Below, piece by piece: positions 1 through 32,000 of a stretch of DNA of 32,000 nucleotides. The stretch is from Nanopusillaceae archaeon (GTDB lineage Archaea; Nanobdellota; Nanobdellia; Nanobdellales; Nanobdellaceae). The stretch is from assembly GCA_049974095.1 (NCBI GenBank), contig JBMFJD010000008.1, forward strand, positions 1 to 32,000, written 5' to 3'. Below the pieces are notes generated by a model. The model saw nothing but the letters and a program-made list of their open reading frames with translations. It was not told the origin of the DNA and did no database searches. Every line of letters starts with the position of its first letter. The first letter of the stretch is position 1. Position numbers and translations under genes: made by a program.

Positions 1-69
1 TTTGTTCTTTATTTTTGTTGTAAATGATAATATTAAAATATTATTGAAAAAGATTGGAATTGGAAGATC

Positions 70-1161
70 TTAATTTTCTATAGCTTCTTCATATATCTTT
101 TTTAATTTTTTATTTCTTACTTCTATTGAGAATTTTTCTTTATATTTTTTATATGCATTTTTAGAAAGTTCTTTTAATAAAGAAGGATTTTCTATTAACT
201 CTATAGTTTTTTCATAAAATTTATTTAATAAATCTTCATATATCTTATTTATTGGATTTTTCCAATTGTTTTCTATAATAAATCCTTCTTTTTCATTCTC
301 TACTATTTCTTTTCTCGATAAGTTATCATATGTTATAATTGGTATTCCATAAGATAATGCTTCTATAAATGCAAATCCAAAAGAATCTGAAAATCCCGGA
401 TAAAATAAAATATCCGTAGATGGATATATCTTATTATATAAATCCTCTGCAGATACAAATTTGTATATTTTTATTCCATATTTTTCATATTTGTTCTTTA
501 AATTATCTGGAATAGTATAAGAGATTAATATTGTTTCTATATCATATTTTTCTTTTAATTTTTTGAATAATAATAAAGCATAATGGCCTCCTTTTGCATA
601 AAAATATCTTCCTATAAATAATATTGTCAATTTTTCATGTTTTATTTTTTTAATTTTTGGTTCAGGTACTGCTGGATATAATACTTCAAATTTATCCTTT
701 ATTTTTGGATCTTCTCTTATTTCTTTTGGGAAAGAATAATATGATGCATATGTCCAAGGTAATATTTTTTTGCAATTATCTTTTTCTAGAATCTTTTTTA
801 TTATATTTATTGTATATTTACTATTAGATGCCTTTCCTTGATCATATGTAAGGGATTGATAATATTCTGCATCTACTATATAATTATTTCTTAATGAAAA
901 ACATCTTGCACAATGAATTAATTCTACATTATATTTATTGATTTTTACTATTGGAAAAGAGATATCTAATTTTTGCAGTGTTTTCCTTCCTATCTCTTTT
1001 ATTTTAACATAATATGAAAATTTTTTGGGGTTGGTTATTAATCCTTTATCTTTTCCGATTTTATTTAAAAATATGTAACCGTCAGGTGGATAATTAATTA
1101 AGTTTCTATAATATTGAGAATCTACAAACTTCCAAGGAAATTGTAAATATATTTTATACAT
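70..1161 (-). CDS. Glycosyltransferase, GT4 (group 1) family
   Basis: 363-aa ORF. C-terminal GT-B/GT4 signature PGFSDSFGFAFIEALSYGIPIITYD...EKEGFIIEN (E-x7-E type). 8-nt overlap with the upstream GT gene. Confidence 0.8.
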   Translation of the reverse strand: MYKIYLQFPWKFVDSQYYRNLINYPPDGYIFLNKIGKDKGLITNPKKFSYYVKIKEIGRKTLQKLDISFPIVKINKYNVELIHCARCFSLRNNYIVDAEYYQSLTYDQGKASNSKYTINIIKKILEKDNCKKILPWTYASYYSFPKEIREDPKIKDKFEVLYPAVPEPKIKKIKHEKLTILFIGRYFYAKGGHYALLLFKKLKEKYDIETILISYTIPDNLKNKYEKYGIKIYKFVSAEDLYNKIYPSTDILFYPGFSDSFGFAFIEALSYGIPIITYDNLSRKEIVENEKEGFIIENNWKNPINKIYEDLLNKFYEKTIELIENPSLLKELSKNAYKKYKEKFSIEVRNKKLKKIYEEAIEN

Positions 1162-2338
1162 ATTCTTTATATATTTCTTCTAATTTTTTATCCATTTTTC
1201 TTGCAAAATTATCCCAGGAAAAATCTTTATTTTTTATATAATTCATATTTTCTTTCCCTTTTTCTATTAATTCATCTCTATTTTTAATAAAATACTCTAA
1301 AGCTTTATATATTTCTTCTACCATTTTTTCTTCATATATTTTTTCCTCTATCCAATATATTCCTGGAGCATCTTTTAATATTTCATAATTTCCTGCATAT
1401 GTAGAAATAACATATTTTCCAGAAGCCATCGCCTCTAAAGGAACTATCCCAAAATCCTCCATAAATGGTATATGGATAAATGCTAAGCATTTTGAATATA
1501 ATTCTCTCAATTTTTTATCATCTACATTTAAAAATATTTTTACATTTTTTTCCAATTTGTATAATTTTATTAGCTTTATTAATTTATTATAATATTTTAT
1601 ATTTTCTAATGATCCTGCTAAATACAATTTATATTCTGGATATTTTTTAATAAATTTTGCAAATGATTTTATTAATAAATGTTGTCTCTTTGCAAGTCCT
1701 ATTCTTGCTACATATAAGAAATAATCTTCAGGATCTTTATTATAGAAATTATTAAGATCTGCTCCTGGATTTATAATATATGTTTTATTTTCGCTTATTA
1801 ATTTTTTATCTAATGCTCTCTTTTTTGATAATTCAGAATTAAATATTGCATAATCTATTCTTTTCCAAGCTCTCTTTTCTAAATGATTATATACTATAAC
1901 AGCAGTTTTATATGGTAAAATATATGGTCTATTAAATCTGTATTTCAAGTTCCATAAAATATCCCAATAATAACTTGCTCTTAAAATAGTGTGAGAATAT
2001 ATTACTTTCGGAATTTTTAAGTTATTTTTTAATAATATTAATTCTCCTATTCCACCTGATGAAATTAAAAATAAATCATAATTTTCTTCAATATCCTTTG
2101 GCAATTTAATTAAATTTGTTAATAAAGAAAATCCGCCTCTTATTAAATATCCTCTAAATAATCTTTCATATTTTTTATCAAATAAATATATAATGTTCTT
2201 AAAATCAAAAGTTTTCTCTTCAATGTAATTCCAAGTTAATATTGTTATATTATTTTTAGATCTTTTTTGGTATTCATATATTAATCTTTCTGCTCCTCCC
2301 CTTGATTTTAACCATGGATGGAATAATAGTATGTCCAT
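1154..2338 (-). CDS. Glycosyltransferase, GT4 (group 1) family
   Basis: 394-aa ORF. N-terminal HPWLKSRGGAERL and C-terminal HIPFMEDFGIVPLEAMASGKYVIST (E-x7-E) are classic GT4 motifs. Confidence 0.85.
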   Translation of the reverse strand: MDILLFHPWLKSRGGAERLIYEYQKRSKNNITILTWNYIEEKTFDFKNIIYLFDKKYERLFRGYLIRGGFSLLTNLIKLPKDIEENYDLFLISSGGIGELILLKNNLKIPKVIYSHTILRASYYWDILWNLKYRFNRPYILPYKTAVIVYNHLEKRAWKRIDYAIFNSELSKKRALDKKLISENKTYIINPGADLNNFYNKDPEDYFLYVARIGLAKRQHLLIKSFAKFIKKYPEYKLYLAGSLENIKYYNKLIKLIKLYKLEKNVKIFLNVDDKKLRELYSKCLAFIHIPFMEDFGIVPLEAMASGKYVISTYAGNYEILKDAPGIYWIEEKIYEEKMVEEIYKALEYFIKNRDELIEKGKENMNYIKNKDFSWDNFARKMDKKLEEIYKEYV

Positions 2339-2417
2339 AAAATTTGAATTTGTTATTTATTTTTATGAATAATTTTATATAGTGCTATCTTAATGTAAAA
2401 CATATTTACAAATTTTT

Positions 2418-2446
2418 AAATTTGATATGTTATTTAGATCAAATTT
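2418..2446. repeat. Perfect 9-bp inverted repeat AAATTTGAT-N11-ATCAAATTT in an intergenic spacer
   Basis: Read directly: arms at 2418-2426 and 2438-2446. Shares the ATTTGAT core with the second palindrome at 2470-2490. Confidence 0.7.
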
Positions 2447-2469
2447 TTAATTTTTTATTGTCGTTTTCT

Positions 2470-2490
2470 ATCAAATCATTTAGATTTGAT
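2470..2490. repeat. Perfect 8-bp inverted repeat ATCAAATC-ATTTA-GATTTGAT in an intergenic spacer
   Basis: Read directly: arms at 2470-2477 and 2483-2490. Same ATTTGAT/ATCAAAT core as 2418-2446. Confidence 0.7.
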
Positions 2491-2519
2491 CTTCTTAATA
2501 TTCAAAATTTTTTATATTC

Positions 2520-3404
2520 TTATAATAAATTTTTATATCTCTTCTTATAATATTCTTTCAGCTTATTTCTCATAAACTTATACATTAAATATTTTATTAA
2601 TTCTTTAAATCTCATATCAAAACTATATTCTATTTTATAATTTCCATTATCAAATAGATTTAATATTATCTTTGTAGAAAACATACTAATTTTAAATATT
2701 TTATTATTTTTATAATATTTCTCCATATATTCTAAATCTTTTAATGATCTTTTAACAATATCTATATTAAAATCTACAGAAGTATTGAATTGATGAATTC
2801 TAAATTTTGTTAAATGTTCAAATAATTTTATATAGGCTCTTTTATACTTAAAATAAAGATATAAAAATAGATCAGCTTTAATATCTATATTTTTTATCAT
2901 ATTAGATAGTTCTTTTTTTGTTTCATTATCAACAACTAATGTGTAACTACTTACATTTCCATCTTCTTTTTTAAATTCTTTTTTACTTTCTTTATATATT
3001 ATCTCTTTATTTTCATTAATATAAATTTTTGCATTATGAATAGCATAATTCTTAAGTTTTATACTTTTTGAAATATCTAATATTCTTGCAATTTTATTTT
3101 CTGTAAACATATCATCATCTTCTAATAAGAATATTATATTTGATGACGTATTTTCGATGCCTATTCCTAATTTGTATCCTATTCTTCTTGTTTCATTATT
3201 TTCTTGCAGGTTTATTATTTTGTTATGTATAAAATTATTTTTTATATAATTATCTATTTCTTTATCTTCGTAATTTTTTACTACTATTAATTCTATATTT
3301 TTTGGATCTATTCCTTTTTGATTTAATATAGAAGCTATAGCATCCTTAATAAAAATCTTTCTTTTGTAATCTACTAAAACAACAGAAGCTAAAATATCTT
3401 TCAT
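2520..3404 (-). CDS. Glycosyltransferase, GT2 family
   Basis: 294-aa ORF. N-terminal GT-A pattern ASVVLVDYKRKIFIKDAIASILNQ...IELIVVKN and acidic DxD-like IIFLLEDDDMF. Confidence 0.75.
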   Translation of the reverse strand: MKDILASVVLVDYKRKIFIKDAIASILNQKGIDPKNIELIVVKNYEDKEIDNYIKNNFIHNKIINLQENNETRRIGYKLGIGIENTSSNIIFLLEDDDMFTENKIARILDISKSIKLKNYAIHNAKIYINENKEIIYKESKKEFKKEDGNVSSYTLVVDNETKKELSNMIKNIDIKADLFLYLYFKYKRAYIKLFEHLTKFRIHQFNTSVDFNIDIVKRSLKDLEYMEKYYKNNKIFKISMFSTKIILNLFDNGNYKIEYSFDMRFKELIKYLMYKFMRNKLKEYYKKRYKNLL

Positions 3405-3423
3405 AGTTTTATAATAATAATCA

Positions 3424-4536
3424 TTATTTTAAAAATGTTTGAATAAATTGATTTCCTATTTTTTCTATATCAAATAATTCTCTAGCTCTCTTTGATATAT
3501 ATTTTCTTGATTCAAAGTATTCTTTAGAGTTATTTTTCCAAAAATCATATATCTCTAATATTTTATTTGCAAAAGCTTTAGGATCATAATCTTTTACAAT
3601 ATATCCAAATTTCTTATCATATTTTAATAAATCTCTAAATGCTATGATATTAGATCCTATAAAAGGTAATCCAGATACAATAGCTTCTCCAATGGCTAAT
3701 GTAGGCACTCCAGTTTCATATCTCGATGGTAATAGATATATCGAAGCCTTTGATATAATTCTTCTTTTTTCCTCTTCACTTATAAATCCTAGATATTTTA
3801 TATTTGAGGGATATTTATTTTCTAATTCCTTAATAATGTTTTCATAATATTTTTCTCCAGATCCTACTATAACAAATTTTATTTCTTTATTCTTTGATAA
3901 AACATTATTAATGATTTTAGGTAAGATATCTATACCTTTATGAAGGGAAAAACGCGCTAAGAATAATACTATAAATTCATTATTTTCTTTAGGAAATGGA
4001 TAATATTTTGTTTCTATGAAATTTGGAAGCAGATATACATTTTTCATACCCAATTTTTCGTACATTAATTTTTGAGCAGAATTCAATACGTGAAAATATA
4101 GTTTTTCCCTTCTATTAAATTCTTTTAATAAATATTTTGTTAATATATATTTATATCTAACTACTTTAAATTCTGGTTTTGTTGAAATAGCATGACTTCC
4201 AAAAATTATTCTATGAAATCTAATTAAATCAAAATATATTGATAATTTTAGCGCAAAATTATCAGAAGTATATAATGGTATATCTCTTTCGCTTTCTAAT
4301 AATTCTTTAAGAGCGCTTATATTAAAAAATTCTCTATTGCTTATTATATAATCAAATTTTTTATCTTTTAATATGTCAATTAATTTTATTCTTTCTTTAT
4401 CAAGGATTCTGTTAGATGATATTACTGTTACGTCATAACCTTTTTCTGCTAAGAAATTCGCCATTTTATATATCCAAACTTCTGTACCTCCATAAGTTGT
4501 TAATTTATATGATGATAAAAATATTATTGATTTCAT
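3424..4536 (-). CDS. Glycosyltransferase, GT4 (group 1) family
   Basis: 370-aa ORF. FLARFSLHKGIDIL and LPSRYETGVPTLAIGEAIVSGLPFIGSN (E-x7-E). 4-nt ATGA overlap with the next gene. Confidence 0.85.
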   Translation of the reverse strand: MKSIIFLSSYKLTTYGGTEVWIYKMANFLAEKGYDVTVISSNRILDKERIKLIDILKDKKFDYIISNREFFNISALKELLESERDIPLYTSDNFALKLSIYFDLIRFHRIIFGSHAISTKPEFKVVRYKYILTKYLLKEFNRREKLYFHVLNSAQKLMYEKLGMKNVYLLPNFIETKYYPFPKENNEFIVLFLARFSLHKGIDILPKIINNVLSKNKEIKFVIVGSGEKYYENIIKELENKYPSNIKYLGFISEEEKRRIISKASIYLLPSRYETGVPTLAIGEAIVSGLPFIGSNIIAFRDLLKYDKKFGYIVKDYDPKAFANKILEIYDFWKNNSKEYFESRKYISKRARELFDIEKIGNQFIQTFLK

Positions 4537-5468
4537 CTTAATTTTATTTTTTTTATTTTATTTTCATCAAAATCTATATTATTAACCTTTACAAAATTTT
4601 TTACATACTCTTTTATTTTTTCATAATTATAAAATAATATAACATAATAGCTAATTTTTGATTTGCTTCTAAATTTATACATATATAATTCATCATAATA
4701 TAACTGTAATTTTTTCTTTAATAAATTCCAAAAAGCATCATTAAATTTAAACATTGAAAGAAAATAATCTTTTTCTAATCCTATCTCAGGTGGTAATATA
4801 ATATCCTCTGTATGTTCATATAATATTGTAGTAGGACTTTTTATTTCTTCAAATCTAACAATATTACTAATTATTTTTATAGATAAAGTATCTCTGAAAT
4901 AAATATTAAACATTCTTTTAATATATTTTAATCCACCAGATGTATATTTTCTTTCTCTGTGTTCTCTTTCTTGATTTATTGCAAAAGGTAAAAGTACATT
5001 ATATAATTTAAATCCTGCCCTTATTATATCTAGATCAAACATAAAATCTTCAGCGACAATCATATCTCTCCATTTAACTTTCTTTAATAGTTCTTTATAA
5101 GTATCGTATGATGCAAAATGTCCGTAAAAACTTCCCTCTTGATATATATTTATTAATCCTTTAATCAAATCATTTATTTTTTCAAAAAATATTAAATCAA
5201 AATCAATATAAAATATAAAGTCGACATCTGGATAATTTTTAATTAAATGCTCTAGTGCATATTGTCTTCCTAATCCTCTAGAAGATCTCTTTTGAAATAC
5301 ATCTACAAAATCATATTCTTTTAATATTTCATAAGTACCGTCTCTAGAATAATTGTCGCATACAGAAATTATAAAATCATATTTTAATTTTTTCTTTAAA
5401 TCTTCTATTGTTTGTCTAACAGTATCTGCAGAATTATAAACAGTACCATATATACCCAATTTAGTCAT
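4533..5468 (-). CDS. Glycosyltransferase, GT2-like
   Basis: 311-aa ORF. GIYGTVYNSADTVRQTIEDL, SVCDNYSRDGTYEIL and FIFYIDFDLIF resemble the GT-A nucleotide-sugar binding region and DxD motif. Confidence 0.7.
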   Translation of the reverse strand: MTKLGIYGTVYNSADTVRQTIEDLKKKLKYDFIISVCDNYSRDGTYEILKEYDFVDVFQKRSSRGLGRQYALEHLIKNYPDVDFIFYIDFDLIFFEKINDLIKGLINIYQEGSFYGHFASYDTYKELLKKVKWRDMIVAEDFMFDLDIIRAGFKLYNVLLPFAINQEREHRERKYTSGGLKYIKRMFNIYFRDTLSIKIISNIVRFEEIKSPTTILYEHTEDIILPPEIGLEKDYFLSMFKFNDAFWNLLKKKLQLYYDELYMYKFRSKSKISYYVILFYNYEKIKEYVKNFVKVNNIDFDENKIKKIKLR

Positions 5469-5644
5469 AAGATATTATAATTTATATAAGATTGATAAAT
5501 ATTTTTTATCATTCTACCAATAAGTTCTTGAAAGCTAAAAAATTTCATATAATATCTAAATGTAGATCTAATAATTATGTCTAAATATAAATAACTAGAG
5601 TATATATCCCTTAATTTATTTTGATTCTAGTCATGCTCTAAAAA

Positions 5645-6430
5645 TTATCTATAAAAATAATATACTCCCAAATACCAACTATCTTTTTTAACTATCTTCA
5701 TTTTATACCCATTTCTCAAAAATTTAGAAATTAATACCTGAGGAGATCCATGTATTTCAATAATATATTCTCTAGAATATTTCAATACTTCATCTGGTAA
5801 ACATAATAATGAATATTCACATCCCTCACAATCCATTTTAGTAACAAATTCTTCTTCTTTATTATATATTTCCTCAAATACATCTTTAATAGAAGTTAAT
5901 TCTATCTTATAATTTCCATACTCTGAACCAGACTCTCCGCGATTATTTATATTAATTTTTATGTAATTTTCTCCTTTATTACAATCTATCCCTTTATTTA
6001 TTGGAATAATCTTATCTTGTAAATCATTTAATTCTATATTTTTTAATAAAATCTCATAGAAATCTTTTACTGCTTCATATACATATACTTTCCTAGCTCC
6101 TTTTCTAATAAAATATATTGAAGAATCTCCTACATATGCTCCTATATCTAATACTACTTTATCTTTTACATCTAATATTTCATATTCATTTTGTAAATAA
6201 TATAATACTGGCCAAATATCATTTTTAATATAGAATTTTCCTAAATCTTTTACTATAATAATATATTCATTGTCATTTAGTTTTTCTATTTTTTCTATTC
6301 TTTCAGGATTTAATAAAAGAAAATATCCAGCCCTATCATAAAAATTTATTCCCCTATGTTTTACAGGTTTATGTAATATTTTATTCGCAATAAAGAATCT
6401 TAGTGATAATATTGGATTTTTTTTAAATAC
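5645..6430 (-). CDS. FkbM-family SAM-dependent methyltransferase; open frame lacks a canonical start (possible frameshift or pseudogene)
   Basis: Manual translation shows an uninterrupted 261-codon frame from 6430 to the stop at 5645. It contains the SAM motif VVLDIGAYVGDSSIYF (about 6122-6160) and the FkbM motif KMDCEGCEYSLL. There is no in-frame ATG, GTG or TTG upstream of the Met at 5836. An ATG at 6434 is out of frame by one nucleotide. Confidence 0.7.
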   Translation of the reverse strand, partial: VFKKNPILSLRFFIANKILHKPVKHRGINFYDRAGYFLLLNPERIEKIEKLNDNEYIIIVKDLGKFYIKNDIWPVLYYLQNEYEILDVKDKVVLDIGAYVGDSSIYFIRKGARKVYVYEAVKDFYEILLKNIELNDLQDKIIPINKGIDCNKGENYIKININNRGESGSEYGNYKIELTSIKDVFEEIYNKEEEFVTKMDCEGCEYSLLCLPDEVLKYSREYIIEIHGSPQVLISKFLRNGYKMKIVKKDSWYLGVYYFYR

Positions 6431-6489
6431 TCATAATAATATCTAATTAATTTTAACATTAATATAAAAAATATATAAAAATTTATAAA

Positions 6490-8028
6490 CTAATATTTTT
6501 CATATCCTTTTACAATAGGATTTTCTATTGTATATTTAGTCAATATTTTTACTGCTTCACTTTCGGTTTTCTTCTTAACCATTGGGAATGGTATTACTTC
6601 TTTTATACTATTTATTCCTAATAATAACATAATTACTCTATCAATTCCTAATCCCAATCCACCTGCTGGAGGCATTCCATACATTAATGCTTCTACAAAA
6701 TCTTGATCATATAAATGTGCTTCCTCAAATCCTAGTTCTCTCATTCTAGCCTGTTCTAATAATAATTTATTTTGTAATATTGGATCATTTAATTCAGAAT
6801 ATATATTTGCAATTTCAACTCCTAAAATATATCCTTCTGCTCTTTCAACTAATGAAGGATCTTTCCTACTTATTTTACATAATGGAGTGGATTCTTTCGG
6901 ATGTTCAATAATATATGTAGGTTCAATTAATTTATCTTCAACCAATTCTTCAAATAATGCAGTAATTGCTAATCCTCTATTAAATTCTTTTAATTCCAAT
7001 TGTACATTATATTTTACTAATAATTCTTTTATTTCATCATCAGACAATTTATCCACATCAATTCCTGCATATTCTTTTAATGCATCTTTCATTGTTATTC
7101 TTTTCCAAGGTGGTTTTAATGATATTTTTTTACCATTATATTCAATATATTCTTTCCCAATTACATCTTTTGCAATTCCATATACTAAATTTTCTATAAT
7201 TTCCATCATTTTATCTCTATTTGCATATGCCTCATATGCTTCAAGCATTGTAAATTCAGGATTATGTGTTACATCAATAGATTCATTCCTAAAATCTACA
7301 GCAATTTCAAATACTTTGTTAAATCCTCCAACCATAAATCTTTTCAAATACAACTCTGGTGCAATTCTTAAATACCAATTTTCTTTTAAATCATTTACAT
7401 ATGTAATAAATGGTTTTGCATTTGCTCCTCCATATATTGGTTGTAAGATTGGGGTTTGTACTTCTATATACTCTAAATTTTCAAAATATTTTCTAATATA
7501 ATTTAATACTTTAAATCTTATTTCAAATATTTTTCTCACATCATCATTCATTAATAGATCTAAATATCTTTTTCTATACCTCTCTTCTACATCACCAAAT
7601 CCATACCATTGATCTGGTAAAGAAATTAACGCTTTTGTTAATATTATCCAATCTTCTGCAAATACAGATAATTCTCCTGCTTTTGTTTTTCCGACTTTTC
7701 CATATACTCCTATGATGTCTCCTCTTTGTATAAATTCTGCTACATCATCAAAATTTTTTGTTAAATCTTTTTTAGTTACTACCTGTATTTTATATCCTTC
7801 TTCTTTTAAATCATAAAAAATTATACCTCCATGTCTTCTAATAGAATATACTCTTCCGGCAATTTTAACATACTTATCAATAAACTTATCAGGAGAATTT
7901 GCAATTTCCTTTATATCATTTGTCTTATCAAATTCATATGGATATGGGTTATATCCCTTTTCTTTCATTTTTTCCAAAACTTTTAATCTATCTATGATAT
8001 CTATCTCTAAACCACTTTTTTCTTCCAT
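6490..8028 (-). CDS. lysS: Lysyl-tRNA synthetase, class II
   Basis: 512-aa ORF. Strong resemblance to bacterial-type LysRS: YLRIAPELYLKRFMVGGFNKVFEIAVDFRNESIDVTHNPEFTMLEAYEAY (motif 2 region) and PPAGGLGLGIDRVIMLLLG (motif 3). Confidence 0.9.
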   Translation of the reverse strand: MEEKSGLEIDIIDRLKVLEKMKEKGYNPYPYEFDKTNDIKEIANSPDKFIDKYVKIAGRVYSIRRHGGIIFYDLKEEGYKIQVVTKKDLTKNFDDVAEFIQRGDIIGVYGKVGKTKAGELSVFAEDWIILTKALISLPDQWYGFGDVEERYRKRYLDLLMNDDVRKIFEIRFKVLNYIRKYFENLEYIEVQTPILQPIYGGANAKPFITYVNDLKENWYLRIAPELYLKRFMVGGFNKVFEIAVDFRNESIDVTHNPEFTMLEAYEAYANRDKMMEIIENLVYGIAKDVIGKEYIEYNGKKISLKPPWKRITMKDALKEYAGIDVDKLSDDEIKELLVKYNVQLELKEFNRGLAITALFEELVEDKLIEPTYIIEHPKESTPLCKISRKDPSLVERAEGYILGVEIANIYSELNDPILQNKLLLEQARMRELGFEEAHLYDQDFVEALMYGMPPAGGLGLGIDRVIMLLLGINSIKEVIPFPMVKKKTESEAVKILTKYTIENPIVKGYEKY

Positions 8029-8070
8029 TCAAATTTCATTTTTAAATATCCTTAAAAATCTATTATATTT

Positions 8071-8673
8071 ATGATAGAACAATATATTGGAATACTTGTT
8101 ACAATGTTTATTATATTAGGAACAATTCCAAATATTTTTGTTTTTGAATCTATATTTGATTCATTAGAATTAAATATAAATCAAAAAAGGTATGCAATAA
8201 ATAAATCATTTTTAATTGCATATATTATTTGGTTTATTATATTTTTATTTGGAAAACCATTTTTAGAAGTAATTGGAATAAATTTAATTGATTTTAGGAT
8301 TGCTGGAGGAATATTTTTATTTTATATAGCATTTGAAATATTGGCAAAAGATATACCATCTCATGTAAATATAAAAAATCATGGAGAAGAATTAGAAAAT
8401 ATTATTGCAACACCTTTAGCAGTTCCATTAATAACGGGACCTGGGGTAATTACAACAACATTAATTTATGTTTCAGAAAGTTTAAATATATTTTATTTAT
8501 TTATAACAATGTCTCTAGCATTTTTAATTTCCTATTTAATTATATACAATAGCACATTTATTTTAGAAAAATTTGGAAAGAAAAATTTAATCATATTAAA
8601 TAAATTGGGAGGATTGATCTTATTAGCAATAGCAACAGATATAATATTAACAGGAATTAAATTATTAATATGA
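8071..8673 (+). CDS. MarC-family (UPF0056) integral membrane protein
   Basis: 200-aa polytopic membrane ORF with the family-typical ATPLAVPLITGPGVITTT segment. Confidence 0.7.
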   Translation: MIEQYIGILVTMFIILGTIPNIFVFESIFDSLELNINQKRYAINKSFLIAYIIWFIIFLFGKPFLEVIGINLIDFRIAGGIFLFYIAFEILAKDIPSHVNIKNHGEELENIIATPLAVPLITGPGVITTTLIYVSESLNIFYLFITMSLAFLISYLIIYNSTFILEKFGKKNLIILNKLGGLILLAIATDIILTGIKLLI

Positions 8674-9401
8674 TATTGATACATAGAAAAACTGGAAAAA
8701 AATTTTATATAGAAAATAGCGATAAAGATTTTAATACAAATTTTGGAATAATAAAAAAAGAAGATTTAAATAAAGAACCTGGTAGCATAATAAAATCACA
8801 TTTAGGGGAAGAATTTTTAATACTAGAAGATAATTTTAATGATTTAATTAGATATTTAAAAAGAGGGCCTCAATCAATACATGAAAAAGATATTGGATTA
8901 CTATATTCATTAGTAAATATATCTCAAGGAATGAGAATTGTTGAAGGAGGAACTGGTTCAGGAATTTTAACTTCATATTTAGCGAATTCTATAAAACCAA
9001 ATGGGAAAGTATATTCATATGAAATAAGAGAAGATTTTTATAATATTGCAAAAAGAAATCTGGAAAAATTAAAATTATTGGATTATGTTGAATTAAAACT
9101 AAAAGATATAAATAAAGGAATCGATGAAAAAGATATAGATTTAATAATATTAGATATACCTAATCCATGGAATATATTAAATTATGCATATGAATCATTA
9201 AAACCTGGAGGATATTTAGTTTCATTTTTGCCAAATATAACTTCAGTATTAAAATTATTAGATTCAAATGATAAATTTTTATTAGTTGGAATATATGAAA
9301 ATTTTGTTAGGAAATGGAAATATGAAAAAGGAAAGGTTTTAAGACCTAGAAATAAAGAAATTGTTCATACAGAATTTTCAGTATTATTTAGGAAAGTATA
9401 A
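8670..9401 (+). CDS. trmI: tRNA (adenine-N1)-methyltransferase, TrmI/Gcd14 family
   Basis: 243-aa ORF. SAM motif IVEGGTGSGILTSYLA and LDIPNPW motif. 4-nt overlap with the upstream gene. Confidence 0.8.
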   Translation: MILIHRKTGKKFYIENSDKDFNTNFGIIKKEDLNKEPGSIIKSHLGEEFLILEDNFNDLIRYLKRGPQSIHEKDIGLLYSLVNISQGMRIVEGGTGSGILTSYLANSIKPNGKVYSYEIREDFYNIAKRNLEKLKLLDYVELKLKDINKGIDEKDIDLIILDIPNPWNILNYAYESLKPGGYLVSFLPNITSVLKLLDSNDKFLLVGIYENFVRKWKYEKGKVLRPRNKEIVHTEFSVLFRKV

Positions 9402-9426
9402 TAAAAATTAAGTATAAAATATAATA

Positions 9427-10260
9427 ATGATAAAACCAAAGAAATTACATTTTGGTCCAGCAGGAGTACCATTATCTTCACCAAAAAGAGATACATTTAA
9501 TGGGATAAAATATACATATGAAGAATTAAATTTGGATGGATTAGAAATGGAATTTACTTATGGAGTAAAATTAAAGGAGGATGTTGCAAATCAAATAAAG
9601 GAATATTTATCAGATAAGGAATTTATTTTAACAGCTCATGCACCATATTATATTAATTTGAATGCAGAAGAGGAAAGTAAAGTAAAAAAATCTATAGATA
9701 TGCTATATAATGCTGCAAAGATAACATATTTATCTGGTGGATATTCTGTAGTATTTCATCCAGGTTGGTATTTAAAAAATTCTAATGAAGAGACATACAA
9801 TAAAATAAAAGAAAATTTAAAGATAGTAATTGAAAAATTAAAAGATGAAAATATTGATATATATGTAAGACCAGAAACAATGGAAATGAAGAAAAAATTT
9901 GGAGAAGTAGAAGAAGTAATAAAATTATCACAAGAAATTGAAAATGTATTACCTGCAATAGATTTTGCTCATTTAAGATATAGAAATGAAAGAAATGATA
10001 TAGAATATTTTAGGGAAATATTAGAAAAAATTGAAAATGAATTGGGAAAGGAAGCATTAGAAAATATGCATATACATATGTCAGGAATATTATTAGATAA
10101 AAAAGGAACTCATTGTAATTTGGAAGAATCAGATATGCCATGGAAAGATATATTAAAATTATTAAAAGAATTTAATGTAAAAGGAATTGTTATATCAGAA
10201 TCTCCAAATATTGAAGAAGATGCTATAAAAATGAGAGATTATTACAAAAAATTAAAGTAG
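9427..10260 (+). CDS. nfo: Endonuclease IV-family AP endonuclease (TIM barrel)
   Basis: 277-aa ORF with the ordered metal-ligand motifs of Endo IV: LTAHAPYYINL, VVFHPGWY, VRPETM, IDFAHL, MHIHMSG, VISESP. Confidence 0.75.
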   Translation: MIKPKKLHFGPAGVPLSSPKRDTFNGIKYTYEELNLDGLEMEFTYGVKLKEDVANQIKEYLSDKEFILTAHAPYYINLNAEEESKVKKSIDMLYNAAKITYLSGGYSVVFHPGWYLKNSNEETYNKIKENLKIVIEKLKDENIDIYVRPETMEMKKKFGEVEEVIKLSQEIENVLPAIDFAHLRYRNERNDIEYFREILEKIENELGKEALENMHIHMSGILLDKKGTHCNLEESDMPWKDILKLLKEFNVKGIVISESPNIEEDAIKMRDYYKKLK

Positions 10261-11742
10261 ATTTTTTGCTAAATTAATAAATGCAGGTCTTGTTAATAGA
10301 TATCCAATACCTACAGTAATAATTACCATTACAGCAAATCCTCTATATAATGCCAAACCCGCAACAAATGCTGGAAATACTGCCAATGCTTCTAATATAA
10401 TTGCTAATAAAATAATAAACATCGCTTTTTTAATTGCCCTATCCATTATATTAACTTCTTTCTTTTCATTTGAATATTTTGCTCTTAATATTTCTTCTGT
10501 AGCAACTAATTGATCATCAATTCCTGTAGCAGTTCCAAATATAATACCAATAAATGCTGGAATATCATATGTTTGATGCATGGCAATTCCAATTGCAAAT
10601 GCAATTGCAAATTCAGATATTAATGTTAATGTAATTAATAAAGGTACCCTTATTTTTCTATAAACTGGGAATAATACTGCAATTATTCCTGCAAATACTA
10701 ATAGTATTGAAAATTCTAATGATTTTAATATATATTGACCAAATATTGGTGGAATTTCTGATTCTTGTACAATATTAAACTTTGAAGGTAATTGACCATT
10801 TTCTAAAATAATATATAAATTATACGCATTTTGGTATGCATTATATTGTGCTTGTGCCCTTGTATTTCCAACTCCAGATACTTGAATAGAAACCTGTTGT
10901 GCAGCCTGTCCTTTTAAATCTGCAGCAATTAATAATGTGGATACATTTTTATTATCTAGATAAAATACAATTGGTTCACTTAAATATGCACCTCCCGATT
11001 GAAATACTATAGATAAATTTTGGGTTAATTCTGCAAATCTCTGTGCAGCTTCTGGAGATAAAATTAATGTAAAATAGTATTGACATACATATTGACTTAC
11101 TGAAGGAGAGCATCCTAATAGTCCAGAATATTGTCCTCCAAATAATGGTTTTACTTCAGATCCTGTAAATACTGTTTGATTATCAATTTTTGCATAAAAG
11201 TTTCCTTGTTGTATTATATAAGGAATTAAATATCCTTCAGAATATGGCAATTCAACAATAATATATCCTGTAGATGTTGGATAAATATTTATAGATTTTA
11301 CTCCAAAAGAATTTAGCCTATTTTCAATAACTTGAGAAGCAATTGTTAGCTGTTGTGGAGTTAAAGGTTCTGAAGAATTTAATATTAATAAATATCCCCC
11401 AGCAATGTCAATTCCATATGAAATATATGAAATTTGTGTAATACTTGTCTCATTTAATAAATAATTATATTGATATGGTTGTAGAACAATATTTCCTTCA
11501 CTAGTACTAATTGTTAAAAATGAAGAATTAATATTTTGATATAAGCATGAATAATATGAAGATAAAGAATTTGCAGTACATCCATTTATTGAATAAATAT
11601 ATGTTCCATTTGGTAATACAGGGCTACTTAATACTTCTATTTTATTATTATTTATTGCAAATATACTGTATCCTAATGCAACTAATAAAATAATAAAAAA
11701 TAACATTATTCTCCAATCTTTTAATATTGATTTTATATCCAT
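10252..11742 (-). CDS. secD: Protein-export membrane protein SecD-like
   Basis: 496-aa ORF. One N-terminal TM segment, a roughly 310-aa extracytoplasmic domain with GIDIAGG (compare SecD GLDLxGG), then five C-terminal TM segments with GTATGIDDQLVATEEILR (compare GxxVDxxIxxxERIxE). Confidence 0.6.
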   Translation of the reverse strand: MDIKSILKDWRIMLFFIILLVALGYSIFAINNNKIEVLSSPVLPNGTYIYSINGCTANSLSSYYSCLYQNINSSFLTISTSEGNIVLQPYQYNYLLNETSITQISYISYGIDIAGGYLLILNSSEPLTPQQLTIASQVIENRLNSFGVKSINIYPTSTGYIIVELPYSEGYLIPYIIQQGNFYAKIDNQTVFTGSEVKPLFGGQYSGLLGCSPSVSQYVCQYYFTLILSPEAAQRFAELTQNLSIVFQSGGAYLSEPIVFYLDNKNVSTLLIAADLKGQAAQQVSIQVSGVGNTRAQAQYNAYQNAYNLYIILENGQLPSKFNIVQESEIPPIFGQYILKSLEFSILLVFAGIIAVLFPVYRKIRVPLLITLTLISEFAIAFAIGIAMHQTYDIPAFIGIIFGTATGIDDQLVATEEILRAKYSNEKKEVNIMDRAIKKAMFIILLAIILEALAVFPAFVAGLALYRGFAVMVIITVGIGYLLTRPAFINLAKNLL

Positions 11743-11766
11743 AAAGAAAATTTATGTAAAATATTT

Positions 11767-12348
11767 TTATGGTTTACCTTTCGAGTATCCTTTTGTTACT
11801 CCCATTGCAATTAAATGTGCAACCCTAACAGGTTCTGGTATTCTTGAATATACAGAAGTCAATTTTATTATTTCTATTACTTCATTATAATCTATTCCAT
11901 AATATTGGAAATATAATTTTCCATATTTTGTTTCAATATATTTTGGTTCAGGATATCTTTTTATTATTTCAATTCTTTTTTCCCAATCTTTTGTATTTTT
12001 TGCTGCTTCAATAAATTTTTCCAAATTTGGCTTTTTTCTAACAACAGAAATTATTGGCAAATTAAGATTTTCATATAAATATTCAAAATCTAGTAGATTA
12101 AAACCTGCAAAAGAAATTCCATTTGTTATAATAATTTTTATTTGATCATAATGTTTTGTTCTTTTTATCATTTCAATTATTTTATCATTTACATCAAATC
12201 CATCAATTTCTATTTTATTAGATAATATTCCATCAATTTGCTTATGTCCCCTCATTATTACTCCAACTATTAAAGATTCTCTATCTTTATTTCTATCAAA
12301 ATATCCATCATCAATTCCTACAATCCTGATTTCTTCTTTAATAACCAT
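11767..12348 (-). CDS. UPF0215/DUF99 family protein
   Basis: 193-aa ORF. N-terminal IRIVGIDDGYF and overall layout match the conserved archaeal DUF99 family as I remember it. Function not asserted. Confidence 0.6.
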   Translation of the reverse strand: MVIKEEIRIVGIDDGYFDRNKDRESLIVGVIMRGHKQIDGILSNKIEIDGFDVNDKIIEMIKRTKHYDQIKIIITNGISFAGFNLLDFEYLYENLNLPIISVVRKKPNLEKFIEAAKNTKDWEKRIEIIKRYPEPKYIETKYGKLYFQYYGIDYNEVIEIIKLTSVYSRIPEPVRVAHLIAMGVTKGYSKGKP

Positions 12349-12908
12349 CTATTAATATATTTTTCCCAATCTACTTTAAAAAATATTATACTTAAAATTA
12401 GAAACAAAATAGATGAATAAATTGATAAATAAAACAAATTGATATTTATAATATAACTTATTTTTTTCAATAAATATATTTCTATGTAAATTTCTGCAAA
12501 AGATTTTATTATTTTTCCAATTATTGTTGTAACATAATATTTTATTATTCCTGTTTTTTCAATCCCAAATGAAAGAAAAAACAGATCATCTATTGGAAAA
12601 AAAGGTAAAATTGTAAAGAAGAAGAATAATATAATAAAATATTTACTTTTTGATATTTTTTTAATAAAAATTAGATTTCTATTATATCTTAAAGGTTTTG
12701 ATAATAAAATACCTAATAAATACATAAATAATTTTCCTGTTGCAGCACCAATTCCCAATATTATTGAAATAATAATCATATTTTGGAAATTTATTCCTTC
12801 TATAATTAATATTGGTAATGATAATATAGTAAAGGGAGATCCAAATAATGGAAAAGCATTTAATATAAATGATTCTGAGAAAATATACAATATATCAAAA
12901 ATATTCAT
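12318..12908 (-). CDS. Hypothetical polytopic membrane protein
   Basis: 196-aa hydrophobic ORF, co-directional, with 4-nt overlap to MBF1. No family motif confidently recognised. Confidence 0.45.
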   Translation of the reverse strand: MNIFDILYIFSESFILNAFPLFGSPFTILSLPILIIEGINFQNMIIISIILGIGAATGKLFMYLLGILLSKPLRYNRNLIFIKKISKSKYFIILFFFFTILPFFPIDDLFFLSFGIEKTGIIKYYVTTIIGKIIKSFAEIYIEIYLLKKISYIININLFYLSIYSSILFLILSIIFFKVDWEKYINRWLLKKKSGL

Positions 12909-13348
12909 TCTTCGAATTCTAAAATATCTCCAACAGTAACATAATCTGGTTTTTTATTTTCATTTAATTTTTCGGTTAATACTTCTTTCCTAGTAATTTT
13001 TATTCCCAATATTTTTTCAATTTTCTTTGCTAAATTTAAATCAGGTATTATTTTCTTATTTTCAATTGCCCTATATAAATTTTCCTTAATTCCTAACAAT
13101 TTTGCCATATCTTCTTGTTTCAAATTATGTTCTTCTCTATATTTTATTAATATTTTATTATAATTTTCATCAACTATTTCTCCAACGATATCTTTTATCT
13201 CTATTTTTTTATTTTCAATTATATTTCCTTTTTCATCAACTATTTTTCCATATTTTTTACAATCCTCACAAACATATAATATTGTTCCCTCAATTAGCAC
13301 TTTATATAATTTATCAGTCTTTTTTCCGCATAATTCACATGTCTTCAT
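12905..13348 (-). CDS. mbf1: Archaeal multiprotein bridging factor 1 (zinc ribbon + Cro/C1 HTH)
   Basis: 147-aa ORF. N-terminal CELCGK...CEDC zinc ribbon and C-terminal HTH REEHNLKQEDMAKLLGIKENLYRAIENKK. Confidence 0.85.
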   Translation of the reverse strand: MKTCELCGKKTDKLYKVLIEGTILYVCEDCKKYGKIVDEKGNIIENKKIEIKDIVGEIVDENYNKILIKYREEHNLKQEDMAKLLGIKENLYRAIENKKIIPDLNLAKKIEKILGIKITRKEVLTEKLNENKKPDYVTVGDILEFEE

Positions 13349-13968
13349 TTTATTAATTTTAATATTATATCTTTATATTCTATTGCTATTAATATTCCAG
13401 CAACAATTCCAAATGCTATTGCTGCAGAAATTAGTAAATAATATAATGTATCTACTAATATAGTAGAATTAAATCCAACATATGATAATGCAATTGTTAA
13501 GAAAATATATATAAATAATCCTTTTATAAACATTCTTGCATTTTGTTTCGCATTAAATAATATTGAAATTCCTTCTCCAATTCCAACTCCAACTAAAACA
13601 ATTATTAGTGCAATATATATTGTATTTAATATTCCAAATAAGAAATAAAGATTTGGAAAATCTGTTATTATACCAATTATTATAAAATATAGAATTATAT
13701 AATATTTGGTTAGATCTAGAATTATTTGAGAGACCTTTTTTCCAAAAAATAAACTTGGATATTTTTCAGTTAATCTATCTAATTTTATATATCCAAAAAT
13801 AATTCTTAATATAAATACAGATATTTTTGCAATTATATATCCTATTATTAAAAATATTAAAAATATTATAAAATCTGCAAAATATATTGGAGATTGTACA
13901 ATAAATTCTAAAAGAGGTTTTCCTATTGTCCCATAGATCTTTAATAACACTTGACTAATTAAATCCAT
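13345..13968 (-). CDS. Hypothetical polytopic membrane protein
   Basis: 207-aa ORF with about five hydrophobic segments. First gene of a four-gene overlapping unit. Confidence 0.45.
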   Translation of the reverse strand: MDLISQVLLKIYGTIGKPLLEFIVQSPIYFADFIIFLIFLIIGYIIAKISVFILRIIFGYIKLDRLTEKYPSLFFGKKVSQIILDLTKYYIILYFIIIGIITDFPNLYFLFGILNTIYIALIIVLVGVGIGEGISILFNAKQNARMFIKGLFIYIFLTIALSYVGFNSTILVDTLYYLLISAAIAFGIVAGILIAIEYKDIILKLIK

Positions 13969-13980
13969 TAAATAATTATT

Positions 13981-13998
13981 GAAAAAATTTTTATAAAG
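13981..13998 (+). promoter_or_regulatory. BRE/TATA-like element GAAAAAATTTTTATAAAG upstream of tRNA-Ile
   Basis: The A-run plus T-rich TATA-like box ends with G exactly 26 nt upstream of tRNA position 1 (14024). A near-identical element sits at the same distance from tRNA-Leu. Confidence 0.5.
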
Positions 13999-14023
13999 GA
14001 TTAAATAAAATTATTCTTCATCT

Positions 14024-14096
14024 GGGCCCGTGGCTCAGAGGCTAGAGCGCCCGGCTGATAACCGGGAGGTCGGGGGTTCGAATCCCCCCGGGCCCA
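14024..14096 (+). tRNA. tRNA-Ile (anticodon GAU)
   Basis: Hand-folded cloverleaf. Acceptor GGGCCCG/CGGGCCC, anticodon stem CCCGG/CCGGG, loop CTGATAA, T arm GGGGG-TTCGAAT-CCCCC, discriminator A. No encoded CCA. Confidence 0.93.
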
Positions 14097-15254
14097 CTAT
14101 TTATTTAAACTTTCTTTCTTTATTTTTGAATAAATTAAAATGTTTAATGTATTAAAAAGTAGAGAAAAAATAAAGGGTAAAAATATTGTTATTGATAATA
14201 AATATCCTCCTATAGATTGAAATATAAAAGATCCAAATATTCTTAAAGATTGATTTGCCCCAAATGTTTCTGTCATATATTTATGTGTATTTTCAGAAAT
14301 TAGTTCTTGTTGTGCAGGTATTGATATAACTCTAAATATAATAAAACCAGATAATGATATTATTGATAAAATAATATTTGAAAGAAATACAAATAATAAT
14401 GTTAATATTAAAAATATCATTGAAATAGATCTAAAAATAATTATTTTATCATATATAGACCATTTAATATATTTTTCAACTAAATAAATAGATAATGTTG
14501 ATAATAAACCAATTATAGTATAAATAATACTTATTATATCTTTTGTTAATCCTAAATAATGATTAAATATTATTGGAATAAAATTATATATTACTCCTAC
14601 TCCAGCTCCATTTAAAAATCCAGCAATTATTATTAATTTACTAATTTCTTTTTCATTTCTTACAATTTTTTCGCTTATTTCTTCTTCTTTATTTTCTATT
14701 TTTTCTAATTTAAACAATAATAATGTAGAAATTGTTAAAATAATTATTCCAAATATTATATCAAATTTATAATTAAATAATAATAATAATGCTCCTAGAG
14801 AGCCGGAAAGCCCAGATAATATAATAAAGTTAGAATATACTTTTTCTCTATCTTCTTTCACATAATATGGAATTAAAGAATTAATTATTGGTGTTACAGT
14901 TGCTCCAACTCCTCCTCCAGCTAATGTTCCAACAGTTCCAAATCCACCTAAAATAAATGATAAAGATAGTAAATATATGTTTGAGTAAAAGAGGTAAAAT
15001 ATAATTAAAGAGATTGGATATAAAAATGAAATAAATATAAGTAATTTTATTTTATCATATTTATCTCCAATATATCCTATAAGAAATGACAATAACGCTT
15101 GAGATAATGCGCCAATTGAAAATAAGATTCCTATATATAATAAAGGTAATTTTAGGATATTAAATAAAAATAAACTTAAAAATACTGTAACATATCCTGA
15201 AATAAAACTTCTAATTATTCTAAATATATATAATATTTTTATATTTTTGTTCAT
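14097..15254 (-). CDS. MFS-type transporter
   Basis: 385-aa ORF with about 10-12 hydrophobic segments, a charged central loop (KLEKIENKEEEISEK) and the MFS-like motif GYIGDKYDK after TM2. The stop codon abuts the tRNA-Ile 3' end. Confidence 0.65.
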   Translation of the reverse strand: MNKNIKILYIFRIIRSFISGYVTVFLSLFLFNILKLPLLYIGILFSIGALSQALLSFLIGYIGDKYDKIKLLIFISFLYPISLIIFYLFYSNIYLLSLSFILGGFGTVGTLAGGGVGATVTPIINSLIPYYVKEDREKVYSNFIILSGLSGSLGALLLLFNYKFDIIFGIIILTISTLLLFKLEKIENKEEEISEKIVRNEKEISKLIIIAGFLNGAGVGVIYNFIPIIFNHYLGLTKDIISIIYTIIGLLSTLSIYLVEKYIKWSIYDKIIIFRSISMIFLILTLLFVFLSNIILSIISLSGFIIFRVISIPAQQELISENTHKYMTETFGANQSLRIFGSFIFQSIGGYLLSITIFLPFIFSLLFNTLNILIYSKIKKESLNK

Positions 15255-16915
15255 ATTTCTTCTTTTCTTTGTTTTTCATATAATTCTTTTATCCTTTGTA
15301 TAGTATCTGTATCTTTTTCACTTTTATCCCATCTTATTCTATTTACTCTTGCAAATCTTAATGCAAATCCAGATTTATATTTTGGGCTTTTTTGTATTTC
15401 ATCATATATTACTTCTACAACTATTTTTGGTTTAAACCATACAATTCTTCCCTCTTCTTTTATTTTATATTTTAATAATTCCTTTGTCAATTGTTCATAT
15501 TCTTTATCAGATAATCCTTTGAATGTTTTTGTTACCATTAAAAATTCTCCAGTATTTTTATCTCTTGCAGCTAAATATAAATCTGAAATAAAATTTTTTC
15601 TTCTACTATGCCCCCATTCTCCTCCAATTATTACCAAATCTAATGGTTCTAAATGTCCTTTTATTTTTAACCATGTTTTATCTCTTTTTCCAGGTATATA
15701 TATTGAATCTAATTTCTTTGCAACTAATCCTTCATTTTTCATATTTATTGATTCTTCAAAAAATTTTCTTGCTTCTTCTTCTTTATTTGTTATTATTCCT
15801 GGAACTAAATCTATACTTCTCCTTATCTTTTCCAATATTTTTCTTCTTTCTTCATATGGTTTATTTATTAATAATTCTCCATTAAGATATATAATATCAA
15901 ATAAAAATAATCTTGCAGGTATTTCTTTTATATATTTTTCAATTTCATGTTCTCTTTTTATTCTTTTTACAATTTCTTGAAATGGCAATGGTAGATTTTT
16001 ATTATAATCCCATCCAACAATTTCTCCTTCAACTACAACTTCTTTTTCTTTTATATTTTCTAAAATTAATTTTACAATATCTGGAAAAGAATTTGTTACA
16101 TCTTTTAATCTTCTAGTAAATATCTTTATTTCATTATCTTTTTTATGTATTTGTGCTCTTATTCCATCAAATTTAAATTCAAATGCTGCAGGAGAGAAAT
16201 TATCAAACACTTCTCTAAAATTATTTGCTTTTTCTGCTAACATTGGTTTAAATGGGTGAAACAATCTAATATTTATACCTTCAATATTTTTCTTTTCATA
16301 TAAATATTCTGCTAAAACTCCAATATCTCCAATTATTGCGTGTGCAATTTTTATTTTATCATCAGGTATATTATAAATATAAGATAAGCAATCCTCAATT
16401 GTTCCTTCTAAAACTCCATATCTCATATCTCCTTGTAATATTCTTGTTAATAATTTTGCCTCTAGAGGATCTAAATTTTTATATATACCTTCTAAATATA
16501 ATATTCTTTTTTCTCTAGATCCTTCCCCTTCCAATTTTTCCAATTTTTTTAATTCATTATATATATCAATTATAGTATATTTTTTTGAAAACCATTTATT
16601 TATTTTTATTTCTCCTTTTTGGTATATTACTTTTACAGCTTCTCCTAAATCTCCAGTATTTTTATATAAATTAGATAACTCTTTTTTATTTACTCCCAGA
16701 TTTTCTAATACTCTTACAATTGTTCCAACAGATACATTTAATTTTCTTTCAATCCATTCTTCTTCAAGATTTCCCAATATTAACCAAATAGTTATTTTTA
16801 ATTCATCCTTATCTAATTCTTTTATAAATCTAGATAAAACATCAACTTTTAATGATTTTTCATTTATCTTTTCAACTTTTTCCATTATTTCTGCAAGTTT
16901 GGAAAAATATTTCAT
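15251..16915 (-). CDS. lig: ATP-dependent DNA ligase
   Basis: 554-aa ORF. Adenylation motif I EFKFDGIRAQIHK (KxDG), VVEGEIV (III), LFLFDIIYLNG (IIIa), EGLVAKK (IV), TWLKIK (V). Confidence 0.92.
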   Translation of the reverse strand: MKYFSKLAEIMEKVEKINEKSLKVDVLSRFIKELDKDELKITIWLILGNLEEEWIERKLNVSVGTIVRVLENLGVNKKELSNLYKNTGDLGEAVKVIYQKGEIKINKWFSKKYTIIDIYNELKKLEKLEGEGSREKRILYLEGIYKNLDPLEAKLLTRILQGDMRYGVLEGTIEDCLSYIYNIPDDKIKIAHAIIGDIGVLAEYLYEKKNIEGINIRLFHPFKPMLAEKANNFREVFDNFSPAAFEFKFDGIRAQIHKKDNEIKIFTRRLKDVTNSFPDIVKLILENIKEKEVVVEGEIVGWDYNKNLPLPFQEIVKRIKREHEIEKYIKEIPARLFLFDIIYLNGELLINKPYEERRKILEKIRRSIDLVPGIITNKEEEARKFFEESINMKNEGLVAKKLDSIYIPGKRDKTWLKIKGHLEPLDLVIIGGEWGHSRRKNFISDLYLAARDKNTGEFLMVTKTFKGLSDKEYEQLTKELLKYKIKEEGRIVWFKPKIVVEVIYDEIQKSPKYKSGFALRFARVNRIRWDKSEKDTDTIQRIKELYEKQRKEEI

Positions 16916-17018
16916 TTTATATTTTCATATTTCAAAATTTAAATTCTATTTTTTCTTTATTAATGGAAAATTATAGGTTGGAGGAAAAGCAAATAAAAAT
17001 AAATAATTAAAAATAATT

Positions 17019-19616
17019 ATGAATATTGATGATATTAAAAATAAATTTGTTGAAGAATTTAAAGATCATATTGTTGGTATTAAATTAATTGAAAATAAAG
17101 ATCCAATCTTTGAAGATTTTAAATTTAAAAATAAAGAATTAAATGATTATTTAAATTCAATAAATTTTAAATTATATAAACATCAAGTAGAAGGATTAAA
17201 TTTATTATATAATAATAAAAATGTAATTGTAACAACCCCTACAGCATCTGGTAAGTCTCATATATTTAGATTGTATATTATTGATAATATTTTATCATAT
17301 CCAAACAAAACATTTCTATTAATATATCCATTAAGGGCATTATTATATGATCAATATGAAAAATTTGATCAACTAATAAAAGATTTTGAAAATTTTTCAG
17401 GTAAAAAATTAAATATAAAAATGAAATTTATTTTAGGAGATTTAACATATAGTGAAAAAGAAAAAATAATAAGGGAAAGACCAAATTTAATATTAACTAC
17501 GATAGATAATTTACATTTATATTTATTAAAAAATCATGATAAATTATTTTATTTCTTTAAAAATTTGGATCTAATTGTAGTAGATGAATTGCATTCATAT
17601 AGAGGGGTATTTGGAACAAATTCTGCATATACATTTAGAAGATTAATAAGATTATTGAAATATTTCTATAAAAATAATAATTTTAAAATATTAACATTAT
17701 CTGCAACATTAAAAAATCCAATAGAATTTGCAAAAAAGATGTTTAATCTAGATTTTGAATTAATAGATAAAGATTATAGTAAAAGATACAAAAGATATAT
17801 TATTGCAATAGATCCAAAGCATTCAAACTCAAGATTAATATTAAAAAGAGCTGTAAGGATATTGTTAGAAAATAATATAAAATCTTTAGTATTTATTGAA
17901 TCAAAGAAAGGGGTTGAATTATTAAAATTTAATATAACAGATATAGATAAAGAAAATAAAATATATACATATAAAGCAAGTTATTTAAGAGAAAAAAGAA
18001 AAGAAATTGAAGAAAAATTTAAGAATAATGAATATTTAATTTTAATTACAACATCTGCATTAGAATTAGGAATAGATATTGGAGAAATAAAATCTGTATT
18101 AAATTATGGAATACCTAGAGATGGTATTTCTTCAGTAATACAAAGATTTGGAAGATCTGGAAGAATATCTGACGGATTAAATATAATGGTGTTTAAAAAA
18201 GATGCACTAGATTTTTATTATTCAACAAATATAAAAGAATTTTTTGATAGAATAGAGAAAAATAAATTGGATAATATTCCATTAAATTTAGATAATGAAA
18301 AAATTGTAAAAAAACATTTATTATATTTAATAAATGAATTTGGAAGAATAGATGAAAATATATTAAATGATATAGAGAAAAAATATTTAAAAGAATTGGA
18401 AAATAATGGAATTGTTAAAAAAATAAAAGATCCATTATTTGGAAAAGAATATTATAAATTAAACAATCAAGTAATTTATTCTGGATTGAGAAATATTTCT
18501 GATAAAATATATTATATTGTTGATTTAAATAAAGAGGAGGAAGAAATGATAAGAAGAATAAAGAAAAAAGAAAGTTTAATAAGAATAATAAATATGTTAA
18601 AGGGAAATAGAAAAATATTAGAAGAAGTAGATGAATATGCATTTTACGAATATCTATTACCTGGTATGGTATATTATTCTGCAGGAAAAACAATTAGAAT
18701 AACAGATTATTATACAATTAATAATATAACATTTGTATTTTTTAGACCTGAAGTTCCATATATTGAAACACAACCAATTTATTATGAAGATGTAAAAATA
18801 ATAAATACTATAGATAAGAAAAATGTAAATGATTGGGAAATATATTTAGGTGAAATAAAGGTAAGGAAAGAATATATTGGATATATAGAAAAATATAAAT
18901 CTGGAGAAGAATATTTGCAAAATATAAATTATTATGATAGAAGTATTGTACATGAATTCAATACAAAGGCAATATGGATTGTTATACCAGAAGAATATAA
19001 AAAAGCAGAAGATTTATATATTAATTATTTTAAGGAAAAATTGGAAAAATATTTAAAGGAAAAAATTTATAATATTGAAATAGGAGAGATATATAATTTT
19101 GCATCTACAATAAATAAGGATTATTTCTATGATAAATATAGAGGATTGGCATCTAAAAAAATAAAAGAAATAATTGAAGAATATCTGGAAAGAAATTATA
19201 AAATAAAAGACAAAAAATTGATATTTTTAATTAAAAAAATAGTAGATTATCAATCTTCATTTAAATCTGGATTACATGCAATAGAACATAATATAATAAA
19301 AATATCTCCAATTGTTACATATATAGATTCCCAAGAACTAGGTGGTTATTCTTATCCTATTCATTCTCAAACAAATAAACCAACAATATTTATATATGAA
19401 GGATATGAATCTGGTGTCGGATTAGCGGAAATATTATTTAATAATATTGAAAAATTAATCAAAAAATCTGTTAAATCTTTATTTTCTTGTAAATGCTTGG
19501 ATGGATGTCCCAGATGTATATATTCTCCCAAATGTGGAAATTATAATGAATATTTAGATAAATATTCTGGAAGATTTATATATAAAATATTTTTAAATAA
19601 AAATATTTCTAAATAA
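17019..19616 (+). CDS. SF2 DExH helicase with C-terminal DUF1998/MZB four-cysteine domain (MrfA/YprA/Hrq1-like)
   Basis: 865-aa ORF. Motifs TTPTASGKSHIF (I), VVDELHSYRG (II), LSATL (III), QRFGRSGR (VI). C-terminal HAIEHNIIK...FIYEGYESGVGLAE...CKCLDGCPRCIYSPKCGNYNEYLDK. Confidence 0.85.
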   Translation: MNIDDIKNKFVEEFKDHIVGIKLIENKDPIFEDFKFKNKELNDYLNSINFKLYKHQVEGLNLLYNNKNVIVTTPTASGKSHIFRLYIIDNILSYPNKTFLLIYPLRALLYDQYEKFDQLIKDFENFSGKKLNIKMKFILGDLTYSEKEKIIRERPNLILTTIDNLHLYLLKNHDKLFYFFKNLDLIVVDELHSYRGVFGTNSAYTFRRLIRLLKYFYKNNNFKILTLSATLKNPIEFAKKMFNLDFELIDKDYSKRYKRYIIAIDPKHSNSRLILKRAVRILLENNIKSLVFIESKKGVELLKFNITDIDKENKIYTYKASYLREKRKEIEEKFKNNEYLILITTSALELGIDIGEIKSVLNYGIPRDGISSVIQRFGRSGRISDGLNIMVFKKDALDFYYSTNIKEFFDRIEKNKLDNIPLNLDNEKIVKKHLLYLINEFGRIDENILNDIEKKYLKELENNGIVKKIKDPLFGKEYYKLNNQVIYSGLRNISDKIYYIVDLNKEEEEMIRRIKKKESLIRIINMLKGNRKILEEVDEYAFYEYLLPGMVYYSAGKTIRITDYYTINNITFVFFRPEVPYIETQPIYYEDVKIINTIDKKNVNDWEIYLGEIKVRKEYIGYIEKYKSGEEYLQNINYYDRSIVHEFNTKAIWIVIPEEYKKAEDLYINYFKEKLEKYLKEKIYNIEIGEIYNFASTINKDYFYDKYRGLASKKIKEIIEEYLERNYKIKDKKLIFLIKKIVDYQSSFKSGLHAIEHNIIKISPIVTYIDSQELGGYSYPIHSQTNKPTIFIYEGYESGVGLAEILFNNIEKLIKKSVKSLFSCKCLDGCPRCIYSPKCGNYNEYLDKYSGRFIYKIFLNKNISK

Positions 19617-19619
19617 TAT

Positions 19620-19832
19620 ATGAAGAGTCAAACAATGGGTAAAGGTTCTGCATTAATATTATCTATAATATTAATAGTTATTATTTTGGTAGCATATTCT
19701 GTACTTGTATATCATAATTTCTTTGGGGCATTTTACGAATTTATATCCCTTTTTCAACAATATCCTTTAAATGAAATAATTATTTTATTAGCAGGATTTC
19801 TAATTGGATATTTCCAAGGTAAAGCATTTTAG
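19620..19832 (+). CDS. Hypothetical small membrane protein (two predicted TM segments)
   Basis: 70-aa ORF starting 3 nt after the helicase stop. Two hydrophobic stretches. No homology recognised. Confidence 0.4.
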   Translation: MKSQTMGKGSALILSIILIVIILVAYSVLVYHNFFGAFYEFISLFQQYPLNEIIILLAGFLIGYFQGKAF

Positions 19833-19866
19833 ATATCTTTATTAAATTTTTTCAAAAATATTATTT

Positions 19867-20613
19867 ATGAAAGTGACTTTTCCTCAAGCTAAAGAATTAA
19901 AAAATATAATGCCAGCTATAGTGAGTTTCTTATCAGAAGGAACATTCAAAGCAAATAAGGATGGAATATTTCTATCTTCATTGGATCCAGCAAATGTAGC
20001 AGTAATATTATTAGATATGTATCCAAATATGTTTACAGAATATGATGTAAATGAAGAAGAAAAATTTACAATAAATCTAGAAGATCTAAAGAAAATATTG
20101 ACAAAAGTAAAATTAAAAGATCAAGTAAGTTGGGAAATAGATAAGGAAAAAAATAAATTTGTATTAGAAATAAAAAGTAAGGCAAGGAAAGTATTTACAT
20201 TACCATTAATAGAATCTGAAGGATCTTTTATGGAGTTACCAAATCTAGAATTACCAGTAAAAGTTGAAATGGATTCTAAATCATTTTATGATATAATAGA
20301 CTCTGCAAAGGTTGTTGCAGATGAAATAAAAGTTATTGCAGATCCAGATGGACCAAAGGTATCTTTTGTTGCAGAAGGAGAATTAAAAGATATGAGAATT
20401 GATCTTACTCCGCAAGATGAAAGTGTATTATCTATGGAAGTTCCTTCAAAAGCATTATCAAGATATTCTATTGATTATTTATATAAATTATCAAAAGTAG
20501 CAAAAATATCAGATACATTAACATTTAGATTTGATACAGGAAAACCAATTTGGATTGATTATAAATCCACTGACAAATTTAGATTCGGATTTGTATTAGC
20601 TCCAAGAGAATAA
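19867..20613 (+). CDS. pcn: DNA polymerase sliding clamp (PCNA)
   Basis: 248-aa ORF of typical PCNA length. N-terminal FPQAKELKNIMPAIVSFLSEGTFKANKDGIFLSSLDPANVAVILLDM and YSIDYLYKLSKV match the archaeal PCNA pattern. Confidence 0.88.
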   Translation: MKVTFPQAKELKNIMPAIVSFLSEGTFKANKDGIFLSSLDPANVAVILLDMYPNMFTEYDVNEEEKFTINLEDLKKILTKVKLKDQVSWEIDKEKNKFVLEIKSKARKVFTLPLIESEGSFMELPNLELPVKVEMDSKSFYDIIDSAKVVADEIKVIADPDGPKVSFVAEGELKDMRIDLTPQDESVLSMEVPSKALSRYSIDYLYKLSKVAKISDTLTFRFDTGKPIWIDYKSTDKFRFGFVLAPRE

Positions 20614-20770
20614 TCTTATTTTTTAATACTTCTCCCATAAATACATTTTTGGGGTAATTTATTATAATAGGTATAATATATGAGGTACATGTTATGGGTA
20701 TTAGAAAAATATCATTTGGTATGGTCATGAGTAGTCTATATATAATAATTTGGTTCCTTAAAAGGAAAAT

Positions 20771-20787
20771 AAGAAAAGTTTTATAAA
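20771..20787 (+). promoter_or_regulatory. Putative BRE/TATA box (AAGAAAAG-TTTTATAAA) of the histone gene
   Basis: TTTTATAAA (20779-20787) is centred about 27 nt upstream of the ATG at 20810, consistent with a leaderless or near-leaderless mRNA. Confidence 0.45.
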
Positions 20788-20809
20788 TTCAATTATAATA
20801 TATATTTTT

Positions 20810-21052
20810 ATGGCAAGAGGAGAAAGAGGAATTCCAATGGCTGTAGTAGAAAGGATCTTGAAACAAAAGGGTGAACAAGCTGGAGTAACAAGAGTATCAG
20901 ATAAAGCAATAAGATTCTTAAAACAACAATTAGAGGATATAGCTTTTGAAATTGCAAAAGAAGCAGTATCATTGGCAACACATGGAAAAAGAACAACAGT
21001 AAAAAGAGAAGATATACAATTAGCAGTAGGTGCTATATTTAAGAAATTGTAA
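20810..21052 (+). CDS. Archaeal histone (HMf-type histone fold)
   Basis: 80-aa ORF. GIPMAVVERILKQKG..RVSDKAIRFLKQQLEDIAFEIAKEAVSLATHGKRTTVKREDIQLAV aligns with HMfB-type histones. Short N-terminal MARGERG extension. Confidence 0.9.
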   Translation: MARGERGIPMAVVERILKQKGEQAGVTRVSDKAIRFLKQQLEDIAFEIAKEAVSLATHGKRTTVKREDIQLAVGAIFKKL

Positions 21053-21067
21053 AGGCTTTCAAAATCC

Positions 21068-21086
21068 TTTTTCTTTCTTTTATTTT
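21068..21086 (+). terminator. Oligo-T tract downstream of the histone gene
   Basis: TTTTTCTTTCTTTTATTTT begins 16 nt after the stop codon, preceded by a small AAAGG...CCTTT inverted repeat. Archaeal terminators are typically oligo-T. Confidence 0.45.
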
Positions 21087-21118
21087 AGATTTTTAAATAT
21101 TATTATAATAACATAGTT

Positions 21119-21733
21119 ATGGATGTAGCAAGTAGAGCTTCTTTAGATCAAGAAATTTATTTAAGAGGATTGACTGGATACTTGGTTGGAAAAAATTTAT
21201 TTGAAGGATATAAAAAACTGGCTATAATAACATATCCAGATAGAATTTGTTCATCAATGGCAAGTTCTGTAGTTTCTTCATTTTTATCTACAGGAATGTA
21301 TAAAGATTATAGTGCTTCAGTATTTTTATATGATGAAAATAAATTGGAAGAAATAGTAAAAGAAATAATAAAATATGATCCAGATATATTGTTTATTGCA
21401 TATGGAGGAGAGCAAAAATTATCGCATGTATCAGAAATTACAAAGAAAACAATTGAAAAATTAATGAAAAATAATTATAAAAAAGCATTGGCAATACATG
21501 TAAGAACATGGTTAGCAACAAAGCAATTATCAGATATATTGTCAGATAATAAATTAAAAGAATATTTAAAATCATTACCAGAAATAAGATTATTTACTGC
21601 AGATGCTCAAAACAAGAAATTCTTTTTCAATAAAGTAAAAATTGAAGATATTGTAAAATTAGAAAAGTTTAAAGAAGAAAATATAACTGATGAACATGCA
21701 AATTTACTAAAAATATCTATTCCACCTCAATAG
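21119..21733 (+). CDS. Hypothetical soluble protein, no family recognised
   Basis: 204-aa ORF with no TM segments. Its 3' end overlaps the nth 3' end by 17 nt. Confidence 0.5.
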   Translation: MDVASRASLDQEIYLRGLTGYLVGKNLFEGYKKLAIITYPDRICSSMASSVVSSFLSTGMYKDYSASVFLYDENKLEEIVKEIIKYDPDILFIAYGGEQKLSHVSEITKKTIEKLMKNNYKKALAIHVRTWLATKQLSDILSDNKLKEYLKSLPEIRLFTADAQNKKFFFNKVKIEDIVKLEKFKEENITDEHANLLKISIPPQ

Positions 21734-22361
21734 TTTTTCCATAATTGCATATATTTTTTATTTTACAAATATTACATCTTGGATTTATAGGTTTGCAAAT
21801 ATTTCTTCCAAAAATTACAAAAGTAAAATTAATATCTTTCCAATATTTTTCAGGAATAATTCTATATAATTCTTTTTCAGTCTCTTCAGGGCTTTTTGTT
21901 TTTACAATTCCTATTCTATTAAATATCCTATGAACATGAGTATCTACAGCAATATAATTTTTATTACATACGATTATTAAATATACATTTGCAACTTTTC
22001 TCCCAACTCCAGGTAAAGATCTGATATATTCTTCATCGCAATATTTATTATAATCCCATAAATTTGCTATTTCCTTTATCCATTTCGCTTTATTATTATA
22101 TAATCCTATATCTTTTATTGTATTTTTTATTTCTTCCAAAGATGCTTTTTTAAAATCTTCTAATTTTTTAAATTTATTAAATAATCTTTCAGATACTTCT
22201 AATGTTTTTTCTTCTCTTACTCTAATAGATAATAAAATTGTAATTAATACTTTAAAAGGATCTTTATATTTTTCCCATATATATGGAGATGCAAGTTTTT
22301 CATTAATATCGCTTTCATTTAATGTTTCTTTTACTCCTTTAATTATTTTCTCTACATCCAT
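21717..22361 (-). CDS. nth: Endonuclease III (HhH-GPD DNA glycosylase/AP lyase with 4Fe-4S cluster)
   Basis: 214-aa ORF. HhH LPGVGRKVANVYL, AVDTHVHRI, and C-terminal cluster motif CKPINPRCNICKIKNIC (C-x6-C-x2-C-x5-C). Confidence 0.9.
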   Translation of the reverse strand: MDVEKIIKGVKETLNESDINEKLASPYIWEKYKDPFKVLITILLSIRVREEKTLEVSERLFNKFKKLEDFKKASLEEIKNTIKDIGLYNNKAKWIKEIANLWDYNKYCDEEYIRSLPGVGRKVANVYLIIVCNKNYIAVDTHVHRIFNRIGIVKTKSPEETEKELYRIIPEKYWKDINFTFVIFGRNICKPINPRCNICKIKNICNYGKTIEVE

Positions 22362-22362
22362 A

Positions 22363-23589
22363 TTATATAAACATACCTTTATCTAAAGGATTTATTACAA
22401 CATAATTCCCATCATATACAACTTTTTCTACTATTTTTGAAAATTCATCAATATCTTTACTTTTTATATTCATCATTCTATTTATTAATTCTTTATTATA
22501 ATCTTCAAATAATTTACCTGTATATGGATATAATACCAATGGATCTTCAAATAATCTTTCTGATAAATTAAATTTTACTTTATAATTATCCAATATAAAA
22601 TTATATGTAATTTTTTTGATATATTTTTCGTCTATACTTTTTATTTCATTTAAAAATTCTTCTATAGCTTTATTTAATTGATATATTCTGTTTCCGTTTA
22701 TTCTCTCTAAATAAAAACTCAATATTATTTCATCATCATAATATATTAAAAATCTTATAGCAGCATTAAAAGAAATATTATATTTTTTAACTAATATATT
22801 CTTTAACAGTGTATCTCTTCCGAAGGTAAATAAAAATATTAAAGGATCATATTCAGGAAATTTCTTTGCATCTATATTTATTGAAGAAGCATAATAAGTA
22901 AAATCTGGTCTTGAAGTATAATCAGTTATATTTGTACCTTTATCCTTACTTGGATTTTTTATTTTTTCCCTTTTTCCTTCAATTTTTGAAAAATAATTTA
23001 TCAATAAATTTATATCATCCTCATCTACATTCCCTTCTAAAAATATTATTAAATTATCTGGAGTATAATATTTTCTTTTATATTCTTCCAATATTTTTTC
23101 ATTGATATTTTTTATTGTATTTTCATATCCTATAATTTGTTCTCCATAATCTGAGTATCCATATACAGATGTTGGTATTAAATTCATTAATTTACTAAAT
23201 CCATTAGCATTAGTTTTTTCAATAATGTTCAACATTTCTAATTTTAAATTTTCTATTTCATTATTCTCAAACTGCAAATTTATTATACAATTATATAATA
23301 TATCTATAATATCTTTGAATTTTTCTTTAATAGTTTGAATTACAAAAACACTCTTAGATTCTTCTGTACGAATTATATAAGTACTTCCATTATCCCCCAA
23401 TGTTTTCAATATATGTTTTTTATTGCCAGATCTAAACATAATTCTATTTTCAAAATTTGTTATTCCTCTATATTCTTTATCTTCATATATAGATCCTATA
23501 TTAAATAATAGAGCAATTCCTATTATATCTATAGGTAATTTATCTACAATTATTTTTATTCCGTTTTCTAAATTAATTTCTTTCATCAT
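22363..23589 (-). CDS. M16-family peptidase-like protein, active-site motif degenerate (probably non-catalytic subunit)
   Basis: 408-aa ORF, clearly paralogous to the upstream M16 gene (LFNIGSIYEDKEYRGI...). NFENRIMF replaces the HxxEH zinc motif. Confidence 0.8.
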   Translation of the reverse strand: MMKEINLENGIKIIVDKLPIDIIGIALLFNIGSIYEDKEYRGITNFENRIMFRSGNKKHILKTLGDNGSTYIIRTEESKSVFVIQTIKEKFKDIIDILYNCIINLQFENNEIENLKLEMLNIIEKTNANGFSKLMNLIPTSVYGYSDYGEQIIGYENTIKNINEKILEEYKRKYYTPDNLIIFLEGNVDEDDINLLINYFSKIEGKREKIKNPSKDKGTNITDYTSRPDFTYYASSINIDAKKFPEYDPLIFLFTFGRDTLLKNILVKKYNISFNAAIRFLIYYDDEIILSFYLERINGNRIYQLNKAIEEFLNEIKSIDEKYIKKITYNFILDNYKVKFNLSERLFEDPLVLYPYTGKLFEDYNKELINRMMNIKSKDIDEFSKIVEKVVYDGNYVVINPLDKGMFI

Positions 23590-24796
23590 TATTTTCAGGA
23601 TATATAAATACTTTTCTTCCTTTATTTAATTCTTTTAAATATTTTCCTAATTCATTATATTTTTCTTTTATTATTTTTTCTTCTTCATTTTCAATTTCTT
23701 CTAAACTTTTTCCAAATTTTATAATATATATTGCTTCTTCAAATAGTCTTCTAAATATATTATTTTTTACTTTTGTCAAAAATAGGAATTTTTCTCTTTT
23801 AATTCTTCCATCAATATATTCTTTATCAACATATTCTTCATATTTATCTATAAAATAATTTATTGCTTCATCCAATAGTTTTTCTTTATTTATATCGAAA
23901 CCAGGTATTAATAAAGAAAGTATAGAATAATTATAAATGGACCAACTGTTTAATGATTGTGTATATCCTATACCATATTTATTTCTAAATATTTGAAATA
24001 TTTTTGATGAAACTCCTCCAGATAATAAACTTTCTAAGGCTTCTAAATAAAATATATCATTTATATCAAAATATGTTGATAGAGAAAAATAAATTTGATC
24101 TTTTATTTCCTTCTTCTTTATTATTATATCATTTCCGTTATCTATACTTGGATTTTTCTTTTTATCACTATTTCCTTCAATTTTTTCAAAATATTCTTTT
24201 ATTTTTTTAATATGATAATCATTAAAATTTCCTTCCACAATTATTGACATATTATCTGGATTATAATATCTTTCTTTAAATTCTTCAATATCTTCCTTAT
24301 ATATATTGTTTATTGTTTCCTTTGTTCCCCCAATTGGATCTCCTAGATCAGAATTTCCAAATAAAGATTTTGAAATATTTATATTTAGTAAATCTTCAGG
24401 ATCATTTTCATATCTTAATATTTCTGATAATATTACTTTCTTTTCTTTTTCGAATTCATCCTCTTTATATTTTTTATTTATTATTGCATAATATAATATA
24501 TCTAATATTTTTTCAAATCCTTCTGGAATTGTTTCTACTAAGAATACGGTAATATCTTGGGAAGTATATGCATTTGATATTCCTCCATTTAATTCTAATC
24601 CATAATCTATTTGTTCTGTGCTATATTTTTCATTTGATTTAAACATCATATGTTCTAAGAAATGAGATATACCTCTTTTTTCCTTTTCTTCATATATAGA
24701 TCCAATATTAAATACTATACCTATACCAATACTATCTGTACCTTTCAAATATATTTTGTACAAAGGTATATTATTTTTTAAATATTCTACTTCCAT
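23573..24796 (-). CDS. M16-family zinc metallopeptidase (pitrilysin type, half-size M16B)
   Basis: 407-aa ORF with an intact inverted zinc motif HFLEHMMF (HxxEH) and a downstream conserved Glu-rich region. Confidence 0.85.
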   Translation of the reverse strand: MEVEYLKNNIPLYKIYLKGTDSIGIGIVFNIGSIYEEKEKRGISHFLEHMMFKSNEKYSTEQIDYGLELNGGISNAYTSQDITVFLVETIPEGFEKILDILYYAIINKKYKEDEFEKEKKVILSEILRYENDPEDLLNINISKSLFGNSDLGDPIGGTKETINNIYKEDIEEFKERYYNPDNMSIIVEGNFNDYHIKKIKEYFEKIEGNSDKKKNPSIDNGNDIIIKKKEIKDQIYFSLSTYFDINDIFYLEALESLLSGGVSSKIFQIFRNKYGIGYTQSLNSWSIYNYSILSLLIPGFDINKEKLLDEAINYFIDKYEEYVDKEYIDGRIKREKFLFLTKVKNNIFRRLFEEAIYIIKFGKSLEEIENEEEKIIKEKYNELGKYLKELNKGRKVFIYPENNDERN

Positions 24797-24839
24797 TTTT
24801 CTAAATAATTATTTAAATATTTAAAAAATATATAATAAA

Positions 24840-25241
24840 ATGCCAGAAATACAGGTAAAAAAAGTAATTGATTTAAAGAAAGGATCATATGTATGGTACA
24901 ATAATGAAGTATGGGAAGTATTAGAAATGGAAACTGCAAAGACAGGAAAACATGGATCTGCTAAGGCAAGAATTGTAATAAGATCATTAATTTCTGGAAA
25001 GACTACAGAATTAGTAAAACCTACCCAGGATCCAATAGAAGTACCTATTATAAATAAAATAAGGGGACAAGTAATAGCAAAGGTATCTGATGATACATAT
25101 ACAGTAATGAATCTAGATAATTATGAAACATTTGATGCAAAAGTAATTGATGAAAATTTAAAAGGAAAAATACAAGAAGGACAAAAAGTTTTAGTATGGG
25201 ATGTTGGAGAGAAAATAATAGTACAAGCATTTAGAGAATGA
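24840..25241 (+). CDS. eif5a: Translation initiation factor 5A (aIF5A)
   Basis: 133-aa ORF with the hypusination loop TAKTGKHGSAKARI. Confidence 0.92.
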   Translation: MPEIQVKKVIDLKKGSYVWYNNEVWEVLEMETAKTGKHGSAKARIVIRSLISGKTTELVKPTQDPIEVPIINKIRGQVIAKVSDDTYTVMNLDNYETFDAKVIDENLKGKIQEGQKVLVWDVGEKIIVQAFRE

Positions 25242-25552
25242 ATATAAAAGAGAAAATAGAAAATAGGTTAGATAATATATTAAATAAATATCCTACTCTA
25301 AAAAATTTTTTGTTAAATACTTTAAAATGGTATTTTCCAGAGGATAAAAATAAATTAAAGAAAATCTATCTTTTTAATACTCTTGGTTATGTAATTTCTC
25401 TTTCAGTTTATTATTATATTTTTCATGATCCTAAATCATTTTATATTTTACAATCAAGTGTCCAATATATAGTAAATAATGCTTTACCTACAATGTATAC
25501 TAAAATAGAAGGTATAAGGGAAATATTAAAAGAAATTATACCTTATATTTAA
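25238..25552 (+). CDS. Hypothetical protein (one hydrophobic segment)
   Basis: 104-aa ORF with 4-nt ATGA overlap to aIF5A. Its 3' end overlaps the nfi 3' end by 17 nt. No family recognised. Confidence 0.4.
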   Translation: MNIKEKIENRLDNILNKYPTLKNFLLNTLKWYFPEDKNKLKKIYLFNTLGYVISLSVYYYIFHDPKSFYILQSSVQYIVNNALPTMYTKIEGIREILKEIIPYI

Positions 25553-26426
25553 TTTTTTTACTTATTTCGTCTGCTAATCTAATTGGCTCTGGATAATTTC
25601 CCTTAATCCAATATTTTTCTGCTAATTCTTTACTTTTTTCTAATGATATTAAATTTCCTGGAGAAGCATATATTTTTTTATTTTCCTTTTCAATTATATA
25701 TCCTCTTACTTCATTATCTATTATTATTTTATTGTCAATTATTTTTCCAGTTAATAAAGATTTTGTAATTCCTATTGTTGGTATATTTAATATTACTCCT
25801 ACATATGATGCAAGTCCCATTTTTACAGGATGAGATATTCCATGTCCATTTACAAACAAAATATCTATTTTTTCTTTTATTTTATTAAATGTCTTTATAA
25901 TTGGTTCTCCTTCTCTAAATGCTAAAAATGATGGAATATATGGAAATTCAATTTTTTCTTTAAAAATATATTTATTAATTAAATTTAATTCTTTATCTAA
26001 AATAACATAAACAATATATCCAAAATCATCTTTATAACTTAAATCTACTCCTCCAATATAAATTATTTCTTTAAATCCATTTTCCAATATTATTTTTTTA
26101 GCTAATTCTTCTTGTATTTTTCTGTATTTTTCCAATATTTTTTCTTTAACAAAAAAATCTTTAAATAAATATTTATCTAAATCTATTTTATTACCATTAA
26201 TTATTACACCCTCTTTTATTAATAATTCTTTTTGTTTCAAATCTTTTACTATTCCATTTTCATTTACTACTCTCCACCATGGAGCATTTATTTTTTTATA
26301 ATATTGCAAAATAAATTTTATTGAATATGTAGATCCTAGGTATTCAGATAATATTTTGAATGTACTTATTTTGCCCTTTGGTATTTGATTAATTAAATTT
26401 TTTAGTTCTTCCAAAATTTCATGCAT
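25536..26426 (-). CDS. nfi: Fusion protein: N-terminal alkyltransferase-like (ATL, no acceptor Cys) domain + Endonuclease V
   Basis: 296-aa ORF. Residues 1-80 resemble the AGT DNA-binding domain (IPKGKISTFKILSEYLG...NAPWWRVVNENG...KELLIKEG), with PWWRV in place of PCHRV. Residues about 115-296 carry EndoV motifs GGVDLSY, YIPSFLAFREGEP, VNGHGISHPVKMGLASYVGV and PTIGITKS. Confidence 0.85.
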   Translation of the reverse strand: MHEILEELKNLINQIPKGKISTFKILSEYLGSTYSIKFILQYYKKINAPWWRVVNENGIVKDLKQKELLIKEGVIINGNKIDLDKYLFKDFFVKEKILEKYRKIQEELAKKIILENGFKEIIYIGGVDLSYKDDFGYIVYVILDKELNLINKYIFKEKIEFPYIPSFLAFREGEPIIKTFNKIKEKIDILFVNGHGISHPVKMGLASYVGVILNIPTIGITKSLLTGKIIDNKIIIDNEVRGYIIEKENKKIYASPGNLISLEKSKELAEKYWIKGNYPEPIRLADEISKKIKYKV

Positions 26427-26466
26427 ATCTATTATATTTAAAAAAGTTATTTATAGTTAATATTAA

Positions 26467-26730
26467 ATGAAGGATTGGATAAAAGAAGCAGGATTAGGAT
26501 TAATATTATTTCTAATAGGAGTAGGATTAGTATGGTATTGGTTAGGAGAAGTAATATTAATTATAAAAGGATTGATAGGACCTGTATTATTAATATTAGG
26601 ATTAATATTATTGTGGGTAGGATATGAGGATAAAAAAATAGAAAAGGAATTAAAGGAAATTGAAAAGGAATTAGAAAAGGAAGAAAAAGAGGAAAATAAA
26701 CAAAATCAAAATCAAGAAAATAAGCAATGA
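26467..26730 (+). CDS. Hypothetical small membrane protein with a K/E-rich tail
   Basis: 87-aa ORF with two hydrophobic segments and a low-complexity EKELKEIEKELEKEEKEE tail. 4-nt ATGA overlap with rpl15e. Confidence 0.45.
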   Translation: MKDWIKEAGLGLILFLIGVGLVWYWLGEVILIIKGLIGPVLLILGLILLWVGYEDKKIEKELKEIEKELEKEEKEENKQNQNQENKQ

Positions 26731-27248
26731 AATCTTTTTATAGTTATATTTCAAAAATATGGAAAAATAGATTCAAAGATGAAAAGATAAAGAAATTTAT
26801 AAGAGAAAGATTAATAAAATGGAGAAGAGAACCAGAAATTGTTAGAATTGAGAGACCTACAAGATTAGATAAAGCAAGAAAATTAGGATGGAAGCCAATA
26901 AATGGTATCATTATTGTTAGGGTAAGAGTAAAGAAGGGATGGAGAAAAAGAAAAGATATGCCAAGACATGTAAAGACAAAAAGTTATTATTTCTATAGAT
27001 CTTTAGATATACCATTACAATCAGTTGCAGAACAAAGAGCACAAAGAAAATATCCAAATATGGAAGTATTGGGATCATATTATGTTGAAGAAGATGGAAA
27101 ATATAAATGGTTTGAAGTAATATTAGCAGATCCAAATAATCCAAATGTGTATTCTAGAGAAGAATATTCTTGGTTATTATTGAAGAAAAATAGAAAAAGG
27201 GCATTAAGGGGATTAACACCTTCTTTTAGATCTTCAAGACAATTATAA
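26727..27248 (+). CDS. rpl15e: 50S ribosomal protein L15e
   Basis: 173-aa ORF. SFYSYISKIW, IERPTRLDKARKLGWKP, GIIIVRVRVKKG and EVILADPNNP match L15e. Confidence 0.9.
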   Translation: MKSFYSYISKIWKNRFKDEKIKKFIRERLIKWRREPEIVRIERPTRLDKARKLGWKPINGIIIVRVRVKKGWRKRKDMPRHVKTKSYYFYRSLDIPLQSVAEQRAQRKYPNMEVLGSYYVEEDGKYKWFEVILADPNNPNVYSREEYSWLLLKKNRKRALRGLTPSFRSSRQL

Positions 27249-27283
27249 CATAGTTATATAAATTTTTTTAATAAATTATTTTA

Positions 27284-27973
27284 ATGCTTGAAATAAAAAA
27301 ATTAAATGTATATTCAAATGGAAGAAAAATATTGAATAATATAAGTTTGTCTTTTGATTATGGAAAATTATATTTAATTTTTGGTCCAAATGGATCTGGA
27401 AAAACAACATTATGTAGGGCAATATTGAATGATGAAAATATAAAAAAAGAGGGAGAAATTATTTTAGATGGAAAAGATATAACAAATGAAAAAACAGAAA
27501 ATATTTCAAAAAATATATTTTATTCATTTCAGAATCCTATAGAAATTGAAAATATAAGAACAAAAATATTATTGATGAATATATTGGGAAATTATGATGA
27601 GGATAAAATAAAAAAATTGGGAAAAGAATTAGGATTGCCAGAAGATTTTTTAGAAAGAGGAATAAATTATAATTTATCTGGTGGAGAAAAGAAGAAATTT
27701 TCTTTATTATTATCAATATTACTAAATAGAAAAATAAATATTTTTGATGAAATAGATTCTGGAGCAGATATAGAATTTTTAGATATATTAAAAGAATATC
27801 TAGAAAAAATGAAAAAAGAAGGAAAAATAATAATATTAATATCTCATAATATAAAATTTGTAAAAGAATTAAATATCGATAGAGTAATAATTTTATTAAA
27901 TGGAGAAATAAAATATGAAGGAGGAAAAGAAATATTAGAAAAAATAGAAAAATATGGATTTACAATTTTTTAA
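27284..27973 (+). CDS. sufC: SufC-like Fe-S cluster assembly ABC ATPase
   Basis: 229-aa ORF. Walker A GPNGSGKTTL, signature LSGGEKKK (SufC-type GGEKKR), Walker B IFDEIDSGADI, H-loop ISHN. Confidence 0.8.
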   Translation: MLEIKKLNVYSNGRKILNNISLSFDYGKLYLIFGPNGSGKTTLCRAILNDENIKKEGEIILDGKDITNEKTENISKNIFYSFQNPIEIENIRTKILLMNILGNYDEDKIKKLGKELGLPEDFLERGINYNLSGGEKKKFSLLLSILLNRKINIFDEIDSGADIEFLDILKEYLEKMKKEGKIIILISHNIKFVKELNIDRVIILLNGEIKYEGGKEILEKIEKYGFTIF

Positions 27974-28553
27974 AAATATATTTAGAAAATATTTTGAAAA
28001 AGAATTTGAAAAATATGAAATAATAGAAAAGGAATATAAATTTAATAATGATAATTTTTTGGAAATAAAATTAGAAAATAAAATATATTATAATGTTTTT
28101 AATTTAGAAAATTGCAAATTAAGGATAAAAATAAATAATAATGAAAAAGCAATGATATATAATGAATTTAATATTTCTGGTAATGTAAAAATAGAATTTC
28201 TGATTGATAACAATTCATATTTATATTTTTATAACTTTTATAATATAAAAGGAAATAGTAATGGTGAATTTTTAGAAAAAATATATAATAAGAAGAAAAT
28301 AGTTTTGATATCAAAAATATTTATTGATAAAGATTCTGAAAATTCTGAAGGAAAATTAAATCAGATATTGTTAGAAGAAAATGGAATATCGATTTTATTA
28401 CCAATATTGGATGTTAGAAACAATAAATCAAGAGGATTTCATGGATCAAAAGTATTAAGATTAAGTAAGGAAGAAATAAATTATCTAAAATATTTTTCTC
28501 TTGATGAAAATAAAATAAAAGAGATATTAATGAAAGAATTTATAAATATATAA
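27954..28553 (+). CDS. Miniature SufB/SufD-family (SufBD) protein
   Basis: 199-aa ORF. C-terminal DVRNNKSRGFHGSKVLRLSKEEINYLKYFSLDENKIKEIL mirrors the SufB/D signature (DVxCSHGATVGxLDEEQLFYLxSRGI). 20-nt overlap with sufC. Confidence 0.6.
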   Translation: MDLQFFKNIFRKYFEKEFEKYEIIEKEYKFNNDNFLEIKLENKIYYNVFNLENCKLRIKINNNEKAMIYNEFNISGNVKIEFLIDNNSYLYFYNFYNIKGNSNGEFLEKIYNKKKIVLISKIFIDKDSENSEGKLNQILLEENGISILLPILDVRNNKSRGFHGSKVLRLSKEEINYLKYFSLDENKIKEILMKEFINI

Positions 28554-28583
28554 GAATATAAACCTTGATTTTATATAATTTTA

Positions 28584-29561
28584 ATGGCGGATGAGGAAAA
28601 AGAAGAAATTAAAAGTTTAGAAGACTTACCTGGAGTAGGTCCAAAAACTGCACAAAAATTGAGAGATGCTGGTATATTTACAATAGAAGATTTAGCAATG
28701 TCTTCTGTTCATGAGTTAGTTGAAAAAGTTGGATTAGGAGAAGAAACTGCAAAGAAATTAGTAGAAATGGCTCAAGATATTGTAGGACACGGATTTAAAA
28801 CAGCATATGATTATTTTAATACAAGACAAGTAATAGAAAGAATAACTACAGGATCTAAAGCATTGGATGATTTATTGGGTGGTGGAGTTGAAACTCAATC
28901 TTTAGTAGAAGCTTTTGGTGAATTTGGATCTGGAAAAACTCAATTGGGTCATCAATTAGCAGTAAATGTTCAATTAACAAAAGATAAAGGAGGATTAAGC
29001 GAACCAGATAAACCCGCTCAGGCAGTATATATTGATACCGAAGGTACATTTAGACCTGAGAGAATTGTACAAATGGCAAAGGGGGCAGGATTAGATCCAG
29101 ATTCTGTATTAAAAAACATATTATTTATTAGAGCATATAATTCTGATCATCAAATAAATATTGTAAAGAGAATACCAAGTTTAATACATGAAGGTAAAAA
29201 TATTAGGTTATTAGTAATAGATTCTATTACTGCACACTTTAGAGCAGAATATATTGGAAGAAGTAATTTAGCAGAAAGACAACAAAAATTAAATCAACAT
29301 TTAAGGGATTTATTAAAGTTGGCTACTGTTTATAATATTTCAGTATATGTTACAAATCAGGTTATGGCAAAGCCAGAAGGATATTTTTCATTAGATCAAC
29401 AAGCAGTTGGTGGACATGTTTTAGCTCATGCAATAACGTATAGAATATTTTTAAGAAAGGGTAAAGAGAGGACAAGGATTGCAAGATTAATTGATGCACC
29501 ACATTTACCAGAGAGAGAGGCAGTATTTAAGATAACTGAAGAGGGTATTAGGGATGTATAA
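28584..29561 (+). CDS. radA: DNA repair and recombination protein RadA
   Basis: 325-aa ORF. N-terminal Hh[20 protein letters not shown], Walker [10 protein letters not shown], Walker B LLVIDS, and conserved YVTNQV and GGHVLAH. Confidence 0.95.
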
Positions 29562-29594
29562 AACTTTATAATTTCATATTTTGTATATTTTTAT

Positions 29595-29846
29595 ATGGAA
29601 AGATATGAAGCTTCATCTTTAATAAATAGATCAGTAGTTACTGATAAAGGAAGGAAGTTGGGAGAAGTTGTAGATTTACAGTTTGAAGAAAAGAGTGGAG
29701 AAGTATTAAATATGATTTTAAAAAATCCTACTGAAAATGCTGAAAGATTAGGATTAGAAAAAACAAAAGATGGATTTTTAGTACCCTTTGTTGCTGTTAA
29801 AGCAATTGGAGATTATATTGTTGTATCTGAAGAAGATCTTATCTAA
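29595..29846 (+). CDS. PRC-barrel domain protein
   Basis: 83-aa ORF. VVTDKGRKLGEVVDLQFEEKSGEVLNMIL...LVPFVAVKAIGDYIVV fits the PRC-barrel pattern. Confidence 0.7.
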   Translation: MERYEASSLINRSVVTDKGRKLGEVVDLQFEEKSGEVLNMILKNPTENAERLGLEKTKDGFLVPFVAVKAIGDYIVVSEEDLI

Positions 29847-29850
29847 TTTT

Positions 29851-30069
29851 TTATTCTGCAGGTTTTATTACTGATATATTATCTCCTCTTAGAAATATCC
29901 AAGGTAATTTTTTATTTGTGTCCAATTCAGTTACATCTTCTAATACCATATTAGGATGAACATCCGATGCTACTAATTTACCTCTATATTGTTTACCATT
30001 CTTCATTTCTACTATTATTTCTTTTCCTTTTGATTGTGTTATTACATCTAAAGGTCTTACTATATCCAT
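29851..30069 (-). CDS. Sm-like archaeal protein (SmAP/LSm)
   Basis: 72-aa ORF. Sm1 and Sm2 motifs: RPLDVI...KEIIVEMKNGKQYRGKLVASDVHPNMVLEDV...IFLRGDNISVI. Confidence 0.9.
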   Translation of the reverse strand: MDIVRPLDVITQSKGKEIIVEMKNGKQYRGKLVASDVHPNMVLEDVTELDTNKKLPWIFLRGDNISVIKPAE

Positions 30070-30123
30070 AAGGTATGAATATACAAAAAGATTTTATAAA
30101 TTTATTTTTCCTTTATTTAAAAA

Positions 30124-30543
30124 TTATTGTTTTAATAATATTGCGTTAATAACTCCGTCTTGCCCTGGTCTTGATATTACTACTGCTTTTCCTATTTCAG
30201 TATTTATTATTGTATTTTTTGTTATAATTTTTTCTCTATCAAGATTTTTATCATTTGGATTTTTAATTACTTCTAATATTTTTACTTTCTTTATTTCTCT
30301 TGTATCTGGATTTAAAACATTTGCATATAATGCTTCTTTTAGTTTTACTTTATAGTTTCCACCTTTAACTCTTACAATATATCTTAATTCATCATTAGTT
30401 TCAGATAATCTAGTTTTAATTGGATATCTACCATAATGCGCTTTTCTTTTTTTACTATTTGGAGTTTTAATTCTACCATTTTCTTTTCTTAAATCTTTTC
30501 CTTGATATATTGATAATCCTAATTTTTTGTATATTGTTACCAT
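30124..30543 (-). CDS. rps8e: 30S ribosomal protein S8e
   Basis: 139-aa ORF. VRVKGGNYKVKLKEALYANVLNP...TEIGKAVVISRPGQDGVINAILL closely parallels archaeal S8e. Confidence 0.9.
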   Translation of the reverse strand: MVTIYKKLGLSIYQGKDLRKENGRIKTPNSKKRKAHYGRYPIKTRLSETNDELRYIVRVKGGNYKVKLKEALYANVLNPDTREIKKVKILEVIKNPNDKNLDREKIITKNTIINTEIGKAVVISRPGQDGVINAILLKQ

Positions 30544-30558
30544 TTTTCTAATTATAAT

Positions 30559-30574
30559 GAAAAAATTTTAAAAG
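30559..30574 (+). promoter_or_regulatory. BRE/TATA-like element GAAAAAATTTTAAAAG upstream of tRNA-Leu
   Basis: Ends with G exactly 26 nt upstream of tRNA position 1 (30600). Near-identical to the element upstream of tRNA-Ile. Confidence 0.5.
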
Positions 30575-30599
30575 ACAAATTATTATAAAATAAAAATAC

Positions 30600-30699
30600 G
30601 CGGGGGTGCCCGAGCGGTCAAAGGGGTCGGGCTTAAGACCGACTGGTAAGAGACCCGATGGGTTAAGGCCCGCCAGGGGTTCAAATCCCCTCCCCCGCA
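30600..30699 (+). tRNA. tRNA-Leu (anticodon UAA), class II, with a 15-nt intron at the canonical 37/38 position
   Basis: Hand-folded. Acceptor GCGGGGG/CCCCCGC, D arm CCC-GAGCGGTCAAA-GGG, anticodon stem TCGGG/CCCGA, loop CTTAAG|A, long variable arm, T arm AGGGG-TTCAAAT-CCCCT, discriminator A. Mature length 85 nt. No encoded CCA. Confidence 0.9.
30638..30652 (+). other. tRNA-Leu intron (ACCGACTGGTAAGAG) within a bulge-helix-bulge motif
   Basis: CTTA (30632-30635) pairs with TAAG (30647-30650), flanked by two AGA 3-nt bulges (30636-30638 and 30651-30653). Inner CC/GG helix with a GACT loop. The boundary may shift by 1 nt without changing the mature sequence. Confidence 0.75.
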
Positions 30700-30700
30700 C

Positions 30701-30706
30701 TTTTTT
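30701..30706 (+). terminator. T6 tract just after tRNA-Leu
   Basis: TTTTTT starts 2 nt after the discriminator base, a typical archaeal oligo-T termination signal. Confidence 0.5.
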
Positions 30707-30760
30707 ACCAAAAATTTTCAATGTGGGGTTATTTTTAAATCCTGAATAGATAATATCATT

Positions 30761-31024
30761 ATGAAAACATACTCGAAAAGAAAAATAAGAAGGGTAGAAA
30801 GGGAAATAGAAAAAGCAATCAGAGATATATTAAATTTAATAAAAAGACCACTCTATCATATAGTTAGAGCTAGTGTCTTATCTTCTATTTTCTATGTAAT
30901 TATTCATTATTTGCTTCCTATGGTACCATCTATGTACGCAGGATTAGTTTCTATTTTTTTTAGCAATACTATTTCTATATTATCATTTAGAGAAGCTTAT
31001 AAGGCATGTATTAGGATTATTTAA
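30761..31024 (+). CDS. Hypothetical small membrane protein
   Basis: 87-aa ORF with a basic N-terminus and two hydrophobic segments, lying between two tRNA genes. No family recognised. Confidence 0.4.
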   Translation: MKTYSKRKIRRVEREIEKAIRDILNLIKRPLYHIVRASVLSSIFYVIIHYLLPMVPSMYAGLVSIFFSNTISILSFREAYKACIRII

Positions 31025-31102
31025 ATGGATAATGTTTATCTATAAAACAATAATGAGGATAATAAAAAGATATATTTAGTTATATTATCTTTTATTCTAA
31101 AG

Positions 31103-31176
31103 TGGGGCGGGTGGGATTTGAACCCACGACCTTCCGGTCTTCAGCCGGACGCTCTCCCGGTCTGAGCTACCGCCCC
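31103..31176 (-). tRNA. tRNA-Phe (anticodon GAA)
   Basis: The reverse complement folds as GGGGCGG-TA-GCTC-AGACCGGGA-GAGC-G-TCCGG-CTGAAGA-CCGGA-AGGTC-GTGGG-TTCAAAT-CCCAC-CCGCCCC-A. No encoded CCA. Confidence 0.93.
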
Positions 31177-31221
31177 TTACAATATAATTCTTATTATCTC
31201 AAAATCTTATAATATTTTATA

Positions 31222-32000
31222 ATGATAGAAAATTATTATCCGATATTAAAAAATAGATCATTTCAAATTGATGTTGTAGAAAAAATTCTAACTTATATTA
31301 ATCAAGGTAAAAAATTTATTTTGTTAGATTCTCCAACAGGATCTGGTAAAACAATAATTGCATTGACTATTTCAGATTATTTATCAAAATATGATTTTAT
31401 AACACATATTGCGGTAAGAACTACTGAAGAAATAAAAAGATATTTAGAAGATTCTGAAAAAATAAAAACAATATTAAAAGTATTTCCAAATAAAAAGAAG
31501 ACATGTCCATTATTTTATAATTCAAATTTATCTGGAGAAGAAATTGTATGCGCAGATTGTATATATAGAAAATCTTTATATGAGCCAGAAATATTATATA
31601 GAAGATTAAAAAAATTAAAATATGATTTTATTAAATTAGCAAAGATTGAAAATAAAAAAATGAAAGAAAATAAAGAAGTAAAATGTATATATCAATCATT
31701 TAAGAAAATTGATTCGAAAATATATATTTCTACATATCCATATGTATTTAATCAATATTTAAATGAAATATTAGCATTAGATGGAGAACCAGATTTTTTA
31801 ATAATGGATGAATCACATAATTTATTAACAACACTTATTAATCCAATATCTATCTCTTTTAGAAAATATTTAGAAAAAAGTTTTGGAAAAAGAAAAGAAG
31901 AAAATTTATTATTTCAAGATTCAATAAGAGAATTGGAAATATTAAAAAATGCATTAGGAATACCTGAAGGGGATTATAAATATTTGAGGGAGGAATTAAT
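31222..32000 (+). CDS. xpd: XPD/Rad3-family 5'-3' DNA helicase (N-terminal part; ORF runs off the window end)
   Basis: Not in the ORF track because it is open-ended. My translation from the ATG at 31222 has no stop through 32000. Walker A LDSPTGSGKT, four Cys (KKTCPLF, IVCADCIY, VKCIY) in the position of the XPD 4Fe-4S domain, and DEAH-type box IMDESHNL. Confidence 0.8.
   Translation, partial: MIENYYPILKNRSFQIDVVEKILTYINQGKKFILLDSPTGSGKTIIALTISDYLSKYDFITHIAVRTTEEIKRYLEDSEKIKTILKVFPNKKKTCPLFYNSNLSGEEIVCADCIYRKSLYEPEILYRRLKKLKYDFIKLAKIENKKMKENKEVKCIYQSFKKIDSKIYISTYPYVFNQYLNEILALDGEPDFLIMDESHNLLTTLINPISISFRKYLEKSFGKRKEENLLFQDSIRELEILKNALGIPEGDYKYLREEL

Follow-up and report, generated by a model that had tools for sequence, protein, structure and literature searches.

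On the minus strand of the window, the whole 32,000-nucleotide stretch of DNA analysed here, one gene encodes an alkyltransferase-like (ATL) domain fused to endonuclease V (EndoV). At a probability of roughly 0.55, we consider its product to be a functional single-polypeptide DNA-damage endonuclease of the ATL-EndoV class, in which EndoV nicks deaminated bases and the N-terminal domain aids DNA binding. The fusion belongs to that class, which has already been noted and is uncharacterised. The observation of a fusion is confirmed, and selection acts on it; its lesion-directed function is a prediction from sequence.

Two domains in one polypeptide

The open reading frame at 25536-26426 (-) begins with ATG and encodes 296 amino acids, and public proteins 100% identical to its product carry the annotation 'endonuclease V [Nanopusillaceae archaeon]'. 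Its main parts are as follows.

25536..26426, minus strand: whole gene, ATL-like domain fused to endonuclease V; 296 codons plus stop (open reading frame list)
26163..26426, minus strand: N-terminal ATL-like domain, residues 1-88, with the AGT C-terminal-domain fold and without the AGT N-terminal domain (PF01035, PDB phmmer, Foldseek)
25539..26138, minus strand: endonuclease V domain, residues ~97-296 (PF04493, NF041102, matches to T. maritima EndoV)

The earlier note had read the gene as an AGT-like domain joined to EndoV, and both halves of that architecture were recovered. PF04493 (Endonuclease_5) matched residues 107-286 at E 1.6e-48, scoring 165.5 bits where 23.4 would suffice. The NCBIfam equivalog models apply strict thresholds, 300 and 230 bits, and the EndoV domain (E 2e-48) fell below both; NF041102, at E 2.3e-48, was below its equivalog cut-off. 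T. maritima (Tma) EndoV structures matched by sequence at E ~1e-32 and by fold at E 4e-22 (Foldseek), superposing at an rmsd of ~2 Å over ~208 columns. The PF04493 profile and the RNase H-like fold place the domain in the EndoV family.

PF01035 aligned to residues 10-73 of the N-terminal domain with 26.0 bits (E 8.5e-6), 1 bit short of its 27-bit gathering cut-off. The profile searches proposed in the earlier note gave a clear match for PF04493 and fell just short for PF01035. When the N-terminal half was searched against the PDB with phmmer, ATLs came ahead of AGTs: V. parahaemolyticus vpAtl (2kif, E 1e-5) and S. pombe Atl1 (3gva, 6e-5) were best, and the best AGT matches were at E 0.2 or worse. 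Modelled on its own with AF2 (residues 1-95, pLDDT 94.7), the N-terminal part matched Atl1 and vpAtl in Foldseek at TMq 0.80-0.83, rmsd ~2 Å and E 4e-7 (Atl1 itself at TMq 0.83, E 4e-7). The top three PDB fold matches were Atl1, vpAtl and Atl1-DNA, and all 42 of the top 42 were of the AGT/ATL family. The predicted fold is therefore closest to solved ATLs, as had been anticipated, with the helix-turn-helix (HTH) and pocket of the AGT C-terminal domain present and the AGT N-terminal domain absent. The AlphaFold (AF2) model of the whole protein is confident (pLDDT 96.7, pTM 0.91) and contains two domains in a rigid arrangement, the N-terminal one being predicted to pack rigidly against the nuclease.

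Stand-alone ATLs (S. pombe Atl1, 3gva/3gx4; V. parahaemolyticus vpAtl, 2kif; E. coli Atl/YbaZ; T. thermophilus TTHA1564) include the best matches, at 27-30% identity and TM 0.80-0.83. Like them, the window domain is one AGT C-terminal-type domain of ~100 aa with Trp at the Cys position, RV[VI]N..G after the Trp and a C-terminal 'IDL.KY' hairpin. Whereas these proteins recruit NER proteins in trans, the window domain is fused to a nuclease. The Ferroplasma acidarmanus AGTendoV (Kanugula et al. 2005), a bifunctional enzyme combining O6-alkylguanine transfer with EndoV cleavage according to a review (PMC10779285), has the same domain order, with the junction at the same place in our alignments. 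It carries the acceptor Cys; in the window protein this residue is Trp, the loop counts 19 residues and a metal-ligand position holds Asn. The idea that a common 'LFxDF...PL' linker points to a single origin of all fusions was dropped. Stand-alone ATL/AGT domains end in 'IDL.KYLF' and the next helix belongs to EndoV, so that the junction is nearly direct and offers no independent evidence of a single origin.

Synteny comparison placed the fusion gene in a core-genome neighbourhood conserved in four Nanopusillaceae/Nanobdella genomes. It is a transcription unit of its own, lying between convergent and divergent neighbours, and its genomic context revealed no repair operon around it. The conserved neighbourhood includes DNA-repair genes, for an HhH-GPD glycosylase and RadA. 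The host, a Nanopusillaceae archaeon, is a tiny symbiotic archaeon; Nanoarchaeota have genomes of ~0.6-0.8 Mb with very few repair genes.

EndoVs, including that of E. coli, cleave inosine-containing RNA (PMC3741635), and such RNA might be the main substrate here, as for eukaryotic EndoV, with the ATL-like domain serving as an extra nucleic-acid-binding module. We regard this as extremely unlikely: by both sequence and structure the protein lies nearest to EndoVs of the DNA-repair type from bacteria and archaea, the AGT/ATL HTH binds the DNA minor groove, and the DNA-repair genes nearby count weakly in the same direction.

DNA-contact residues and the alkyl pocket

Three elements of the N-terminal domain carry its DNA-contact and pocket positions.

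26301..26360, minus strand: helix-turn-helix, helices 23-30 and 33-42, containing Phe23 and Lys37 (DSSP of the model, Atl1 alignment)
26268..26282, minus strand: PWWRV motif replacing PCHRV, with Trp50 in the acceptor-Cys column and Trp51 in the His column (translation and alignment columns)
26211..26267, minus strand: shortened 'active-site loop' and helix, residues 54-72, 19 aa (alignments, loop-length table)

Translation of 26265-26282 (-) gives PWWRVV, and the alignments place Trp50 on the column of the reactive Cys of PCHRV; this replacement, characteristic of ATLs, had been seen in the earlier note and is borne out. The domain is not of the AGT/MGMT type, with no Cys at or near the acceptor column and the activating His replaced by Trp51 (His in Atl1, Phe in vpAtl). 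Across the Nanoarchaeota clade, position 50 is W28/I2/F1, position 51 W26/Y3/H2 and position 52 R30/K1. Phe23 occupies the position of hAGT Tyr114 and Atl1 Tyr25 (F25/Y6 in the clade), and Lys37 (codon 26316-26318) that of the Arg finger, R39 in Atl1 and R128 in hAGT (K26/R5), so that the window protein differs from stand-alone ATLs in having Lys for the Arg finger and Phe for the Tyr, both conservative replacements. The DNA-contact and flipping positions conserved in the clade are F/Y23, K/R37, W50, W51, R52 and N55.

The loop forming the wall of the alkyl pocket departs from the ATL pattern. Its counterparts run to 24-26 aa in vpAtl, Atl1 and hAGT and to 24-27 aa in the Cys-bearing fusions surveyed, leaving the segment 5-7 residues shorter in the window protein than in ATLs or AGTs, and the equivalent of Atl1 Arg69 varies within the clade (K11/N10/R3). 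The full-size O6-alkylguanine-binding loop of ATLs, Atl1 R69 included, is thus missing. With this loop truncated and the Arg69 equivalent not conserved, it is doubtful that the N-terminal domain reads lesions specifically.

The earlier note had favoured such a reading. In this model the ATL-like domain would specifically flip and bind O6-alkylguanine and the tethered EndoV would incise the same strand beside the lesion; an organism with few repair genes would thereby have alkylation excision in one protein. The sequence and fold are nearest to bona fide ATLs, which bind O6-alkylguanine; the acceptor column holds Trp, which ATLs also have there; the clade keeps the basic finger and the aromatic residue; and the modelled geometry between the domains is rigid. 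The idea is also raised in PMC10779285. The pocket argues the other way, with its wall loop short relative to Atl1, vpAtl and hAGT, the Arg finger turned to Lys, the Tyr to Phe, and the Arg69 equivalent variable. Sister lineages drop the whole pocket half yet retain the fusion, and EndoV cleavage is set by the enzyme's own lesion pocket, which is intact here. The two activities of the Ferroplasma enzyme, moreover, address different lesions, according to the same review. On balance we think the O6-alkylguanine route rather unlikely; nicking directed by that lesion may occur, and is for now an unproven proposal. A generic DNA-binding role fits at least as well as O6-alkylguanine reading, because in related lineages the domain degenerates to an HTH-only stub.

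Nor is a lesion reader tethered to an incising nuclease as novel as the earlier note had supposed, the idea being already in reviews. PMC10779285, a review of 2023, credits the archaeal ATL-EndoV fusion to Tubbs et al. 2009, this kind of fusion having been noted since then, and relates a speculation of Pegg 2011 that gives the EndoV domain a part like that of XPG, the NER nuclease. A route from lesion reading to incision has therefore already been put forward as a hypothesis. As the review describes them, the fusions of Tubbs et al. share with the window protein a Cys-less alkyltransferase-like domain directly N-terminal to EndoV, and the hypothesis of a tethered incision nuclease or of extra DNA contacts applies to it as well. 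The PWWRV motif, the short loop, the Lys finger, the metal-ligand Asn and the conservation throughout Nanopusillaceae/Nanobdella go beyond the accessible texts on archaeal ATL-EndoV. The figures of the review draw on sources that include the genome papers of Nanoarchaeum and Korarchaeum. The earlier note was right that no biochemistry has been reported for any Cys-less fusion.

An altered metal site in endonuclease V

Alignment with Tma EndoV located the catalytic and wedge positions.

26043..26045, minus strand: Asp128, catalytic Asp (Tma D43); GGVDLS versus Tma AGVDLS, conserved in 193 of 196 sequences
25932..25943, minus strand: PYIP wedge motif, residues 162-165 (Tma P79-P82); alignment columns nearly invariant
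25911..25913, minus strand: Glu172, catalytic Glu (Tma E89); AFREG versus AFREG, column invariant
25848..25850, minus strand: Asn193 at the Mg2+-ligand Asp position (Tma D110); FVNGH translation versus vvfDGqG, the same as in the D110N mutant chain 6ozf
25761..25763, minus strand: Lys222 (Tma K139); GITKS versus GVAKS, K30/R4 in the clade
25569..25571, minus strand: Asp286 at the Tma H214 position; RLADE versus RLAHI

The window domain shares 34-36% identity with T. maritima EndoV (2w35, 6ozf) and E. coli Nfi (4xpu) at an rmsd of ~2 Å, along with the RNase H-like fold, the PYIP wedge and the equivalents of D43, E89 and K139. The role of the wedge has been described, as has the hypoxanthine pocket, made up in Tma of G83, L85, G111, G113, G121 and L142 (PMC4650699). 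Wedge and pocket are present in the window protein as PYIP, L168, G194, G196, G204 and L225; Tma G111, G113, G121 and L142 are kept, and the G83 position has become Ser/Thr (Ser166 here, as in most fusions).

The claim that this EndoV is complete with all motifs did not hold. In place of the metal residues D43, E89, D110 and H214 (D-E-D-H), the pattern is D-E-N-D; the window protein further differs from Tma EndoV in Val for R118 and in its extra N-terminal domain. Tma D110 coordinates Mg2+ directly, and K139 touches the 5'-phosphate at the nick (PMC4650699). The Asn193 codon is AAT, where GAT would encode Asp. A sequencing error is ruled out, as Asn is kept in all 34 of the 34 Nanoarchaeota-clade sequences, down to ~50% identity. 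Asp stands at the H214 position in 33 of them, the remaining one being gapped there, and E. coli EndoV presumably has Asp at the equivalent position as well.

Nuclease activity could be very low, since Asn at the D110 position is the substitution used in the crystallised Tma complex (6ozf, by its title a Tma EndoV-DNA complex carrying D110N). Taken to its end, this would make the protein a doubly non-catalytic damage sensor, with Trp for Cys and Asn for an Mg2+-ligand Asp, that marks inosine or alkylated bases for other nucleases. Such a role would accord with the direct binding of Mg2+ by D110, with the crystallisation of the D110N mutant on inosine DNA, and with our sample, in which all N110 fusions are Cys-less and the Cys-bearing fusions have Asp (63) or Gly (2) at this position, never Asn. 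We consider it improbable. D43, E89, K139 and the wedge are strictly kept in all N110 proteins of the clade, which is unexpected if catalysis was abandoned and argues that it is maintained. Asp286 supplies a third carboxylate, Asn can serve as an Mg2+ ligand in other nucleases, and 12 of the 39 standalone archaeal EndoVs sampled also have Asn at the D110 position. Among the Tma active-site mutants, only those of D43 fail to cut at inosine when Mn2+ is supplied, and non-specific nuclease activity is lost when the active site is mutated (PMC3025561).

Asn110 and the loss of Lys139 co-vary in other lineages of archaea. We likewise give little credence to the view that the Asn-type site (D-E-N-D in the Nanoarchaeota clade) defines an undescribed EndoV subclass with catalysis altered or off, which would turn the fusion into a purely non-catalytic or metal-gated dual lesion reader that passes inosine or alkyl lesions on to other nucleases. 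In the functional endonuclease that we favour, the EndoV domain would be the catalytic part: Asp128, Glu172 and Lys222 are kept, as are the PYIP wedge and the hypoxanthine pocket with its glycine lining. Its incision of DNA most likely falls one nucleotide 3' of deoxyinosine and of related deaminated or aberrant bases. The remodelled metal site, with Asn193 for Asp and Asp286 for His, probably lowers or tightens this activity and does not abolish it.

Selection, distribution and role of the fusion

Both domains evolve under equal purifying selection: against the orthologue of strain YN1, dN/dS is 0.134 for the N-terminal domain and 0.133 for EndoV. Within the clade, identity is 56% and 64%, respectively. 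On the N-terminal value, a domain in decay was rejected.

Among the 157 ATL/AGT-EndoV fusions surveyed, the Cys has been lost many times (to W, S, V, I, F, A, G and others) together with loop shortening; the comparison of Cys and Trp variants suggested in the earlier note thus showed that Trp is not the only replacement. The N-terminal domain degenerates further in related lineages, and Bathyarchaeota-type proteins retain just half of it, the HTH half. An NJ tree of EndoV domains, which lacks support values and is taken qualitatively only, has the Nanoarchaeota clade as monophyletic and groups PIHRV/long-loop forms (P0030/31) with it.

Repeated loss of the Cys with deletion of the loop, and the half-domain of the Bathyarchaeota-type proteins, would also be expected of a remnant of an AGT-EndoV ancestor kept for folding or stability, with no role in nucleic-acid contact. 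This is very unlikely. The domain's dN/dS is at the level of the nuclease, the conserved positions are exactly those of DNA contact and flipping (F/Y23, K/R37, WWR), and the HTH half survives even in truncated forms. In the endonuclease reading that we prefer, the N-terminal 88 residues would be non-catalytic while retaining a minor-groove HTH, the basic finger Lys37, the aromatic Phe23 and a Trp-Trp-Arg pocket floor. Their likeliest job would be non-enzymatic DNA binding or base probing that improves the nuclease's lesion search and affinity; binding of O6-alkylguanine by this domain is possible.

From the interpretation in the earlier note, then, the architecture, the Cys-to-Trp exchange and the ATL-like fold stand; the novelty and the completeness of EndoV are unsupported or overstated, and the N-terminal domain departs from characterised ATLs at functional positions. 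As both fusion and hypothesis are in the literature, specialists will find no conceptual surprise here; what the protein offers is a candidate that is well defined, strongly conserved and easy to express. ATL proteins showed that base damage can be diverted into excision repair by a repair protein that has lost its catalytic activity. For testing whether lesion reading can be coupled directly to incision, the simplest system is a fusion of ATL and nuclease that occurs naturally and is covalent. The conserved Asn at a metal-ligand position is in itself a natural experiment on EndoV catalysis. If the Nanopusillaceae protein does nick at O6-alkylguanine, it would constitute a minimal alkylation-excision pathway; if its ATL-like domain only aids EndoV in the search for deaminated bases, a suicide repair protein would have been recycled as a DNA-binding accessory.

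The two halves of the fusion protein

The fusion gene (25536..26426, minus strand) encodes a protein of 296 residues within a stretch of 20-26% G+C from a Nanopusillaceae archaeon (Nanoarchaeota, DPANN). Two public proteins are 100% identical to it, P0001 (JGI) and P0002 (NCBI, 'MAG: endonuclease V [Nanopusillaceae archaeon]'), and its nearest named relatives come from Nanoarchaeota archaeon YN1 (84% identity), Candidatus Nanopusillus (77%) and Nanobdella aerobiophila (66%). The earlier note had described an alkyltransferase-like (ATL) damage sensor, its acceptor cysteine replaced by tryptophan, fused to a complete endonuclease V (EndoV); at the level of domains this reading is correct and the finding is real. 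Pfam family PF04493 (Endonuclease V) covers residues 107-286 (E 1.6e-48), and T. maritima EndoV is matched both by sequence (E ~1e-32) and by fold (E 4e-22, rmsd ~2 A, ~208 columns). Against the N-terminal half, PF01035 scores 26.0 bits, 1 bit below the Pfam cut-off. When that half was compared with all PDB chains by phmmer, the best matches were the ATLs vpAtl (2kif, 1e-5) and S. pombe Atl1 (3gva, 6e-5), with true alkyltransferases (AGTs) at 0.2 or worse. An AlphaFold model of residues 1-95 (pLDDT 94.7) matched Atl1, vpAtl and the Atl1-DNA complex with TMq 0.80-0.83 (E 4e-7 to 3e-6), as against 0.68 (E 1.8e-3) for the best AGT, and all 42 of its top 42 fold matches were AGT/ATL proteins. The acceptor motif, PCHRV in AGTs, is translated here as PWWRVV (26265-26282, minus strand), and alignments place W50 on the acceptor-cysteine column and W51 on the histidine column. 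The Pfam, PDB sequence, fold and motif evidence therefore confirms the fusion of an AGT/ATL-fold domain with EndoV, far beyond chance. Given the quality of the full-length model (pLDDT 96.7, pTM 0.91), the two domains are predicted to be held in a fixed mutual orientation.

In sequence, fold and the Trp at the Cys position, the N-terminal domain is closest to the stand-alone ATLs Atl1 and vpAtl. Unlike characterised ATLs, however, it has a Lys finger, Phe in place of Tyr and a shorter pocket loop. Atl1 residues Tyr25, Arg39, Trp56, His57 and Arg69 align with Phe23, Lys37, Trp50, Trp51 and Lys61, and position 61 is variable (K11/N10/R3) among the Nanoarchaeota-type relatives of the protein, hereafter the nano clade. 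The segment from RV to EG, one wall of the alkyl pocket, spans 19 residues, whereas it spans 24-26 in vpAtl, Atl1 and human AGT. The label 'ATL-type' holds for the fold and the loss of Cys and does not extend to the pocket loop; the swaps at Lys37 and Phe23 are conservative. Compared exhaustively by phmmer with 1.84 billion representatives, residues 1-88 gave only 40 matches at E <= 1e-3, which outside the nano clade are mostly stand-alone proteins of ~100 aa with 36-48% identity. These stand-alone relatives include ATL types (PWHRV, PWYRV, one PWWRV) and mini-AGTs (PCHRV), mixed with other fusions, and the sequence of the domain is compatible with two origins, an ancestral AGT-EndoV and a stand-alone ATL.

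A remodelled metal site

The EndoV half did not prove complete. The active site of T. maritima EndoV, whose numbering we use, comprises D43, E89, D110 and H214 (PMC3025561), of which D43 and D110 coordinate Mg2+ directly (PMC4650699). D128 and E172 are present in the window protein, but the D110 position is Asn193 (FVNGH) and the H214 position is Asp286.

25848-25850, minus strand: codon of Asn193, placing Asn at the EndoV metal-ligand (D110) position

All 34 nano-clade sequences have Asn here, which rules out an error at Asn193; the Asp286 equivalent occurs in 33 of the 34, that is, in every one covering the column (one is gapped), and the K139 equivalent is always K or R. Because these three positions are conserved clade-wide, the D-E-N-D pattern is, judged from the alignment, a selected state and no sequence error. 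The top PDB match of the protein is chain 6ozf, which its title gives as the D110N mutant in a crystal with inosine DNA.

In other nucleases Asn can serve as a Mg2+ ligand. Catalysis is probably retained in the window protein, because D43, E89, K139 and the wedge are strictly conserved, and because Asp286 gives a third carboxylate and Asn can ligate Mg2+. The same is argued by the T. maritima active-site mutants: with Mn2+, all but those at D43 continue to cleave at inosine, whereas their non-specific nuclease activity is lost (PMC3025561). The nuclease may also be attenuated or inactive; that the protein is a lesion marker, non-catalytic in both halves, we consider improbable.

Across our set of 196 related sequences, Asp at position 110 always comes with Lys139. 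In sequences from outside the nano clade, Asn110 is paired with Ala, Ser, Thr or Gln in place of Lys139 in 11 of 17 sequences and with Arg in 2 of 17, while the nano clade combines it instead with Asp in place of His214. D43 and E89 are present throughout. Related sequences with Asn110 include P0036, P0039, P0041, P0050, P0051, P0068, P0087, P0103 and P0110, and the GTDB loci L006, L026, L036, L074 and L077. This looks like charge-balanced active-site co-variation, a candidate 'Asn-110' EndoV subclass, and our literature search found no description of it.

Genomic setting

The order RadA-SufBD-SufC-L15e-fusion gene-aIF5A-M16 peptidase-HhH-GPD glycosylase is also found in YN1, Nanopusillus, Nanobdella and another Nanopusillaceae MAG, and both neighbours of the fusion gene lie on the opposite strand. 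It is a stable core gene outside any repair operon.

21717-22361, minus strand: HhH-GPD base-excision glycosylase (PF00730, E 5e-20)
22363-23589, minus strand: M16 (insulinase-type) peptidase, in tandem with and overlapping the next
23573-24796, minus strand: M16 (insulinase-type) peptidase, overlapping the preceding M16 gene
25238-25552, plus strand: hydrophobic ORF of 104 aa, no Pfam match
26467-26730, plus strand: membrane-protein ORF of 87 aa, divergent from the fusion gene
28584-29561, plus strand: RadA (PF08423, E 1e-87)

The glycosylase and RadA flank the fusion gene within about 2-3 kb, an arrangement kept in four related genomes. As strands differ and translation and Fe-S genes are interleaved, their proximity probably reflects the synteny of a compact genome and not a repair operon. 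On inspection, only the second M16 gene has the HxxEH zinc motif (HFLEH); YN1, Nanopusillus and Nanobdella have one M16 gene between aIF5A and the glycosylase. The 104-aa ORF is convergent with the fusion gene, their 3' ends overlapping by 17 nt (25536-25552); weakly similar homologues occupy the corresponding place in YN1 and Nanopusillus. A spacer of almost pure A+T (26427-26466) leaves only 40 bp between the fusion start codon and the 87-aa ORF, so the two promoters must overlap.

The fusion family and the role of the Cys-less domain

The best 120 database matches and 80 loci from one-genome-per-species GTDB contigs were surveyed as 196 non-identical sequences, 157 with an N-terminal AGT-like domain. 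Fusions occur in archaea (Nanoarchaeota, Thermoplasmata, Aciduliprofundum, Methanomassiliicoccales, Bathyarchaeota, Nitrososphaerota) and bacteria (Bipolaricaulota/Acetothermia, Fraserbacteria, Planctomycetes, Thermotogae MAGs, one Desulfohalobiaceae MAG). In this sample, which is biased to relatives of the window protein and does not give population frequencies, the acceptor column of the 157 holds Cys in 65 and Trp in 41, of which 30 belong to the nano clade; 24 have Ser (mostly Bipolaricaulota, with PS[HY]RV), 6 have Val, and others show Ile, Phe, Ala, Gly, Thr, Arg, Glu or Asn. The pocket loop has 24-27 residues in 62 of the 65 Cys-bearing fusions and mostly 18-19 in Cys-less forms; no Cys-bearing fusion in the sample (0/65) has Asn at position 110.

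In fusions from Bathyarchaeota-type MAGs (P0050, P0051, P0068, P0110, L026) only the HTH half of the AGT-like domain is left, the PCHRV segment, loop and next helix being deleted. The Ser-type bacterial fusions (PSHRV/PSYRV; L014, L017, L023, L024, L028 and ~20 of the P-series, from Bipolaricaulota, Fraserbacteria and Thermotogae MAGs) combine a short loop with an unusual EndoV motif, 'DGTGTLHH'; their Ser parallels human AGT C145S in the crystallised DNA complex 1t38, mentioned in an AGT-family review (PMC10779285). As far as sequences can tell, the family has repeatedly lost Cys and then eroded the pocket, always retaining the HTH, a pattern that would fit a DNA-binding/probing accessory at least as well as a dedicated O6-alkylguanine reader.

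The Cys-less domain is still maintained by selection, because its dN/dS against the YN1 orthologue equals that of the EndoV part (0.134 for residues 1-88, 0.133 for EndoV), its identity is held within the clade (mean pairwise 56%, EndoV 64%, 29 members), its DNA-contact positions are kept and its neighbourhood is conserved. The kept positions are those important in AGT/ATL-DNA complexes: W50 (28/31), W51 (26/31), R52 (30/31) and N55 (28/31), an aromatic residue at the Tyr114/Tyr25 position (F25/Y6) and a basic one at the Arg-finger position (K26/R5). That the domain is a structural remnant is disfavoured by its dN/dS and by the identity of the conserved residues, and seems to us quite improbable.

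According to a 2023 AGT-family review (PMC10779285), F. acidarmanus AGTendoV is bifunctional (Kanugula 2005), and an archaeal ATL-EndoV fusion is credited to Tubbs 2009. Sources of the review's distribution figure include the genome papers on Nanoarchaeum equitans and Korarchaeum, a hint, short of proof, that the original examples included a nanoarchaeal protein. The review also reports speculation (Pegg 2011) that the EndoV domain may be XPG-like in ATL-initiated NER or, alternatively, adds DNA contacts, speeding translocation. The ATL-EndoV class is known from the literature and biochemically uncharacterised; our literature search turned up no biochemical work on a Cys-less AGT/ATL-EndoV fusion. 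The earlier note's statement that the route is biochemically undemonstrated therefore stands, whereas the architecture and the hypothesis had, by the review's account, been published.

L032 and L065 (Thermoplasmata / Methanobacteriota MAGs) have PWHRV, a full-length 26-residue loop and canonical Asp110; they seem nearer to a classical ATL-EndoV and, as regards O6-alkylguanine-coupled incision, may be more promising candidates than the window protein. For the window protein itself, direct incision guided by O6-alkylguanine, as the earlier note proposed, is doubtful, and an RNA-directed role is highly improbable. We favour, with a probability of about 0.55, a working EndoV with a non-catalytic ATL-like accessory for DNA binding and probing. 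The nuclease, with its remodelled D-E-N-D site, would nick 3' of deaminated or aberrant bases, and the rigidly attached domain would bind the minor groove and probe bases, improving lesion search and affinity; its binding of O6-alkylguanine is possible but unproven. What is new is the Asn conserved at the metal-ligand position of EndoV with its co-varying positions, the shortened pocket loop, and a fusion family that is broad and has degenerated repeatedly, bacterial Ser variants included.
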